DNA of 64,000 bases. It comes from Thermococcus sp. JdFR-02 (GTDB taxonomy: Archaea; Methanobacteriota_B; Thermococci; Thermococcales; Thermococcaceae). Below the pieces are notes generated by a model. That model was not told where the DNA came from. It did no database searches and worked only from the letters and a program-made list of their open reading frames with translations. Of this stretch, positions 1-64,000 are shown in pieces. The DNA is taken from assembly GCA_002009975.1 (NCBI GenBank), contig MTLP01000012.1, positions 32,001 to 96,000 on the forward strand, read 5' to 3'. Numbering within the stretch: position 1 is the stretch's first letter; every line of letters begins with the position of its first letter. The position numbers and the translations under genes are program-made.

Positions 1-1
1 T

Positions 2-508
2 GAAGTTTTAAACAAAGGTGGTTTGGGTGATGTTATTGCTCAAATTCATGGAGGGATAGAGATCAGAGTAAAACCCGGCGCACCCGGGATTGGAGTTGTT
101 GATAATATCTTTTCTGAAAATTATAGAGTTTTAACAGTTCCCTTTGGAAGATTAAGCACAAGGAAAGTTCTGGATAGTGATGTTGTAAAGCTAATTGAGA
201 TTGAAGGGAAAAAAGCATTGGAAAAGCTTCTGGAAAAGCCAAACATTGAAAACCTAATGAAGTTAGCAAGAAGTTTTGCAGAGAGAACTGGACTTTTGAG
301 TGGAGATCTCCTAGAGATTGCAAGAGAGCTCGACAAAAGTTTAAAGCTTCCAGCTTCTATGATTATGCTTGGCAAAAGCCTCTTTGCATTTTTGAAAGAT
401 GAGGAGGTAGAAATGGTTCAGAAAACACTAGAAGAGCTTTCAATTCAAAACTATCAAATTTGTGGAATTTGGGAGGAAAAACCAAAAGTTGAAAGATGGA
501 TTGGATAA
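2..508 (+). CDS. Pantoate kinase (GHMP kinase family), 5'-truncated by the window edge
   Basis: Frame is open from base 2. EVLNKGGLGDVIAQ..GGIEIRVKPGAPG and ASMIMLGKSLF are typical of the archaeal pantoate kinase C-terminal half. Confidence 0.8.
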   Translation, partial: EVLNKGGLGDVIAQIHGGIEIRVKPGAPGIGVVDNIFSENYRVLTVPFGRLSTRKVLDSDVVKLIEIEGKKALEKLLEKPNIENLMKLARSFAERTGLLSGDLLEIARELDKSLKLPASMIMLGKSLFAFLKDEEVEMVQKTLEELSIQNYQICGIWEEKPKVERWIG

Positions 509-550
509 TTGTCTATAAGATAAAGATTAATAGAAAAAGTTTATATCACA

Positions 551-578
551 TAACGTTTAAACACAAATTGGAACGTTA
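551..578. promoter_or_regulatory. Inverted repeat, candidate operator of the ArsR-DUF211-ArsR operon
   Basis: TAACGTT (551-557) and AACGTTA (572-578) lie just downstream of the TATA-like TTTATA (540-545) and upstream of the RBS GGTGAG. Confidence 0.4.
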
Positions 579-594
579 AAATTAGGTGAGGGAA

Positions 595-1173
595 ATGACC
601 AAAAAAGTTAGGGTGATTACAGATCCCAAGGTTATAAAACTTATGCTTGAAGACACGAGGAGACAGATACTTCAACTTTTAAGAAATAAGGAGATGACAA
701 TCTCCCAACTTTCCGAAATCCTTGGAAAAACGCCACAAACAATCTACCATCACATTGAAAAGCTCAAAGAAGCTGGACTTGTTGAGGTAAAGAGAACAGA
801 GATGAAGGGGAATTTAGTTGAAAAATACTATGGGAGAACTGCAGACGCCTTTTATATTAACATGTATCTTGGAGATGAAGAGTTAAGATACTTTGCGAGA
901 TCAAGGTTAAAGACAAAGTTGGATATATTTAAAGCTCTTGGATACTCTTTCAACGATGAGGAGCTTTTGGACATAATGGACAAACTTCTCGCAAAGGAGC
1001 ACGAGTATAAAATGGAGATTTCGAAGGAGATAGAAGCAAAGGAAGAATTACTAAAGGACTTCTCAAATGAGGACATAATCCATGCAATAGAATGGTTCTC
1101 AATGGCAAAGTTGGGAAGAGATGACGAAGCTTTAGAGTTATTGAAAAAACTGGGAGAAATACTTAAAAAGTAG
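595..1173 (+). CDS. ArsR-family winged-helix transcription regulator
   Basis: TRRQILQLL..EMTISQLSEILGKTPQTIYHHIEKLKEAGLV HTH. RBS GGTGAG precedes ATG 595 (ORF track start 586). Confidence 0.85.
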   Translation: MTKKVRVITDPKVIKLMLEDTRRQILQLLRNKEMTISQLSEILGKTPQTIYHHIEKLKEAGLVEVKRTEMKGNLVEKYYGRTADAFYINMYLGDEELRYFARSRLKTKLDIFKALGYSFNDEELLDIMDKLLAKEHEYKMEISKEIEAKEELLKDFSNEDIIHAIEWFSMAKLGRDDEALELLKKLGEILKK

Positions 1174-1201
1174 GTTTCCTATGGGCTAAGGGGAAGTAAA
1201 G

Positions 1202-1507
1202 ATGGCAAAAGGTATTAGGTTGTTAGTGTTGGATGTCCTTAAGCCTCATCAACCTATGGTAACCGAACTTGCTTTAGGTTTGAGCGAGTTGAAAGGTGTA
1301 GATGGAGTTAACATAACTTTAGTTGAGATTGATAAAGAGACTGAGAACGTAAAAATAACGATTGTCGGAGATAACTTGGACTATGAGGAAATTGTGAGAA
1401 CGATTGAAGAGTTTGGTGGGGTAGTGCACAGCATAGACATGGTAGCCGCTGGAAAGAAGATCATTGAAGAAAGTGAGACCCCGCAAGACAAATTAGAAGA
1501 GTTTTAG
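1202..1507 (+). CDS. DUF211 family protein
   Basis: IRLLVLDVLKPHQP...GGVVHSIDMVAAG signature. Confidence 0.8.
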   Translation: MAKGIRLLVLDVLKPHQPMVTELALGLSELKGVDGVNITLVEIDKETENVKITIVGDNLDYEEIVRTIEEFGGVVHSIDMVAAGKKIIEESETPQDKLEEF

Positions 1508-1516
1508 TGAGCGATT

Positions 1517-2074
1517 ATGAAAGAGGTTATAATAGTAACAGATCCCAAAAAAGTTAGGGCACTTGCTGATCCTACCCGTTTTAAAATTTTAGAACTTTTA
1601 AGAATGCATCCGATGAGCATAAACGAACTTAGTCAGCTCTTAAATAAAGATAGATCCACAGTTTACAGACATGTGAAAACTTTAGAAAACTCTGGCTTCA
1701 TAGAAGAAATTGCCCAAGAGGGGAATGAAAAGATATATGGAAGAAAAGCGAGAATATTTTTACTTAAGTTTGAAGCTGATGAGACACTAAAAGAATTCAA
1801 GCAGAGATACATGAAAGTTGAAGCCAAAAGGATTTATGAGATCCTTACAAACTCTAAAATAAATGTAAAAGACAAAGAAACCTTCCTGAGGCTTGTTGAA
1901 GAGATTCTGAGAGATATAGAAGAATTCTCAAGACCAATCTTTAAGAAGATTTCAGAGTCAAACGTTGACATTAAAGAAGTTGAACTTTTGCACCTGCTTA
2001 ATCTACTTGTTCTTCTAAATTCTAATGAGCTGTGTGAAAAAGCCAAAGAATTAAGAGAAATCCTAGAATTCTAG
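1517..2074 (+). CDS. ArsR-family transcription regulator, paralog of 595..1173
   Basis: ALADPTRFKILELL..PMSINELSQLLNKDRSTVYRHVKTLE HTH; shares the TDPK and YGR.A motifs with the upstream paralog. Confidence 0.85.
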   Translation: MKEVIIVTDPKKVRALADPTRFKILELLRMHPMSINELSQLLNKDRSTVYRHVKTLENSGFIEEIAQEGNEKIYGRKARIFLLKFEADETLKEFKQRYMKVEAKRIYEILTNSKINVKDKETFLRLVEEILRDIEEFSRPIFKKISESNVDIKEVELLHLLNLLVLLNSNELCEKAKELREILEF

Positions 2075-3505
2075 GACATGCTTAACGACATATGGTATCT
2101 TTTTTGCAACTTCCAAAGCTGTGAAATTTTCTCCCTTCTCTTCTTTAACCATATCGCCAGCGAGTCCATTTAAGAAAGCACCAACACTTGCGGCTCTTAA
2201 GGGACTGTTTCCTAAGGCTAAGAGAGAAACAATTACTCCAGCTAAAACATCACCAGTTCCCCCTGTGGTCATTCCTCTGTTGCCCGTTTTGTTGTACTTC
2301 CACTCTTCTCCATCGCTTATTATATCATAAGCTCCTTTGAGCAAGATTGTGCCGTTGATTTCTCTCGCCTTCTTGGTGACGAGCTTTGCTTTTTCCTCCA
2401 AGCTCCCCTCAGGCTTTTCACCAAAAAGTATTTTAAATTCCCCAGCATGTGGAGTCAAAACAAAAGTTTTACCCCTTAAAACGCTCAAGTCCTCAGCTAC
2501 GGCTTTTAATCCGTCAGCATCAATGACCATTGGCTTCTTGCAGTGCTTAACGAATTCTCTTACAAATTCTTTGGTCTCCCCACTCAATCCAATTCCCATT
2601 CCAATTGCTACGGCATCAGCCTTTTCTGCTAAAGCCAAGACTTCCTCTAGGAGCTCTTTTGAGAAGTTCTTACCCCTAACGGGTCTCAAAATTAAGTCTG
2701 GGTCGTTTATTCTCCTCGCACTTTCTTCAGGCATTGCTAGATAAACAAGATCAACTAAATAGGAAGCAGCTTTTGAAGCTAAATAAGGTGCCCCAAAGTA
2801 GTTCTCGCTTCCTCCGATTATCAAAACTTTGCCATTTTGACCCTTATGCTCTCCCTTTTTCCTTAAAGCAAACTTTGCATCCCCCGGACCGACTAAGTAA
2901 TAGAGCTCCTTTGGATAGCCAATCTTTGCTATTATCCTTTCAAAACCTTCGTATTCCTCTTTGTCCCATTGGAAAGTTACTGCAAAATCGCAATTTACCC
3001 TAACGCTCGAGGGATAGCCGCTCGGCAGATCAACACTAACTATCTTAGCTTTTCCGGCATATTCATTGATTTTCTTAACAGCGCTCCTTATTGGCTCTCT
3101 CGGCTCTCCCTTAGTTCCCGCGCCGAGTAAAGCATCAACTATAACATCAAAACCTTTCAAATCCAGAGCTTTTATTTGACTTGAGTCTTTAAGAACTTTA
3201 ATCTTTACAAAATCGAGCTTCTTGAGAATTTCCCAGTTATGCTTTGCCTCCTCACTTCTGATTTTCACCTCATCGCCGACTAAAAAGAGGGTCACATCGT
3301 TTTCAAAGCTCAAGTGCCTCGCTATTACAAAGCCGTCTCCGCCGTTGTTGCCTGTTCCGCAGAAAATCACCACTTTTAAGTTTTTTCCAAACTTCTCCTC
3401 AATTATCCTCGCCACACCCGCACCGGCATTTTCCATCAATTGAAAAGGTGAAATACTAAGCCACTTAGCGTTTATATCCCAAATGTAAACATCCTCAATT
3501 TTCAT
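2063..3505 (-). CDS. nnr: Bifunctional NAD(P)HX epimerase/dehydratase
   Basis: YjeF_N motifs LMENAG, GNNGGDG and VDLPSG, plus kinase-like HKGQNG, LTPHAGEF and GGTGDVLAG. RBS GGTGGTG precedes ATG 3505. Confidence 0.92.
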   Translation of the reverse strand: MKIEDVYIWDINAKWLSISPFQLMENAGAGVARIIEEKFGKNLKVVIFCGTGNNGGDGFVIARHLSFENDVTLFLVGDEVKIRSEEAKHNWEILKKLDFVKIKVLKDSSQIKALDLKGFDVIVDALLGAGTKGEPREPIRSAVKKINEYAGKAKIVSVDLPSGYPSSVRVNCDFAVTFQWDKEEYEGFERIIAKIGYPKELYYLVGPGDAKFALRKKGEHKGQNGKVLIIGGSENYFGAPYLASKAASYLVDLVYLAMPEESARRINDPDLILRPVRGKNFSKELLEEVLALAEKADAVAIGMGIGLSGETKEFVREFVKHCKKPMVIDADGLKAVAEDLSVLRGKTFVLTPHAGEFKILFGEKPEGSLEEKAKLVTKKAREINGTILLKGAYDIISDGEEWKYNKTGNRGMTTGGTGDVLAGVIVSLLALGNSPLRAASVGAFLNGLAGDMVKEEKGENFTALEVAKKIPYVVKHVLEF

Positions 3506-3562
3506 GAACACCACCGTTAAAAATTTAAAAAAGAAAAGGTTAAAAGATTTAGCCAATGGAAC

Positions 3563-3865
3563 TTAAAGAACAATTCTCTTAAATGATCTGTAGTCCAAAA
3601 ACTTCCCAATAAGTATGAACGCAGAACCCAAGAGAATCATCAGACCAAGCAGGCATAAATTCTTTCGCTTTTTGGAATTATAATTTCGAAAAGTTGCTAC
3701 TGCTGTTAGAAAGCTCAACATTGCTCCAATTCGAAAGTATGCGAATTATATAGTTATTTCGTCTCTGTAGAGAAAGTACACCGCCCTAAATAATGTAGCT
3801 CCTAGACAATAACCCAAGTTCTCCTTTCCTATAATCGAGGCTATTACTATTCCAAAGAAGGTGTT
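3563..3865 (-). pseudogene. Decayed small multi-TM membrane protein gene
   Basis: Hand translation: NTFFGIVIASIIGKENLGYCLGATLFRAVYFLYRDEITI*FAYFRIGAMLSFLTAVATFRNYNSKKRKNLCLLGLMILLGSAFILIGKFLDYRSFKRIVL*. One internal TAA (3746-3748); RBS GGTGA at 3873-3877 has no in-frame start codon after it. Confidence 0.5.
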
Positions 3866-4039
3866 TTAAATATCACCACTTTTTGTCTTTCAGGTCCTTA
3901 GAAAGACCGAGTTCAAGGCAAAGTTATCAACAGTCCCGTCAATATAATATAGTTGAGAACTTTTAAGTTAATGATAAAGTTAGCTAGTCCAAATTACAAG
4001 AAGGAAGAGAAAGTATAGGAAGGCCTTTTTCATGTTTCA

Positions 4040-4939
4040 TCACCTAATTAAAGTTAGATTTTGGAAGATTAAAGTATAATTCATGTTTTCCGAAATTATG
4101 GAAAATCTAACGGGTAGTAAGTCTTCTTTCCTTATGAGAAGCATAATAGTAGAGTTGCTTTCAATTGTAGATAATCTATAAAAATCATGATATTCCTCAA
4201 GAGTCAAGTTTACATTCTTGAAATATGAGAAAATGTTTTGGAGATTAATGTCTTCTATGTGCTCACATGACATGATGTTCGTATGGATATCTTTTTTGTC
4301 ACTATTACTCCCATTGTATAGGATAACTGATGTTCCATTACAAGTCAAAATTTCTCCAGAGGGGATATCCTGAATTTTAAAAAGATTTGGCTTCTTAAAA
4401 AGATATAGATAAACACTAGACTCAGTATTGTTTAGAATGGATGTTGTTTCATGTATTATGGCCTTATATCCCTGAGCTTTTTCAAATTTTACAGTCATTT
4501 GAGTAAGGAGTGTTTTGGAGTTTAAACTTGTTTCATGGATAGATATAACTACTACAATAGCCAGCAAAATAACCCCCATAGCATATATTGCAAGAATCTT
4601 TTTAGGCATCTTGATATGCTTAGAGGATGCGTAATAAAGAAACATTACTCCGTTAAAAATTAAAAGCTTTAAAGAGATATCCTTTAGAGGAAAGCCCAAA
4701 TAGTAGTTACGGGTTAACAAGAGAAAAGAGACTAAAATCAGATATAAAGAAAAATTTTCAGGCTTTTGTTTGATCTCACTAAGGGAATTAAAAAACAGAT
4801 GAAGTAACAATAACGCCGTGATTATTCCAAGAGTTAATGAAAACATGAGGTTGAACTTTTCGATTTTCCTAAAATAAGCGTCAATGGAAAAGAGCAAAAA
4901 ACCAAGAATAACCAGAAAACCTCTAACTTCTTTTTTCAT
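4040..4939 (-). CDS. Membrane protein (about 4-5 TM) with C-terminal LolA-like extracellular domain
   Basis: Hydrophobic N-terminal ~135 aa, then YLYLFKKPNLFKIQDIPSGEILTCNGTSVILYN...MLLIRKEDLLPVRFSII..YTLIFQNL, reminiscent of the LolA/DUF2092 fold. Many N-x-S/T sequons. Confidence 0.65.
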   Translation of the reverse strand: MKKEVRGFLVILGFLLFSIDAYFRKIEKFNLMFSLTLGIITALLLLHLFFNSLSEIKQKPENFSLYLILVSFLLLTRNYYLGFPLKDISLKLLIFNGVMFLYYASSKHIKMPKKILAIYAMGVILLAIVVVISIHETSLNSKTLLTQMTVKFEKAQGYKAIIHETTSILNNTESSVYLYLFKKPNLFKIQDIPSGEILTCNGTSVILYNGSNSDKKDIHTNIMSCEHIEDINLQNIFSYFKNVNLTLEEYHDFYRLSTIESNSTIMLLIRKEDLLPVRFSIISENMNYTLIFQNLTLIR

Positions 4940-5129
4940 TTAACCATCTCCTAAACCATACTCGCGGAGGGATTGTTAGGATAGTGATAACAAGTGTTAT
5001 AACAAAAACCATGTAAGCTGGGACATTTAATCTCCCAGATTTCCATAAGTTACCCACTACAATAAAAATAATAAAATAAAGAGGTATTGAACGCCCAATT
5101 TCTTGTTTAACAATTATATCCATACCCAT
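4923..5129 (-). CDS. 68-aa two-TM protein, candidate immunity protein
   Basis: RBS GGAGGT lies between the upstream stop and the ATG. Two hydrophobic helices and a basic tail; overlaps the next gene by 17 bp. Confidence 0.6.
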   Translation of the reverse strand: MGMDIIVKQEIGRSIPLYFIIFIVVGNLWKSGRLNVPAYMVFVITLVITILTIPPRVWFRRWLNEKRS

Positions 5130-5136
5130 ACCTCCA

Positions 5137-5826
5137 TTAAGAGAAATAACACTGCCCCATACAGTATCCTAAATCAGCCCCTAGACATATTGCACACGCT
5201 AAACATCCAACTCCAGTTGCAATACAAGTGGGACAGATATACACTAAGCAATCTAAACAATATCCTGTTGTACATTCCTGAAGCATACACCCTACAACAC
5301 ATTCCCAAAAGCCATCATCACTAGTTACATGAATTTGGCCATTTTCGGCAGTTGCTATTAACTCAATGTTTCCATTCTTATCAAGAGAATAGAACTCTAT
5401 TTTGCCAACACTATCCCCAGATAATGTCATCGTATACTTAACGGGCTTAATTTTGTTTGAAAGATAAACTACTACTGAAGACACTCTTACTCCTTCTTTG
5501 CTTTTCTCATATCCTATGGGAAATACTGCAAATGTTGCACTCTTTCCAGAAGAGGTTGAAATTTTGTAAACTTTTGCATTTTTTATTAACAGCGAAGGAA
5601 GCAAATTTGTATTTGCAATTAGTTTTTTAAGTTCATGTGAGTTAACTGCACTAGAGAGAAGCACATACTTTTGAATTCCAGTGATTTCTTCTAACCTCAG
5701 CTTTTCTTTAGTATATACACAGGTTTTTGGTTTTGCAATTTGCTGTTCTGCTAGTACTGGAGCTGCAATCATCCCCAAAATCAAGACTAAAACAAATAAC
5801 GAACCTAACATCATTTTTCGATTCAT
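5137..5826 (-). CDS. Secreted precursor with Cys-rich C-terminal peptide (halocin C8-like archaeocin precursor)
   Basis: Signal peptide MNRKMMLGSLFVLVLILGMIAAPVLA, Lys-rich pro-domain, then C-terminal 61 aa with 12 Cys. RBS GAGTGA precedes ATG 5826 (ORF track start 5862). Confidence 0.75.
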   Translation of the reverse strand: MNRKMMLGSLFVLVLILGMIAAPVLAEQQIAKPKTCVYTKEKLRLEEITGIQKYVLLSSAVNSHELKKLIANTNLLPSLLIKNAKVYKISTSSGKSATFAVFPIGYEKSKEGVRVSSVVVYLSNKIKPVKYTMTLSGDSVGKIEFYSLDKNGNIELIATAENGQIHVTSDDGFWECVVGCMLQECTTGYCLDCLVYICPTCIATGVGCLACAICLGADLGYCMGQCYFS

Positions 5827-6285
5827 AGGTAGGTCACTCGATAAACAATAAACAAAAAACAAATAAATATTTTTCGTAAACCAAAAGTTAAAGAAATCAA
5901 TAAGAGTTTGAGTAAATTTTTAATTCAAAGCAATTATTTTTATGTCTTTGAAATACTCAACATCACAATCGATTAAATAACATGTGTTACTGCCCTTAAT
6001 TTGACTTTTATTAGTGCTATTTTTAATTATAATCAATATCAAAAAGCTTGATATTACCTTACCACCCGTATTTTACTGTGATGAAAAGAAGGGGAAAATC
6101 TTAGTCCTGCTTTTTATTTTTGTTATTCTCGTCATAAGCCTTGATTTTAATGATAAAAACCACCAATTCATGTTGGAACTCGAAAAACAGACTCCTCAAA
6201 AATTTGTGCGTTCAACCAAAGTCACCCTTAAAAGAAGCTAAAAGAATTCATATCAAACAATACAATCTTCACAAACCCTCACCTC

Positions 6286-6396
6286 TTAGAGCAATTTCCA
6301 AGTTCTCAATGCAATGATGATAAATAACAGCATTGAAATTAATAGGAAAAGATACGAGTATGCTGTGCTCACCTTGGGAAATAAAATATAGCAGTT
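6286..6396 (-). pseudogene. C-terminal fragment of a membrane protein gene
   Basis: Hand translation NCYILFPKVSTAYSYLFLLISMLLFIIIALRTWKLL*, bounded upstream by an in-frame TAG. It is followed by RBS GAGGTGAGG and a GTG that stops after 11 codons. Confidence 0.35.
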
Positions 6397-6672
6397 CTAT
6401 TGTCTTTAAGAGGAGGATGCTGGATAGACATTAAAATTTACAAAGATGGGGAATCACTTGTGAATTATGAACAGTTCTATGTGCTGTTTCAGATAAGCTC
6501 TACCTGCATGAGCATAGAATCCAAAGATGTGAAGTTTTTGGATGAAAATAAAACACCTTTAGTTTACTATGCATTGTTCTTAACCCAAGAACATCTCAGA
6601 GTTAAACATTTTCGGTAGCACTTCTGGACAAGTGTGTAATTTAATAAACTTTTTTACTCCCTCAATCAACAA

Positions 6673-7245
6673 TTACTCTAAAACTTTCAAAGCCCTCTCA
6701 TAATCCGCCCTTGAATAAAGCACAAGATAAACTTCTTTAACACTCTCAGCTTCCCTTGAAAACTCTTCCACAACTTCAATAAAAGTTTTAACAACCTCTT
6801 CCAGTGGACATCCATAGATGCCGGCACTTATGGCTGGAAATGCAATTGAAGAAATGTTTAGCTCTTCAGCTTTTCTTAATGGCCCGATTAACGCTTTTCT
6901 AAGCTTCTCCTTTAAGCTCCCATTCCATTTTCCACCACAATAAGGCCCAACCGTGTGGATAACGTATTTTATTCCAGAGCGCTCCATGTTTAAAGCGGGT
7001 GTAACAACGACTTCACCGTGCTCAATGTAATTTCTCCCAATCTGCTCTCTCATAGCCTCTTTGCTGATTTTGATGTATTCGTAAGGGTCTCCAGCTGCAG
7101 CTTTAGCAATGGCTAAAGCTACTCCTCCACCGTGCTCCAAATATTTGTTTGCCGCATTAACTATCGCCTCCGCTGGAAACCTAGTTATGTCTCCTTGGGC
7201 GAGCTTAAAAGTTAAATTTCTAAAGGTAAGTTCTTTTAAAATCAT
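6673..7245 (-). CDS. Macrodomain protein (ADP-ribose-binding/hydrolase, AF1521-like)
   Basis: GDIT, AIVNAAN..L.HGGGVALAI, VIHTVGP and FPAISAGIYG. RBS GAGGTGAG precedes ATG 7245. Confidence 0.9.
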   Translation of the reverse strand: MILKELTFRNLTFKLAQGDITRFPAEAIVNAANKYLEHGGGVALAIAKAAAGDPYEYIKISKEAMREQIGRNYIEHGEVVVTPALNMERSGIKYVIHTVGPYCGGKWNGSLKEKLRKALIGPLRKAEELNISSIAFPAISAGIYGCPLEEVVKTFIEVVEEFSREAESVKEVYLVLYSRADYERALKVLE

Positions 7246-7249
7246 ACTC

Positions 7250-8530
7250 TCACCTCGACAACAAATCTTCTGCAACCTCTTGAGCTTTATCCAAAACCCG
7301 CTCCTCATCAAAGCTCAAAACTTCTCTATCAAGCATCAAAATCTTCCCATCGACTATTGTGGTCTCGACATCGCTTCCATTTGCAGAATAAACGATGTGG
7401 CTTATAACATTGTGAATCGGTCTTAGGTGAGGTTTGTTGAAGTCAATTATAATCAAATCTGCTAAAGCACCTTCTCTTATTACTCCAGCATTCAGCTTTA
7501 GTGCTTTTGCCCCATTTTGAGTTGCCATCTTAAAAACAGTTGAAGCATCGGCTATTGTTGGATCAAGGATGTGCACTTTGTGTAAGAGTGCCGCTAGTTT
7601 CATCTCTTCAAGCATGTCCAAGTTGTTGTTGCTTGCAGTTCCATCAGTTGCTAAAGAAACGTTCGCCCCTTCTTTTAAAAGCTCCCTAAGGGGCATTACT
7701 CCACTCGCAAGCTTCATGTTCGAGGCTGGATTGTGTGCTATTGTTGCACCACTTTTTGCAATGATTTCAATATCCCTTTCGTTCAACCAGACGCCATGTG
7801 CAATAATAACATCATCTTTCAAAAACCCAATCTCATCTAAAAGCTCAACTGGACTTTTTCCATATTGGGCTTTTATGTTCTCCACTTCAGTTTTAGTTTC
7901 ACTAACGTGGATTGTTATCATTTTCTTGTACTTATCTGCTAACTCTCTAACCCTTTTCAAAAACTCTGGAGAGCAAGTGTACGGAGCGTGAGGTCCAAAG
8001 AGGAAGTTAATCCTCTCCAAACCAAGCTTTTCGACAAATTCCATAACTCTAAAGGCTTCCATAATCTCTTTTTCCCCTTTTTCTTTATCTCCGAGTTCGA
8101 TCATCCCGTGACTTAGATAAGCCCTTAAGCCACTCTCTTTTACTGCTTTAGCAGTTTCATCCATGAAGAAGTACATGTCAACAAAAGTTGTTGTTCCAGT
8201 CTTTATCATTTCTAAAGCACCTAAAAGAGAACCCCAATAAACATCACTTGCTTTGAGTTTTGCTTCTCTTGGCCAAATATGCTTTTGAAGCCATTCCATA
8301 AGTTCCAAATCATCTGCAACGCCCCTAAAAAGTGTCATGGCTAAATGGGTGTGTGTATTTATAAAACCAGGAGAAACTATTTTTCCGTTAGCATCAATAA
8401 CAACATCAGCACTCTCCTTCAAACCTTTTCCAATTTTTGTTATTTTGTTTTCTTCAATAAAAAGGTCGGCTTTTATAATTTCCAGATTTTCGCCATAGAT
8501 GAGGGTTCCGTTTTTTATTAAGATGCTCAT
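7250..8530 (-). CDS. mtaD: 5'-methylthioadenosine/S-adenosylhomocysteine deaminase (amidohydrolase)
   Basis: PGFINTHTH, PHAPYTCS, IHVSET, HNPASNMKLASG and TDG.ASNN.LD motifs. Confidence 0.82.
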   Translation of the reverse strand: MSILIKNGTLIYGENLEIIKADLFIEENKITKIGKGLKESADVVIDANGKIVSPGFINTHTHLAMTLFRGVADDLELMEWLQKHIWPREAKLKASDVYWGSLLGALEMIKTGTTTFVDMYFFMDETAKAVKESGLRAYLSHGMIELGDKEKGEKEIMEAFRVMEFVEKLGLERINFLFGPHAPYTCSPEFLKRVRELADKYKKMITIHVSETKTEVENIKAQYGKSPVELLDEIGFLKDDVIIAHGVWLNERDIEIIAKSGATIAHNPASNMKLASGVMPLRELLKEGANVSLATDGTASNNNLDMLEEMKLAALLHKVHILDPTIADASTVFKMATQNGAKALKLNAGVIREGALADLIIIDFNKPHLRPIHNVISHIVYSANGSDVETTIVDGKILMLDREVLSFDEERVLDKAQEVAEDLLSR

Positions 8531-8585
8531 CTTTCACCACCAAAGCTAATAAGTTTTTAAGCCTAAATAAAGTTTAGGTGATACT

Positions 8586-9308
8586 ATGGAGAAGCCCATT
8601 ACATTGAACTTGCCAAAAATTGAAAACCCAATCTTTATAGAGGGCTATCCAGGAATTGGACTTGTTGGACATATAGCAGCTAATTTTCTTGCAAAAGAAC
8701 TCAAAATGGAAATGATAGGGCACATTGAGAGCTCATTCATTCCACCAATAACCTTAATTTTAGAAGGAAAACCAAATCCCCCAATAAGATTTTACGCAAA
8801 GGATAACGTGATAATAGCCATCGCCGACATTTATATAACCCCAACGCTTGTAAATGAGATAGCTAAGGAAGTCGTTAGCTATCTAAAGGAAACCAACGCT
8901 CAAAAAGTAATCTCAATGGGCGGCATGGGCATTGGATTTTTCAAAGAAAAAATGGAAGTTTATGGAGTTGGAGGAAGCGAAGAGGAAAATAAAGAGCTGG
9001 AGGATATTGGGGTAAAGATACTCAAATTCGGCTCAATAATGGGGATGAGCGGTAGGCTACTTTGGGAAGCCTCAAAGGAAAAACTAAAGAGCTACGTCCT
9101 CTTGGGCGAAACTTTTGGAGATAGACCAGATCCAAGGGCAGCTGCAAATGTAATAGAGTACCTCAAAAAGCTCATTCCATTAGAGGTTTCAACCGAACCA
9201 CTAATCAAAGAAGCGGAAATGATTGAAGAACAATTAAGGAGAATGCATGAACAGATGGAAATTGCAAGAAGAAAAGCCGAGAAAGAATACGAGAGCGTTT
9301 ATGTATGA
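8586..9308 (+). CDS. Proteasome assembly chaperone (PAC2) family protein
   Basis: IEGYPGIGLVGHIAA and PDPRAAA motifs. Confidence 0.85.
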   Translation: MEKPITLNLPKIENPIFIEGYPGIGLVGHIAANFLAKELKMEMIGHIESSFIPPITLILEGKPNPPIRFYAKDNVIIAIADIYITPTLVNEIAKEVVSYLKETNAQKVISMGGMGIGFFKEKMEVYGVGGSEEENKELEDIGVKILKFGSIMGMSGRLLWEASKEKLKSYVLLGETFGDRPDPRAAANVIEYLKKLIPLEVSTEPLIKEAEMIEEQLRRMHEQMEIARRKAEKEYESVYV

Positions 9309-9318
9309 GGTGATGCTA

Positions 9319-9705
9319 ATGCTTGAAGAAATTTTAGTTTTAACCGGAATATCAAGGAGAACCTTGGATTCTTTACTTAAAAGCCCATACAAAACAATTG
9401 AAATTAGAAACGCTAGAAATGTTCTCGCCTTAAGCAGAATTAAAGCTGGAGAAAAGATATTCCTAACTTATGAAACCTTCCATGATATTGTAAAAGGAAC
9501 TGAAGGCATAGTTGCTGAAATTTTAAGAGTTGAGAGCATGGAGCAGAGGGTTTTATGGGAAGAAAGTGATGAAAGGGAGCAGATGATTTGCAGAGTTCAG
9601 TTAAAACTTTTGGGTCTTGGAAAAGTTTTGGAAATCGTTGAAAGAAATAGTGCAATAAGGGTAAAGATCAGAGAGATGCTCCCACATGAGATGAGGATGG
9701 GTTAA
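9319..9705 (+). CDS. DUF473 family protein
   Basis: LTGIS...KTIEIRNARN...GTEGIVA. RBS GAGGTGA precedes ATG 9319. Confidence 0.7.
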   Translation: MLEEILVLTGISRRTLDSLLKSPYKTIEIRNARNVLALSRIKAGEKIFLTYETFHDIVKGTEGIVAEILRVESMEQRVLWEESDEREQMICRVQLKLLGLGKVLEIVERNSAIRVKIREMLPHEMRMG

Positions 9706-9737
9706 AATATTTAAGAGTTTCCGTTTTGGACTGAGAA

Positions 9738-10493
9738 TTAGAAAATATCAAGTGTCTTTTGCTTCCCTCTTTTGATTTTCCCTCGTTTAGGAGGTTTTAG
9801 TTTCCTAAATTCAAGCCCTTCTTTTTCTAAAAGCTTTCTTGCACCTTCTGTCAGAGATGGAGCAACCAAAATGCCCCTGACTTTCCCATATTCTTCTTTT
9901 AAGGCATCAACATAACGTTTCAACTGGCTTACCGCGTGTAGATCTGCCCTTCTGCGCTTTAACTCCAAAACAACAATGTTGCCTTCTTTATCCTTACCCA
10001 AAACATCAACTATACCATGTTTTATGGGTTTTTCCTTGGATAGTGGCTTAAAACCTTCTTCAATAAGTTCTGGATTCTCAAAAATTAGGTCTGCCATTTC
10101 TTTTTCGCTTCCTGTTAGGGCTAATTCTTCATAATCCTCTGCTGAGAAATAGCTTGCGAGGTAAACATTAATTAGCTCAACTTCTAAAATCTCCCTCGGC
10201 TTTTTCCTTACGCTTTTTAGAATAATATTTTCATCTTTTACTTCAAAGCTGGCAATACTTCCAGGCGGTTGCCAATTCACAGGTTCTCTTTTGTTCTTTT
10301 GATGGATTAAAAAAGAGCCATCTGGTTTGATCATAATAACCCGATCCCCAGGACCGAGTTCACTCTTAGCCCTTCCATCATAAGATACCTTGCATAGGGC
10401 AAAAATGGTGAGTATAGCTTCATTTCTAAGCCCTTCACTAACCAGTTCAATTAATTCATCTTTCGTTGGATTAACTTTAGATTTAACTTTCAT
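9738..10493 (-). CDS. nucS: Mismatch-specific endonuclease NucS/EndoMS
   Basis: YDGRAKS.L..GDR...IKPDGS.LIH, PVNWQP, D...ELK...QL.RY nuclease motif and C-terminal PIP box QKTLDIF. Confidence 0.95.
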   Translation of the reverse strand: MKVKSKVNPTKDELIELVSEGLRNEAILTIFALCKVSYDGRAKSELGPGDRVIMIKPDGSFLIHQKNKREPVNWQPPGSIASFEVKDENIILKSVRKKPREILEVELINVYLASYFSAEDYEELALTGSEKEMADLIFENPELIEEGFKPLSKEKPIKHGIVDVLGKDKEGNIVVLELKRRRADLHAVSQLKRYVDALKEEYGKVRGILVAPSLTEGARKLLEKEGLEFRKLKPPKRGKIKRGKQKTLDIF

Positions 10494-10568
10494 CTCCTTT
10501 TCCCAACCATGGGTTTGGAACTTAACATCTTATAAAGTTTTCAAACTTAATTCTCTCGGGGGATGTGA

Positions 10569-10982
10569 ATGCATGAATGGGCGTTAGCTGATGCTATAGT
10601 TAGGACAGCTTTAAATGTTGCTCAGGAAAATGAAGCAAATAAAGTTCTTGAAATTAGAGTTGTTTTAGGCGAATTGCAGGATGTTGATACGGAATTGATT
10701 GAATTTGCAGTTAAAGAGCTTATAAAAGGGACAATAGCAGAAAATGCAAAGATAACCTTCATTGAAGAAGAAGCACTTTTCAAATGCAGGAACTGTAGTT
10801 TTGAGTGGAAATTAAAAGACATCAAGGAAAGCTTAGATGAAAGAATTAAAGAGGATATTCACTTCATTCCAGAGGTTGCTCACGCATTCATGAAATGCCC
10901 AAAATGTAAAAGCCCAGATTTTGATGTAGTTAAAGGAAGAGGCGTTTATATAGAGGGAATAAAAGTGGCAAAGGAGGAGTAG
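10569..10982 (+). CDS. hypA: Hydrogenase nickel incorporation protein HypA
   Basis: MHE start, two CxxC motifs, GRGVYIE. Confidence 0.93.
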   Translation: MHEWALADAIVRTALNVAQENEANKVLEIRVVLGELQDVDTELIEFAVKELIKGTIAENAKITFIEEEALFKCRNCSFEWKLKDIKESLDERIKEDIHFIPEVAHAFMKCPKCKSPDFDVVKGRGVYIEGIKVAKEE

Positions 10983-10984
10983 CG

Positions 10985-11710
10985 ATGCTCGATCCAAGAA
11001 TTAACGTCATAGATGAGCGTTTGAAAGGTATTAAGAGAGTAATCCCGGTAGTGAGTGGAAAAGGAGGCGTTGGAAAATCGATAGTCTCTACAACCCTTGC
11101 TCTAATTTTAGCTAAAAAAGGATTTAAAGTTGGGCTTTTGGACTTAGACTTTCATGGAGCAAGTGATCATGTAATCTTAGGGGTCAAAGATATATTTCCA
11201 GAAGAGGAGAAAGGTGTTATACCCCCTGAGATTTATGGGATTAAATTCATGAGCATAGCATTTTATTCAGAAGATAAACCAACCCCATTAAGGGGAAAAG
11301 AAATTACAGATGCGTTACTTGAACTTTTAGCAATAACAAGATGGGAAGACCTAGATTTCCTAGTCATTGATATGCCCCCAGGATTAGGAGAACAGTTCCT
11401 TGATCTTTTAAGGTTCATAAAGAGAGGAGAATTTCTGATTGTTGCTACACCTTCAAAACTGGCAATAAATGTTGTTAAAAAAGTGGTGGAACTTTTGAAA
11501 GAACTAAACCTCAAAACATTAGGGATAGTGGAGAACATGAAGCTAGACGATGAAAAAGAAATCAAAGAACTTGCAGAAGAATTTGAGATACCTTATTTGG
11601 TAGATATTCCTCTGTACAGAGATTTGGATGAAAAGATTGGGAATATTGAAGCGTTACTAAGTTCAGAGTTTGCAGAAAAAATTGAAAAAGTTGCAGAAAA
11701 GATTCTTTAA
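10985..11710 (+). CDS. Mrp/NBP35-family ATPase, the ATPase-type HypB partner of Thermococcales HypA
   Basis: [20 protein letters not shown] and GIVENM; begins 2 bp after hypA. Confidence 0.85.
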
Positions 11711-12777
11711 TCTTCTATTCCTTTTTCAGTAATTTTGAATGCTGCCTCTCCTTCAGGCAGGTGAGGCGAATCCACTAATCTTGCGATTCTCTTTCCACCT
11801 TTTCCTTTTCTTAGATAAAGCCTAACTGTTGCTGAGTGAGCCAATATATGACCACCAATTGGTCTCGTTGGATCTCCAAAGAAAGCATCAGGTCTTGCTT
11901 GAACTTGGTTTGTAACAAAAATTGCAACATCATGTAAGTTAGCTAGGCGGTGCAAATCAGATAAATGTTTCCCAAGCTTTTGTTGTCTCTCTGCTAATGC
12001 TCCTCTCCCAATATATTCAGCTCTGAAGTGAGAGGTTAGAGAATCCACGACAACTAGCTTAATATTGTTGTTCTTTATGAGTTCTTCAGCTTTTTCTACT
12101 AGAAGCATTTGGTGGTTTGAATTGTAAGCCCTTGCAACATATATGTTCTTCAGGACTTCCTCAGGATCCAAACCCCTATTTTCTGCAATTTGCCTAATTC
12201 TCTCTGGTCTAAATGTGTTCTCGGTGTCGATATAAATAGCACCTGCTTCTAATCCACCTTCATCTCTCCCAAGTTGAACGGTCACACAAAGGGTGTGAGC
12301 TATTTGGGTCTTTCCACTTCCAAACTCACCGAAAACTTCTGTAATTGCTTGGGTTTCAACTCCTCCACCTAAAAGCTTATCCAAAGCCTTGCTTCCAGTA
12401 GTAATTTTCCCAATTATTTGTCTTCTCTGTAAATATTCATCCGCCCTTATGAAGGTGCCAATATTTGCAGCCTCTCTTGCTGCCTGGATTATCTTTAATG
12501 CCGCACCCTCACTTATTCCAGCTATTTCTTTAAGCTCAAGCGGAGATGCAACAGCTATTGCTTCTAACGTATCAAAACCAGCTTCTCTAAGTTTTTCAGC
12601 TGTTGCTGGACCTACCCCCGGTAAGTCCTCAAGTGTGCTTACCTCTTTTTTCTTCTTTTTCTTGACAGATTCAACAACACTTTCTACAATAGTTTCTTCA
12701 AGTTCATTTTCAACAGGCAATTCTTCAAACTCATCCAATTCTTTAATTTCCTCTGCAGATTTCTTTTTTCTCGCCAT
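11707..12777 (-). CDS. radA: DNA repair and recombination protein RadA, no intein
   Basis: HhH LPGVG, Walker [20 protein letters not shown] and PIGGHILAH. Confidence 0.97.
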
Positions 12778-12992
12778 GTTTACCACCTATTAGCATGACA
12801 GTCGCTAACTTTAAGGCATCGAAGGATTATATATTTTTCTCTTTTATTAAATGAGCAAATGGCATGTTAAAATCAAAAATACGTTGTGAGTAACCCCCAA
12901 TTGTTAAAATAAAGCCAAGCAAGAGATATATTTCCAGTGGAGACATGGCTCACATATTTAGTACAATGATATGGAAATTTTTTCATATATAT

Positions 12993-13019
12993 CCCAGGGA
13001 GTTTTATTTCCACTGGAAC
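12993..13019 (-). repeat. ORB, left arm of a perfect 27-bp inverted repeat
   Basis: CCCAGGGAGTTTTATTTCCACTGGAAC is the exact reverse complement of 13269-13295. Confidence 0.92.
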
Positions 13020-13268
13020 CAAGTTTTGACATATTCAACAGATCAGGTAGTGTGAAATAGAGAAACAAGGTTTATAAATGCTTTTTAACTTTGTAAATAG
13101 TCAAATGTTCAGTCTAGTTATATACTAATGCATGTTTTGTTTCAGTTTTTACATTTTTATGTATTAATTTTTGAACAATGTTCATAGATAAGTTTATATA
13201 TTGTGAGGAGTATAAGAGATGGGAGTGTTTATCACCAAAACAACAAAATTTTTCTGTGTCTGTCCGCA

Positions 13269-13297
13269 GTTCCAGTGGAAATAAAACTCCCTGGGGG
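13269..13297 (+). repeat. ORB, right arm, with G-string
   Basis: GTTCCAGTGGAAATAAAACTCCCTGGGGG matches the archaeal ORB consensus. Confidence 0.92.
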
Positions 13298-13550
13298 TTA
13301 ATATTTATTTAATAGATTTGGAATTGTTAAATAATATTGTTTTTCTAAAGTGTTCTGAAATGTGCACCAATGATCTAATTTTTCATGATAATTGTTAGGA
13401 GTGTTATCCAAAGGAAATTATCAGTTGTGTTCAAAGAGACGTTTACATTGTTAAATTCTTGATGAACTCACTTGTGCATTAAACACCTTTATTTCCTTTG
13501 GAACAGTGGACTTTTAAGAGATAAAGGCAAAATAACTTTTGGTGATTCCA

Positions 13551-14162
13551 GTGGAAGAACAAGTCCTTAAATGGTTAAAGGAAGGTAGGGATGATGCTGA
13601 AGATATTGTTGATTTTCCATGGAATGTTAAAAAACAGTCTGAACATGTTTATTTGGCAGAGTATCCAAAAATACCCTTTGTGCTTAATGTCGTGTTTACA
13701 GAAGGTTTTGTTCATTTGATAGTTCCTTTTGGCTTGGAGACGGTCTCACTTGAACCATCTGAAAGACTTAAACTTTATCATACGTTGCTCCTATTGAATG
13801 ATAAAATAAATCTCCTTAAGTTCACCCTGAGTGGATTTAATGAGGAAATTGTTCTTAGGGTTGATTTGGATAGAAAATCCCTTGGAAAGGAGGAATTCAA
13901 CGATGCTTTAACTTCATTGCTGATTGGTGTTAATGAACTAGTGAAAGCTCTTGGTTTGGAAAAAGACTTTGCGAGATCTATATTTGAACGGGTAGCACTT
14001 ATGATAATTGAAAGATTGCAAAGGGGTGCAACTAAGAAAGATTTAGTTAAATTTTTAGTAGTCAAAGTGGGGATGAAAAGAGAAGAAGCTGAAGCATTTA
14101 TAGATGAAATCATTAAAGCCCAGAAGGAGGAAGAACGAAAAAGCAGCATTGGCTATGTTTGA
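13551..14162 (+). CDS. Conserved hypothetical protein between oriC and cdc6 (possible YbjN/CesT-like fold)
   Basis: Long ORF with RBS GGTGAT (13541-13546) before GTG 13551. LLLLND...KFTL...IVLRVDL pattern resembles YbjN-type domains (inference). Confidence 0.7.
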   Translation: MEEQVLKWLKEGRDDAEDIVDFPWNVKKQSEHVYLAEYPKIPFVLNVVFTEGFVHLIVPFGLETVSLEPSERLKLYHTLLLLNDKINLLKFTLSGFNEEIVLRVDLDRKSLGKEEFNDALTSLLIGVNELVKALGLEKDFARSIFERVALMIIERLQRGATKKDLVKFLVVKVGMKREEAEAFIDEIIKAQKEEERKSSIGYV

Positions 14163-14453
14163 TTTTTAATTGTTTTCTTTTTTAGTTGACATATTCCTAG
14201 GCTGATAAAATTTGTATTTCTCAAGATGTCTTAACTGAAATTTACATGAACTTGCTCAATAAAGCATATATACCCCTCAAGCTATTATCTTATTTGCATT
14301 TCCTATGCTTCCTGTGTTTCCTTTGGAGCCAAAATATTGTGGTATTTAAACAAATAACAAATGTTACAATTGTAACATTAAGACATTTAATCAATAACAT
14401 ATTGAATTATACGAACAGTAAAATTAAATGCTGTCTTTAAAAGCAAGAGTTCC

Positions 14454-14467
14454 ATTTCCAGTGGAGG
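14454..14467 (+). promoter_or_regulatory. Mini-ORB between the TATA-like box and start of cdc6 (candidate autoregulatory site)
   Basis: ATTTCCAGTGGAGG lies after TTTAAAA (14436-14442) and overlaps the RBS-like GGAGG. Confidence 0.7.
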
Positions 14468-14474
14468 TTCGAGG

Positions 14475-15731
14475 ATGAGAGAGAATGAACAAACTTATTT
14501 GGACTCAATTTTTGAAAAGTATTTGAATGCAAGGAAGATATTCAAAAATAAGGAAGTTCTTAGACATAGCTATACTCCAAAAGAATTGCCTCATAGAAGG
14601 GAACAAATAGAATCTCTGGCTCACATCCTTGTTCCAGTACTTAGGGGTGAAACACCTTCCAATATTTTCGTTTATGGAAAAACTGGAACTGGAAAAACTG
14701 TAACTGTAAAGTTTGTAACTGAAGAGCTTAAGAGGATTTCAATGAAGTACAACATCCCTGTTGAGGTTATTTATCTCAATTGTGAAATTGTTGACACTCA
14801 ATATAGAGTTTTAGCCAATATTGTCAACCATTTTAAGCATGAAAGTGGGTTTGAAGTTCCTTTGGTTGGATGGCCCACAGATGAGGTTTATTCCAAACTT
14901 AAGCAGATCATAGATTCAAAAGATAGATTTGTTATCATAGTCCTTGACGAAATCGATAAGCTAGTCAAAAAGAGTGGTGATGATATTCTCTATAATCTAA
15001 CACGTGTAAATACAGAGCTGAGTAAAGCAAAAGTCAGCATTATTGGAATTTCCAACGATTTAAAATTCAAGGATTATTTGGATCCAAGAGTTTTAAGCTC
15101 TTTAAGTGAAGAGGAAGTGGTGTTTCCACCCTATGATGCTAACCAGCTTAGAGATATCCTCCAACAAAGGGCTGATGTTGCTTTTTATGAAGATGTTTTG
15201 GATGAAGCCGTTGTGCCGTTATGTGCCGCTTTAGCAGCAAGAGAGCATGGGGATGCAAGAAGAGCTTTGGATTTGCTTAGAGTTAGTGGAGAAATCGCTG
15301 AAAGGGAAGGAGCTCCAAGAGTCACCGAGAGGCACGTTTGGAAAGCCCAGGAAAAAATCGAACAAGATACGATGGAGGAGGTTATAAAAACCCTCCCCTT
15401 GCACTCAAAGTTTGTTCTCTATTCGATAGTCCTTTTAGATGAAAATGGCGAGTTGCCGGCAAATACTGGAGATGTTTATGCGGTTTATAAGGAGATTTGT
15501 GAATACATGGATGTTGAACCTTTAACTCAAAGAAGGGTAAGCGATTTAATTAGTGAGCTTGACATGTTGGGGATAATAAATGCTAAGGTTGTCAGCAAGG
15601 GGAGGTATGGAAGGACAAAGGAGATTAGATTGAACGTTACACCCTATAAAGTCAAAAATATATATAGAACAGAGTACCATCTTCAACCGCTCTTAACATT
15701 GAGCATGGTTAAGCAGAGGAGGTTGTTTTGA
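14475..15731 (+). CDS. cdc6: Orc1/Cdc6 replication initiator
   Basis: Walker A GKTGTGKT, Walker B IIVLDEID, GDARRALDLL, winged-helix GRYGRT. Confidence 0.97.
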   Translation: MRENEQTYLDSIFEKYLNARKIFKNKEVLRHSYTPKELPHRREQIESLAHILVPVLRGETPSNIFVYGKTGTGKTVTVKFVTEELKRISMKYNIPVEVIYLNCEIVDTQYRVLANIVNHFKHESGFEVPLVGWPTDEVYSKLKQIIDSKDRFVIIVLDEIDKLVKKSGDDILYNLTRVNTELSKAKVSIIGISNDLKFKDYLDPRVLSSLSEEEVVFPPYDANQLRDILQQRADVAFYEDVLDEAVVPLCAALAAREHGDARRALDLLRVSGEIAEREGAPRVTERHVWKAQEKIEQDTMEEVIKTLPLHSKFVLYSIVLLDENGELPANTGDVYAVYKEICEYMDVEPLTQRRVSDLISELDMLGIINAKVVSKGRYGRTKEIRLNVTPYKVKNIYRTEYHLQPLLTLSMVKQRRLF

Positions 15732-17731
15732 TGGATGAGCTTATTAAGGACTTGCTTGCCAACAAATACTTAATAACTCCTCCAGCTTATTTTGTTTTGT
15801 CAGAGCATTATAAAAAAGAATTTGCACTTGCAGAGCTAATAAAATTCACAAAGCAGAAATTTAACACATTTATTATTGATGATAATGTTGCTAAAGCGTT
15901 TTTAGAATATAAAGGTCTTTTAAGGGTTGGTGTTGAGAAGTACGTGCAAACTTCTACTGAAACCATGAAGGAAAAATTTCCAAAGGAAATTGGAACCGCT
16001 GAAACCCATGAAAAAGAATCCTTTTTCCTCGCTCAAACTATCGAAAAACCAACTTTGAAGGAGTATTCTGGTAAATCGCGTGAGGATATTGGTCATATTG
16101 TGGAATCAAGAGGTGAGGGGGAAGTTTATACTGAAGAAATTGGAACCTCTATTTCCACTGGAAACACCGAAATTTTGGAGTCGTTAGAAGGCTTTGATAA
16201 TGAATTAAAGGGAGAATATGTGGGAAATTTGGGGGGTACCAGTTCTATTTCCACTGGAACAGTTGAGGAAGGAGTGGAGTATAATGGAGAGGAGGTTGAA
16301 GTTAAGAGACAAGTGGTGGAAGAGTATGGTGCTTTAGTGCCTCTTGAAGAAGAGGAAATTCCAGAGGAAATTAAAGAGAAGAAGTATTCTGTTTATAGAG
16401 ATTTCAAAGTAACGCTCAAAGAAGATTTTGAACCTATTGCAAAGGAAATAAAACCCGAGTTTGAGATTAAATTCGATGTAAGAAAAGTGAAAATGAAGAG
16501 ACCCAAAGCAAAGAATGCAAATGGAAAGGAAGGTGAAATCATAATTAGAAGTTATGAAAATCTCTTTAGGAGCAGATTAAGGAAGCTTAGGAAGATATTG
16601 AGAGAGAACCCGGAGATAAGGGGTGTCGTTGATATTGGAAAATTGGGTTATATAAACTCTGATGGAGAAATCACAATTATTGGTCTTGTAAATTCAAAAA
16701 GGGAAACGGCAAAAGGATTCATTTTTGAAGTTGAAGACACTACTGGTGTTACCAAGGTATTCATCGGAAAGGACAGTGAAGATTACAAAAAAGCGTATGA
16801 TGTTTTATTGGACAGTGTTGTTGCTTTTAAAGGTTATTATTCAAAGAGAGGTATTCTATTTGCGAATCACCTTTATCTTCCTGACGTTCCATTGTATAAG
16901 AGGGAAAAGCCACCATTGGAAGAGAAAGTTTATGCTGTCTTAATCAGTGATATCCATGTGGGCAGTACAGAATTTTGTGAAAAAGCCTTCATGAAGTTCA
17001 TAGAATGGCTAAATGGTAACGTTGGAAGTAAGGAAGAGGAAGAAATTGTAAGTAGGATAAAGTATATGATAATAGCAGGTGATGTGGTTGATGGAATTGG
17101 TATCTATCCGGGGCAATATAACGAATTGAACATTCCAGATATTTTTGATCAATATGAAGCTTTAGCAAATCTCTTATCCAATGTTCCCGAACATATACAA
17201 ATGTTTATTGGTCCTGGAAACCACGACGCTGCAAGAACAGCATTACCTCAACCAGAATTTTACAAAGAGTATGCTAAACCACTCTATGATTTGAAGAATG
17301 CTATAATAATTAGCAATCCAGCATTAATTAATTTACATGGGAGAGACTTTTTAATTGTGCATGGAAGGGGAATTGAAGACGTCGTTGGGAACGTTCCAGG
17401 TGTAACTCACCACAAACCAGCAATGCCCATGGTGGAATTACTAAAGTTAAGGCATTTGGCACCAACTTTTGGAGGAAAGGTCCCAATAGCACCAGATCCA
17501 GAAGATTTGCTGGTGATTGAGGAAGTTCCAGATTTAGTTCAAATGGGGCATGTTCACGTTTTGGATTATCAAGTCTACCGCGGTGTCTTTTTAATAAACT
17601 CAGCAACTTGGCAAGCTCAAACAGAGTTTCAAAAGATGGTTAACATAGTTCCAACTCCAGCGAGAGTTCCTATAATAGATATTGAGACTGCAAGATTGAA
17701 AACGATTGTTGATTTTACCAAATGGTGTTAG
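15731..17731 (+). CDS. polB: DNA polymerase D small (proofreading) subunit DP1
   Basis: OB fold and phosphoesterase motifs SDIHVGS, GDVVDG, PGNHD, HLAP and GHVH. ATG overlaps the cdc6 stop. Confidence 0.95.
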   Translation: MDELIKDLLANKYLITPPAYFVLSEHYKKEFALAELIKFTKQKFNTFIIDDNVAKAFLEYKGLLRVGVEKYVQTSTETMKEKFPKEIGTAETHEKESFFLAQTIEKPTLKEYSGKSREDIGHIVESRGEGEVYTEEIGTSISTGNTEILESLEGFDNELKGEYVGNLGGTSSISTGTVEEGVEYNGEEVEVKRQVVEEYGALVPLEEEEIPEEIKEKKYSVYRDFKVTLKEDFEPIAKEIKPEFEIKFDVRKVKMKRPKAKNANGKEGEIIIRSYENLFRSRLRKLRKILRENPEIRGVVDIGKLGYINSDGEITIIGLVNSKRETAKGFIFEVEDTTGVTKVFIGKDSEDYKKAYDVLLDSVVAFKGYYSKRGILFANHLYLPDVPLYKREKPPLEEKVYAVLISDIHVGSTEFCEKAFMKFIEWLNGNVGSKEEEEIVSRIKYMIIAGDVVDGIGIYPGQYNELNIPDIFDQYEALANLLSNVPEHIQMFIGPGNHDAARTALPQPEFYKEYAKPLYDLKNAIIISNPALINLHGRDFLIVHGRGIEDVVGNVPGVTHHKPAMPMVELLKLRHLAPTFGGKVPIAPDPEDLLVIEEVPDLVQMGHVHVLDYQVYRGVFLINSATWQAQTEFQKMVNIVPTPARVPIIDIETARLKTIVDFTKWC

Positions 17732-17744
17732 CGGGTGAATTCTA

Positions 17745-20700
17745 ATGGAAGAATTTAGTGATGAAATGAAAGCTTACTTTGAAAGGCTTCAAAGGGAGAT
17801 TGATAAAGTTTATGAAATAGCTAAAAAAGCGAGAATTCAAGGGAAAGACCCTGTTAGGGATATTGAAGTTCCACAAGCAACTGATATGGCTGGTAGAGTT
17901 GAGAGCTTAGTTGGACCCAAGGGAGTTGCTCAAAGAATTAGAGAGTTAGCACAAGAGTATGGTAAAGAGTTAGCAGCACTAAAAGTTGTTGATGAAATAA
18001 TTGAAGGAAAGTTTGGCGAGATGAGCTTAGAAGAAAAAGCTGAACAAGCCGTGAGAACTGCTTTAGCTATTCTTACAGAAGGTATTGTTTCTGCCCCTAT
18101 TGAAGGTATCGCTTACGTTAAGATAAAACAAAATTCTGATGGGAGTAAATATCTAGCATTATACTATGCAGGCCCCATTAGGAGTAGCGGTGGAACTGCC
18201 CAAGCCTTGAGTGTTCTAGTTGGTGATTATGTTAGAAGAAAACTTGGATTGGATAGATATAAGCCAACAAATGATGAAATAGAGCGTTATGTTGAGGAAA
18301 TAGACCTTTATCACAGAGCAGTTACAAGATTGCAATATTATCCAAGTGCCGATGAGGTTAGATTAGCAATTCAAAACATCCCCGTTGAGATAACGGGAGA
18401 AGCTACAGATGATGTTGAGGTTAGTGGTTATAGGAATTTGCCAAGAGTCGAGACCAATCAGCTTAGAGGTGGTGCATTATTGGTCTTGGCAGAGGGTGTT
18501 CTTCAAAAGGCTAAAAAATTGGTCAAATACATAGACAAGATGGGAATTGATGGGTGGGAGTGGCTTAAGGAATTTGTAAAGAGTAAAGAAATGGGAAAGG
18601 GCGAGGAAAGCAAAAGCGAGGTTGCAAATGAGGAAACAACATCTCAACTAACAATCGAGGAAAGGAAAGGTTTCTATTATGAGCTTTATGAAAGACTTAA
18701 CAAAGAGATTGCTCCGAATAAAAAATACACAAAAGAGATCATAGGTGGCAGACCTCTATTTGCAGAACCCTCAGCAAATGGTGGATTTAGACTTAGGTAT
18801 GGTCGCTCAAGAACGAGTGGTTTTGCCACATGGGCTGTTAATCCAGCAACAATGATTTTAGTTGATGAGTTTTTAGCTGTAGGAACTCAAATGAAGACTG
18901 AAAGACCCGGAAAAGGTTGTATTGTAACACCAAACACAACTATCGAAGGACCAATAGTTAAGCTAAAAGATGGAAGCGTTGTTAGGGCTGATGATTATGA
19001 AATCGCTCTTAAAATAAGAAATGATGTTGTTGAAGTCCTTTATTTAGGAGATGCGTTAGTTAATTTTGGTGATTTTCTTGAAAACAATCAAACCCTTTTA
19101 CCAGCCAATTATGTTGAAGAATGGTGGATACAAGAGCTGATAAAAGCGGTAAATGACATTTACGAAGTTGAGCTTAAACCCTTTGAAGAAAATCCAAGAG
19201 AGAACGTTGAAGAAGCGGCAGATTATCTTGATTTGGATGTTGATTTTTTGGCTAAGCTTTTGTACGACCCCATTAGGGTTAAGCCAAAAGTTGAAGAAGC
19301 AATTCATCTTTCAAGAATCCTTGGAATTCCCCTACATCCTTATTACACACTCTTTTGGAATACATTGACTGTTGAAGAACTTATTCAACTTCAAAATGCC
19401 TTAATAAATGCCCAAATTGAATGGGGTAGCTATCTGGGTAATAAATATGCTAAGAAAATAATCCTTAGTTTGGAGAGTATAAAAAGAACGAAAGTTAAGA
19501 GAAGCTTAGAGCTTTTAGGTTTGCCCCATAAAGTTGAGGATGGCTTTGTGGTCATTGAATATCCATGGAGTGCCGCACTTTTAACTCCATTGGCTAATCT
19601 GGAGAAAAGAATTGAAGTTAAACAATTCTATACACCAATTGATTTAATCAATGAAATAAGCCCAATAAAGCTTAGGGATAAGGGAATCAGTTGGATTGGC
19701 GCAAGAATGGGCAGACCAGAAAAAGCTAAGGAAAGAAAAATGAAACCACCAGTTCATGTCCTTTTCCCAATAGGCTTAGCTGGGGGAAATTCGAGAGATA
19801 TTTACAAAGCGGCAGAAGAGGGAAAAGTGGCGGATGTGGAGATTGCTCAATTTAAGTGTACGAACTGTGGTCATGTGGACATTTTCCCAACCTGTCCCGA
19901 GTGTGGGGGAGAGACTAAAATACTCTTCACATGCCCAAGGTGTAAACATCAGTCAACAGAGGAGAAAGTTTGTCCAAGATGTAACGTTGAGATGAGAGCA
20001 TATGTGAGAAGGAAGATTAACCCAAGGGAACTTTTGAGTAAAGCCATGGAGAACGTTAGGATCAATACTTTGGATAAGCTAAAAGGCGTTATGGGTATGA
20101 CCTCTGCTTACAAAGTTCCAGAGCCCTTGGAAAAGGGTGTTTTAAGAGCTAAGAATGACGTTTACGTCTTTAAGGATGGTACTATTAGATTTGATGCAAC
20201 AGATGCCCCAATTACTCATTTTAGACCAAGAGAAATAGGTGTTTCAGTTGAAAGACTTAGGGAACTTGGCTATACCCATGATTTTGAAGGAAAGCCGTTG
20301 GTTAGTGATGATCAAATTTTGGAGCTTAAAGTTCAAGACGTTATTCTTTCAAAAGAAGCTGGTAAATACTTGGTTAGGGTTGCAAAGTTTATAGATGACT
20401 TGCTTGAGAGATTTTATGGATTGCCGAGGTTTTACAATGTAGAGAAGATGGAGGATTTAGTAGGACATTTAGTTATTGGCTTAGCACCACACACTTCAGC
20501 TGGTATAGTGGGGAGGATAATAGGCTTTGTTGATGCCTTGGTTGGTTATGCACATCCATATTATCATGCAGCGAAGAGGAGGAACTGTTTCCCCAGTAAT
20601 ACGGAAATTTTGGTGAACATTGAAGGAGAACCCAAGAGAGTTACTCTTGAAGAACTCTATGGGGATCTTTATGAAGATGAAACCTATGAAAACATGGTTT

Positions 20701-22973
20701 ATGTTAAGAGAAAGCCGAAGAAGGGGATTAAGGTTTACTCATTTGATACAAAGAGCGGAAAAGTTGTTTTAACGGAAATTGAAAATGTTATAAAAGCTCC
20801 AGCAACTGATCATTTAATTAAGATAGCCCTTGAAACTGGGAGAAGCTTTGAAACTACCGTTGATCATCCTGTTATAGTTTATGAAAATGGGGAATTCAAG
20901 GAGAAGAGAGCTTTTGAAGTTAAAGAAGGAGATTTAATTTTGCTGCCAAAGATTGAATTTGAAGTGGAAGACATTGAAGAGATTGATTTGCTCAAAGAAT
21001 TTGCTAAGGATGAATTTAAAGAACTGTGGAACGTTATTATGGTTCGTGGAATTGCTGAGTGGCTTAAGAAAGTTCTATCCTCTGCGGAAATTTCTGGATA
21101 TCATGAATATCTAAAAAGGAACTCTATTCCGCTTTCTGTTATTTTAAAACTACTGGAAGAGAAAGGTCTTACTTTAGATGACATTCCTAAGGAGTTATAT
21201 CTCGGAATTAAGCGGGATAAGGTTAAGATAAAACGCACTGTGAAGATTGAACCATTACTCAAGTTAATTGGCTACTATCTTGCTGAAGGTTATGCGAGGG
21301 AAAGCAACAGCGTTTATCAGATAAGCTTCTCAAATGGTGATAAAGAGATTAGAGAGGACATCAAACGTGCCCTTAGGGAAGCCTTTGGAGATGGCTTTGG
21401 AATGTACGAACGTGGAGAAAAAATAACTGTGGGCTCAAGGATCATTTACCTACTGTTCACTAAGGTTTTGAAAGCTGGAAGTGGAGCTAGAGATAAAAGA
21501 GTTCCATCCTTTGTCTTTAAACTCCCGAGAGAAAAGGTCAAGCACTTGCTTCAAGCCTATTTTGAAGGGGATGGAAGTGCCATAAAAACAGCTGCTCGTG
21601 TAGTTGTTTATAGTGTCAACAAACCTCTCCTTGAAGATATTGAGACACTACTCTTGTCCAAGTTTGGTATCAGGGGATATTACACCCTAGATAAGAATGC
21701 CAACAGAGGGAACGCCCGTGGAAGACTCTATCATATTGAGCGCGGAAACGAGCCGCCAATATCTAAAGTGTATGCTCTCAACATAGCTGGTGAATACTAT
21801 GACCAGTTCTTTGGGGAGATTGGCTTCACTAGTGAGCGTAAGAACTCTGTTTATGACTTACACAAGAACAGAAATCGCATTAGGGATAAGTACTTTACTG
21901 AAAATGGATGGCTCCTTAAGGTCAAGCGTGTTGAATACATTAAACCAGAAGAAGAATTTGTGTTCTCTTTAAATGCAAAGCAATATCATAATGTTATAAT
22001 TAATGAAAATATTGTAACACATCAATGTGATGGAGATGAGGATGCTGTTATGCTCCTTCTCGATGCTCTATTGAATTTCAGCAAATACTATCTCCCAGAA
22101 AAGCGTGGAGGAAAAATGGATGCACCTTTGGTTATTACTACAAGATTAGACCCAAAAGAGGTTGATAGCGAAGTTCATAACATGGATGTTGTCCGCTATT
22201 ACCCACTTGAATTTTACCAAGCAACCTATGAATTTAGATCTCCAAAGGAAATAAAGCTCATTGAGAGAGTTGAAGATCGTTTAGGAAAACCTGAGCAATA
22301 TGAAGGTTTAAAATTCACTCATGATACAGATGATATAGCTTTGGGTCCAAAGATGAGCAGATACAAGCTATTGGGTGATATGGAAGAAAAAGTTAAACAG
22401 CAGTTAGTGCTCGCTGAAAAAATTAGGGCTGTTAATGAGCATCATGTTGCTGAGACGATTATAAACTCTCATTTAATTCCAGATTTGAGGGGTAATTTGA
22501 GAAGCTTCACAAGACAGGAGTTTAGATGTGTTAAATGTAACACAAAATACAGGAGACCACCATTAAACGGAAAATGTCCAAAATGTGGTGGAAAAATCGT
22601 TTTGACAGTTTCAAAAGGTGCAATTGAAAAGTATTTGCCGGCAGCAAAAACTTTGGTCACTGAATATGATGTGCTTGATTATACAAGGCAGAGGATATGT
22701 TTAACTGAAAAAGACATAAAATCTCTATTTGCAACGGTTTTTCCAGAAACGCAGAAAATCTTAATGACATCTAAAACAATTGACATCTGTGAAAAAATGG
22801 TGATCGATAGATTCGGTGGAAGGAGAAAAAATGGATATCTGGAGGAGTTAAAAGCAAATGGCATGTTAAAGAAGAAGGAAAAACCGAAAGAAGAGAAAAA
22901 ACTTGAGTTTAAAAAGAAGCCTAAGAAGAAAAAGAAAGTTGTTAGTTTGGAAGAGTTCTTCAGTGGAAAATAG
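17745..22973 (+). CDS. polC: DNA polymerase D large subunit DP2, intein-containing
   Basis: GPIRSSGGTAQ, Zn fingers, catalytic AKRRN|CDGDED split by an intein, C-terminal PIP-like SLEEFF. Confidence 0.97.
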   Translation: MEEFSDEMKAYFERLQREIDKVYEIAKKARIQGKDPVRDIEVPQATDMAGRVESLVGPKGVAQRIRELAQEYGKELAALKVVDEIIEGKFGEMSLEEKAEQAVRTALAILTEGIVSAPIEGIAYVKIKQNSDGSKYLALYYAGPIRSSGGTAQALSVLVGDYVRRKLGLDRYKPTNDEIERYVEEIDLYHRAVTRLQYYPSADEVRLAIQNIPVEITGEATDDVEVSGYRNLPRVETNQLRGGALLVLAEGVLQKAKKLVKYIDKMGIDGWEWLKEFVKSKEMGKGEESKSEVANEETTSQLTIEERKGFYYELYERLNKEIAPNKKYTKEIIGGRPLFAEPSANGGFRLRYGRSRTSGFATWAVNPATMILVDEFLAVGTQMKTERPGKGCIVTPNTTIEGPIVKLKDGSVVRADDYEIALKIRNDVVEVLYLGDALVNFGDFLENNQTLLPANYVEEWWIQELIKAVNDIYEVELKPFEENPRENVEEAADYLDLDVDFLAKLLYDPIRVKPKVEEAIHLSRILGIPLHPYYTLFWNTLTVEELIQLQNALINAQIEWGSYLGNKYAKKIILSLESIKRTKVKRSLELLGLPHKVEDGFVVIEYPWSAALLTPLANLEKRIEVKQFYTPIDLINEISPIKLRDKGISWIGARMGRPEKAKERKMKPPVHVLFPIGLAGGNSRDIYKAAEEGKVADVEIAQFKCTNCGHVDIFPTCPECGGETKILFTCPRCKHQSTEEKVCPRCNVEMRAYVRRKINPRELLSKAMENVRINTLDKLKGVMGMTSAYKVPEPLEKGVLRAKNDVYVFKDGTIRFDATDAPITHFRPREIGVSVERLRELGYTHDFEGKPLVSDDQILELKVQDVILSKEAGKYLVRVAKFIDDLLERFYGLPRFYNVEKMEDLVGHLVIGLAPHTSAGIVGRIIGFVDALVGYAHPYYHAAKRRNCFPSNTEILVNIEGEPKRVTLEELYGDLYEDETYENMVYVKRKPKKGIKVYSFDTKSGKVVLTEIENVIKAPATDHLIKIALETGRSFETTVDHPVIVYENGEFKEKRAFEVKEGDLILLPKIEFEVEDIEEIDLLKEFAKDEFKELWNVIMVRGIAEWLKKVLSSAEISGYHEYLKRNSIPLSVILKLLEEKGLTLDDIPKELYLGIKRDKVKIKRTVKIEPLLKLIGYYLAEGYARESNSVYQISFSNGDKEIREDIKRALREAFGDGFGMYERGEKITVGSRIIYLLFTKVLKAGSGARDKRVPSFVFKLPREKVKHLLQAYFEGDGSAIKTAARVVVYSVNKPLLEDIETLLLSKFGIRGYYTLDKNANRGNARGRLYHIERGNEPPISKVYALNIAGEYYDQFFGEIGFTSERKNSVYDLHKNRNRIRDKYFTENGWLLKVKRVEYIKPEEEFVFSLNAKQYHNVIINENIVTHQCDGDEDAVMLLLDALLNFSKYYLPEKRGGKMDAPLVITTRLDPKEVDSEVHNMDVVRYYPLEFYQATYEFRSPKEIKLIERVEDRLGKPEQYEGLKFTHDTDDIALGPKMSRYKLLGDMEEKVKQQLVLAEKIRAVNEHHVAETIINSHLIPDLRGNLRSFTRQEFRCVKCNTKYRRPPLNGKCPKCGGKIVLTVSKGAIEKYLPAAKTLVTEYDVLDYTRQRICLTEKDIKSLFATVFPETQKILMTSKTIDICEKMVIDRFGGRRKNGYLEELKANGMLKKKEKPKEEKKLEFKKKPKKKKKVVSLEEFFSGK
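20586..22025 (+). mobile_element. 480-aa intein with LAGLIDADG homing endonuclease, C-terminal His-Gln
   Basis: Starts CFPSNT after KRRN; block B TTVDHP; endonuclease motifs LIGYYLAEG and LLQAYFEGDG; ends IVTHQ before CDGDED. Confidence 0.93.
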
Positions 22974-23022
22974 TTGCGAAAATCGTATAAACCTTTAGTC
23001 ACTAATTTTATTTTTGAGAGCC

Positions 23023-23709
23023 ATGAAAATAGTGCCGAGTATAGCTTATCTACGCATTTACAAACAAGCCTTTGTTGGATATTCAATGGCATTAGCTGGA
23101 TGGATCGGAGAGCATCTGCTTAATGAAAATTCTCTTCCAAAGCCAATATTCTTTTTTAAAGCTCTCAGAAAGCTTAATTTTAAATTCATTGGTGAAGATA
23201 AGGAAGATGATAGCTTAACTCAGTTTTTCTCTGGAAAAAATGTTGGTGTAACTGTTTCATTTGAGCCCTTTAGTGATTCTCTTTTCTTACAAATCTATCC
23301 CCTGAAAAAGAGGATTAGTCCCTCAATGACAATTAGGGCACAGTATATAGAATTTTATGATCAGTTCGTAGTTTCTGTTGAACCAGCTCAAAGGTTGCCC
23401 CATGGGATTAAAAGCGTGGGGATAAATGCTTTAATTATTGAGGACAGTTATCCAATTTCCCTTCCTTACTGGGGAATGGTTCATGAGGATTGGGAAAATG
23501 ATCTCAAGCTTTTAGTCATGTTAAACAATATCTATGATGATTTGGAGGGAAGAGAATATAGATGTCCAATCTGCTTTTCTACATTAAGAAGAGAGGGAGA
23601 AGCATTAAAATGTGATAGCTGTGGCTTTGTATTCACAAGTGAAGAAAACTTCGACAAAGTGTTGTCAGAGTTCTCTTTAGAAGTAGGAGAAGAGATATTC
23701 AAGGTTTGA
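23023..23709 (+). CDS. Hypothetical protein with C-terminal zinc ribbon
   Basis: CPIC-x12-CDSC near the C terminus; directly downstream of DP2. Confidence 0.75.
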   Translation: MKIVPSIAYLRIYKQAFVGYSMALAGWIGEHLLNENSLPKPIFFFKALRKLNFKFIGEDKEDDSLTQFFSGKNVGVTVSFEPFSDSLFLQIYPLKKRISPSMTIRAQYIEFYDQFVVSVEPAQRLPHGIKSVGINALIIEDSYPISLPYWGMVHEDWENDLKLLVMLNNIYDDLEGREYRCPICFSTLRREGEALKCDSCGFVFTSEENFDKVLSEFSLEVGEEIFKV

Positions 23710-23764
23710 TTGCTTAGCGATGGTAAAATTTATAAAGCAATTCTAACACCTATGAAATGGGCAT

Positions 23765-23840
23765 AGCCCCGTGGTGTAGCGGCCAAGCATGCGGGACTTT
23801 GGATCCCGCGACCGGGGTTCGAATCCCCGCGGGGCTACCA
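23765..23840 (+). tRNA. tRNA-Gln(TTG)
   Basis: Acceptor AGCCCCG/CGGGGCT, anticodon arm CGGGA-CTTTGGA-TCCCG, GGTTCGAATCC T-arm, encoded CCA, upstream TTTATAAA. Confidence 0.97.
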
Positions 23841-23914
23841 TCAAAGCGGGCTCCAGACCTTCGAACCCCCAAAAATTCTTCTAATTTTCTAAGAATTAAA
23901 ACAAAAAGAAGAGT

Positions 23915-26558
<2,644 letters not shown>

Positions 26559-26574
26559 CCTTCCACCCCCAGTA

Positions 26575-26591
26575 TATCACTCTTAGTGTTG
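26575..26591. promoter_or_regulatory. TGM (TrmBL1/Tgr site) upstream of gor
   Basis: TATCAC-TCTTA-GTGTTG versus consensus TATCAC-N5-GTGATA; between the TATA box and start codon. Confidence 0.7.
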
Positions 26592-26682
26592 GATGAGTTA
26601 ATAAACATATTTAAAACTTATGTCTCGTATGCTCTAAATTAGAAAAGAAATTGTCAATTAGAAATAAAGAAAAGAGAAAACT

Positions 26683-27807
26683 TCAAATTTGTTCAAATCT
26701 GTCTTTAAGTTTATCCAATACATGGGGTAGGGTTGTGTATTCCATGTCTTCAAGTGGTAATCTATGTGGCTCAAATGGTCCATGCCTTCTCATGTAATCT
26801 GCGATCTCTAAAGCTTTTCTTCTTGCATCGTCAAAGGAAACATCATCAAATAAATCAACCGGACCTATTAACTTTCCATCTTTATTTATCTGCCATCCTA
26901 AAGCCATTACTCTTGGAGGTCCATCAAATCTTGCTGGAGTTGCGTATTTAAGTGGGACGGGCATTATTGGACCGTTGTGACTTCCACGCATCCAACCACT
27001 AACCAAATGTGGGAATGCAAATGGTTCTAAGACTTCTCCTAAAGCAGGCAATCCACTTTGAGCTCTCACAATAGCAACGGGATCATCTTTTCCTACATAT
27101 TCCCCAGCAATTTGATAAAGTTTCTCTGTGCTAATAACAGCAACTGGCTCGTCCTTTGGTAGTTTATGGCCCTCTTTTGGGAAAACCCTCTTAATAACAT
27201 ATCTTGATTTTGCCCCAATCAGGGCTAGAATATCATAAAGTTCCTCTGGGGATTTCATTATAACCCTTTTATGCTCCATAATATCCCAAATCTCGAATCT
27301 AAAGCCCATATGCATGTTTGGATCGATTACCAATCCTGCTGTATTGAAAGGATCAGCAAACATTCTAAAGATTGGCAAGTTAAATGCTCCTGGCTCTGTT
27401 TTGTCCATGTGGAAAGTTACTATCGGCTCGCTTTTTCTTAGTGTTATCTCCATCTCTGCTACTCCAGGTCCCATACCTTTAATGTTTCCGCTAAATGCGT
27501 CTTTTAATAAATCTTGACCAGCTCCATATAACCCAAGTTCTTTAGCAACTTCAGTTGCTTCTTTAAACACATTCCATGCCAGTCCATGGATTTCTTCACT
27601 ATCTACGCCTTTTTTATGTGTCATTATTAACTGTACATCGTCTCCACAGTAAGTTGCATGGTAGTCAATGATTGTACCTTCTTCTTTGGCTTTACTCAAC
27701 ATCTCATTTGCCTTCTCTATGAGAGCTGGGTGAACCTTGTGATGTCCTGGCCAGCCGCCTATGTCCGCTTTTATAACGCTAATTGTTATTTTTTCTCCTA
27801 CTGCCAT
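26683..27807 (-). CDS. fbp: Fructose-1,6-bisphosphate aldolase/phosphatase (class V)
   Basis: SVIKADIGG.PGH, LYGAGQDLL, DKTEPGAFN, YVGKDDP and GPFEPHRL. Confidence 0.96.
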   Translation of the reverse strand: MAVGEKITISVIKADIGGWPGHHKVHPALIEKANEMLSKAKEEGTIIDYHATYCGDDVQLIMTHKKGVDSEEIHGLAWNVFKEATEVAKELGLYGAGQDLLKDAFSGNIKGMGPGVAEMEITLRKSEPIVTFHMDKTEPGAFNLPIFRMFADPFNTAGLVIDPNMHMGFRFEIWDIMEHKRVIMKSPEELYDILALIGAKSRYVIKRVFPKEGHKLPKDEPVAVISTEKLYQIAGEYVGKDDPVAIVRAQSGLPALGEVLEPFAFPHLVSGWMRGSHNGPIMPVPLKYATPARFDGPPRVMALGWQINKDGKLIGPVDLFDDVSFDDARRKALEIADYMRRHGPFEPHRLPLEDMEYTTLPHVLDKLKDRFEQI

Positions 27808-27867
27808 TGATATCACCATTTAGAAAATTGTGACTCATCTCTTATAAGATTTTACTATTTTCAAATA

Positions 27868-27884
27868 TATCACCTGAGATGATA
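27868..27884. promoter_or_regulatory. TGM upstream of the fbp TATA box (activating position)
   Basis: TATCAC-CTGAG-ATGATA lies upstream of the minus-strand TATA CTTATAAG (27841-27848). Confidence 0.65.
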
Positions 27885-27930
27885 CATTAATAGAAAAGAT
27901 ATGGATGATATGACGTTGAAAATGTTAAAG

Positions 27931-28176
27931 TTAGGCTTGACAAATATCTTCCCAGCCGAACTCCTCCTTAACGATTCTAATTAATTCTTTGAGTTCTTCT
28001 TTTTTGATGTTAACACTGCTTGTAGCCCCAACCATTGCTATGATTCCATGGATTTCCTCCTGAAGCTGGATGACATCGTCATTGATCTTTGTTACTTTTA
28101 GCTCTCTTCGAGCTATTTCTTCTTCACTTATCCTGAATTTGTCTTCTCCAATCTTAACGTGCTTTATTTCCTTCAT
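27931..28176 (-). CDS. Small hypothetical protein
   Basis: 81-aa ORF, RBS GGTGAC, host-like composition. Confidence 0.7.
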   Translation of the reverse strand: MKEIKHVKIGEDKFRISEEEIARRELKVTKINDDVIQLQEEIHGIIAMVGATSSVNIKKEELKELIRIVKEEFGWEDICQA

Positions 28177-28262
28177 AGATGTCACCGCAATATTTTTGTT
28201 AATTATTGTTAATAAAATTTTTCGATAAAATGATTAAATACTAAGAAGCGGAATTCTGTATC

Positions 28263-28760
28263 ATGGAATACGTTCACTTAATATATAGAAGGCTTCCAAA
28301 TAGGGTTCTTGAGAGATGGGATAAGTTGATTGATGATTTGGGGAATATTATAGTGGCAGAATCTGAATTTTATGGGATGCTAACTCCTCTATATGTTAAC
28401 GGAGTAAAAGTGATTGATAATGGATATAAGATGATTTATTTTGCATTTATTGGAGAAAATTATGACATTTTGAAGGTTTATGATGATAATGGAGATTTTA
28501 GGGGATTTTATGTTGATATTTTGGGTTATACCAAACGTCAAGGGAATATTGTAGAAATGCTAGATTTATTTTTAGATATCTTTATATTCCCAAATGGTGA
28601 TTTCTTTTTACTCGATGAAGATGAGCTTGAGATGGCTCTTAATTATGGAATAATAGATAAAGAAACATTTGATTTTGCCTTTAGTGTTGCTAACAACATT
28701 ATAAAACGCCTTTTGGAAGGCAAGTTTCCTCCAGAAGTTGTTCATAAATATGACATTTGA
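28263..28760 (+). CDS. DUF402 family protein
   Basis: GFYVDI...DLFLDI.IFPNG....LDEDEL signature. Confidence 0.85.
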   Translation: MEYVHLIYRRLPNRVLERWDKLIDDLGNIIVAESEFYGMLTPLYVNGVKVIDNGYKMIYFAFIGENYDILKVYDDNGDFRGFYVDILGYTKRQGNIVEMLDLFLDIFIFPNGDFFLLDEDELEMALNYGIIDKETFDFAFSVANNIIKRLLEGKFPPEVVHKYDI

Positions 28761-28848
28761 GTGTCATAATGACAGAAAACCCTTCAAAAATCTTAAATAT
28801 CCCTTGAAATTTCAGTGCAATACTAACTAATTCTTGGATGTGATAAGT

Positions 28849-29673
28849 ATGAAGAGAATTACGGTTGCAATCATTGGTGCTGGAACTATTGGGAGTGCTG
28901 TTGCAAAAGCTTTGATTAATCAGGATTTTATAAGACGAGTAATTGCAACAAGGAGAAGTTTAAGTAAGCTGGAGAGATTAAAAAACCACGGGATAGAGAT
29001 AACGTCAGATAATAAGAAAGCAGCTAAGGAGAGTGATGTGATAATTCTTTCCATCAAGCCAAAGGATGTCAAAGAGGTTCTTTTAGAGATTTGTCCAGAA
29101 ATAGAGAAGAAACTTGTTATATCATTAGCTGCAGCTCTTTCACTTGAGTTTCTTCAAGAAATATGTCCAAACGCTAAGTTCATAAGAGCAATGCCAAATG
29201 TAGCCCTTTTGGTTAGGGAATCATTTACTGCATATGCTGTTGGGAAAAATGTTAATGAGGAAGAATTAGAAATAGCTGAAAGGATTTTCAATGCTTTTGG
29301 GAAGTTTGTTAGGGTTGAGGAAAAGTATTTGGATGCGATAACTGGTTTAAGCGGTTCAGGACCAGCCTATGCTTCAATACTTCTTGAGGCTTTAATGTAT
29401 GGTGGTCTTTATGTTGGTCTTCCAAGAGATCTCTCTTTAATAGCTGCTGCTCAAACTATTTTGGGAACTGCAAGGTTAGTCATTGACCTTAACATGCATC
29501 CTGCTGAAATTAGGGATATGGTTATTACTCCTGGAGGGACTACAATAGAGGGAATCTATGAAATTGAGGATAGCAATATTAGGACTGCAATTATAAGGGC
29601 GGTGGATACTGCAACAAAAAAGTCCAAAATTCTTTCTTTTGAAATCCTCTCAAACCAAAAGAAAGAACTTTAG
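28849..29673 (+). CDS. proC: Pyrroline-5-carboxylate reductase
   Basis: IIGAGTIG, RAMPN, TGLSGSGPAY and TPGGTTIEG. Confidence 0.93.
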   Translation: MKRITVAIIGAGTIGSAVAKALINQDFIRRVIATRRSLSKLERLKNHGIEITSDNKKAAKESDVIILSIKPKDVKEVLLEICPEIEKKLVISLAAALSLEFLQEICPNAKFIRAMPNVALLVRESFTAYAVGKNVNEEELEIAERIFNAFGKFVRVEEKYLDAITGLSGSGPAYASILLEALMYGGLYVGLPRDLSLIAAAQTILGTARLVIDLNMHPAEIRDMVITPGGTTIEGIYEIEDSNIRTAIIRAVDTATKKSKILSFEILSNQKKEL

Positions 29674-29726
29674 TTTTTACCTTCCGCAAAGCTTATAAAT
29701 TCTCGATAATTTAAAGGGTAGTGGAT

Positions 29727-29871
29727 GGGGGCGTGGTGTAGCCTGGTCTATCATCGCGGGCTCCAGAAGCTATGAGGAAAAGCGGGTTTGCTGACTCGGG
29801 GATGAACTTCTGGAGCCCCGAGCAGCTGGAGAAACCCGCGGACCGGGGTTCAAATCCCCGCGCCCCCACCA
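29727..29871 (+). tRNA. tRNA-Trp(CCA) with 67-nt intron
   Basis: Acceptor GGGGGCG/CGCCCCC plus ACCA; anticodon CCA at 29763-29765; intron about 29767-29833 at position 37/38. Confidence 0.95.
29767..29833 (+). ncRNA. tRNA-Trp intron-encoded C/D-box guide RNA
   Basis: C-like ATGAGGA, D' CTGA, C'-like GATGAAC, D-like CCGA. Guides GCGGGTTT and TTCTGGAGCCC are complementary to its own exon sequences. Confidence 0.85.
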
Positions 29872-29943
29872 ATTACCGCTTCTAGAATTTTAAGAAATAA
29901 TTCAAAAATTTGACTTTTTATAAAGAAAATTTAAAAAGTTTGA

Positions 29944-30001
29944 AGGCTCATTTCGACTCTTCTTCATCACGTCTCAGGAAGGAGAACGCTAATCATCGCC
30001 T
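29944..30001 (-). ncRNA. C/D-box sRNA
   Basis: Minus strand reads AGGC-GATGATT-guide-CTGA-GAC-GTGATGA-guide-ATGA-GCCT, with terminal stem AGGC/GCCT. Confidence 0.75.
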
Positions 30002-30008
30002 AATTAAA

Positions 30009-30461
30009 TCAAAGTTCTTCTTTAACAGTTACAAAAGATACCATTGTAACGGTTTGACTAATCCCTTCTATCTCTCTTAATTTATCGATAACAATCTTCC
30101 CTATCTCTTCTGCTGAAGATGCTCTAACTTTTATCAATAAATCCCATTCACCGGCTATTATATGGACCTCATGGACACCATCAATTTGGGCAACTTTTTC
30201 AGCAACTTCCCTTTGCGTTAATCCTGGAGAGGGGTCATATCGAGCTAAGATAAATGCCGTTGTTCCTAAATTTAACTTCTTGTAATTTGGTTTTATTGTG
30301 AATTTTTCTATGATTTTTTCATCCACAAGCTTTTTTATTCTGTAATGGACAGTTGTCCGTGGGATTCCTAATTTCTTACTCAGAGTTGCGATATTTTCTC
30401 TTGAGTTGTCTTTGAGTTCTTCGAGCAATTTTAAATCTATCTTATCCAATCCTTCCGCCAT
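30009..30461 (-). CDS. Lrp/AsnC-family regulator
   Basis: LDKIDLKLL..L..NSR...LSKKLGIPRTTVHYRIKKL and IAGEWDLLIKV. Confidence 0.92.
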   Translation of the reverse strand: MAEGLDKIDLKLLEELKDNSRENIATLSKKLGIPRTTVHYRIKKLVDEKIIEKFTIKPNYKKLNLGTTAFILARYDPSPGLTQREVAEKVAQIDGVHEVHIIAGEWDLLIKVRASSAEEIGKIVIDKLREIEGISQTVTMVSFVTVKEEL

Positions 30462-30527
30462 ATCCTTTCCCCTCTAGTCGTTTGTCATTTTTTCAAATAT
30501 ATATGTTTTATGTTTGTCGTTTACCCA

Positions 30528-31082
30528 TTATATAAGGTTTTCTTTTAACCATTTTGAAAACATCCTCAATGCTTTCCCTCTATGGGATATTCTGTTCTTT
30601 TCTTCGGTTGTCATTTCTGCAAATGTTTTCTTAAAACCATTCGGGACAAATATTGGGTCAAAACCAAACCCCATAGTCCCTCTTTTTTCAAAAATTATCT
30701 CTCCTTTTACAACTCCAGTGAAAATATGTACTTTTCCGTCATAGTATCCAATGACACTTTTAAAGTAGGCTCTCCTATCTTCAATTTCATCCATTAATTT
30801 CAAAATTCCATCATTTCCAAGGGTTTTGTAAACGTAAGCAGAATAAACTCCGGGAAATCCATTTAATGCTTCTATAAACAGTCCAGAATCATCTATAAAA
30901 AAAGGTTTGTCAATTTTGTTTTTAAGCCAGTTCAATGCAAATTCAACAACTTTTTCCAATTCATTTGCTTGGATTTCTGGATATTCAAATTTCTTCTGAA
31001 CGACTCTGACGCCTAAATTTCCCAGATATTTCTGAGCTTCTTCAACTTTTCCCTTATTTGACGTTATAAACACAATTTCCAC
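30528..31082 (-). CDS. dITP/XTP pyrophosphatase (Ham1/RdgB family)
   Basis: [26 protein letters not shown] and SHRGKA. Confidence 0.93.
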
Positions 31083-31164
31083 TTTAGCTCACCTGTAAAA
31101 TAGTGTTGGGCATTAAAAATAAACTTTTGGCTAGTTTAGAAAAAAGTTAAGATGGGAATTTAGC

Positions 31165-31653
31165 TCAGTCTATTACGTACCCAATTTTCTCCACTAATGC
31201 TCTTCTCTCTTTTTTCTGCTCTTCAGTCTCTATCTTGTTTGCGGCTTTTCCATCAACGATACCTAAGATTGCTCTTCCCAACTCAGTTTCAGCAATAATT
31301 ACTTGTATTGGGTTTTCACTAGCACCATAAACCATTGCAACTGCAGGATGATTTTTTATGGTATTTAAAACGTTTATTGGGAATGCATTTTTCATAAGTA
31401 CTACAAACGCATGTCCGGCTCCGATTTTCACCGCATTTTTAGCTGCTAATTCCTCTAATTCTTTGTCATTTCCAGTGTATCTTGTTAACTGAGGTTTTGC
31501 TTCATTCATAGCAATTCCAAATTTAATTCCCGGGACAGTCGTTAGCAGAGCTTTAGCCAAATCATCGACAGTAAATATTGAAAAGTTACCTTGTCCTATA
31601 ATGCATTCTACCCCATCTGGTTTTTCAATATCAATCACCTCAATTTTCACCAT
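31165..31653 (-). CDS. Adenosine-specific kinase-like protein (DUF355)
   Basis: IIGQGNF, FGIAMNEA, ASENP and GRAILGIVDG. Confidence 0.8.
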   Translation of the reverse strand: MVKIEVIDIEKPDGVECIIGQGNFSIFTVDDLAKALLTTVPGIKFGIAMNEAKPQLTRYTGNDKELEELAAKNAVKIGAGHAFVVLMKNAFPINVLNTIKNHPAVAMVYGASENPIQVIIAETELGRAILGIVDGKAANKIETEEQKKERRALVEKIGYVID

Positions 31654-31714
31654 AGCAACCACCAAAAATAATATATTAGGATATTTGATAAAACTTTTTC
31701 TTAAGGGAGAGATA

Positions 31715-32626
31715 ATGGATGATGATGTGAAAATCGAAGAAATTGAATTTCTAGTTGAGATACTGAATAAACATCCAAAAGAAAGTTTGCGTAAAATAGC
31801 GAGTATTGAAGGTATTGATTATTATAGATTGAAGCGTCTCTACGATAAATACTATGGAGTAGGCAAACATGTCCAGGTTAATGCTATCTATGATATTGCC
31901 AGAGTAGGTCTTAGAAGTTATGTTGCATTTTTGAGCATGTCCAAAGAGGATATTCCACATGTGGCTTTGAAAATGGCTAATAATCCATTTATAGCTTATA
32001 TAACAGCAACTTTTGGTTTTAAAATTGGGATATCCGCTGTTTTGCATATTCCTAAAGAACAAGTGTCCTTGATTAACGAACTTTTATCTCGATATTCTGA
32101 CGACTATGAATATTATGAGGTTAGAGCTTATCCAGAAAAACCTAAGAGATTTGGGGAGTGGAATCTTAGTTATGAATATGCTTTGTTAATGGATATACTA
32201 AAAGAAGATGCTCGAACCAATATAACAGAGATCTCAAAGAGGCTTGGAAAAACAAGACCAACCGTCAGTTACATGACTAAAAGATTGGAAAAAACTGGAA
32301 TAATAAGGGGCTATCTTGCTGTGTGTGATGTGGATGCATACAATCGGGGTTTTTGTGGAATTAGTGAGGAGCTACCTCCAGATATTATAAAGAAATTTAA
32401 AGAACATGAAATACATGTAGGAGTTCTCAAACCAAAAGGATACATAATAGAGTGGTTCTTCTCTTCAAAGGAAGATATTGGGTTGAAAATTCTGGAATTC
32501 AGTAAATATGTTAAAAAGTTCACAGTCCATTACTTTGATTATATCAAAAACTTGCCGAACCCATATAAGTTCTCGTTGAGGGTAAAAAAAGATGGGAGTG
32601 GATATAGGTCAATATTAGACTTCTAA
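31715..32626 (+). CDS. Protein with two Lrp/AsnC-like HTH modules
   Basis: N-terminal SLRKIAS..GIDYYRLKR and internal DARTNITEISKRLGKTRPTVSY..KRLEK.GII. Start moved to ATG 31715 to avoid overlap with the divergent gene. Confidence 0.75.
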   Translation: MDDDVKIEEIEFLVEILNKHPKESLRKIASIEGIDYYRLKRLYDKYYGVGKHVQVNAIYDIARVGLRSYVAFLSMSKEDIPHVALKMANNPFIAYITATFGFKIGISAVLHIPKEQVSLINELLSRYSDDYEYYEVRAYPEKPKRFGEWNLSYEYALLMDILKEDARTNITEISKRLGKTRPTVSYMTKRLEKTGIIRGYLAVCDVDAYNRGFCGISEELPPDIIKKFKEHEIHVGVLKPKGYIIEWFFSSKEDIGLKILEFSKYVKKFTVHYFDYIKNLPNPYKFSLRVKKDGSGYRSILDF

Positions 32627-33547
32627 GGGGCAAAATTCTATCCCAAAAGGGTCGCCGCTGGCTTGAAATTCTATTGCTCTACAATCATGGCATATATACC
32701 TAAACGGACAATGTGCACAGCTTTCTATTTCGTTCTTGGTCATTTTCCAAAATTTTCTTAAACGATTCTTCCTTGCCAGTTTTCTAATCCCTTCCTCTTT
32801 TGCATCTCCAATCACGAATCCTCTAAGGAGGGGACAGGGCAGTGCATATCCATCAGCTGTTATGGTTAGATTACCTGAGAGACAATCGTGATAAACATTT
32901 GTATCTGGCTTACGTGTTCTTTTTAGTTCCAGAAGGTTAAGCTTTACCTTTTTTAGTGAACCGGGATAGATTACATCTAAGTATATTTCCCCCTCAAAGT
33001 CTATTGATGTATTTAAGAACTCCTTGTATTTTTCTTGAGTTATTATAATCAACGCTCCATAAGCCCAATTCAAGCTTTCTATCTTTTCAATGTTTTCTCT
33101 GCTGTAAACTGCTTCGACTATTACCTTAACACCTTTAACATAATTTACCTTATCCACATCCTCAATCCTCAGAATCACATACACATTGGGTATGCCTATA
33201 CTTACAGCATACTCTGCGATTTTCATAAGCCGTTCAGCACTGTCATAGTTTGTTAAATATAACTCTCTCCCATTTGCAAGATAGAATTCATTTATGAGTT
33301 CCATCATTCTCTCATCACTTAATGGTTCTCTTCTGAGTATGAAGTTATTGTTTCCAATGCAGCCAATTGATCTTGGAATTCCAGTTATTTCAGAGAATTC
33401 TCCCTTTCCTTCACCTAATTGAAGTATCAGCCGTTCAAGTTTTCCTGAGTGTTTACGGTTTGTCCATGGGGGTTTTGCTATGGAGACGATATTTGGGACC
33501 TTTCTAATGTTGTCATAACTTAATAGTGTCTCCCTTATTTTTTCCAT
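32615..33547 (-). CDS. SPASM-domain protein lacking the radical-SAM CxxxCxxC motif
   Basis: C-terminal C-LSG.LTITADG..LPC...CAHCPFRYICHDC...C; only one Cys in the N-terminal ~210 aa. Confidence 0.8.
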   Translation of the reverse strand: MEKIRETLLSYDNIRKVPNIVSIAKPPWTNRKHSGKLERLILQLGEGKGEFSEITGIPRSIGCIGNNNFILRREPLSDERMMELINEFYLANGRELYLTNYDSAERLMKIAEYAVSIGIPNVYVILRIEDVDKVNYVKGVKVIVEAVYSRENIEKIESLNWAYGALIIITQEKYKEFLNTSIDFEGEIYLDVIYPGSLKKVKLNLLELKRTRKPDTNVYHDCLSGNLTITADGYALPCPLLRGFVIGDAKEEGIRKLARKNRLRKFWKMTKNEIESCAHCPFRYICHDCRAIEFQASGDPFGIEFCPLEV

Positions 33548-33727
33548 AAACCTCACCTAATCTCTTTAGAGGGATATTGATATATTAACTTTTTCTATTC
33601 CGATTTTTGTTACTATTAACAGTAGTTTGCAAAATATGCATAGATAACGCTTTGTAATATTATTGAAACCAAAAAGAACTAAATACAATATTTCCATGCA
33701 TTTTCTAAACTTAATGCTGTGAAAAAT

Positions 33728-34594
33728 TCATAATTTAAAACTATTATCATCGCTGAATTTTTTAATTCTATCCTCACTTTGCAGGATAATTGCCCCTAAT
33801 ATTATGAAAAAGGCACCAAGTAGTTGTCTGCTTGTTAGGACTTCTCCAAAGATTAGATAAGCCAAAATTAAAGCTACAACGGGCTCGATTGTTGCAATTA
33901 TTGATGCTTTGCTTGCTTCCACTTCTTTTAGTGCTCTGTTGTATAGAAGGTAAGCTAAGAAGGTTGGAAAGAATGCCAGTGCAAATAAGTATGGTAACGC
34001 TTCAATAGGCACGCTGAATTTGGAGAAAGGCATAAGAAATAATGCCCCAAATCCAATAGTGTATAGGAGCGCTTCCTGCGGTTCGTCATTTCTCATTGCA
34101 ATCTTGCCAAATATTCCATATAACGCATAGGTGAGCCCGGATAAAAGTCCAAGGGTTATGCCTAAAAGATTAATCCTCCCATTAATTTGAGTGACTAACA
34201 TGATCCCAAAGATGACCATGATTAATGAGATGGTTTTCATTTTTGTTATCTTCTCCTTAAAGATTAAGTATCCAAGGATTGTTGAGTATATTGGGGCTGT
34301 GTAGAGTAGTAGGACTGCTAAAGAAACAGAAGATACTTTTACAGCATAGAAATAAACTGAATAAAACAAAAATACAGTAAAGAAGCCATAGGTAGCATAA
34401 AAAGGCAATCGTTCTTTTTTTACTTCTAAACCCTTAACGGTATTATAAATTAATAAGATCAAAAATGCTATGATTGCTCTATAAAAAATTATGGTAAATG
34501 GATCTAAATTGAATCTATATAAAAGCTTGGCAAAAATACCTAGAGTACCCCACATGCTAGCGGCTAAAAAAACTAAAAAATAGCCCTTCTTCAT
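33728..34594 (-). CDS. EamA/DMT-family transporter
   Basis: About 10 TM, duplicated EamA repeat, LLYTAP and IEPVVA motifs. Confidence 0.88.
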   Translation of the reverse strand: MKKGYFLVFLAASMWGTLGIFAKLLYRFNLDPFTIIFYRAIIAFLILLIYNTVKGLEVKKERLPFYATYGFFTVFLFYSVYFYAVKVSSVSLAVLLLYTAPIYSTILGYLIFKEKITKMKTISLIMVIFGIMLVTQINGRINLLGITLGLLSGLTYALYGIFGKIAMRNDEPQEALLYTIGFGALFLMPFSKFSVPIEALPYLFALAFFPTFLAYLLYNRALKEVEASKASIIATIEPVVALILAYLIFGEVLTSRQLLGAFFIILGAIILQSEDRIKKFSDDNSFKL

Positions 34595-34604
34595 TAGGAA
34601 ACCC

Positions 34605-35369
34605 TCATATTTCTGGTCCTATTGGAAGTCTTCTTTTGTGCTCGCTTTTTTTGACCAATTTTTCAACATGTTCGACTTTTTTCATGGGGATTTCAAGTTC
34701 TTTAGCAATCTTCTCCTTTGGAACCTTTAAATCGATCAAACGATGCAGGATTTCATCTAAGAGTTTATAGCTTATTCCAAGCTCTCCTTCATCTGTTTGT
34801 CCTTCCCAAAGACCAGCAGTTGGTTTTTTATTAATTATCCTTTCGGGAACGCCTAAGCGTTTAGCTAACTCCCAAACTTCTGTTTTATATAAGTTTATTA
34901 GAGGTGCATAGTCACTTGCCCCATCTCCCCATTTTGTGTAATATCCTGTCAAAAGCTCGCTTTTGTTGCTTGTTCCCAAAACGAGCAAGTTTTTGGCATT
35001 TGCATGGGCATAAAGTAAAATCATCCTTGTTCTAACCATTATGTTGCCCTTTGTAACTCTATCAGCTTCAAAATCTAAGCTTTTTTCAAAGACATCAACT
35101 ATGGGCTTTATCGGAATTATCTTGTATTCAATTCCTAAGGTCTCACAAACCAATTTAGCATCCTCAACATCTTGGTTTTCATAATAAGGCAATATTAAGC
35201 CAAGGACTTTTTCTTTTCCCAAGGCTTTTACAGCTAAAAAAGCAGTTGTAGCACTGTCAATTCCACCACTAACACCTATGACAACCCCATTTGTTTTGCT
35301 TTCCTTAACTTTTTCTTGAATAAATAAAACAATTTTATTAATTACCTCATCATAGTTTAGACTCCTCAT
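34605..35369 (-). CDS. nadE: NH3-dependent NAD+ synthetase
   Basis: [10 protein letters not shown]...[23 protein letters not shown] and SEHKR. Confidence 0.95.
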
Positions 35370-35374
35370 GAGGG

Positions 35375-35845
35375 TCACCTCTTCAAGTGTTTTTCCATAA
35401 ATCTAACATAACCAGCCATACTTAATACTGTACCAACAATCATTAAAATAAATGCTAGTATTGAAAGGGAAGAAAAGGGGTAGTTAACTCCATTGACTTT
35501 ATAAGAATAAGTTAAGTTTCCCTTTTGTATATGTATTGTGGGTCTTGAGATTGGGGTTAAGTTTAGGCTCTCATTGTGGAGGAAATAGTATTTTATACTG
35601 TTAGCTTGAATTACGTAAAATGATGCATTTTCAGAAAAGAGTGTGAGAGTTCTGTTTGTTATATAATACCTCTTTTCAAACTCTTCATCACCTATGACAT
35701 GCTCGCCTACACCCAAAACGCCTCTGTTTTCATAACTTTTTTCAACTCCATGCATAGCTAAAAGCGATAAGACTAAAGCAAATATGAGGGACAATATTCC
35801 AAACTTTATCAAAGGAAACTTGATGGCTTCTTTCAGTGAAGTCAT
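35375..35845 (-). CDS. Hypothetical membrane protein (two TM flanking an extracellular domain)
   Basis: Hydrophobic ends; in operon between oppF and nadE. Confidence 0.7.
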
Positions 35846-35880
35846 GATTTTCACCTAAAAGTAAAGAAGAAAAAGAGGCT

Positions 35881-36888
35881 TTAAATCTTTCCAGCGAGCC
35901 AACATTCTACCCAATGGTTGTGCTCGTATTCGATTAACTGTGGATGCTTAACGTCACAAAGCCCCTTCTCCATATAGATACATCTTGGATGGAATCTACA
36001 TCCTGAAGGAATATTCACTGCGCTTGGAACTTCACCTTTAATTGGCACTTCTTTGATTATGTTTCTTCTTTCTGGAATAGGCTCTGGAACTGCTGCGAGT
36101 AAGGCTCTTGTATATGGGTGGATTGGATTGTCAATAACGACTTTTGCTGGACCCATCTCCACAATTCTTCCCAAGTACATGACTGCAATATAATCGGAGA
36201 AGTACCTTGCTGTTGAAAGGTCGTGTGTAATATAGAGATATGTAACTCCCATTCTCTCTTTAATGTCTTTCATTAGCTCTAAGATCTCTGCTCTAATTGA
36301 AACATCAAGCATTGAAACTGGCTCGTCGGCAACTATAAAGGTTGGATTCAAAATGAGTGCTCTTGCAATAGCAACTCTTTGTCTTTGACCACCACTTAAC
36401 ATGTGTGGGTGTCTTCCAACGTAGTCTTCTGGAGGAACGATTTTGACCATTTCTAGAGCTTTATACACTAATTCCTCTCTCTCAGCTCTTGTTTCACCAA
36501 TTCCATGAATTAATAGTGGTTCTTCCAGAACGTCATAGATTCTAAATCTTGGATTTAATGAAGAAAATGGATCTTGGAAAATCATTTGAACATGTCTTCT
36601 GTAATTTTTTACCTCCTCTTGAGTTTTTAATTCTGTCACATCTTGACCATTTAAGTAAAGTTTACCATCTGTTGGTTCAAGCAACTTCATAACTAACTTT
36701 CCAGTTGTTGTCTTACCACATCCGCTCTCTCCAACCAATGCAAACACTTCTTGCTTGTGAACTTCAAAGCTTACTCCATCCACTGCTCTAACATATCTAT
36801 GGGGTTCTCCTCTAAGTGCTCCAAGTAGTCCTCTCTTAATTGGGAAATATTTCTTAAGATTTTCAACCCTTAAAACTGGCTCAGCCAT
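35881..36888 (-). CDS. Oligopeptide ABC transporter ATP-binding protein (OppF/DppF)
   Basis: GESGCGKT, LSGGQRQR, ADEP and GCRFHPRC. Confidence 0.93.
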   Translation of the reverse strand: MAEPVLRVENLKKYFPIKRGLLGALRGEPHRYVRAVDGVSFEVHKQEVFALVGESGCGKTTTGKLVMKLLEPTDGKLYLNGQDVTELKTQEEVKNYRRHVQMIFQDPFSSLNPRFRIYDVLEEPLLIHGIGETRAEREELVYKALEMVKIVPPEDYVGRHPHMLSGGQRQRVAIARALILNPTFIVADEPVSMLDVSIRAEILELMKDIKERMGVTYLYITHDLSTARYFSDYIAVMYLGRIVEMGPAKVVIDNPIHPYTRALLAAVPEPIPERRNIIKEVPIKGEVPSAVNIPSGCRFHPRCIYMEKGLCDVKHPQLIEYEHNHWVECWLAGKI

Positions 36889-36898
36889 TTTTCATCCC

Positions 36899-37858
36899 TC
36901 ACAATAACCAGCATGCTGCGTAGTGATCTTCATCAACTTTTGTAAGTTGAGGTATCTGTTCTTTACACACTTGCATTGCATATGGGCATCTTGGGTGGAA
37001 TCTACAGCCTGTTGGTGGTTTAATTAAGTTTGGTGGTTGTCCTGGAATAAATTCAAGCTTTTCAACATCTTCATGCAATCTTGGAATTGCTGATAGCAAT
37101 CTTTGGGTATATGGATGAGCTGGTTCATAGTATACCTTTTGGCTATCTCCAATCTCAACTATTTTTCCAGCATACATGACCGCTAATCTATCGCTAACTT
37201 CTGCCAAAATGCTTAAATCGTGGGTAATGAATATCATTGAGAGCCCAAGCTCTTTCTTAAGCTTCTTAAGCAAGTTTATGATTTGAGCTTGCACTATAAC
37301 GTCCAATGCCGTTGTAGGCTCATCTGCAATAACTACTTCTGGATCTAAAAGCAATGCCATTGCAATGACAACTCTCTGCTTCATTCCACCGCTTAGCTCG
37401 TGTGGGTATCTATAAACAATTTCTGGATCTAATCCTACTAACTCTAAATATCTTTGAGCCTTGTTTAAGGCTTCTTCTTTTTCCATGCCTTTGTGATAGA
37501 GTAAAGGTTCGATCATTTGATAACCAACTGTATAAACTGGGTTTAATGCGTTCATAGCACCTTGGAATATCATTGAGATTTTTTGCCATCTTATTTCTCT
37601 TCTCATAACGTTTTCAGGAAGTCCAACTATTTCCCTTCCATCGATTTTTATGCTTCCTCCAACTATTTTTCCTGGTGGTGTTGGCATGTTCATTAAAGTG
37701 AATCCAAGTGATGATTTACCACATCCGCTCTCTCCTGCTAATCCAAGGACTTCACCCTTCTTTAGCTCAAAGCTGACATCATCTACAGCTTTAACGACAC
37801 CTCTTGAAGTGAAATAATACATCTTGAGGTTTTTAACTTCAAGGACTGGTTTAGCCAT
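36899..37858 (-). CDS. Oligopeptide ABC transporter ATP-binding protein (OppD/DppD)
   Basis: GESGCGKS, LSGGMKQR and DEPTTALD. Confidence 0.93.
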   Translation of the reverse strand: MAKPVLEVKNLKMYYFTSRGVVKAVDDVSFELKKGEVLGLAGESGCGKSSLGFTLMNMPTPPGKIVGGSIKIDGREIVGLPENVMRREIRWQKISMIFQGAMNALNPVYTVGYQMIEPLLYHKGMEKEEALNKAQRYLELVGLDPEIVYRYPHELSGGMKQRVVIAMALLLDPEVVIADEPTTALDVIVQAQIINLLKKLKKELGLSMIFITHDLSILAEVSDRLAVMYAGKIVEIGDSQKVYYEPAHPYTQRLLSAIPRLHEDVEKLEFIPGQPPNLIKPPTGCRFHPRCPYAMQVCKEQIPQLTKVDEDHYAACWLL

Positions 37859-37868
37859 TTTACTCACC

Positions 37869-39308
37869 TCACAATCTCTTGAGTCTTGGGTTCAATACTC
37901 TATCTAATGCTACACCGATCAACACGAAGGTTAATGCTACCAGTGCAATTGCCAATCCTGGAGGAATAACCCACCACCAGTAGCCGTTAATTGTAGCACT
38001 TTGTGTTTGAGCATCGTAAAGAATTTGTCCCCATGTAACAGCAGTTGGATCACCTAATCCCAAGAAACTCAATGAAGCTTCAGTAAGAACTGCACCGGGA
38101 ACGTTTAATGCCATTGCAGCGAAAGCATATGGCATGATTTGAGGTAGTATGTGTTTGAAGATTATCCTTCCAGTTCCGGCACCTAAAGCTCTTGCTGCTT
38201 CAACATAAGTTTGCTCCTTAATCTGAAGTGCCATACTTCTTGCAACCTTTGCAATACCTGTCCAGTAAAAGATAACCATTAAGAACACGATTGTCCAAAG
38301 TGTGACGTGTCCCTTAAATGCAGCACCTAGGAGGATTAGGATTGGTAACACTGGTATTGAAGCTACAAACTCATTAACTCTTTGCATGAATTCGTCTCTC
38401 CATCCACCCAAATAGGCACTTGTAACACCGAATGAAATTCCAATCAACACTGTAAGCACAGCAACTGAGACACCAACGGTTAATGAAACTCTTGTTCCCC
38501 ATACCAATCCAGCCCATAGGTCTCTTCCCATATAGTCTGTGCCCATAATTCCATAGGTTCTACCTGTGAGTGTGATAACTATTGGGGTTAAATCTATTTT
38601 ATCGCCTTCATTGAATGTAAAGATTTCAATTAAGAATGTATACTTTCCGTGAAGTGGTTCTGGATTAATTAGTATGCCTGGTTGAGCTTTTGCAAATATT
38701 ACTCTCATAACGTCCATAGTGCTCTTTATAGTCTCTGTCCTTCCGGCAAGAGCTTTAGGGTCTTCAAACTCTGCAGCCCAATTAAATACATTGTTCACAA
38801 CAGCACCTGTTTTTGCTACTTGGAAGGTGGAGCCTTCTCTTAGTTCAGTTGTTAAAAGTTCAACTGTCTGCCCATCGGGTCTTACTAGTGTGATTGTAAT
38901 TTGTGCTGGGGAATTTATATCAGTGAGTTTTACCCCGATATTCTTAATTATCAAATCTTTTGGAGGAAGATCATACTGATTAATGTAGTCAAATTCAATA
39001 GCATAATACTTTATTCCACCACCTAAGTCTTGTTCTGGAGTTATTCTTAGATCATTGTATGTCAAAACTTCGTGAGCAGCCAGCTTTTTATTTGTGAAAT
39101 AATTGTACCAGATTGGAGGGACATTTGTTGGATTTCCTTCCCAGTATGTTGGCCACTTATCTGGAATATCTGGCTCAGTTATATATGGTGCTGCCAATGC
39201 TGTAAAGACTAGAAGGAAGAGTAAGGCTAACCCTAATAATCCACCCTTTTGTCTTCTGAATTCAAACCAGAAATCTTTTACACTCGCTTTAAAATCAACC
39301 CATCTCAT
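37869..39308 (-). CDS. Oligopeptide ABC permease (OppC/DppC) with large extracellular insert
   Basis: GTD..GRD, EAARALGA and EASLSFLGLG. Confidence 0.92.
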   Translation of the reverse strand: MRWVDFKASVKDFWFEFRRQKGGLLGLALLFLLVFTALAAPYITEPDIPDKWPTYWEGNPTNVPPIWYNYFTNKKLAAHEVLTYNDLRITPEQDLGGGIKYYAIEFDYINQYDLPPKDLIIKNIGVKLTDINSPAQITITLVRPDGQTVELLTTELREGSTFQVAKTGAVVNNVFNWAAEFEDPKALAGRTETIKSTMDVMRVIFAKAQPGILINPEPLHGKYTFLIEIFTFNEGDKIDLTPIVITLTGRTYGIMGTDYMGRDLWAGLVWGTRVSLTVGVSVAVLTVLIGISFGVTSAYLGGWRDEFMQRVNEFVASIPVLPILILLGAAFKGHVTLWTIVFLMVIFYWTGIAKVARSMALQIKEQTYVEAARALGAGTGRIIFKHILPQIMPYAFAAMALNVPGAVLTEASLSFLGLGDPTAVTWGQILYDAQTQSATINGYWWWVIPPGLAIALVALTFVLIGVALDRVLNPRLKRL

Positions 39309-39319
39309 TTTAGCTCACC

Positions 39320-40381
39320 TCATGTCTGTTGAGAAGCTCCAACTTTAACTCTTGGATCTAGATAACCATAAGCTAGGTCTGCAAGAATCATGCTTATTAA
39401 GTACAAAGCCACTGTAACGAATGTAACACCCATCAAAAGTCTAACCTCATTTTGTTGAAGTGCTGTCCAGTAAAGCCTTCCCATACCGGGCCAACTAAAC
39501 ACAGCTTCGGTAATGATGGCACCACCAATTGAAGCTAAGAGTCCAAAGATTGTCATTGTAATGATTGGAGGAGCTGCAGCCCTCAGAGCATGTCCATAAA
39601 TTACCTTTCTCTCTGGAACACCTTTAGCTCTTGCAACCATAATGAAGTCTTCCTGCATTGTACCTATCATTATGTTTCTTGTTGTCCAAGCCCATCCACC
39701 AAAGAGAACGAAGACTATTGTTCCTACTGGAAGTACCATATGATAGAGAATGTCAGTGTAATAAGCGAATCCTTCTTTTGGGGGAGTTGATGTCATACCA
39801 CCGCTTGGGAACCAACCTAATTCAAAAGAGAACACCAGAATTGCTATCATTCCGAACCACCACATTGGAATACTGCTTGTAAGCATTGCTAATACTGAAA
39901 CACCTCTATCCAAAGTACTTCCTGCTACTTGTGCAGCTTTAACACCCAAGAGAAGACCTATTAAAATAACGAATATTTCTGCAGTTGTGAATAACAAGAC
40001 CGTTCTTGGAATGGCAGTAGCTAATATCTTTTTAACATTTGTTTCACCAAATATCGGCATTTTGGTATTTCCAAAGTTTAAAGTCAGTGTATCCTTTGTT
40101 CTTTTTACTACCCTATACCAGAAGGGCTTATCTAACTCATACACTCTAATAAGTCTATTGTACTCTCTTTGATACCATTCTTGAAACTTTTCTGGATCTG
40201 CACTCAGTTGTTTCTGAAGTTCGGGATTTGCCCTAAGTTTAAAGTTTATTTGCTCTTGAATGCTTGATCTCAGATCCTCTTCTGCAACTTTTGTGAAAAG
40301 GACTGAAACTAATAATGTAACTAAGGCTAGAACCAATGCAGCATTTAACAATCTAATTGCCAAATAACGTCCATATCCCAA
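39320..40381 (-). CDS. Oligopeptide ABC permease (OppB/DppB)
   Basis: ARAKG...HALR, E.VFSWPGMG and YLDPRV. Confidence 0.92.
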   Translation of the reverse strand: MGYGRYLAIRLLNAALVLALVTLLVSVLFTKVAEEDLRSSIQEQINFKLRANPELQKQLSADPEKFQEWYQREYNRLIRVYELDKPFWYRVVKRTKDTLTLNFGNTKMPIFGETNVKKILATAIPRTVLLFTTAEIFVILIGLLLGVKAAQVAGSTLDRGVSVLAMLTSSIPMWWFGMIAILVFSFELGWFPSGGMTSTPPKEGFAYYTDILYHMVLPVGTIVFVLFGGWAWTTRNIMIGTMQEDFIMVARAKGVPERKVIYGHALRAAAPPIITMTIFGLLASIGGAIITEAVFSWPGMGRLYWTALQQNEVRLLMGVTFVTVALYLISMILADLAYGYLDPRVKVGASQQT

Positions 40382-40596
40382 ATCTCACACCCCCATGTTC
40401 ACATGAGTTCATTTTAGGATTTTATCAATCATCAACATTTTCAATCTTGTAAAACTTTTATATATTTTTCTATATTGACGAAAAAATTGAGAAAATGTTG
40501 TGAAGATTAATAACTGAAAAACTTTAACAGTTGAGAAGAATCAATTGCTAAAAATAATGAAAAATGTTAAAAATAAAGGTTTGAAAGAGAAGGATT

Positions 40597-43365
40597 TCAC
40601 TTCTTTCTTCTTAGAAGCAGTGGTATTAGTGCTAGTCCAAGCAATGCAGCAGGACCACAAACACCCTTAGCTGGTGTTGTTGTTTCTGTTGGTGTTGTCT
40701 CAGTTGGTGTAGTTTCTGTTGGTGTTGTTTCGGTAGGTGTTGTCTCAGTTGGTGTTGTTTCGCTTGGTGTTGTCTTTGGTGCTGGTTTTGGAACTACTAC
40801 TAATGACTTCTTGTCTGTGAATGAGGTTACTCCTTCCATTAAGCCACCCTTGACGTATATGTCATATCTTCCAGACTCGAACTTTGCAGTTTCTGTTCCT
40901 GGAACTACTAATTCAAAGGTTCCTGCTTTTGTTAATTTAGCTTCGCCTGTAAAGACTGTGTTTCCGTTCTCATCCTTGATCTCAATGAAGACGAATCCTT
41001 TGTCTGCTGGTTGTGTACCCTCTGTTGGGTACTCAACTACCATGTTTGCCTTGACTGTAATCTTTAGGTCGTCTCCAGTGAAGAGCTTGGTTGGAACTTG
41101 TATTCCTGCCAATTCAAGCTTTGCTAGGAGGAGTTTTTGCTTCCAGTAGTCCAAGCTGAATGGATATGTTGGGTCTCTGAATGCTTTTAGTTCGATGAAG
41201 ATTTTGTCTGGATCGTATCTTTCAATGTAGAATGGTCCGTTGCTTACGACTGCGTGTCCCTTTGCATCAATCCACTTGATTAATGCATCATAACCAGCGG
41301 TTGGATCACTAACGTCGCCTGCAATTGCTGCTGGAACAGCTTTCTTGGCTTTTAGTGCTTCAAGAACCTTCTTTAAGTCTGCAACGTGGTCTTTAATGAG
41401 CAGGTCTAATTGGGCAACACCTTCGGCTTCTTCACTGAATGAGTACTTTTGTGATGCACCGTACTCTTCACCCTTGGCAACTAACTCGCTCATAGCTTCG
41501 AGTAATTGCCATGGTAGTGTTGGCCAGAATGCGTTGTTGCTTGCTATAACGTCATCAGCAATTGGGTGTGAGAAGTCACTGTAAACTTCATAGGTGTCCT
41601 CATCAACGAATCTTATACCCTTAATTTGGGCTAGGGTTTCAGCAGTTGATTGTAGTTTCTCATCGTAGTATGGATCGTCAGCGCCATCTTGGTGTGACCA
41701 TTCATAGGAGAATGCAATTAAATACTTAAGGTCAGCCATGCTCATTGGGGTTCCGTCGTGCCAGTTGCTCCACTTACAGTCATATGTAACCTTAACCTTA
41801 GCTTCTTCACCAGCGTGTGCAACAACCCACTCATCAGTAGTTGAGTTATATACTACTGCATCATTTGGAACTTTAACATTTCTCTCGACTTTGTATTCAC
41901 ATCTCACTGGAATGTAAGTTCCAGTTGAGAGGTCTGTGAAGAGTGGGTAATCTCTAACAACTCTCCAGATTGCGCTTGAGTAAACGTCATCAATACCACC
42001 GATTGGGTTGAAGGCACTCATGAATAGAGCACCAGTAGCTGAGAACTCAGCGACGTTAACAACTTTGTCTGGGGTTTCGGCTGTGATTAATCCCCATCTA
42101 GTCCAGAGACCGCTTGAAACGTCTCTTGCGATAGCCTTAACTCTGTTCTTGTTAACTGGGAAGTACTCCCATGTTTCGGCTACGAACACTTTTTGTGAGT
42201 CCATTATACCGAGTCCCATTGAGATCTTCTGGAGATCCCAGTATTGGTCTGCGTTGCCCTCTTCAAGGACGTATTTCTTGCCCTTGAATTCTACGTTGTT
42301 TAGAACGAGTAGCTTTGTGATCTCCTCAACTGTCATGTCCATGATCTCATTAAGCTTGTCACCAACATAGTACTTGAGTTCTAATTTTTCAACAGCAGCG
42401 TCAACACCGCCTATGTAGTCAATGAAGTCCTTAACTGTTAGGGTTGGCTTCATTTCCCATCCAACTGGGGCTGGGAGCCATCCATACCAGCTTGCATACC
42501 ACCAAGCGGTGTAGTCGTCAGGCCACTTAACGTTAACAGTGCTAACCCAACCAGCGGTGTAAAGGTTCCACTCATAGTTCTTTGGATCGCTTAAGTAAAC
42601 TGTACTTGAAGCCTTTCTTCTGTCCCAGAGAAGTCTCTCAACCTTAAATCCAGCAAACTTCTCAATTAAGTTAGCAACGTAAAGACCCTCTTCTTTTCTC
42701 TCATCCTCAATTCTGATGATGAACTTAACTGTTACAGGCTCGCCTTGGAAGTACCAGAATCCATCATCACCTTTCTTTAGTTCATAACCTTGCTTTGCTA
42801 AATCAGCAGCAGCCTTTTCTAATGCGTCGTTAATCATCTTTTGAGCCTTTTCAATATCGGCGGTTGCACTAATACCCAATGCCTTATACACAGGCTCAAA
42901 ATATGGGTTTGCACCTGTGCTTGGTCTTATACCACCAAGCATTGGGGCACCAGAACCTTGGAGGACGTTTTGAACAACATATTGCCTACTAATCAACCAG
43001 TTCATTGCAAATCTAACTTCTCTAATAGCAAATGGGTTGAAGTATTTCTTTTCACCAACTGTAACGAGGTATGGGTTGTCATCATCGTGTACTGGGTTCA
43101 TTTCTATGTCATAGTATGCACTGGCAGTCTTGATGAGTCTTAAGTTGTTCAAAATGTCTGATGGTAGATCCTTGAATGATGCACCTCCTACTGACCAAAG
43201 GAAGATGTCTAGGTCTCCCTTTGCAGTGTCAGTTATACCAGTTTCTTGGTTTGTTCTTATGCTGATATAAACGACATCTGGTGCTGGTCCTTGTTCTGCT
43301 GCAGCCAACGGGCTCAACAACATTGCAAAAACAAACAATATTGCCAAAATTCCAGACTTCTTCAT
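40597..43365 (-). CDS. ABC transporter substrate-binding protein (family 5, OppA-like) with Thr-rich linker and CGP-CTERM anchor
   Basis: Signal peptide, NPF.IREVRFAMN, SNGPF, PTETT repeats and CGPAALLGLALIPLLLRRKK tail. Confidence 0.92.
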   Translation of the reverse strand: MKKSGILAILFVFAMLLSPLAAAEQGPAPDVVYISIRTNQETGITDTAKGDLDIFLWSVGGASFKDLPSDILNNLRLIKTASAYYDIEMNPVHDDDNPYLVTVGEKKYFNPFAIREVRFAMNWLISRQYVVQNVLQGSGAPMLGGIRPSTGANPYFEPVYKALGISATADIEKAQKMINDALEKAAADLAKQGYELKKGDDGFWYFQGEPVTVKFIIRIEDERKEEGLYVANLIEKFAGFKVERLLWDRRKASSTVYLSDPKNYEWNLYTAGWVSTVNVKWPDDYTAWWYASWYGWLPAPVGWEMKPTLTVKDFIDYIGGVDAAVEKLELKYYVGDKLNEIMDMTVEEITKLLVLNNVEFKGKKYVLEEGNADQYWDLQKISMGLGIMDSQKVFVAETWEYFPVNKNRVKAIARDVSSGLWTRWGLITAETPDKVVNVAEFSATGALFMSAFNPIGGIDDVYSSAIWRVVRDYPLFTDLSTGTYIPVRCEYKVERNVKVPNDAVVYNSTTDEWVVAHAGEEAKVKVTYDCKWSNWHDGTPMSMADLKYLIAFSYEWSHQDGADDPYYDEKLQSTAETLAQIKGIRFVDEDTYEVYSDFSHPIADDVIASNNAFWPTLPWQLLEAMSELVAKGEEYGASQKYSFSEEAEGVAQLDLLIKDHVADLKKVLEALKAKKAVPAAIAGDVSDPTAGYDALIKWIDAKGHAVVSNGPFYIERYDPDKIFIELKAFRDPTYPFSLDYWKQKLLLAKLELAGIQVPTKLFTGDDLKITVKANMVVEYPTEGTQPADKGFVFIEIKDENGNTVFTGEAKLTKAGTFELVVPGTETAKFESGRYDIYVKGGLMEGVTSFTDKKSLVVVPKPAPKTTPSETTPTETTPTETTPTETTPTETTPTETTTPAKGVCGPAALLGLALIPLLLRRKK
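40673..40774 (-). repeat. 15-bp-period tandem repeat encoding about six P(T/S)ETT units
   Basis: GGTGTTGT(C/T)TC-type units repeated on the + strand; protein linker PSETT(PTETT)5. Confidence 0.85.
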
Positions 43366-43716
43366 ATCTCATTTACCCCCTTAACTTTCTACAGCATTGT
43401 ATTATTTAGGGTATAAAGGCATAAGAATATACATAGCAACCCTATTTAAGAGTTACGTTTTTGAACGCTGCTATCACATATTGAAGGATCCACCATAGTT
43501 CTAAATGAGATCTTGTTGTTTGTCTGTTCAGTATTTGGTAATGTGACCAGAACAGTGTTCAAAATTTGGAGTGAAATATTATCAATGTTCTTTATCCATT
43601 ATGACCTATAGATATTTTTGAAGAAACCCCTTAAAATCATCTGAAACCTTCTTTTACAAGAAAGTAAATCAAAAAATTTAAAACCATGAAAATTTTGAGG
43701 TTAAAGCGGGCATATA

Positions 43717-44937
43717 GTGTATGATGTAGTTTTCAAAGGAAAGTTTTTAATTAATGGCAATTTAATTGAAGGCTATATCGGAATTTCTGATGGTAAAATA
43801 GCTAAATTTTCAAAAGCTAAACTTAAAGGTGAAGAGATCTTTAGAACTCAAACCCATGAGGTTATTTTGCCGGGAATGATTGATGTTCATGTTCACTTGA
43901 GAGATTTCAATCAAAAGCATAAGGAGACCATAGAAAGCGGAACAAAAGCGGCTTTGCATGGAGGAGTTACGACTGTGTTTGATATGCCAAATACAGATCC
44001 ACCAATAATTAATAGAACAACTTTTGAAGAAAGAGAGAAACTTTTCATGAAAAAAGCTTTTTCTGATTATGCTTTAAGTTTTTTAATCGCTGATAATTGT
44101 GATGAGGTTCAAAAGGTTGATGCTGACTTTTACAAAATTTTTATGGGAGCTTCAACTGGAGGGATATATTCAAAAAACTTTGAAAAAGACTATTCATGTG
44201 CAAAGGCTAAAGTTAGTGTTCATGCTGAAGATTATGAGCTAATTCAAAAATTCCCCAAAAGGGAGCCCATTGTAGAAATTAAAGCAATTGAAAAAGCCTT
44301 AAGTGTTAGTGAAAGACTCAAAAAACCTTTGCACATTTGCCATGTTTCAACAAAAGAAGGTTTGAGGCTGCTTTTGGAAAAATACTTTCCATGGGTAAGT
44401 TTTGAAGTCACTCCCCATCATTTGTTCTTGACCAAGGATGATTTTGTTAAAAATCAGCTCTTGAAGGTCTATCCACCATTAAGGATAAAGGAACACGCTC
44501 GTTTTCTTTGGGAAAATATCAAAAAAGTACCAATAATAGCGAGTGACCATGCACCACATGCTTTAGAAGAAAAAGAAAATGGCAGTGCTGGATTACCAGG
44601 TTTAGAGACAGAACTAGCTTTGCTCTTTACAGCTTATAATCGGAGACTAATTTCGTTATGGCAAATTGTTGAGAAGACATCTCTAAATCCAGCAAAAGCA
44701 TTTAGTTTAAAAAATAAAGGTTTTGGGATTGGAAAAGATGCTGATTTAATAATTGTGAATTTGAAGGAGGAATGGAGAGTTAAGCCTGAAGAATTTTATA
44801 CTAATGCAAAATGGAGCCCGTTTGAAGGATGGACGCTTAAAGGAAAAGTTGAGCAGACGTTTTTAAGGGGAATGCTTGTTATGGAGGAAGATGAAATTAT
44901 AGGAAAGCCAAGGGGGGAGAGGATTGAAAAGGGTTAA
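43717..44937 (+). CDS. pyrC: Dihydroorotase
   Basis: PGMIDVHVHLR, DMPNT.P, HICHVS, EVTPHHL and ASDHAPH. Confidence 0.92.
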   Translation: MYDVVFKGKFLINGNLIEGYIGISDGKIAKFSKAKLKGEEIFRTQTHEVILPGMIDVHVHLRDFNQKHKETIESGTKAALHGGVTTVFDMPNTDPPIINRTTFEEREKLFMKKAFSDYALSFLIADNCDEVQKVDADFYKIFMGASTGGIYSKNFEKDYSCAKAKVSVHAEDYELIQKFPKREPIVEIKAIEKALSVSERLKKPLHICHVSTKEGLRLLLEKYFPWVSFEVTPHHLFLTKDDFVKNQLLKVYPPLRIKEHARFLWENIKKVPIIASDHAPHALEEKENGSAGLPGLETELALLFTAYNRRLISLWQIVEKTSLNPAKAFSLKNKGFGIGKDADLIIVNLKEEWRVKPEEFYTNAKWSPFEGWTLKGKVEQTFLRGMLVMEEDEIIGKPRGERIEKG

Positions 44938-45667
44938 AATTGCGGAAACATGGGAAGAGGCTGGTAACATTAAGGCTTTTCGCTTTAATGAGACTCTAAA
45001 CTTTATACCGGGGCAGTTCATAATGCTTTGGATCCCTAATGTTGGAGAAAAGCCATTTAGCCTAGCTGATAAAGATTTAATTCTCGTTAAAAAGGTTGGA
45101 CCTTTTACATCCAAACTTTTTGAGCTTGGAGAAGGTGATTATGTTTGGATTAGAGGTCCTTATGGGAGGGGCTTTACACCAAAAGGAAAGAAAATTGCAT
45201 TAATTGCTGGAGGAATTGGAATTCCACCTCTTTATGCTTTAGTCAAACATTTTGGAAACGATTTTGAAAAAATCACGCTAATTTATGGTGCCAGATCTAA
45301 AGAGGAATTCGCTTTGCTTGATATTGAAAATTACGTTGATGAAATAGTTTTCACTACAGATGATGGAAGCTTTGGTCTTAAAGGCTTTCCAACTGATGTT
45401 TTGAGGAGAAGAAAGGGAGAATTTGATTATGTTTACACCTGCGGACCTGAAATAATGATGGCAAAGGTTTTGGAAATCATGAATTTTAAAAATGTTCAAG
45501 TTTCTGCTGAAAGATATATGAAGTGTGGAATCGGCGTTTGCGGCTCTTGCGCCTTAGGGAAATATCTCGTTTGTAAAGATGGACCTGTTTTTTATGGAGA
45601 AGAGCTTAAAGAAACGGAGCTTGGGAGATTTAAGAGAAGTCCAGATGGGAGGATTGGCATGCTTTAA
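44924..45667 (+). CDS. pyrK: Dihydroorotate dehydrogenase electron transfer subunit
   Basis: PGQF, RGPYG, AGGIG and MKCGIGVCGSC...CKDGP [2Fe-2S] motif. Confidence 0.9.
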   Translation: MKRVKIAETWEEAGNIKAFRFNETLNFIPGQFIMLWIPNVGEKPFSLADKDLILVKKVGPFTSKLFELGEGDYVWIRGPYGRGFTPKGKKIALIAGGIGIPPLYALVKHFGNDFEKITLIYGARSKEEFALLDIENYVDEIVFTTDDGSFGLKGFPTDVLRRRKGEFDYVYTCGPEIMMAKVLEIMNFKNVQVSAERYMKCGIGVCGSCALGKYLVCKDGPVFYGEELKETELGRFKRSPDGRIGML

Positions 45668-45723
45668 TTAATTGCTCCACTATCTTTTTAAACTTTTTAA
45701 CTTTGCTCTGATTGGTGAGACCT

Positions 45724-46857
45724 ATGAAATATAGTTGGGAAGAATTTGCGAGAAAGATGGGAATAGAGCCTCAAATATTGGAAAATAAAGAAGCCAAGCT
45801 TTTAAAGAAGTTTGTTGATGACTTAGCCTATCCAACTCACTGTAATTTCTGTCAAGGTCTTAATTTGAGCATTAAAAATCCAGTTCATCATCCTTCTTAT
45901 GAACTAACTCCAGCTTGTAATCATGATTGCATCTTTTGCTATTCTACAGTTGCTGTAAAGCTTGGAAAAGCCCCCAAACCCGGTTATTATGGGTGGGATA
46001 ATCCAAAGGCAATTACTGTTTCGCAATATGGAGAACCTTTGATGTCATCAAGAATAGTTGAAGTGAATAAGATGCTTAGGAAAAAGTTCCCAAACGCCCG
46101 TTTAGATTTGCAGACTAATGGTTCTCTTTTAACGGAAGAACTTTGGGCAAAGCTTGACTTCGATTTGGTTATGATAAGCTTAGACGCAGCATCAAAGAAG
46201 AAACACAAAATGATTACCAATGCAAATACATTTGAAAAGGTTGTAAATGCACTGAGAATTGTTGGACAGGATAAGAGCGTTCGCTCAATTGTGAGGACAA
46301 TCTTTATGCCAGGAATAAATGACAAGGAAATTGCAAGGATAGCTGAACTAGCTTCTTCTCTTGGAATAGACGAGATGATGCTTCAACCTCTGACCATTCA
46401 CAAAATGAATGAAGAACGACTAAGAAGAGCGGGTTTGGACTTTGAAAGAGCTGAAAGTGTTAGGGAGCTTTTAAAAGTTGCTATTGAGGCTAAAAAATAT
46501 ATTGATGTGAGAATTAGGGGTTGTTTATTGGCTCAGCTAAAAAGAATGGATGCCTTAACACTCTATAACGTTTACAAAGTTTCCAGAGATGTTGCGCCTT
46601 TAGTTAAAAGGGAGAGAAAAAGTCTCAACAAAATTGAGGAGACCTGTGATGGCTCATTTAGGCTTATACTGGAAGAGTTTAAACTTGAAAGGCTTATAAA
46701 AACGCTTAATGAAAAGGGCGTTAAATACTCAAAAGCACAGGATTTTGTTAGATTCAAAGATGGTGGTGTCGAAATTGTCGTTTTTAAAAGTGGAAAAGTC
46801 CTCATAAAAAGAGCAAATGAGGAAGAGCTCGAAGAGCTCCTTAAAAAGTACTTCTAA
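45724..46857 (+). CDS. Radical SAM protein with extra N-terminal CxxC and a small C-terminal domain
   Basis: CNHDCIFC, YGEP, QTNG and ISLDA; HCNFC upstream. Confidence 0.88.
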   Translation: MKYSWEEFARKMGIEPQILENKEAKLLKKFVDDLAYPTHCNFCQGLNLSIKNPVHHPSYELTPACNHDCIFCYSTVAVKLGKAPKPGYYGWDNPKAITVSQYGEPLMSSRIVEVNKMLRKKFPNARLDLQTNGSLLTEELWAKLDFDLVMISLDAASKKKHKMITNANTFEKVVNALRIVGQDKSVRSIVRTIFMPGINDKEIARIAELASSLGIDEMMLQPLTIHKMNEERLRRAGLDFERAESVRELLKVAIEAKKYIDVRIRGCLLAQLKRMDALTLYNVYKVSRDVAPLVKRERKSLNKIEETCDGSFRLILEEFKLERLIKTLNEKGVKYSKAQDFVRFKDGGVEIVVFKSGKVLIKRANEEELEELLKKYF

Positions 46858-46922
46858 AACCTTTTATCACCCAGATAAGTGAATAAGATAACCTTTTAAA
46901 TCCACTTTTCCTCTTTTTCTTC

Positions 46923-47744
46923 ATGCTTAGCTGTTCATTATGCATTCATGATGAAAGAACCGCGAAGATAGATATCATCAATGGAAAACCTCTTTGTAGG
47001 GAATGCCGAGATTACTTAGCTCATAAACCTAACAAGGAAAAAATTAGGGCTGAGCTTGAAGAATTGATGAAAAAAGTAGATAAGGCTATTGTAGCATATT
47101 CTGGTGGAAAAGACAGCACAGTTGCTCTTTATTTGGCAAAGGAGAAGTATGAAATTGATGTTGAAGCTGTAATGGTTGATCATGGATTTATGGCAAAAGA
47201 GGCGATAGAGAATGCCAAGAGAATAGCCAAGTATTTGGATGTTCCTTTGACTATTTTGCATCATGATTACTCCGACATTTTCAGAGAAGCTCTTTTAAAA
47301 GCTCAATCTCCATGTAAGAAATGCTCGAGGAGAACTATGGAAAAGCTGAGAAAATACGCGCTAAAGAGGGGAATTAAATACATTATAACTGGACATGAAA
47401 TTCCCTTTGGACATAAGGCTTATCGCTTAATGAAGAATGGGATAATTCAGATACGGCTTTTAACTCTTATGAGCGAAGAGGAAAGGTTTAAAATTTTGGA
47501 AAAGCTGCCTTTTGAGTTTCCAACTCTCTATGGCTATACAACAAACTGTTTGATTTTGGGACCAGCTTTGGAAAGGTATTATGAGCGGTGGGGATATAGT
47601 TTTGAAACGAGAAGAATAGCAGCTTTGGTTAGATATGGACTTTTAGACAGAGAAAAAGCTTTGAGGAAATTGAAAAAGCCAAAGGTTTCAGAAAAGATAA
47701 AGAGCGAAATTTACAGGAGATCAGGACTGGAGGGAATGTTTTAA
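46923..47744 (+). CDS. PP-loop (N-type) ATP pyrophosphatase with Zn-binding motifs
   Basis: CSLC..CREC, AYSGGKDS, PCKKC, ITGHE and TTNC. Confidence 0.85.
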   Translation: MLSCSLCIHDERTAKIDIINGKPLCRECRDYLAHKPNKEKIRAELEELMKKVDKAIVAYSGGKDSTVALYLAKEKYEIDVEAVMVDHGFMAKEAIENAKRIAKYLDVPLTILHHDYSDIFREALLKAQSPCKKCSRRTMEKLRKYALKRGIKYIITGHEIPFGHKAYRLMKNGIIQIRLLTLMSEEERFKILEKLPFEFPTLYGYTTNCLILGPALERYYERWGYSFETRRIAALVRYGLLDREKALRKLKKPKVSEKIKSEIYRRSGLEGMF

Positions 47745-48944
47745 CTTTTCTCTCGCCTTCTTAAGCACTTCTTCGGGCTTTGCTTTAAAACCTCCTCCTT
47801 TTGCTAAAACTTCACCTCCTCCACCGCCGCCACCGAATTCACTTAAAATTTCTTTCAAAAGCTCGACCATTGAAACCTTCTGTATTCCCTTATTTTTAGC
47901 AAAGATTAGATAGCTTTTTCCCATAATTAGAGCAATTGTATTTGGGTTTTTGTCCACTAAATAGATTGCAAAAGCTTCGGCATCTTTCATTGGTAAGCTT
48001 TCAATTCTTGAAACAATTTTAATCCCGTTTATTTCCTCAGCTTCGCTTAAAAGGGCTTTTCCTTTCCACTCCCAAAGCTCTTTCCGAAGTTTTGTTTTTT
48101 CATCTTCCAATGCTTTAAGCCCTTCCTTAAACTCTTTAATTCTCTCAACTAATGGTCTGTTCTTATTTGGCATTTCATTTAAGGACTTCCAGTAATCTTC
48201 TAGAATCTCATCTAAGAATTCCAAAGCTCTGTTTCCACAAACAAATTCAACACGCCAGATGTTTTTGCTCTTCTTGTAGAAGTTTATCACTTTAACGAGA
48301 CCAACCTCTTTAGTGCTTCTTACATGGGTTCCTCCACAAGGTATTATGTCAATATCTCCAACCTTTACAATTCTCACTCTGTCCTTAATTTTATCGGAGA
48401 GCTGTTTTCTAAGTTCTTTGGCAACCTCTTTTGGAAGCTCCTCATAATACTCAACCTTAACTTCTAAATCTTTCCAAATGATTTCATTTGCCAGCTTTTC
48501 TGCCTTTAGTACATGCTCCCAGCTTAACTTTCCATCGAAGTTTATTTCAATCTTATTGTATCTCTCAAAAATTTGAAAGCCCGTTGTATCACTATCATAA
48601 AGCTTCTTTAAAACAGCCGAAAGAACGTGTTGCCCACTGTGTTGCTTCATATTTTCATATCTCCATTCCCAATCGAGAAGTAGCTTAACTTTTTCGCCTT
48701 CTTTTGGTTCTCTACCTTCCAATTTACCTTCGTGCCAAATTTCTTCTTTTCCTTCAGCTTTCTCAACCTTTATTCTAAACCCCTCTCCCTCTATAATTCC
48801 CCTATCACTTGGCTGTCCACCGCCTTCAGGATAGAAAATCGTCCTATCGAGTTTAATTCTTATTTTCTTTCCTTTCCTTTCAACAGATTCAATTTTAGCT
48901 GTTGTTTCCCTTAAATATGGATTTTCATAAAAAAGTTTAAACAA
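47721..48944 (-). CDS. Alanyl-tRNA editing protein (AlaX) with DHHA1 domain
   Basis: TIFYPEGGGQPSD.G, QHSGQH, PCGGTH and C-terminal GGGGGG..A.GGG. Confidence 0.9.
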   Translation of the reverse strand: MFKLFYENPYLRETTAKIESVERKGKKIRIKLDRTIFYPEGGGQPSDRGIIEGEGFRIKVEKAEGKEEIWHEGKLEGREPKEGEKVKLLLDWEWRYENMKQHSGQHVLSAVLKKLYDSDTTGFQIFERYNKIEINFDGKLSWEHVLKAEKLANEIIWKDLEVKVEYYEELPKEVAKELRKQLSDKIKDRVRIVKVGDIDIIPCGGTHVRSTKEVGLVKVINFYKKSKNIWRVEFVCGNRALEFLDEILEDYWKSLNEMPNKNRPLVERIKEFKEGLKALEDEKTKLRKELWEWKGKALLSEAEEINGIKIVSRIESLPMKDAEAFAIYLVDKNPNTIALIMGKSYLIFAKNKGIQKVSMVELLKEILSEFGGGGGGGEVLAKGGGFKAKPEEVLKKAREKLKHSLQS

Positions 48945-48986
48945 TGTCTATCACCACAAAAAGGTTAGGTTTTGGGTTAATAACAT

Positions 48987-49745
48987 TTATGAGTCTTTTC
49001 TTTTGATGTATTCACCTGCGAGTTCTCTAAGCAGTTCAGCCAAGTCTTTGTTGAATTTTTCCTGCATTTCTGTAAACTTATCTAAAGCTAAGGATATTCC
49101 CTTAAGTCCTTTTATATCGTGAATTACAGCTTCTTGCTCTTCGGAGATTTCTTCGAGTACTTTACTTATCTCTACTATTGCTTCTATATCCTTTCCAAGT
49201 ATCTCAGTTCCTTCTTTTATCTTATCCATCACTGCTAAAGCATCTCGCAGTGTTTCTAACCCACTCATTACCCTGGTATTGAATTCTTTAATTTCCCTAG
49301 TTAACTCCATTGTTTGAACTGCCATTTTTCTTATTTCTTGTGCTACGACTGCAAATCCTCTTCCAGCCTCCCCAGCACGAGCAGCCTCAATTGAAGCATT
49401 TAAGGCTACTAGATTTGTCTGTTTTGCAACATTGCTTATTGAGTCACTTATTTTTGAGATGTATTTAAGATTTTCAACTAGGTTGTTGAATTCTTTAGCA
49501 AAAAGTTCAAATCTCTGAAAGAATGGTAGAAATTCCTCTCTGAACTTATTTAATTCGCCCATAATCTGAGAGAGCTTTTCTATGTTTTGTATTATCAGCT
49601 CATTGTTTTCCAAAAACTGTCCGGTTATCTGATCAGCCAGTCTATTTATTATTTTTGATGTCTCTTTGTTCGAAGACTTTATTCTTAGAGCCTCTGATAG
49701 CACATTTGAAGCATTTTCAATATGTCTAATCTCCAATGGGGTCAC
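48987..49745 (-). CDS. Soluble methyl-accepting chemotaxis protein
   Basis: [31 protein letters not shown] hairpin tip; no TM segment. Confidence 0.93.
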
Positions 49746-49746
49746 C

Positions 49747-50529
49747 TCATCTAATTAGATCTACCCCGCATTTTAAGTTTTCAAGGAAACTGAAGAATCT
49801 TGGCACATGTTTTTTTGGAATTATGGCAGCATGCTGAGGCAAAATTGCTTCAATATCCAAAAATCTAACCCTTTCAAGCCAAGCTTTTATGGCTTTATTA
49901 CTTGCCATTAGGCGTTCATGAATTGGCTTCATTGCACGTATGTGCTTTTCAATATCTTCAACAACTAGATATAGGTCTTCTAATAATGCAATTCCAATGT
50001 CACCGCTAAATAGAAATTTGCTTCTCTTGTCGTATATTGTGAAGTGTCCGGGGCTGTGGAGAAAGTGGGCGGGGATGAAGTGTAAGGTCGTAGAACCAAA
50101 GTTTAAGACTTCTCCTTCATCCGGTAGTGGATGGGCAACGCTTTTAACGTCTTCAAAACCAAAATGGGGCAGAAATCGTACCCATATCCAGTGGACAAGT
50201 ATTTTGGCATTGCTTATTTCTCTCCATAGAGGAATACTACCTGCCACATCTGGATCTTGATGACACATGTATATGTATTCAATATTTTTTGGGTCTATGT
50301 ACTTTGAAATATTTGATAGAACCTTTGGAAAAATTTTATATCCTCCAGGATCAAGTAGAACTCCTTTTCCTTTATTTATAATGAGGTAGGAATTAACATC
50401 TACATCACCATAGGAGCTTGTTGAGGTTCCAGAAGCCGTTCCCAAGTAGACAACCATGTGTTCATCGTCCCTGTAGAGTATGTGGTCCTTTTGGGGATTT
50501 AAATCTGGGTTGAGGTTATATTCCCCCAT
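49747..50529 (-). CDS. Oxygen-binding di-iron protein (ODP)-like MBL-fold protein
   Basis: [28 protein letters not shown] and PQH; 1 bp upstream of the soluble MCP. Confidence 0.85.
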
Positions 50530-50619
50530 TTTATCACCCACAAGAAGTTAAAATTCCTCTAATTATTGATTTTCACGTAGAGAATATTTAAATATTGCTT
50601 TCTTCTATAGAACCTGTGA

Positions 50620-50679
50620 AGGCAATGATGAATGATGGGCGAACCGATTTGTGATGAAGGTTAGGTGATCGCTGAGCTT
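50620..50679 (+). ncRNA. C/D-box sRNA
   Basis: AGGC-A-ATGATGA-ATGATGGGCGAA-CCGA-TTT-GTGATGA-AGGTTAGGTGATCG-CTGA-GCTT. Confidence 0.85.
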
Positions 50680-50715
50680 GAAAACCTTTTTAAACTCAAC
50701 AGGATATTTGGATTG

Positions 50716-50771
50716 AAAGATGATGAGTTCAGCCTTATCTGAGGAGTGATGAGGGAGTGACGGACTGATTT
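50716..50771 (+). ncRNA. C/D-box sRNA
   Basis: ATGATGA-GTTCAGCCTTAT-CTGA-GGA-GTGATGA-GGGAGTGACGGA-CTGA; all four boxes canonical. Confidence 0.9.
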
Positions 50772-50819
50772 GTTAATTTAAGAATAAACTTTAAATTTCT
50801 CTATACTTATTTTTTGCCG

Positions 50820-51686
50820 ATGAAGATGATAAGAGCTTATAAACCTATCATGGTCAGTATTTTGGGCAATATATCTCTGTCAATATTGAAAATAGGTATT
50901 GGATTAGCTTATTCTAGTTTAGCTTTGATCTCCGATGGTGTTCATTCTCTTTCAGATGTCATAACAAGTATAATAGGCTTCTTTGGGATTAAGATTTCCT
51001 CAAAGCCACCAGACAAGAGCCATCCCTTTGGACATTCAAGATTTGAGCCTCTCTTTGCCATTGCTATTGGATTTGCTCTTTTGTTGGTGGCTTATGAGAT
51101 AGCCAGAGACTCAATCGGCAGGATGCTATTTAAGGAGGTTATATCCGTTAATGCTCTAATGCTTGCCGTTACTTTATTGTCAATTATAGCCAAAGAGGGA
51201 ATGACCCAATATACTTTAAAAATTGGAAAGGAGTTAAATAACCAAATATTAATTGCTGATGCCTATCATCATAGAAGTGATGTTTTAAGTAGTGTGGCGG
51301 TTTTATTTGGCTTATTGGCACAGAGATTTGGTTTTGCATATGGGGACTCTTTAGCAGGTTTTGTGGTGGCTTTATTCATAGCTAAAGTTGCAATTGAAAT
51401 TGTAATTCAAAACGTTAACTATCTAACCGGTTCTTCACCTCCTTTTGAAGTTTGTGAAAAAATAAAGGAAGTCGCTTTAAGCGTTGAGGGTGTCAAGGGG
51501 GTTCATGATTTAAAAGCTCATTACACCGGTCCAAAAATCCATGTTGAGCTTCATATTGAGGTTTCTCCAAATTTAACGCTCAAAGAGGCTCACGATATAA
51601 GCGAGGAGGTTAAAGAAAAGATTGAGGGTTTGGAGGAAGTTGAGAGAGCTTTTATCCATGTGGATATAAAAGGTGTCACAAAATAA
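50820..51686 (+). CDS. Cation diffusion facilitator (CDF) transporter
   Basis: SDGVHSLSD, PPD..HPFGH.RFE, DAYHHRSD and C-terminal IHVD. Confidence 0.92.
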   Translation: MKMIRAYKPIMVSILGNISLSILKIGIGLAYSSLALISDGVHSLSDVITSIIGFFGIKISSKPPDKSHPFGHSRFEPLFAIAIGFALLLVAYEIARDSIGRMLFKEVISVNALMLAVTLLSIIAKEGMTQYTLKIGKELNNQILIADAYHHRSDVLSSVAVLFGLLAQRFGFAYGDSLAGFVVALFIAKVAIEIVIQNVNYLTGSSPPFEVCEKIKEVALSVEGVKGVHDLKAHYTGPKIHVELHIEVSPNLTLKEAHDISEEVKEKIEGLEEVERAFIHVDIKGVTK

Positions 51687-52841
51687 TCAATGCTCACCTA
51701 AAATTTCTTTTAAGTCAATTAGAAAGTTCTCTAAATGCTCTTTCTTCACATGAGGCATCACGACAATTCTAATGTATCCTCTGTGTGCTGAAATTCCCCA
51801 ACCTCTCTTTTTAAGCTCTTTTTCAATCTTTTCTAACTCTTTAGTTCCAAAAGAAACAATATTAAGCATTGGTTCTCTGATAAGGTATGCTCCATCTAAA
51901 GTCTTTATCTGCTCTGCGAACCATCTTGAGAGTTCCATTGCTTCTTTGACAATCTTTTTATATCCTTCAAAGCCGAGATGCTTTAACAAAGCCCAAACTG
52001 CTATTGCATTTGCTCCAGGTCTTGTTCCTGTTATTGTTATGTGGGAAACTTTTCCTCCAGCTAAATAAGGTGCTGGAACACTAATTGAATCTACAAACTT
52101 CTTTTTCCTAAAAATTATCCCTCCAGCAGGAATAGGAGCCATGCCCATTTTATGTGGGTCAATTGTAATACTTTGCACACCTTTGAGCTTGAAATCGAAA
52201 TCTGGCAAATCATATCCTAAGACTTTTGCAAAGGGAATTACAAATCCCCCAAAAGCAGCATCAATGTGTAAGGGTATGCCATAATCTAAAGCCAAATCTG
52301 AAAGAGCTGGAATATCATCTACAACCCCTAATCCAGTCGTCCCGGCTATCCCAACTATCCCGATTGTGTTATCATTAATTTTACGCTCAACATCTTTCAC
52401 ATTTACGGAATAATCATCATTGAGTTCTGCCCACACCAATTTTACCCTTAATAAATCACTTGCTTTTAGAAAGGAGAAGTGGGCACTTTTTGGTAAAATC
52501 AACTCTGGTCTTTCAACATCGTTTATGTTTCTAAAAGCTCTTACAGCTAAGATATTTGCCTCACTTCCCCCAGAAACTATGCTCCCATAGGCTTTTTTTA
52601 AGTTCAAAAGCTCTCCAAGCATCTGAACGGCTTCTTTTTCGATTTCCCTACTTCCCTTATGTAAGCCAGGGTCTCCTAAATTCCTATCCATATATCTGCA
52701 GATTATTTTCTGAGCAAGAGAATGGGGGTAAGTGCACATTGAACCCAGAATTTTACCAGAATTGAAAGTTAAATCAACATTAAGTCTTTTTTCTAATTCA
52801 TTTAGGATTTCTTCTTCACTTGTGCCTTTTTTTGGTAGCAT
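51687..52841 (-). CDS. mfnA: PLP-dependent L-tyrosine/L-aspartate decarboxylase
   Basis: ILGSMCT.PH, NLGDPGL, HIDAAFGG, TIDPHK and GTRPG. Confidence 0.9.
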   Translation of the reverse strand: MLPKKGTSEEEILNELEKRLNVDLTFNSGKILGSMCTYPHSLAQKIICRYMDRNLGDPGLHKGSREIEKEAVQMLGELLNLKKAYGSIVSGGSEANILAVRAFRNINDVERPELILPKSAHFSFLKASDLLRVKLVWAELNDDYSVNVKDVERKINDNTIGIVGIAGTTGLGVVDDIPALSDLALDYGIPLHIDAAFGGFVIPFAKVLGYDLPDFDFKLKGVQSITIDPHKMGMAPIPAGGIIFRKKKFVDSISVPAPYLAGGKVSHITITGTRPGANAIAVWALLKHLGFEGYKKIVKEAMELSRWFAEQIKTLDGAYLIREPMLNIVSFGTKELEKIEKELKKRGWGISAHRGYIRIVVMPHVKKEHLENFLIDLKEILGEH

Positions 52842-52881
52842 TTTCTCACCTGCATAAAATTGTGCATTAGACGTTTAAGCT

Positions 52882-54060
52882 TTACTCTCTCCTAATTCTC
52901 TCTAAGTAGAGTCTGAAAAATTGTGGAGTAGTTATTGCTGTAAGCATTGAGACAATAACAATGCTTGCAAACAATGTTTGGTCTATTAGTCCCTTTTCAA
53001 GTCCAAATTTCAAAATTGCAAACTCTAGGCTTCCCCTGCCTCCCATTCCAATTCCTACCAATGTCGCTTTTTTCCAGTCAAAACCAAAAAACTTCATTCC
53101 TAAACTGCAACCAAAGAGCTTTCCAAGAACTGCTGCAGCATATAATAGGGCTATTAGAATTAAGCTTATCTCATTAAAGCTTGGATTGAACAGTAAGCCT
53201 ATGTATATGAAAAAGAGGGGAATGAAAAATTCTGTTAGCACAACCTGTAAATCTTCAATGAGTTCGTTTAGCTTTATTCTGCTTAACACTAGAGGGTCTT
53301 TTCTTTCTCTTAAACGGCTTATTGTAAGTCCAGCTAAATAAGCACCAATTATTTGGTGTAATCCAACTTCTTCAGCTATTATTGCCAAGAAAAAGGTCAA
53401 TATCAATGTGAAGGTGAAGAATATGTTCAGGTTTCTCACTATTCCATAAAACCATTTTGAACGCTTGAATACATATTCAGAAATAAACAACACGCTTATT
53501 ATGAAAAGAACAATTTTAACTGTCAATATTGCCAGAGGGAGTGCACTTAATTGTCCCTTTGCGAGAGCGGTGATTATGCCAATTAAGTAAACTGCTATTA
53601 TGTCATCTGCGAAGGCCGCTCCCATCAATATTGAGGATATTGCTCTCTCCACTCTCTCTTTCATTATAACTCCACTTGTGACCTCTATTGCAGTATTTCC
53701 TAGAGTTACTCCGACAAATATCGCTGCTGCTAAGCCTTTCCCAAAAGCCATTACGGTCAAAAAGCCAAATAAAAATGAAAAGGCTACACCAAAAAAGGCA
53801 ACTACAGTTGCTTTTACTTTATTTGTAGCTATTGCGGAGAAACTGCTTGTCAATCCCATATAGAGCATCATCATTATTAATCCAAATTCTGAAAGCACTT
53901 TTAGTTGCTCAGAGGGTGTTATAAATCCTATTATAAAAGGTCCAAGAATTATTCCGGTTAAAATATGGGCTATTATTGGGTGGACATCCTTCTTTTCAAA
54001 AAGCCATTCTAAACTCTTTGCTGAGAAGAGTAGAATTGAGAGATCTAGGATATATTTCAC
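52882..54060 (-). CDS. Cation:proton antiporter (CPA2/NapA-like)
   Basis: Multiple TMs, GIILGP, AA..DD and FFIP.FF.YIG. Confidence 0.85.
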   Translation of the reverse strand: MKYILDLSILLFSAKSLEWLFEKKDVHPIIAHILTGIILGPFIIGFITPSEQLKVLSEFGLIMMMLYMGLTSSFSAIATNKVKATVVAFFGVAFSFLFGFLTVMAFGKGLAAAIFVGVTLGNTAIEVTSGVIMKERVERAISSILMGAAFADDIIAVYLIGIITALAKGQLSALPLAILTVKIVLFIISVLFISEYVFKRSKWFYGIVRNLNIFFTFTLILTFFLAIIAEEVGLHQIIGAYLAGLTISRLRERKDPLVLSRIKLNELIEDLQVVLTEFFIPLFFIYIGLLFNPSFNEISLILIALLYAAAVLGKLFGCSLGMKFFGFDWKKATLVGIGMGGRGSLEFAILKFGLEKGLIDQTLFASIVIVSMLTAITTPQFFRLYLERIRRE

Positions 54061-54061
54061 G

Positions 54062-54310
54062 CTACACCCTCCTATTTAACAAAGCCATGAAAATCCAGAG
54101 GAGCATTAAGATTATTGCTAGGATCATTGCCAGAGTTGCGCCCCTCTGAGTTCCAAAGACTATTGGGATAGGACCTATCATTATTACTCCTCCGCTTTCG
54201 ACATCTGTCCCTTCACTCGAAACAGCACTTAGCATTGTTCCTAAGAACACGAGAAAGAATCCTATGAAAATTAATATGATCCCAGTAAAGATTAATATCT
54301 CCCCTCTCAT
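54062..54310 (-). CDS. DUF131 family membrane protein
   Basis: GGVIMIGPIPIVFG motif between two TMs. Confidence 0.85.
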   Translation of the reverse strand: MRGEILIFTGIILIFIGFFLVFLGTMLSAVSSEGTDVESGGVIMIGPIPIVFGTQRGATLAMILAIILMLLWIFMALLNRRV

Positions 54311-54411
54311 ACTTATCCCGTTTTAAAGTTTAAAGTATAAATCTTTTAAGCTTTTAGCCATTTTGAGCGAAGGATTAATTAAGCCTTCTTACCAAGAAGT
54401 TTGGGAGTAAA

Positions 54412-55104
54412 ATGTTGGTGTTAGTGGATTTGGATGACACACTGTGCAATACATGGGATGCAGGAAAGTATACCATAGTCCGCTTTTTACCTCACTTATT
54501 AAAAAAGCGAAAGTTTAAAGCTTTATTTTATATCCTAACAGCCAGATACAGGGAATTGGAACAATCAAGAGAGTTTTTAGTTTTAGACCTTGATAAGCTC
54601 TTGCAAAGAATCATGGAGAGAATTTACAAAGAAATTAAAAAGGAAGATTTGGAAGAGATGCTCAATCTGGTTGACAGAACATTTTTCTCCAATCTAAGGC
54701 TCTTTCCTGATGCAAAGCTCTTTTTAGAGGGATTAAAAAAAGAAGGAGCTAAAATAGTTTTAATTACTGATTCCTCATCGTATTGGCAGAGAAAAAAGCT
54801 TGAGGTTTTAGACATTAAGGACTATTTCGATGCTTTGATAATAAGTGGAGAGACAGGTCACAGCAAGCTTGAACCTTACAATTTTTTCCTTGCGAGAAGA
54901 TTATTCCCAAGGGAAGAGGAAATCTATATGGTTGGGGATAGGGATGACACTGACATGAAAGGTGGAAAAGCAATAGGCGCAACGACCATTTTAGTTAAAA
55001 GAGGCTATTTCAGGACGAGAAAGCCTAGGTATGCTGATTATGTTGTTAGAAACCTCAAAGAAGCTTTGGAGGTGATTAAGAGTGAGCATAAAAAGCGAGC
55101 TTAA
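54412..55104 (+). CDS. HAD-superfamily hydrolase
   Basis: DLDDTL motif I and VGDRDDTD.KGGK motif IV. Confidence 0.88.
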   Translation: MLVLVDLDDTLCNTWDAGKYTIVRFLPHLLKKRKFKALFYILTARYRELEQSREFLVLDLDKLLQRIMERIYKEIKKEDLEEMLNLVDRTFFSNLRLFPDAKLFLEGLKKEGAKIVLITDSSSYWQRKKLEVLDIKDYFDALIISGETGHSKLEPYNFFLARRLFPREEEIYMVGDRDDTDMKGGKAIGATTILVKRGYFRTRKPRYADYVVRNLKEALEVIKSEHKKRA

Positions 55105-55684
55105 AAGAAAAGCATTGCATTTAACTGGATTGTCTGTTCCGGTGATTTATCTCCTTTTTGATAGAAGAGTAACCTTGATTTTTGTATCTCTGGCTTTGAT
55201 AATTTTTATTATTCTCGAACCTTTCAGGATAGTCGAGGAACTTAGGGAGAAAATAAAAGCAAAATTGGGGATTTATGGTGAGCATATTGAAAGAATTGAG
55301 AGGGAGATAGTGAGAGAGCATGAGAGATACACGATTGGTGCTCATATTTATTTTACCGTTGCGGCTCTTTTGATAATCTGGTTTTTTCCAAAGGACATTG
55401 CAATAGGGTCAATAGCTGTTGCAACCCTTGGAGATGCAATTGCCGCTATAGTAGGTAAACCCTTTGGAAGGCATCGCTTTAGCAATGGAAAAAGTTTGGA
55501 AGGAAGTTTGTCTTACTTCATAATAGCCATCCTTATATTAATGCCTTTGATAGATTTGCCCCACGCAATAATTGGGGCATTGGCTGGAACATTAGCAGAA
55601 TTCTATGAATTACCGCCGGATGATAACTTTTCAAACCAGATAGCTGTGGCAATAACGCTCTATGTCTTTAGAATATTAAGCTAA
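55082..55684 (+). CDS. Polyprenol/phytol kinase-like membrane protein (CTP-transferase family)
   Basis: ELKRKALH, GDA.AA.VG..FG.H, KSLEGS and DDN. Confidence 0.82.
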   Translation: MSIKSELKRKALHLTGLSVPVIYLLFDRRVTLIFVSLALIIFIILEPFRIVEELREKIKAKLGIYGEHIERIEREIVREHERYTIGAHIYFTVAALLIIWFFPKDIAIGSIAVATLGDAIAAIVGKPFGRHRFSNGKSLEGSLSYFIIAILILMPLIDLPHAIIGALAGTLAEFYELPPDDNFSNQIAVAITLYVFRILS

Positions 55685-55701
55685 AGGAAAGAAAAGAAAA
55701 G

Positions 55702-58314
55702 TCAGCTAATTTCGACTTCGGCAAATACGGTTATTGTATCCTCATCTGTCCATTCTTGTCCTACATCGACGTCATGTATGCTTGGATTGTCTGGTAATGT
55801 CTCAACTGCTGAATCACCAGCACTTGCACCTGTTATCCATGCTACAATTGCAATCTTGCTTGGCTTTCCTCCCAGCATATCCCATGGAACTGCGATTTCT
55901 AAAGTTTGAAGTCCTTTTTCTTTTCCTGTCCATGTTGCAAAGCCTATATCTGCCAAGTTGTAGTACTCCCAACCTTCTCCGTTCCATACTGTTAGTTGCA
56001 TTGTTTCAATTGAATCGGTTCCTTTCTCACCAAAGAACTCTCCGAACCACCAGAAGTAAAGCTCATAGTCAATTCCTCTTGAGAAGCTTAATCTTCTTCC
56101 CCATGCATCAGCTCCAGTAGTATAGCCACCTTCTTTTGTATCTAAGGCGATTCCATAGGCAATTCTCCATGATGCCTTGTTTTCTGTCGTTAGAGCTATA
56201 TAAAGGAAGCTATCATCGTAGTCAACATATAAGGCTTTTAAGTTGGCTCCATCTTGTCCAAAGCCGGTTGTGTCTTCATAAACTAAAGTTTCTGGACTCC
56301 AATCGCTTAAATCTCCATCAATGGCTTTTGTTAATTTGGTTGCTAAGAGCTCTCCCTCAACGGCTTGCATGAATGCATTTATTTCTCTTTGAAGTCTTAT
56401 TAAGCTTGAATATGCTGAGAATATTTTCGTGGCTCCACTGAATTGTGAGTGTGCTTCACCTATTAAAGCTTCTCCTTTGCCAAACTTTTCTTTACTTAAA
56501 TTCAATTGTTCATAGAACCTTGTCAGGTTCTCTTGATACTTCAATGGTAGTTTAGCTTCAGAGATGCTCTTTAAGAGTGCTAATGTCTCTGCGTATTTCT
56601 TTTCATAAAGCTTTGGCCATACATAGGTGGCTAAATTAACGAAGTTTCTCTGTGCAATCTCTATCTTTCCAACTTCAACAGTTACAGTTGCTACATTGTT
56701 ATCTTCATTTGCTTCTTCGATTAAATTATCTGGATCCACAATTGCTTTGAATTCATAAGTTCCTGTGGCTGATGGTTTCCATTCATACGTAAGTACTTCG
56801 CTTCCTTTAGCTGTTACATTTACTGTCCAGGTTTTTATAATCTCATCATTTACTAGAAGTTGAACATCAACATTTTTTGCATCTATAATTCCATAGTTTT
56901 CTACAGTGATTGTCAGGTTGGTGGTTTCATACCTCTCAATTTCAAGTTTTGAAGCTTCTAACTTTACTGCAAGCTCTGGTTTGGGTATTGGGATTGAAAG
57001 GACAGCAAAATTGCTTAGATAGTCCTGATCAACCCAGTCATTTCCATCGATATCAGCATCTGCTGGGGTCACATCTACAGCTGAACTTCCATCTCCACCA
57101 GCAACCCATGCCATAATAGCCATTTCTGACGCCTTTCCTCCTAATGCATCCCATGGAATTCTAATTTCTAAGGTTTGAAGTCCATTATTGCCGCCAGTGT
57201 AGGCATATTCAAAACTTGCAAAATTATAATCCCAGCTTTCCCAATAATTATTTCCGATGTATCCATTGTACCTATTGAAGTTAGCTGAAGTTATAGCCTT
57301 ACTTCCTCCACTCCACCAGAAGTAGACCTCATAATCAACGCCTCTTGAAAAGCCTATTTTTCTTCCCCAAGAATCCTGATTTCCAGTATAACCACCATCT
57401 GTTACATCTATACCAATTCCATATGCTACATCCCAACTTTGTGTGTTGTTTGTTTCTAGGGCTATGTACAAATATTGATCGTCATAAGAAACATAGAGCT
57501 TATCCAAATCTGCACCTGCTTGTATAGACAAATTGCTTACTCCAACGACTTCATAGCTTGCCCAATCACTTAAGTTCCCATCAATGGTTTTTGGAGCGAT
57601 TATTATCTCAGCCAAGTTACTAAATGTATCATCGTCATTCCATTCTCCTGAACCATATCTCTCATTTACAACTTCATGCAAAGTTTGATCTTCGGGGAGT
57701 GAATCAACTGCAGAACTGTCATCTCCTCCAGCTATCCATGAGATTAAAGCTATTTTGTTGGGTTTGCCACCTAAAGCGGACCAAGGTATCTTAATCTCTA
57801 GTATTTGCAGACCATTTGAGGTGTCTCCGGTATAAGAAAATGATGCTCCAACATCCCCAAGGGATTTATAGTCCCATCCACTACCAGTCCATGCTATAAA
57901 GTTGTCTGCTGTTATTCCGCTTCCTCCATCCCACCAGAAGTAGACCTCATAGTCTGGATAATAGCCATTGAATGCAATGTGTCTTCCCCATGCATCGGTG
58001 GTTCCATCATACCCATTGGTCGTTCCAGGGTCAACATCAATTGCAAAACCATAAGCCAAGTTCCAGCTTTGTGTATTATCGGTTTTTATGGCAATGTAAA
58101 GATATTCATCATCCCAAGCAACATATAAATCTTTTAAATCTGCTCCGGGACCCCCACCAGGATAATCATTTGTGGCAATCAAATCGAGGGTTCCCCATTC
58201 GTTTAAGTTACCATCTGCAAACTTTGTTCCATATAGCCCCAATGTAAAATTCGTAGGTATTAGGCTCACTAAAAACACAAACAGTAATATACAAGTCTTT
58301 ACATTTCCTCTCAT
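55702..58314 (-). CDS. Secreted protein with three DOMON/CBM9-like repeats and a CARDB domain
   Basis: Signal peptide; three copies of (I/A)DG.L..W...GA.L..LYV..DD..LYIA...LQ.LEI..PW..LGG; CARDB VDPDNLIEEANEDNN. Confidence 0.8.
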   Translation of the reverse strand: MRGNVKTCILLFVFLVSLIPTNFTLGLYGTKFADGNLNEWGTLDLIATNDYPGGGPGADLKDLYVAWDDEYLYIAIKTDNTQSWNLAYGFAIDVDPGTTNGYDGTTDAWGRHIAFNGYYPDYEVYFWWDGGSGITADNFIAWTGSGWDYKSLGDVGASFSYTGDTSNGLQILEIKIPWSALGGKPNKIALISWIAGGDDSSAVDSLPEDQTLHEVVNERYGSGEWNDDDTFSNLAEIIIAPKTIDGNLSDWASYEVVGVSNLSIQAGADLDKLYVSYDDQYLYIALETNNTQSWDVAYGIGIDVTDGGYTGNQDSWGRKIGFSRGVDYEVYFWWSGGSKAITSANFNRYNGYIGNNYWESWDYNFASFEYAYTGGNNGLQTLEIRIPWDALGGKASEMAIMAWVAGGDGSSAVDVTPADADIDGNDWVDQDYLSNFAVLSIPIPKPELAVKLEASKLEIERYETTNLTITVENYGIIDAKNVDVQLLVNDEIIKTWTVNVTAKGSEVLTYEWKPSATGTYEFKAIVDPDNLIEEANEDNNVATVTVEVGKIEIAQRNFVNLATYVWPKLYEKKYAETLALLKSISEAKLPLKYQENLTRFYEQLNLSKEKFGKGEALIGEAHSQFSGATKIFSAYSSLIRLQREINAFMQAVEGELLATKLTKAIDGDLSDWSPETLVYEDTTGFGQDGANLKALYVDYDDSFLYIALTTENKASWRIAYGIALDTKEGGYTTGADAWGRRLSFSRGIDYELYFWWFGEFFGEKGTDSIETMQLTVWNGEGWEYYNLADIGFATWTGKEKGLQTLEIAVPWDMLGGKPSKIAIVAWITGASAGDSAVETLPDNPSIHDVDVGQEWTDEDTITVFAEVEIS

Positions 58315-58318
58315 GTGT

Positions 58319-58335
58319 AATCACCTCGGGTGATA
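58319..58335. promoter_or_regulatory. TGM overlapping the RBS of the 870-aa secreted protein
   Basis: AATCAC-CTCGG-GTGATA, one mismatch from consensus. Confidence 0.75.
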
Positions 58336-58388
58336 ATTGCTCACCCTTGTTGATATATAGGCATAAAATATTTATATATCTTTTTAAA

Positions 58389-58405
58389 TATCACTGTTAG
58401 TGATA
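58389..58405. promoter_or_regulatory. TGM of the 4-alpha-glucanotransferase gene
   Basis: Perfect TATCAC-TGTTA-GTGATA upstream of the RBS. Confidence 0.85.
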
Positions 58406-58426
58406 ATTTTAAATGGAGGTGCAGGA

Positions 58427-60409
58427 ATGGGAAAAATCAATTTCATCTTTGGCATCCATAATCATCAGCCGCTTGGAAACTTCGGTTGGGTCTTTGAAGA
58501 TGCCTATAATAACTCCTACAGACCATTCATGGAGATCCTTGAAGAGTTTCCTCAAATGAAAATGGCTGTTCACTTTAGCGGACCGCTTTTAGAATGGTTA
58601 GAAGAGAACAAACCTGACTATATTGATTTGCTTAAACGTTTGATTAAAAAAGGGCAGTTGGAGATTGTGGTTGCTGGCTTTTATGAGCCAGTTCTGGCAG
58701 CTATTCCTAAAGAAGATAGGCTTTTGCAGATTAAACTCCTTAAAGATTATGCTAAGAAGCTCGGATATGATGCAAAAGGCGTTTGGTTGACGGAAAGGGT
58801 TTGGCAGCCTGAATTAGTTAAAAGTTTAAGGCAAGCTGGTATAGAATATGTCGTCGTTGATGATTACCATTTCATGTCCGCTGGTTTAAGAAAGGAAGAC
58901 TTGTATTGGCCCTATTACACGGAGGATGGAGGGGAGGTAATAGCCGTTTTCCCAATTGATGAGAAGCTTAGATATTTAATCCCATTTAGACCTGTTGAAA
59001 AAACCATAAAATATCTTGAAAGTTTAATCGATAATGATCCTTCAAAATTAGCGGTTTTCCATGATGATGGAGAAAAATTTGGTGTTTGGCCCGGAACACA
59101 TGATTGGGTCTATAATAAGGGTTGGCTTAGGAAGTTTTTTGATGCAATAACGAGCAACGAGAAGATCAACTTAATGACTTATAGTGAATATCTCTCCCTT
59201 TATTCACCTAAGGGTTTGATTTATCTTCCAATTGCTTCCTATTTTGAAATGAGTGAATGGTCTCTCCCTGCTAATCAAGCAAAGCTCTTTGTTGAGTTTG
59301 TTGAGCAATTGAAAAAGGAAGGGAAGTTTGAGAAGTATAGGGTTTTTGTTAGGGGAGGAATCTGGAAGAACTTCTTCTACAAATATCCAGAATCAAACTT
59401 CATGCACAAGAGGATGCTCTATGTTAGCAAATTAGTTAGGAATATCGAAGAAGCACGCCTTTATATTTTAAAAGCCCAATGTAATGATGCTTACTGGCAT
59501 GGTGTCTTTGGCGGTGTTTACTTACCTCATTTGAGGAGAACAGTCTGGGAGAATTTGATAAAAGCCCAAAGCTTTGTTTCAAAGAATGGAGTTAAAATCT
59601 TTGACGTTGACTATGATGGAAGAAAAGAGATAATGATAGAAAATTCAGGATTTATAGCCACAATCAAGCCTCATTACGGTGGGAGCATCTTTGAGCTAAG
59701 CTCAAAGCACAAATTTGTCAATTATAACGATGTGTTGGCTAGAAGATGGGAGCATTATCATGAAGTCCAAGAAGCTGCAACTCCCGAAGAGGAGAGCAAT
59801 GAAGGTGTTGCAAGTATTCATGAGCTTGGAAAAAACATTCCAGAAGAAATAAAGCGTGAATTGGCATATGATTGGCAGTTAAGGGCTATTTTGCAGGATC
59901 ATTTCATTAAAGAAAGTGAAACTTTAGATAATTACCGCTTAGTTAGGTATCAAGAGCTTGGGGATTTCGTTAATCAGCCTTATGAGTTTGAGATTGATGG
60001 GAGAAGAATTAAGCTCTGGCGTGAAGGAGGAATTTATACTGAAGAAAAAATTCCAGCTAAGGTCGAAAAGACTATTGAGCTAACTCAAGATGGCTTTGTT
60101 GCAAAGTATAAAGTAAGCTTAGAAAAGCCGTATAAATCTCTCTTTGGCGTTGAGATAAATTTAGCGGTTCATAGCGTAATGGAAAGTCCAGGGGAGTTTG
60201 AAGCTGATAGAATTGAAGTTAATGACACATATGGAATTGGCAAAGTGGTTATAGAGACGAGCAGGAAGGTTAAGGTTTGGAAATTCCCAATTAAAACTCT
60301 CTCTCAATCAGAGAGTGGATGGGACTTCATACAGCAAGGGGTCAGCTATACTCTGCTTTTCCCAATTGAAAAGGAGCTTGAGTTTGAGATAAGGTTTAAG
60401 GAGATTTGA
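58427..60409 (+). CDS. 4-alpha-glucanotransferase (GH57)
   Basis: HNHQP, WLTERVW, FHDDGEKFG and AQCNDAYWHG. RBS GGAGGT precedes ATG 58427. Confidence 0.93.
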   Translation: MGKINFIFGIHNHQPLGNFGWVFEDAYNNSYRPFMEILEEFPQMKMAVHFSGPLLEWLEENKPDYIDLLKRLIKKGQLEIVVAGFYEPVLAAIPKEDRLLQIKLLKDYAKKLGYDAKGVWLTERVWQPELVKSLRQAGIEYVVVDDYHFMSAGLRKEDLYWPYYTEDGGEVIAVFPIDEKLRYLIPFRPVEKTIKYLESLIDNDPSKLAVFHDDGEKFGVWPGTHDWVYNKGWLRKFFDAITSNEKINLMTYSEYLSLYSPKGLIYLPIASYFEMSEWSLPANQAKLFVEFVEQLKKEGKFEKYRVFVRGGIWKNFFYKYPESNFMHKRMLYVSKLVRNIEEARLYILKAQCNDAYWHGVFGGVYLPHLRRTVWENLIKAQSFVSKNGVKIFDVDYDGRKEIMIENSGFIATIKPHYGGSIFELSSKHKFVNYNDVLARRWEHYHEVQEAATPEEESNEGVASIHELGKNIPEEIKRELAYDWQLRAILQDHFIKESETLDNYRLVRYQELGDFVNQPYEFEIDGRRIKLWREGGIYTEEKIPAKVEKTIELTQDGFVAKYKVSLEKPYKSLFGVEINLAVHSVMESPGEFEADRIEVNDTYGIGKVVIETSRKVKVWKFPIKTLSQSESGWDFIQQGVSYTLLFPIEKELEFEIRFKEI

Positions 60410-60413
60410 TTTT

Positions 60414-62105
60414 TTAATTTGTTACAATTTTTATTCCACCGATTTCATAACTGCTCTTACCTTGCCATGCTCCACTTCCTCCCCCATTTATTATCCAATC
60501 GTTCGGGTCAATTATGACCTTTTCAGGCTTATTTTTAAGTTCGAATGTTAAAGTTGCATTCTTATCAACGAATACCCTTTTCAAATAGCTTTTTCCTTGA
60601 GAATCAACAACTTTCACTTCTAATGGCATTTTGAAACCATTTGTTTCCACTATTTGAAGAGTTAAGAAATATTTTCCATCTTTTTGCTCTAAGGTTGCAT
60701 TAGAGACTTCAAAATTGGGATAGCCCGTTTTATAAAACCACTCATCAAAGAACCATTCTAGGCTTTGATTCGAAACTTTCTCAAAAATCTTCTGGATTTG
60801 CTTTAAAGTTGTCATGGTGTCTTGGGCACAATCATTTAGATGACAGTATTCCAGTAGCTCCCTCATTCCTTTGAAGAATGTTTCATTTCCCAAAACAAAC
60901 TGCAAAGAGCGGAAAACAAAAGCATTTTTATAATATAAGGCAATCATATTTTCTCCATTGTTTTCCTTAATTTCTGCAATTGGAGTTCTATCCGTTGAAC
61001 TCAAGCATTTTCTTTCAATATCATCGTATTGAGTTAAATTATTCTCATAAAGCAGGACGGCATAGGTAGCTATTCCCTCATGTATTGGGTAAAGATTGGC
61101 ATAAACACCAAACCAGTTATGTGCTGTCTCATGGGCAATCAACGGAATGTAAAACTGAGTTGCTATTATTCCCCCATCTAGTCCATGCCCCCTGTACTTA
61201 CTCTTTGAGTACTTGATCTGTATATAAAAGTATTCGTCGTTGGGATAAGGCATAAAAACCTTTGAGTAAAAACGTAGGATATCTTTGATATTCTGCAAAA
61301 CCCATTCACCTTCATCTGTGAGAGCAATTATCTTAACGGTTCTGTTTCCAATTTTCATGCTCTCTTCATAGAGGTTCCACTTTCCGAATATTAAATAGAA
61401 ATCGTTTAGGTTTTCTTTTTCAAAGCTTCCATTGTAGAGTAAGGGCTTAAATCTCCAGATCTCTGATTGAAATGGCTGATCCAGTATGATGAGGGTGTAA
61501 TCTTTTGGATAATCGATCCTAACATTAACCCTCTCTTTGTCACTTTGTAAATTATTCCAGATAGTAAAGTATCTTTTTGGAATATAGATATGCAAGGAAT
61601 TTTGACTTAAATGACGGTCTAGATAGCTTTTTGGTTTCTCACGGAAAGGATTGTATCTCACTTTAAAATGAACTTCAACAGTTACAGTTTTGACTTTTGG
61701 GGTTATGTTAAGCAAGATTAGTCTATTTTCTTTGTCTTTAAATCCACTATATGTAGCTGAAGCATTATACACCATAATTTTATCAACCTGCTTAAAATCT
61801 TCAAAAAGGATTGGATATAATGCAGAATGATTCAGGGGGAAAGTGATCCTCTCAGTTCCTACAATTGAGACATGATTGTCGTCTATACTGATATTTAAGA
61901 GATAGTGATAAGAGGCATAGGACGTAAAAAGCTTATTTCCCTGATAAAGTTCATCTAACTTTTCTTTTTCTGTTTTTTGAAAAGTTATCTCTTGAGTAAG
62001 ATTCTCTATTATTAAAACGCTTTTTGGATTTGCTTTGTTCAAAACAAAAGCATAAGAAAAGAGTGTTATAGTGATCATCATGACTAAAAGTATAAACTTT
62101 TTCAT
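60414..62105 (-). CDS. Secreted or membrane-anchored M1-family (gluzincin) metallopeptidase
   Basis: N-terminal hydrophobic segment, HETAHNWFG...EGIATY, YYK.AFVF..L...LG and FFDEWFY..G.P. Confidence 0.85.
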   Translation of the reverse strand: MKKFILLVMMITITLFSYAFVLNKANPKSVLIIENLTQEITFQKTEKEKLDELYQGNKLFTSYASYHYLLNISIDDNHVSIVGTERITFPLNHSALYPILFEDFKQVDKIMVYNASATYSGFKDKENRLILLNITPKVKTVTVEVHFKVRYNPFREKPKSYLDRHLSQNSLHIYIPKRYFTIWNNLQSDKERVNVRIDYPKDYTLIILDQPFQSEIWRFKPLLYNGSFEKENLNDFYLIFGKWNLYEESMKIGNRTVKIIALTDEGEWVLQNIKDILRFYSKVFMPYPNDEYFYIQIKYSKSKYRGHGLDGGIIATQFYIPLIAHETAHNWFGVYANLYPIHEGIATYAVLLYENNLTQYDDIERKCLSSTDRTPIAEIKENNGENMIALYYKNAFVFRSLQFVLGNETFFKGMRELLEYCHLNDCAQDTMTTLKQIQKIFEKVSNQSLEWFFDEWFYKTGYPNFEVSNATLEQKDGKYFLTLQIVETNGFKMPLEVKVVDSQGKSYLKRVFVDKNATLTFELKNKPEKVIIDPNDWIINGGGSGAWQGKSSYEIGGIKIVTN

Positions 62106-62195
62106 GATTACCACCATTGATGGATTTTTATTCACTACATTATCATGTGATAAAATTTTTAAAATTTTCCATTAAAAGAGAAGAAATTCACAAAT

Positions 62196-63098
62196 TTAAA
62201 TTTTAAAGTTTACTGGCTCATCTAAATGCCAAATTCTGCAAAAGGCGCATCTTTCACCTTGAGTTGGCATTCCGCATACCTTGCATTCATTTAGGGGAAT
62301 CTCTTTAAGCTCAACTTCAAATAGGGACTTTTTCCTCAAAAAGCCTTTAATGAAGTTTATCTTTGTTCCAGGGCTTTTTTCTTCCATTTGATTTAAAATC
62401 TGCTTGTAACTTAACGTTGTTGCACCTCTTGAAAATGGGCACTCTTCGATTATGTATTCAATTCCAACGGCTAGAGCATAAGCTACAACTTCCCTCTCCG
62501 TAAGCTCATAGAGGGGTTTAACTTTCTTTACAAATTTGCCTTCACCTGGCAAAATTGGTCCTTGCTTCCCCAGATACTCTGTATTCCAGTGCATAATATT
62601 GCCAAAGATAAACGAAGCTTCATCATCTAAGTTATGTCCTGTTGCAATAGCATCAAAGCCGTTTTCATAGGCAAATTTGTTGAAGATGTAGCGCTTGGTT
62701 ATTCCACAAATTGAGCAGGTTGGTCTAGAGCCTTTTATCTCTCCCACGCCTTTTCCTAAAAGCTCCCTAACCCTAACTATGTGCAAAGGAATGCTCATTT
62801 GCTTGCATTGTTTTCTTGCATATTCTTCGCTCTTTTGGGAGTATTCTCCAATTCCCAGGTTTATGTGTAAGCATTCTACATTATAGCCAAGCTTTTTGAG
62901 AACGTAAGCTGTTACAGCAGAATCTTTTCCACCACTAACAACGACTAAAATTCTCTCATTCGGCTTTAACAGCTTGTATTTTTTAATTGTTCTCTCAACT
63001 TTACGCTCAAAATAAGCGATAAAGTGCTCTTCACAGAGGAGCATCTTTGGATAATGTAAGCGTATATATGCATCTTTCTCACAGAATTTACACCTCAT
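62196..63098 (-). CDS. TtuA/Ncs6-like tRNA thiolation protein (PP-loop)
   Basis: CKFC..C..H, SGGKDS, CSIC, TGHNLDD, ECP and C-terminal Zn finger. Confidence 0.88.
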   Translation of the reverse strand: MRCKFCEKDAYIRLHYPKMLLCEEHFIAYFERKVERTIKKYKLLKPNERILVVVSGGKDSAVTAYVLKKLGYNVECLHINLGIGEYSQKSEEYARKQCKQMSIPLHIVRVRELLGKGVGEIKGSRPTCSICGITKRYIFNKFAYENGFDAIATGHNLDDEASFIFGNIMHWNTEYLGKQGPILPGEGKFVKKVKPLYELTEREVVAYALAVGIEYIIEECPFSRGATTLSYKQILNQMEEKSPGTKINFIKGFLRKKSLFEVELKEIPLNECKVCGMPTQGERCAFCRIWHLDEPVNFKI

Positions 63099-63147
63099 GA
63101 TCTCACCCTAAGGGAAAGAGGAAAAAGAATTTAAAAAGATTATTAAC

Positions 63148-64000
63148 TTAACTCTCAAGTTTTTCTATAGTTTCTTTCCAGTTTCCATGCTTTTTAAATT
63201 CTCTATCTGTATAAAGTCCCTCTTTCTTTAGAATTCCTCTTGCTGCGAGTATTCCCGTTGCTGCTGCATTCACAATATCTCTTGAAAGTCCAGCACCGTC
63301 TCCGGCTGCAAAAATGTTTTCTATGCTTGTTTCTAGGTTCTTATTAACCTCTACTTTCATCGCATAGTACTTAATCTCGGGGGCATAAAGCAATGTATGA
63401 TCACTTGCAACTCCGGGCAATACTTTGTCTAGCTTTTCAAGACCCTCAATTATGTTTGTGACGACTCTATGTGGAAGAGCCATTGCAATATCTCCTGGCG
63501 TGACGTGTCTCAACGTTGGTTCTACATCGCTCTTTCTAATCCTCGACCAAGTGCTTCTCCTTCCTCTTCTTAAATCACCGAGCCTTTGCAACAAAGGCTT
63601 TCCTCCTCCTATTGTTGTTGCCAATTGGGCTATGCTTTTTCCATAAGCAGTTGTATCTTCAACAGGCTCGGTAAGCTCAATTCTTGTTAAGAAGGCAAAG
63701 TTGGTGTTGTTGCTCTTTCTTTCTCTCATTGAGTGTCCGTTTACACCCACATAGCTATCATATTTTTCTTCTACAACGAAACCGTTTGGGTTTGCGCAGA
63801 ATGTCCTAACGAAATCATCATACGTGTCTGTGTAAATGTGGAACTTTGGATCATGATTTATGCTCGTTATTGGTTCCATAACTATTGCTGGAACTTCAAC
63901 CCTAACCCCGACATCGATTGGACCGTGTCTTGCTTTAAGCCCAATTTTTTGAGCAACGTCATGGAACCAATCCGCGCCTCCTCTTCCAGGGGCGACTATT
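63148..64000 (-). CDS. NAD(P)/FAD-dependent oxidoreductase, 5'-truncated by the window edge
   Basis: Frame is open to the window end (APGRGGADW..GVRVE); RTFC.NP.G.V, YAPEIKYY and AAGDGAG.SR. Confidence 0.85.
   Translation of the reverse strand, partial: IVAPGRGGADWFHDVAQKIGLKARHGPIDVGVRVEVPAIVMEPITSINHDPKFHIYTDTYDDFVRTFCANPNGFVVEEKYDSYVGVNGHSMRERKSNNTNFAFLTRIELTEPVEDTTAYGKSIAQLATTIGGGKPLLQRLGDLRRGRRSTWSRIRKSDVEPTLRHVTPGDIAMALPHRVVTNIIEGLEKLDKVLPGVASDHTLLYAPEIKYYAMKVEVNKNLETSIENIFAAGDGAGLSRDIVNAAATGILAARGILKKEGLYTDREFKKHGNWKETIEKLES

Follow-up and report, generated by a model that had tools for sequence, protein, structure and literature searches.

In the class II (unmodified) bacteriocin operons of Gram-positive bacteria, a precursor gene is followed by a gene for a small membrane immunity protein. 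The concept of polymorphic toxin systems with cognate immunity genes was reportedly set out by Zhang and co-workers in 2012 and by Makarova and co-workers in 2019. Archaeocins with known precursor genes are few, and the families described in molecular detail are halocins H4, C8 and S8, according to the available part of one report (10.64898/2026.07.27.741052). In that part of the report, halocin C8 is a released toxin and the founding member of its family, and its precursor ProC8 is a 283-aa protein with an N-terminal immunity part (HalI) and a 76-aa C-terminal halocin, which places the immunity function in the pro-region and not in a separate membrane protein (10.64898/2026.07.27.741052). The initial annotation of the locus described here saw no characterized equivalent in the Thermococcales. 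The literature agrees in that we found no characterized archaeocin for this group, but uncharacterized genes with a halocin C8 domain do occur in Thermococcus genomes, so that the module is not without relatives.

Within the window (the whole stretch of 64,000 nucleotides that was analyzed), Thermococcus sp. JdFR-02 carries an islet of three coupled minus-strand genes, here called A, B, and C, in an AT-rich insert of about 3.1 kb (Table 1). The open reading frame list confirms the arrangement first described for them, with a 7-bp gap between A and B that holds a ribosome-binding site and a 17-bp overlap between B and C (4923-4939), and domain matches likewise confirm nnr and a macrodomain gene as the neighbors. 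Homologues of all three genes are present in the same order in other genomes, which argues that they are more than chance reading frames. The claim that gene debris flanks the cassette was not borne out: neither spacer (3557-4039 and 5863-6672) shows similarity to its own genome or to the relatives' loci examined apart from AT-rich matches of 20-47 nt, a result that extends to all 97 family genomes for the upstream spacer. The one-TM reading frame in the downstream spacer has no family match in Pfam or NCBIfam, while the TATA-like element in the upstream spacer may be the promoter of the cassette, judging from its sequence.

Table 1. Positions of the islet, its genes and their parts, and the flanking genes in the window.
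Feature	Positions	Strand	Remarks
nnr	2063..3556		Flanks islet; YjeF_N + Carb_kinase, E 1e-37 and 7e-52
Downstream spacer	3557..4039	.	Contains 52-aa one-TM ORF (3563-3721, minus strand)
Gene C	4040..4939	-	299-aa membrane protein
C, LolA-like domain	4043-4522	-	Residues 140-299; predicted extracytoplasmic, predicted structure
C, TM part	4526-4939	-	Residues 1-138; five helices, pLDDT ~80 (AF2)
Gene B, ORF as listed	4923..5129	-	7-bp gap from A
Gene B	4923..5123	-	~66-aa two-TM protein ending ...PPRVWFRRW...; most likely start
Ribosome-binding site GGAGGT	5130..5135	-	In A-B spacer 5130-5136; minus strand TGGAGGT
Gene A, ORF as listed	5137..5862	-	TTG-started longer form
Gene A	5137..5826	-	229 aa, stop 5137-5139, begins MNRK; most likely start
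A, putative warhead (DGFWxC type)	5140..5319	-	Residues 170-229: 60 aa, 12 Cys, three predicted helices
A, pro-domain	5320..5748	-	Residues 27-169; alpha/beta fold, basic (20 K/R vs 12 D/E)
A, Sec-type signal peptide MNRKMMLGSLFVLVLILGMIAAPVLA	5749..5826	-	Residues 1-26, ends VLA|E; read from sequence
AT-rich upstream spacer	5827..6672	.	28-34% G+C
TATA-like AAAATATTTATTT	5861-5873	-	Within upstream spacer
Macro domain protein	6673..7311		Flanks islet on other side; E 2.9e-33

The insert is accessory: it occurs in a single copy in its genome, its G+C content is 28-36% as against 39-45% in the flanking genes, and it lies between genes that adjoin each other in three relatives (G002, G090, and G092). 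The interval varies across relatives, as had been anticipated, since the macrodomain and nnr genes are adjacent in these three of the 13 loci with both genes in view and in the remaining 10 are separated by a distance of 200 to more than 1,300 bp. No resemblance to the islet is seen in any of the 15 intervals compared from relatives (10 between macrodomain and nnr, and five covering the macrodomain flank only, with nnr not in view).

Gene A most likely starts at ATG 5826, since the 229-aa form is found in the protein database and an 80%-identical relative also begins with MNRK. The AF2 model of the protein (pLDDT 81, pTM 0.75) has a helix at residues 6-18 of the signal region, followed by a low-confidence linker. 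The signal peptide is without a twin-arginine (RR) motif, and cleavage would be expected after VLA26. Of 13 cysteines, 12 fall within the last 60 residues, a part referred to below as the warhead, which is acidic and hydrophobic (GRAVY +0.95, 0 K/R, 6 D/E). The initial description of A as a secreted Cys-rich precursor is upheld, as far as a Sec signal can be read from sequence. None of the three proteins matches a Pfam or NCBIfam model, both halocin C8 models included, and fold searches with A gave a top Z of 5.4 and nothing higher. Comparison nevertheless assigns A to a polymorphic family of the Thermococcaceae, whose profile (A2) has matches in 60 of the 97 genomes. Two of the 73 members scanned, both distant relatives, are fusions with a DCC1-like thiol-disulfide oxidoreductase.

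Twelve cysteines within 60 residues could also be those of a secreted metal- or redox-active protein with a physiological role in metal buffering or thiol chemistry, with B and C as its membrane partners, and the oxidoreductase fusions would suit such a role. However, only four columns are invariant in a 51-sequence alignment, all of them Cys, and the other Cys spacings vary widely, which is ill-suited to a fixed metal site. The accessory, polymorphic, and pseudogene-rich distribution also speaks against a physiological protein of this kind, and the fusions fit disulfide formation in a toxin equally well. This explanation is considered extremely improbable.

The link between the islet and the halocin C8 family runs through the pro-domain. 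Matches to TIGR04449 (halocin_C8_dom, NCBIfam; cut-off 24 bits) occur in seven of 133 genomes of the phylum, all of one Thermococcus genus, with six above the curated cut-off. When the islet-type pro-domain family (A10) was aligned by hhalign with a family of three Thermococcus proteins that have a halocin C8-type C-terminus (A11), the probability was 96.9% (E 1.7e-10, 149 columns), values somewhat inflated by inclusion of the signal peptide. The TIGR04449 scores of the three are 44.2 bits (over the cut-off), 23.3 bits or, with neighbors, 24.1 bits (borderline), and 22.6 bits (below). Pairwise BLASTP of an islet-type pro-domain against the pro-domain of a halocin C8-type protein gave an E of 5e-6. 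The islet pro-domain is a homologue of the one found in Thermococcus proteins whose C-terminus is a domain of halocin C8 type.

A second connection is the exchange of C-termini. Precursors in G055, G064, G061, and G059 have C-termini that share 28-41% identity with the warhead and sit on an unrelated pro-domain, and this same unrelated pro-domain carries halocin C8 domains in other genomes. Overall identity is 71% between the G055 precursor, which has a DGFW-type warhead, and the G017 precursor, which ends in a halocin C8 domain; the two are near-identical as far as "...MDG", beyond which identity collapses. The islet-type pro-domain in turn bears several different warheads. Neither TIGR04449 nor Hac8_like_N (PF22862), the model for the HalI-type N-terminal immunity domain, matches A at E <= 1 or anything in its whole genome at E <= 10, with Haloferax volcanii as a positive control for both, and an hhalign comparison of the warhead alignment with Thermococcus halocin C8-type domains gave a probability of 0.3%. 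The link to halocin C8 is thus one of pro-domain and interchangeability, and not of the toxic part.

In overall layout A resembles ProC8 of Natrinema (TIGR04449 + PF22862), which the available description presents as a secreted pre-pro-protein with an N-terminal region of ~150-200 aa; A, too, has a signal, a long pro-region, and a Cys-rich hydrophobic C-terminal peptide in the 60-76 aa range. The Thermococcus halocin C8-domain proteins include some with a pro-domain homologous to that of the islet, and on the second pro-domain a DGFW-type warhead stands in place of the halocin C8 domain. Unlike ProC8, the islet has a signal of Sec type and not Tat, neither family HMM matches A, and the warhead is not detectably homologous. 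Furthermore, the islet has the dedicated membrane proteins B and C, whereas ProC8 is described in that source with immunity in the pro-region and ABC-transporter genes downstream. The roles proposed here for B and C consequently have no direct precedent in the halocin C8 family.

Gene B most likely starts at its second ATG (5123, MD...), because M-D is invariant in all six aligned B homologues and GGAGGT lies 6 nt upstream, whereas the motif directly abuts ATG 5129. B is 32-43% identical to five homologues, with invariant M-D, E, R, F, P, L, and P-R-W-R, and its profile (A6) has matches in 15 of 97 genomes. Over its TM part, C shares 26-39% identity with the third gene in related cassettes. 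Full-length similarity is found only to a stop-interrupted gene in G035 (38%, 2 TAA), with no further homologue among 5.8 billion proteins.

For residues 140-299 of C, the ESM Atlas model (whole-protein pLDDT 0.65) gives LolA-family clusters in 10 of 10 structural rows at TM 0.69-0.85, and the feature matches name LolA, UCP033729, and MucB_RseB. The AF2 model of the same residues has a pLDDT of 30-50, one helix, and about 11 strands, and searches of Pfam (E <= 1) and NCBIfam gave no LolA, LolA_2, MucB_RseB, or UCP033729 match for C. Of the earlier proposal of a membrane-anchored LolA-like protein, the membrane part stands, with five modeled helices, and the likeness to LolA comes from a predicted model of moderate confidence and not from an HMM match. 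The fold may resemble the open beta-barrel with helices of LolA/LolB/RseB lipid-binding domains (LolA, PF03548; LolA_2, PF16584; UCP033729, PF27667), from which C differs in its fusion to a five-helix membrane protein and in its host, an archaeon with neither an outer membrane nor a Lol pathway.

Comparison across the Thermococcaceae shows that the C-terminal domain and the downstream gene change together. In the commonest subgroup (27 loci, 351 pairs), identity averages 67% between pro-domains, as against 39% over the last 80 residues and 27% for the gene that follows immediately. The product of that gene is a small protein in these loci, with one or more predicted TM helices (2-4 in most of them). 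Identity between downstream proteins exceeds a background of 26%, at 53%, only in the 19 pairs whose C-terminal domains share 60% identity or more, figures to which no statistical weight is attached since the pairs are kin and not independent samples. Divergent peptide and immunity pairs had been expected of such a module at the outset, and the precursor and membrane-protein pairs of the family are both divergent and coupled.

A gene for B and then a C-like gene lie directly downstream of all six full-length DGFW-type precursors (G000, G055, G064, G061, G059, and G048; the N-terminus of G059 is cut by a contig end), across two unrelated pro-domains, while B is present in none of 10 halocin C8-type loci. 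B and C are also found without a precursor in G035, G049, G060, G065, and G067, and in G038 they lie behind an internally deleted precursor remnant of 56 aa. In a divergent relative, one metagenome contig jumps over 477 nt within A, and other contigs of the run carry B and C. Related loci further contain orphan Cys-rich fragments, then additional small membrane genes. B and C thus behave like immunity genes, always accompanying a DGFW-type warhead and often retained alone. The Thermococcaceae have a modular system of which the cassette is one combination: at least two unrelated pro-domains each bear a DGFW-type warhead or a halocin C8-type domain, and the small membrane proteins that go with the precursor are particular to the warhead type.

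These features are those of polymorphic toxin systems: a conserved N-terminal part with alternative C-terminal domains and a sharp junction (as between G055 and G017), a downstream immunity-like gene that changes with the toxin domain and not with the N-terminal part, and orphan C-terminal fragments and immunity-like genes, or loss of the precursor while B and C are kept. The islet-type warheads differ in being small disulfide-rich hydrophobic peptides and not enzymes, the putative immunity proteins are integral membrane proteins, and neither RHS/YD repeats nor a dedicated secretion apparatus was seen. The cassette also recalls class II bacteriocin operons in its precursor followed by a translationally coupled small membrane protein, in a peptide that is probably membrane-active, and in orphan immunity genes in non-producers. 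Unlike those operons, A has a 143-aa folded pro-domain and not a short leader, there is no gene for an ABC exporter or a peptidase, immunity appears to need two proteins, and no sequence relationship exists.

Patchy distribution, hypervariability, frequent pseudogenes, and variable genomic spots are typical of defense islands too, and a variable secreted or membrane protein might mask or block an envelope receptor and diversify as part of an arms race against viruses or plasmids of the Thermococcales, in effect a module for defense against, or exclusion of, viruses or conjugative elements. Against this, no defense, integrase, or viral gene was seen beside A, B, and C in the islet and the related loci read, neither a tRNA nor a flanking repeat was found at the islet, and the connection to halocin C8 domains points to offense. 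We regard a defensive role as very unlikely.

A complex model adds structural support for an association of the warhead with B and C. With the warhead as partner of B plus the TM part of C, the score was 0.78 against 0.08 for the best of three controls; 58 of 80 solved complexes and two of 110 mismatched pairs attain the score mark, counts that are only a rough guide here because the run used own alignments and three chains. Agreement between runs is at least 94% of contacts, the partner pLDDT is at least 81, and the warhead is placed in the midst of the TM helices of B and C. The model lends support to a putative binding of the warhead to these proteins, although it and the co-variation of C-termini with membrane proteins would be just as consistent with stable subunits of a single membrane complex.

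Such a complex could be non-toxic, with the C-terminus of A, which has three helices and the hydrophobicity of a membrane anchor, held between B and C and the N-domain displayed at the surface for adhesion or self/non-self recognition; recognition specificity, and not killing, would then drive the variability. Other hypervariable surface modules of Thermococcales have a proposed recognition role in the portion of the source available (PMC8416519). Nevertheless, the same pro-domains carry domains of a family that, in the available account, was founded on a released toxin, and the frequent retention of B and C without A or behind an internally deleted A would be odd for obligate subunits. In addition, it is the anchor-like part that varies and the displayed N-domain that is conserved, the reverse of what is expected of a recognition surface. 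A non-toxic surface complex is thus rather unlikely.

Ultimately, the islet probably, if by no means certainly, encodes a toxin of the archaeocin kind together with an immunity unit of two membrane proteins, the activity being predicted. The precursor-immunity reading proposed initially draws support from pro-domain sharing and domain swapping with halocin C8 proteins, from the coupling of B and C, and from the complex model; the antimicrobial activity, the cleavage, the protecting partner (B or C), and the "carrier" role of the LolA-like domain are what we infer from it. A would be made as a pre-pro-protein and exported by Sec, and its basic pro-domain would carry and shield the acidic, very hydrophobic warhead, whose 12 cysteines could give up to six disulfides. 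By analogy with ProC8, cleavage may set the warhead free close to the conserved D-D/D-G junction, which is where related genes exchange one warhead for another. The freed peptide would then enter and damage the membrane of competing Thermococcales cells, while B and the TM part of C may form the producer's membrane unit that binds and neutralizes it, and the ectodomain of C could capture or hand over the hydrophobic peptide on the outside of the membrane. In a bolder form, to which we give somewhat less than even credence, the DGFWxC domain may represent a novel class of disulfide-stapled, membrane-active archaeocin of hyperthermophiles, which can trade places with halocin C8 domains on two or more unrelated carrier pro-domains and is neutralized by a two-protein membrane receptor of B and C with a lineage-gained LolA-like extracellular trap for the hydrophobic peptide.

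Through its pro-domain, the cassette appears to be related to the halocin C8 toxins of halophilic archaea, with its own toxin predicted. It is a compact three-gene unit in an order with genetic tools, and its relatives constitute a natural swap experiment, in which two pro-domains are crossed with two warhead types and distinct membrane partners go with each warhead, a design that predicts strains that kill and strains that resist. If the bolder reading is true, this would be the first toxin-immunity system of the Thermococcales open to genetics and a source of peptides that withstand temperatures near 80-100 °C. Confirmation of the toxin reading would show how hyperthermophilic archaea compete, extend the halocin C8 design to novel toxic domains and another kind of immunity, and yield very heat-stable membrane-active peptides.

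Between nnr and the macrodomain gene lie three coupled minus-strand genes, packed as the initial annotation had claimed: A, the precursor, is followed after 7 bp as listed (TGGAGGT) by B, a two-TM protein, which overlaps by 17 bp with C, a five-TM protein with a putative LolA-like domain. The start of A is most likely ATG 5826, giving 229 aa, because this form is present in the protein collection and a relative 80% identical to it also starts MNRK. For B, ATG 5123 is the most likely start, since M-D is invariant in 6/6 aligned homologues and GGAGGT then lies 6 nt upstream. The G+C content is 28-36% in the islet versus 39-45% in the neighbouring genes. A scan for promoters and terminators of the bacterial type found 15 promoters against 13.3 expected, which is background, and 0 terminators. 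Chance ORFs or mis-annotation were ruled out, as syntenic homologues exist for all three genes. The nnr ORF is listed from TTG 3556, yet the alignment with relatives begins only at about residue 15; some 50 nt further downstream, near 3505, an ATG is in frame (MKIEDVY...), which is probably the true start and would make the islet slightly longer.

Coordinates of features in the window (no prefix) and in loci read in relatives (L numbers)
Feature	Location	Strand	Remark
Macrodomain gene	6673-7311	minus	Pfam Macro, E 2.9e-33
nnr (YjeF_N + Carb_kinase)	2063-3556	minus	Conserved flank gene
Islet interval	3557-6672		Between macrodomain gene and nnr
A	5137-5862 as listed	minus	ORF
B	4923-5129 as listed	minus	ORF
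C	4040-4939	minus	ORF
Part of A skipped in run X5	5176-5654		477 nt skipped, 3 nt instead
Precursor remnant in G038	L095:1291-1461		56 aa
Degraded cassettes of G083/G078	L097:528-1512, L098:684-1668		
Short orphan ORF	L037:2810-2974	plus	Cys-rich C-terminal fragment only
Short orphan ORF	L047:565-735	minus	Cys-rich C-terminal fragment only
Secreted protein closing halocin C8-type loci	L054:2213-2722, L055:2529-3056, L056:508-1017		
...FRLAFRF... protein	L065:764-1162, L068:195-593, L070:1224-1649, L072:2407-2805, L074:1036-1449		In three, between macrodomain gene and nnr

A carries a Sec-type signal ending VLA26, a basic pro-domain of 143 residues (27-169; 20 K/R, 12 D/E) and a 60-residue C-terminal domain of the DGFWxC type, here called the warhead, with 12 Cys, no K/R, 6 D/E and a GRAVY of +0.95. 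AlphaFold2, given a 51-sequence alignment, models A as an alpha/beta domain followed by three helices (pLDDT 81, pTM 0.75). A Foldseek search of the PDB returned 0 matches (E <= 0.001), and a wide VIA-align search reached a best Z of 5.4, its START/Bet v 1-like rows (Z 4-5) falling within the tool's stated background; no fold is named. B has two TM segments and ends in ...PPRVWFRRW. For C, AlphaFold2 predicts five helices at pLDDT ~80 and a 160-residue C-terminal domain at pLDDT only 30-50, while the ESM Atlas model of that domain points to LolA-family clusters in 10/10 rows (TM 0.69-0.85). Pfam and NCBIfam scans placed none of the six islet ORFs over any cut-off, and a homologue search with C among 5.8 billion proteins retrieved C alone. 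The halocin C8-type loci of three relatives (G018, G074 and G072) end with a secreted protein of 169-175 aa; for the 169-aa protein of L054, LolA/UCP033729 come nearest among the Atlas clusters that have a name (score 0.89, a lead only), and BLASTP of C's C-terminal domain against it gave E 19. Proteins of this type may, as a lead only, echo the LolA-like domain fused to C.

As a single query, A finds 9 of 97 family genomes, its own included, and 3 of 5.8 billion proteins, namely itself, one 80% identical and one 46% identical. A profile of its first hits gathers 61 proteins, none with a Pfam domain; those with a source name are all "hypothetical protein" from Thermococcus, Pyrococcus or Palaeococcus. 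A 51-sequence profile extends the family to 60/97 Thermococcaceae genomes (51/79 of high quality) in all 6 genera, with stops interrupting many of the matches. At E <= 0.001 the family profile reaches 92 representative clusters (P0064-P0150), and many of these distant relatives combine a twin-arginine signal with 12-19 Cys in the C-terminal domain. Among 73 of them, TIGR04449 (halocin_C8_dom, NCBIfam) was found in 0 at E <= 0.01 and no common Pfam family emerged; two match the DCC1-like thiol-disulfide oxidoreductase family, and a comparable CxxC region at the N-terminus is seen in several others. For the islet itself, a function in metal or redox chemistry is considered very unlikely.

By its two defining domains, A lies outside the halocin C8 family, since TIGR04449 and PF22862 (Hac8_like_N, Pfam) gave nothing in its own genome at E <= 10 and both ring in a Haloferax volcanii control. 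In the phylum, TIGR04449 occurs in 7/133 genomes, every one from a single Thermococcus genus and 6 of them over the cut-off, and the matching proteins use the same pro-domains as relatives of A. A 304-aa protein of G055 bears the warhead type of A (36% identity to A residues 180-240, numbering as given), and a 316-aa protein of G017 has a halocin C8 domain (45.3 bits) at its end; overall these precursors are 71% identical, being nearly the same until "...MDG", after which identity collapses. Likewise, the window-type pro-domain family (9 aligned sequences bearing several different warheads) matches the pro-domains of three ~261-aa halocin C8-type proteins, one over the TIGR04449 cut-off and two borderline, with hhalign probability 96.9% and E 1.7e-10 over 149 columns, signal peptide included. 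Neither the two pro-domain families (probability 0.25%) nor the two warhead types (probability 0.3%) are related to one another. To judge from these sequences, nature combines two carriers with two warheads, which is polymorphic-toxin logic and would make the warhead of A a functional alternative to the halocin C8 domain.

Divergent pairs of peptide and membrane protein, which had been expected in relatives, are seen in the commonest precursor subgroup. At its 27 loci, the precursor is followed within 160 bp (-55 to +125 bp where distances are given locus by locus) by the start of a gene whose small product has one or more predicted TM helices (2-4 at most of the loci). Over the 351 pairs of these loci, mean identity is 67% in the pro-domain vs 39% in the last 80 residues of the precursor and 27% in the downstream protein; as the pairs are kin, a pattern is claimed and no P-value is given. 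Only in the 19 pairs whose C-terminal domains share at least 60% identity is the downstream protein above background (53% vs 26%). Frequent neighbours of this subgroup (loci L018-L047, e.g. L020, L022, L038, L043, L046) are a conserved cupin-like gene (MKAEIKNLIDRGTYRKLPLFEGELPE...) and an Asp/Glu-racemase-like gene, and in many Thermococcaceae the resulting hypervariable spot has a fixed place in the chromosome. Some loci also hold orphan fragments rich in Cys, with more small membrane genes behind them; lying past the main precursor, they look like spare warhead/immunity cassettes.

B and C travel with the warhead of the window. A profile of B finds 15/97 genomes, and in six (G000, G055, G064, G061, G059 and G048) B is the next gene downstream of a full-length precursor that ends in this type of warhead, the N-terminus of the G059 precursor being lost to a contig end. 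A C-like multi-TM gene comes next in all six, under either pro-domain, and B occurs at 0/10 halocin C8-type loci, where other small TM proteins are found. B and C stand without a precursor in G035 (C stop-interrupted), G049, G060, G065 and G067, are degraded in G078 and G083, and in G038 follow a remnant joining the signal peptide to the last ~24 warhead residues; G026 has only a weak 21-residue match. In a divergent metagenome relative (run X5), one contig skips 477 nt inside A, and other contigs carry B and C. Loss of the precursor with its partners kept is, as far as gene content goes, the behaviour of immunity genes. The deletions in G038 and run X5 are independent and internal to the precursor, each joining the signal peptide to the warhead end with B and C kept. 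The G083/G078 loci are degraded relatives of the window cassette type, with a truncated 90-aa A-like ORF (55% identity to A residues 15-48), a truncated 57-aa B close to that of the window, and a 173-aa five-TM gene between them.

Binding, like the folds, was approached through models. A joint model of B, the TM part of C and the warhead, the last entered as partner, scored 0.78, against 0.08 for the best of 3 controls; the score mark was reached by 58/80 solved complexes and 2/110 mismatched pairs, counts that are only a rough guide here because own alignments and three chains were used. The runs share at least 94% of contacts, with partner pLDDT at least 81, and place the warhead between helices of both B and C. 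The model supports, short of demonstrating, binding of the warhead to B and the TM part of C. The predicted position would suit immunity by trapping the peptide in the membrane and would suit a stable complex of three subunits just as well, as would be expected if A, B and C formed a non-toxic surface or recognition complex, an explanation considered unlikely.

The insert occupies a variable position in an otherwise conserved gene order (amidohydrolase-macrodomain-nnr) across the family. Among 25 macrodomain-gene loci (24 Thermococcaceae, 1 other), nnr falls inside the 1.5-kb flank in 13 and beyond it in 12; the two alignments are ~13 bp apart in 3 of the 13 (G002, G090, G092) and ~210 to >1,300 bp apart in the remaining 10. 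The predicted variation of this interval is thus borne out: relatives carry other small genes, often for a 132-148-aa four-TM protein, and tblastx at E <= 0.01 finds a resemblance to the islet in 0/15 of their intervals (10 macrodomain-nnr, 5 macrodomain flank only). In other Thermococcaceae, the stretch downstream of the macrodomain gene often encodes a protein of 132-148 aa with the motif ...FRLAFRF... and 2-4 predicted TM helices, which the window lacks. A is present once in its own genome, no convincing direct repeats flank the insert, and no tRNA occurs in window 1-12000. By blastn and tblastx, both islet spacers matched only themselves in the own genome and among the fetched loci, and the upstream spacer gave just 20-47-nt AT-rich matches in 97 genomes; the former reading of gene debris is therefore unverified, and they may be plain spacers. 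Contigs from three other metagenome runs cover the islet and both junctions with no differences, indicating presence rather than expression, and a fourth run holds a relative 80-95% alike.

On balance, the islet probably encodes an archaeocin-like toxin together with its immunity: A would be carrier and warhead, B and C a membrane immunity unit. The structure of the genes, the profile-based family membership, the swapping of domains and the coupling and orphan patterns are direct observations. A would be exported and cleaved at the D-D/D-G junction, and the warhead, its cysteines presumably in disulfides, would damage membranes. B and C would protect the producer, the LolA-like domain of C acting as a putative extracellular binder of the hydrophobic peptide. 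An anti-virus function is judged highly improbable.

Literature searches found no paper on this Thermococcales family or its locus tags. Makarova et al. 2019 reportedly enlarged the halocin C8 family and put forward additional archaeocin-like ones, and may already include these genes. In a 2026 preprint, the highlighted Thermococcus system differs in comprising subtilosin A homologues, and ProC8, the halocin C8 precursor of Natrinema, is described as a 283-aa Tat-exported protein cleaved, by an unknown mechanism, to HalI, an N-terminal protein conferring immunity, and a 76-aa halocin (10.64898/2026.07.27.741052). Relative to the known halocin C8 design, the islet is rated as differing in a new warhead, in a signal of the Sec type and in a membrane partner made of two proteins, one of them with a putative LolA-like fusion.

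What the first reader, a model, noticed from the sequence alone, without database searches (positions are those of the whole stretch)
5137..5826. Halocin C8-like precursor: signal peptide, pro-domain and 12-Cys hydrophobic C-terminal peptide
Seen: Sec-type signal ending VLA, a ~140-aa Lys-rich region with one Cys, then an abrupt switch to SDDGFWECVVGCMLQECTTGYCLDCLVYICPTCIATGVGCLACAICLGADLGYCMGQCYFS (5140-5322). This has 12 Cys in 51 residues, no Lys/Arg, CxxxC at both ends and CxxC-x6-CxxC around a central ATGVG turn, suggesting a nested disulfide-stapled hairpin. Established: halocin C8 is a Cys-rich hydrophobic C-terminal peptide cut from a larger secreted precursor whose N-terminal part confers immunity. 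Inference: a thermostable archaeocin released by cleavage near VTS/DDG. No modifying enzyme is adjacent, so disulfides are more likely than thioethers.
Basis: partly seen in the sequence, partly recalled or inferred. Interest (0 to 1): 0.85.

Follow-up and report, generated by a model that had tools for sequence, protein, structure and literature searches.

The report
Archaeocin-like precursor with immunity cassette
A heat-loving archaeon carries a small inserted gene cassette that most likely makes a secreted, cysteine-rich antimicrobial peptide together with its own protective membrane proteins, built on the same scaffold as halocin C8 but with a different peptide.

Summary
Window 5137-5826 (-) encodes a 229-aa protein with a Sec-type signal, a basic 142-aa pro-region and an acidic, hydrophobic 61-aa tail with 12 Cys in 51 residues.

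The tail is not a TIGR04449 halocin C8 domain: there is no hit at E<=10, and profile-profile probability is 0.2%.

The protein does belong to the same precursor superfamily:
- Its N-region is related to that of true TIGR04449-bearing precursors.
- In a sister genus, one 65-86% identical pro-region carries either a TIGR04449 tail or this "FW" tail.
- There the tail and the downstream small membrane genes are exchanged as one cassette.

The 66-aa two-helix membrane protein just downstream (4923-5123) follows the FW tail in 10 of 11 places and in 0 of 35 TIGR04449 loci. It is predicted to bind the tail (0.76; best control 0.01).

The three genes lie on a 3.2-kb low-GC insert.

Most likely this is a toxin-immunity cassette with a new tail family. 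Cleavage, disulfides and killing are untested.

The parts
5137..5826 (-). Precursor gene (P0001, 229 aa plus stop)
   Evidence: ORF and translation. Homologues. AF2 pLDDT 82.5.
5749..5826 (-). Sec-type signal peptide, residues 1-26, ending VLA before EQQ
   Evidence: Sequence and hydropathy. No RR motif, unlike the haloarchaeal TIGR04449 precursors seen. The cleavage site is inferred.
5323..5748 (-). Basic pro-region, residues 27-168. Predicted alpha/beta fold with seven strands. Invariant C36.
   Evidence: Composition. Secondary structure. C36 is kept in 15 of 15 rows. Remote homology to the N-regions of TIGR04449-bearing precursors (same-ORF hits).
5140..5322 (-). 'FW' tail, residues 169-229: 12 Cys, acidic, hydrophobic, three predicted helices. 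The module boundary lies near D170-G172.
   Evidence: The swap junction in sister-genus loci falls at the aligned position. Eight Cys are kept in 13-15 of 15 rows. Not TIGR04449.
4923..5123 (-). Small two-helix membrane protein (P0002; 66 aa from the second ATG; the ORF caller starts at 5129). Proposed cognate immunity or partner protein.
   Evidence: GGAGGT lies 6 nt before ATG 5123, 13 nt after the precursor's stop. Homologues start at MD. It follows FW tails in 10 of 11 places and in 0 of 35 TIGR04449 loci. Predicted to bind the tail with score 0.76 against best control 0.01.
4040..4939 (-). 299-aa membrane protein (P0003). N-terminal half is helical and hydrophobic. C-terminal ~150 aa carry 7 of the 8 N-x-S/T sequons. 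Third cassette gene; it overlaps P0002 by 17 nt.
   Evidence: A 36%-identical homologue stands in the same position in the Archaeoglobus MAG locus L043 (E 5e-58). The N-part is related to the second downstream ORF of the sister-genus FW cassettes (hhalign 81.5%, E 1e-5). No family match. The fold failed (pLDDT 46).
3516..6677 (.). About 3.2-kb low-GC insert holding the three genes, plus an 810-bp AT-rich upstream stretch (5863-6672) and a 52-aa ORF (3563-3721)
   Evidence: The flanks abut within 11 bp in G002, 40 bp in G090 and 219 bp in G095. The left border was aligned. GC is 0.30-0.36 inside against 0.40-0.43 outside. No flanking repeats of note. No Rfam match.

Best explanation
The three genes form a horizontally acquired toxin-immunity cassette for a ribosomal, unmodified, Cys-rich archaeocin.

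Proposed mechanism:
1. The precursor is exported by the Sec pathway.
2. Its basic alpha/beta pro-region is homologous to the N-terminal part of halocin C8-type precursors. It holds the acidic, hydrophobic three-helix tail in a soluble, inactive state.
3. The tail of about 58-61 residues is released by cleavage in the acidic stretch just before the FW motif. It is cross-linked by disulfides, with a core of four conserved pairs and up to six here.
4. The released tail acts on the envelope or membrane of competing archaea.
5. The producer is protected by the 66-aa two-helix membrane protein encoded 13 nt downstream, which binds the tail. The 299-aa membrane protein assists.

Shown here: the anatomy, the family, the exchange of tails on a shared pro-region, the co-inheritance of tail and membrane genes, the island, and the predicted fold and predicted binding.

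Inferred: secretion, cleavage, disulfides, killing and immunity.
For: 1. Anatomy.

2. Kinship of the pro-region.
- hhalign without signal peptides, window family against TIGR04449-bearing proteins: 87% (E 4e-6) for the window's own taxonomic family; 88.5% (E 3e-6) for methanogen proteins; 81% for L081/L086.
- A pooled 18-row profile against 10 haloarchaeal TIGR04449 precursors gave 85% (E 6e-6).
- A second precursor in the same genome (contig C35) bridges the groups: 95.8% to the window family, 97.7% to the methanogen set and 93.3% to the haloarchaeal set.
- HMMER with the family profile hits the N-part of 7 ORFs in 6 genomes at E 1e-8 to 1e-16. The C-part of each passes the TIGR04449 cut-off.

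3. Module exchange.
- In genus g4 the pro-regions are 65-86% identical while FW and TIGR04449 tails are 12-23% identical.
- Nucleotide identity of about 77-79% stops at the junction and resumes 0.85-1.4 kb later. The swapped block is the tail plus the small membrane genes.
- One locus carries an orphan 3' cassette.

4. Partner tracking.
- P0002 homologues lie downstream of the FW tail in 10 of 11 places. They were found in 0 of 35 TIGR04449 loci at E<=1e-3.
- The same three-gene order occurs in an Archaeoglobus MAG at 47% identity and in a metagenome contig.

5. Predicted binding of tail and P0002.
- The score was 0.76 and the best of 3 controls 0.01.
- The mark was reached by 58 of 80 solved complexes and 2 of 110 mismatched pairs.
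- The runs agree in at least 98% of contacts, and the partner pLDDT is at least 83.
- My own alignments were used, so these counts hold only roughly.

6. Island.

7. Protein language-model neighbour: a cluster named putative immunity protein/bacteriocin. Score 0.92, 190 of 256 features shared, PF27906 in 17% of members. This is a lead only.
Against: - The tail fails the halocin C8 model and shows no profile similarity to it. Activity therefore cannot be transferred by homology of the active part.
- All remote-homology figures come from shallow alignments (2-18 rows) and mostly lie below 90%.
- The direct comparison of the window family with six canonical-type haloarchaeal N-regions was null (probability 0.4%).
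- The HMMER hits include the signal peptide.
- Related genomes are not independent, so the 10 of 11 against 0 of 35 contrast overstates the support. The loci also carry only about 1.5 kb of flank.
- Two hydrophobic helical chains may be docked by a predictor whether or not they bind.
- No protease, exporter or regulator sits in the island.
- The mature protein would have 13 Cys, an odd number.
- The organisms are anaerobes, so extracellular disulfide formation is assumed, not shown.
- There is no experimental datum for any member of this tail family.
Confidence: 0.6

Rival explanations
1. Envelope complex rather than a weapon. The precursor is never cleaved. Its hydrophobic tail docks permanently onto P0002 and P0003 in the membrane and anchors the alpha/beta domain at the cell surface, for example for adhesion or envelope maintenance.
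For: - The tail is as hydrophobic as a membrane span (window 190-224).
- It is predicted to pack against the two helices of P0002.
- All three genes are co-inherited.
- No protease is encoded nearby.
Against: - The same pro-region carries bona fide halocin C8 domains in relatives. That domain is a released bacteriocin according to the literature passages read.
- Cassette-wise exchange and an orphan 3' cassette are typical of conflict systems, not of structural anchors.
- The patchy distribution and island location also fit a conflict system better.
- The single-chain model folds the tail into the confident part of the soluble protein (pTM 0.77).
Confidence: 0.15
2. Kin-recognition or signalling peptide. 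The released tail is sensed rather than lethal, and P0002/P0003 form its receptor or sensor.
For: - Tail types are polymorphic and have matched membrane partners.
- Binding is predicted.
- An orphan P0002 homologue occurs in two genomes without an FW gene in the locus fetched.
Against: - No kinase, regulator or other signalling domain was found in P0002, P0003 or the neighbours.
- The nearest characterised relatives by scaffold are bacteriocins.
Confidence: 0.1
3. Metal- or cluster-binding Cys-rich domain. This would be a metallothionein-like or structural metal site on a secreted protein.
For: The tail is 21% Cys and has CxxC and CxxxC spacings.
Against: - Four of the 12 tail Cys vary widely in the family (kept in 2-9 of 15 rows), and tail Cys counts range from 8 to 16.
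- There are no His partners.
- The Cys lie at i/i+3/i+4/i+7 spacing along three predicted helices, which suits inter-helix disulfides.
- No Pfam or NCBIfam metal-binding family matches.
Confidence: 0.05

Closest known systems
Halocin C8 precursor (ProC8: N-terminal HalI part plus C-terminal halocin C8; NCBIfam TIGR04449 halocin_C8_dom)
   Same: - It is a secreted precursor of 200-400 aa.
- The N-terminal part shows remote homology (same-ORF hits).
- A 60-76-residue hydrophobic, Cys-rich C-terminal module starts just after an acidic stretch.
- No modifying enzymes are present.
- Release of the tail and the immunity role of the N-part are reported for ProC8 (passages of bioRxiv 10.64898/2026.07.27.741052 citing Sun et al. 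2005).
   Different: - The tail is not matched by TIGR04449 and is not alignable to it by profile.
- It has 12 Cys and starts FW-x-C-xxx-C. The TIGR04449 tails seen here start C-xx-C.
- The signal is Sec-type. The haloarchaeal examples carry RR motifs.
- Dedicated downstream membrane proteins co-vary with the tail.
- The halR/halT transporter and regulator neighbours described in the passages are absent.
Polymorphic toxin-immunity systems (CDI/Rhs-type organisation)
   Same: - A conserved N-terminal part carries exchangeable C-terminal modules.
- A cognate small protein is encoded immediately downstream and is exchanged together with the module.
- An orphan 3' cassette occurs in one related locus.
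   Different: - The modules are small Cys-rich hydrophobic peptides, not enzymes.
- There are no RHS/YD or filamentous delivery parts. The repeat-protein hits to residues 131-162 are Ig-like domains in the 2 of 13 that I scanned.
- No orphan cassette is seen in the window.
Gram-positive C8-like bacteriocin/immunity proteins (Pfam PF27906 Gpos_C8-like)
   Same: This is the nearest cluster by protein language-model features: score 0.92, 190 of 256 features shared, proteins of 261 aa, automatic name 'putative immunity protein/bacteriocin domain-containing protein'.
   Different: Only 17% of that cluster's members carry the family. The model is not in the local Pfam copy, so membership could not be tested.

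Membership tests
Halocin C8 domain family (TIGR04449) | C-terminal domain scores at or above the curated cut-off (24 bits) of TIGR04449 | tested here: not met
   - hmmscan of P0001 at E<=10 does not list it.
- It is not listed for 7 relatives either.
- A six-frame search of the whole genome gave no match at E<=10. The same search found it over the cut-off in 6 of 97 genomes of the family, and it rang in the Haloferax volcanii control.
Halocin C8 domain family (TIGR04449) | Tail alignable to known members (profile-profile) | tested here: not met
   hhalign of 10 FW tails against 11 TIGR04449 tails gave probability 0.2% and E 0.26. The alignments are shallow.
Halocin C8-type precursor superfamily (HalI-like pro-region plus Cys-rich tail) | N-terminal region homologous to that of TIGR04449-bearing precursors | tested here: met
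   - hhalign gave 81-88% against three sets.
- The pooled profile gave 85% against the haloarchaeal set.
- The bridging protein on contig C35 gave 93-98%.
- The A3 profile hits 7 ORFs whose tails pass TIGR04449.
- Caveat: the direct comparison with six canonical-type haloarchaeal N-regions gave 0.4%.
Halocin C8-type precursor superfamily (HalI-like pro-region plus Cys-rich tail) | Signal peptide, then pro-region, then a hydrophobic Cys-rich C-terminal module at the very end | tested here: met
Halocin C8-type precursor superfamily (HalI-like pro-region plus Cys-rich tail) | Tat (twin-arginine) export signal as in ProC8 | tested here: not met
   The N-terminus has R3 and K4 only and a plain hydrophobic core. 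RR motifs are visible in the haloarchaeal ORFs.
Halocin C8-type precursor superfamily (HalI-like pro-region plus Cys-rich tail) | Proteolytic release of the tail, antimicrobial activity, and immunity from the N-part | not testable with these tools
   This needs mass spectrometry and bioassays. No RNA run holds the locus.
Polymorphic toxin-immunity cassette | Conserved N-part with unrelated C-terminal modules in close relatives | tested here: met
   In genus g4 the N-regions are 65-86% identical and the tails 12-23% identical. The nucleotide break falls at the junction.
Polymorphic toxin-immunity cassette | Cognate small gene directly downstream that changes with the module | tested here: met
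   P0002 homologues occur in 10 of 11 FW-tail places and in 0 of 35 TIGR04449 loci. Each tail class has its own downstream membrane ORFs. Related genomes are not independent.
RiPP classes needing tailoring enzymes (lanthipeptide, sactipeptide) | Modifying enzyme (LanB/C/M or radical SAM) encoded beside the precursor | tested here: not met
   The island ORFs and the four flanking genes show no such domain.

The most novel reading that the evidence does not exclude
Halocin C8 is one tail among at least four unrelated Cys-rich tail families. These are TIGR04449, the FW tail described here, the C35/L058 type, and the type seen in genera g5/g6. They are carried, and exchanged together with matched membrane immunity genes, on shared pro-region scaffolds. 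The window's HalI-like scaffold spans its own family, Archaeoglobi, methanogens and haloarchaea. The FW tail with its 66-aa binder would be the first defined archaeocin-immunity pair of hyperthermophilic, anaerobic archaea. A bolder addition is that the Asp-rich junction is cut without a dedicated protease at growth temperature.
Probability: 0.4. Interest if true: 0.75.

Novelty: new variant of a known kind. Interest (0 to 1): 0.6.

Why it matters
According to the 2026 preprint passages read, only a handful of archaeocins are defined at the molecular level, and those are all from haloarchaea.

This locus offers a compact, testable three-gene system from a vent-type archaeon:
- a peptide of about 6 kDa;
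- a predicted 66-aa binder;
- a natural experiment of tail swapping on a shared scaffold.

It would extend ribosomal peptide warfare to hyperthermophiles. It would give a rule for finding further tails: search by the pro-region, not by the tail. It would also supply very stable disulfide-rich membrane-active peptides for study.

It also shows that searches based on TIGR04449 alone miss most of this superfamily. In the 401 genomes sampled from the Archaeoglobus genome's phylum, the pro-region profile found 29 genomes and TIGR04449 found 22, with only partial overlap.

Tried and rejected
- Pfam and NCBIfam on the three island proteins gave only sub-threshold noise.
- The 13 large-protein hits match only residues ~121-182. 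The 2 that I scanned are Ig-like repeat proteins. I read this as a shared beta-hairpin motif, not RHS/YD.
- Foldseek against PDB found no match at E<=1e-3.
- VIA-align wide gave a best Z of 5.8 (rmsd 4.2, 136 aligned). Many START/Bet v 1-type rows scored Z 4-5, which is within the stated noise range, so I claim no fold assignment.
- The PDB sequence profile search found nothing below E 0.5.
- tblastn against plasmids gave no match. Phage records were not searched.
- The AF2 model of P0003 was unusable (pLDDT 46).
- P0003's C-terminal half against the LolA-like proteins beside FW genes in four methanogen loci gave hhalign 10% and blastp E 0.003-0.017. This is suggestive only.
- The window N-region against the type-A N-region of genus g4 showed no similarity (0.2%). 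Against the g5/g6 type it gave 15% once signal peptides were removed, so the full-length hits to those genera rest partly on the signal peptide.
- No RNA holder was listed for the island.
- No flanking direct repeats beyond short, low-identity ones. No Rfam match.
- PF27906 is not in the local Pfam copy.
- Makarova et al. 2019 (mBio; PMC6509191) is not held. It may already describe non-C8 tails on HalI-like regions.

Full report
**What is there**

Window 5137-5826 (-) is an open frame of 229 codons. Its three parts were computed.
- Residues 1-26 are a Sec-type signal: one R, one K, a long hydrophobic core, ending VLA.
- Residues 27-168 are basic (18 K, 2 R, pI 9.5) and hold a single Cys, C36.
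- Residues 169-229 are acidic (pI about 4), contain no K or R, have GRAVY +0.92, and hold 12 Cys between C176 and C226.

Cys makes up 0.68% of the genome's longer ORFs. This protein ties for first place among 2,834 ORFs of 100 aa or more for Cys in a 51-residue window. The composition is therefore not a chance feature.

An AlphaFold2 model built on a 17-row family alignment is confident (mean pLDDT 82.5, pTM 0.77).
- The signal region is disordered.
- Residues 44-167 form an alpha/beta domain with seven strands.
- The tail forms three helices (172-187, 189-204, 208-228) at block-mean pLDDT 84-95.
A second turn at G188 makes this a three-helix unit, not a hairpin.

**Is it a halocin C8 domain? 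No.**

TIGR04449 is the halocin C8 domain model. Its name is confirmed by the methods passage of bioRxiv 10.64898/2026.07.27.741052, of which I read passages only.
- The model does not match P0001 at E<=10, nor 7 relatives.
- It matches nothing in the six-frame translation of the whole 2.36-Mb genome.
- The search was able to find the domain. It passes the cut-off in 6 of 97 genomes of the same taxonomic family, and it rang in the Haloferax volcanii control.
- A profile-profile comparison of 10 tails of the window's type with 11 TIGR04449 tails gave probability 0.2%.

**The family**

Sequence searches found few relatives, and no source gives any of them a function.
- P0004 is 80% identical and comes from a metagenome contig.
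- Six short proteins appear among the 20 hits in 1.84 billion representatives.
- Fourteen strong hits, the query itself among them, appear in a profile search. The named ones come from Methanoculleus, Methanomicrobiales and Methanosarcina MAGs.
- An Archaeoglobus sp. MAG encodes a 47%-identical copy (L043). Its tail is interrupted by a frameshift.
- In the family alignment, eight tail Cys are kept in 13-15 of 15 rows (C176, C185, C190, C193, C201, C208, C214, C226). Four vary (C180, C198, C211, C222; kept in 2-9 of 15). Tail Cys counts range from 8 to 16.
- C36 of the pro-region is invariant. Two rows were left out of these counts: P0033, which has another kind of C-terminus, and P0005, which is frameshifted.

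**The link to halocin C8 is the scaffold, not the tail**

Three lines of evidence point the same way.

First, the swap on a different pro-region in a sister genus.
- Genus g4 of the window's family has a pro-region unrelated to the window's. I call it type A; hhalign gives 0.2%.
- This region is 65-86% identical between proteins that end in a TIGR04449 tail and proteins that end in a tail of the window's type. The two kinds of tail are 12-23% identical.
- The window-type tails in g4 match P0001 residues 168-228 at E 8e-8 to 1.5e-5.
- At the DNA level, about 77-79% identity runs from upstream through the pro-region. It stops at the junction, which is the codons for MD just before GFW. It resumes 0.85-1.4 kb further on.
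- The exchanged block is the tail plus the small membrane-protein genes behind it, and each tail class has its own set.
- One locus (L024) also has a promoter-less 3' copy with a third kind of tail.

Second, the window's own pro-region occurs with true TIGR04449 tails.
- With signal peptides removed, hhalign gave 87% (E 4e-6) against four such proteins of the window's family.
- It gave 88.5% against five methanogen proteins and 81% against two others.
- HMMER with the family profile hit the N-part of 7 ORFs in 6 genomes at per-genome E values of 1e-8 to 1e-16. The C-parts of the same ORFs pass the TIGR04449 cut-off. These were found among 401 genomes sampled from the phylum of the Archaeoglobus genome. 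These hits include the signal peptide.

Third, the haloarchaeal precursors.
- The direct comparison with six haloarchaeal, Tat-signal precursors was null (0.4%).
- A pooled 18-row profile reached 85% (E 6e-6) against all ten haloarchaeal N-regions.
- A second precursor in the same genome bridges the groups. It lies at contig C35, 4611-5507 (-), is 298 aa long and has yet another Cys-rich tail. It scored 95.8% to the window family, 97.7% to the methanogen set and 93.3% to the haloarchaeal set.

All these alignments are shallow. I treat the homology as probable, not proven.

**The downstream genes**

Thirteen nucleotides after the stop, and behind a GGAGGT, starts a 66-aa protein with two hydrophobic helices and a basic end (P0002, 4923-5123).
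- An HMM of this protein finds a homologue on the same strand downstream of the gene in 10 of 11 distinct places that have an FW-type tail.
- The 10 places are the window, L045, the Archaeoglobus locus, three g4 loci and four methanogen loci. The eleventh, L062, is a broken fragment.
- The HMM finds no homologue at E<=1e-3 in the 35 loci fetched for TIGR04449 tails.
- Two genomes (L010, L012) carry the small gene without an FW gene in the locus fetched.
- Named database members are all 'hypothetical protein [Thermococcus sp.]'.
- These genomes are related to each other, and the loci hold only about 1.5 kb of flank. The contrast is therefore an indication, not a statistic.

The structure predictor supports binding between the tail (169-229) and P0002.
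- The score was 0.76 and the best of three controls 0.01.
- The mark was reached by 58 of 80 solved complexes and 2 of 110 mismatched pairs.
- The runs agree in at least 98% of contacts, and the partner pLDDT is at least 83.
- My own alignments were used, so these counts hold only roughly.
- The contacts involve tail residues 170-215 and P0002 residues 9-42.
- No like complex is known to me. The tool warns that a pass is not a measurement.

The third gene (P0003, 4040-4939) overlaps P0002 by 17 nt.
- It has a hydrophobic, helical N-terminal half. Its C-terminal ~150 residues carry 7 of the 8 N-x-S/T sequons.
- It has no family match.
- A 36%-identical homologue stands in the same position in the Archaeoglobus locus (E 5e-58).
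- Its N-part is related to the second downstream ORF of the g4 FW cassettes (hhalign 81.5%).
- In the methanogen loci a LolA-like lipoprotein gene lies between the precursor and the P0002-like gene. Pfam LolA_like scores 38 bits in L049, over its cut-off, and 29.2 bits in L047, just under it.
- Its resemblance to the C-terminal half of P0003 is weak (hhalign 10%).

**Context**

- The three genes, an 810-bp AT-rich upstream stretch and a 52-aa ORF form a 3.2-kb block with GC 0.30-0.36, between flanks of 0.40-0.43.
- The flanks are an NAD(P)HX repair gene and a Macro-domain gene.
- In three of the twelve same-family genomes compared, these two flanking genes lie 11, 40 and 219 bp apart. The block is therefore an insertion, or the site is a variable spot.
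- No repeats mark its ends.
- There is no RNA family match, no modifying enzyme, protease, ABC exporter or regulator, and no match in plasmid records.

**Mechanism**

My reading is a toxin-immunity cassette.
1. The precursor is exported by Sec.
2. The basic pro-region holds the acidic, hydrophobic tail.
3. The tail is cut off in the Asp-rich stretch before FW. That stretch is where modules are exchanged, and the TIGR04449 tails seen here also begin just after an acidic stretch.
4. The tail is stapled by inter-helix disulfides. Its Cys lie at i/i+3/i+4/i+7 spacing along the three helices.
5. It acts on the envelope of competitors, while P0002, with P0003, protects the producer by binding it.

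Only the anatomy and the comparative pattern are shown. Every biochemical step is inferred. Rival readings are listed in their own section: a permanent envelope complex, a recognition signal, and metal binding.

**Novelty**

- Searches for 'halocin C8' with 'Thermococc' and for 'archaeocin' with 'Thermococcales' found no paper that describes this tail family or its immunity pair.
- The 2026 preprint defines halocin C8 homologues by TIGR04449 (passages). It would therefore not have picked up this protein.
- Makarova et al. 2019 places halocins C8 and S8 in one superfamily, according to a passage read. I could not read that paper, and supplements are closed. Part of this picture may already be in print.
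- I therefore rate the finding as a new variant of a known kind.

Noticed in passing
G000 contig C35, 4611-5507 (-); outside the window: There is a second precursor of the same superfamily in this genome. It is 298 aa long and its pro-region is clearly related (hhalign 95.8-98.4%). Its Cys-rich hydrophobic tail is unrelated to both the FW and the TIGR04449 tails, and a multi-span membrane ORF follows it directly.
   Followed up: partly
L024 (G072), oriented coordinates 2216-2710: A 3' 'orphan' copy of the type-A gene lies downstream of a complete TIGR04449-tailed gene. It holds the last ~85 residues of the pro-region plus a third kind of Cys-rich tail, as in the orphan cassettes of polymorphic toxin loci.
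   Followed up: partly
L010 (G083) and L012 (G078), e.g. L012 1483-2467: A P0002 homologue (61% identical, truncated at its end) occurs without any FW-tail gene in the locus. It stands behind a 90-aa secreted protein, whose signal peptide resembles the window's, and a 173-aa membrane protein. It may be an orphan immunity gene.
   Followed up: partly
L043/L044/L046 (Archaeoglobus sp. MAG), about 840-905 of L043: The precursor's tail changes reading frame, and the conserved end motif is read in another frame. This is either a pseudogene or an assembly error.
   Followed up: partly
L047-L050 (methanogen genomes G303, G252, G233, G107): Between the FW-tail gene and the P0002-like gene lies a LolA-like gene with a Cys-containing lipobox-like signal. 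There the P0002-like part forms the N-terminus of a longer membrane protein of 118-221 codons (open frames).
   Followed up: partly
P0033 (347 aa) and L059 (G388, 421 aa): The same kind of pro-region is joined to long C-terminal parts that are not Cys-rich. The scaffold therefore carries other cargo as well.
   Followed up: no
L006-L009, L013, L036 (genera g5/g6): A further family of 236-256-aa secreted proteins has 14-19 Cys in the last 90 residues and small membrane ORFs downstream. L006 is interrupted by a TAG. The link to the window's pro-region is weak once signal peptides are removed (15%).
   Followed up: partly
window 3505-3556: The ORF list starts the NAD(P)HX repair gene at a TTG (3556). 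Conservation with the nearest relative begins only at the internal ATG (residue 18, about 3505), which is the likelier start.
   Followed up: partly
window 5863-6672: An 810-bp AT-rich stretch lies upstream of the precursor. It has only short unsupported ORFs and no Rfam match. A TATA-like AT run lies about 35-45 nt before the ATG.
   Followed up: partly
G000 contigs C22 (978-aa ORF) and C21 (396-aa ORF): These are two other proteins with very Cys-dense stretches. One is a large protein with repeated C-x3-C units. The other is a 396-aa protein ending in a Cys-rich segment.
   Followed up: no
window 3500-6700: A marine metagenome run from a different study than the likely source sample holds 0.90 of the island's sampled words, and two others hold 0.43 and 0.21.
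   Followed up: no
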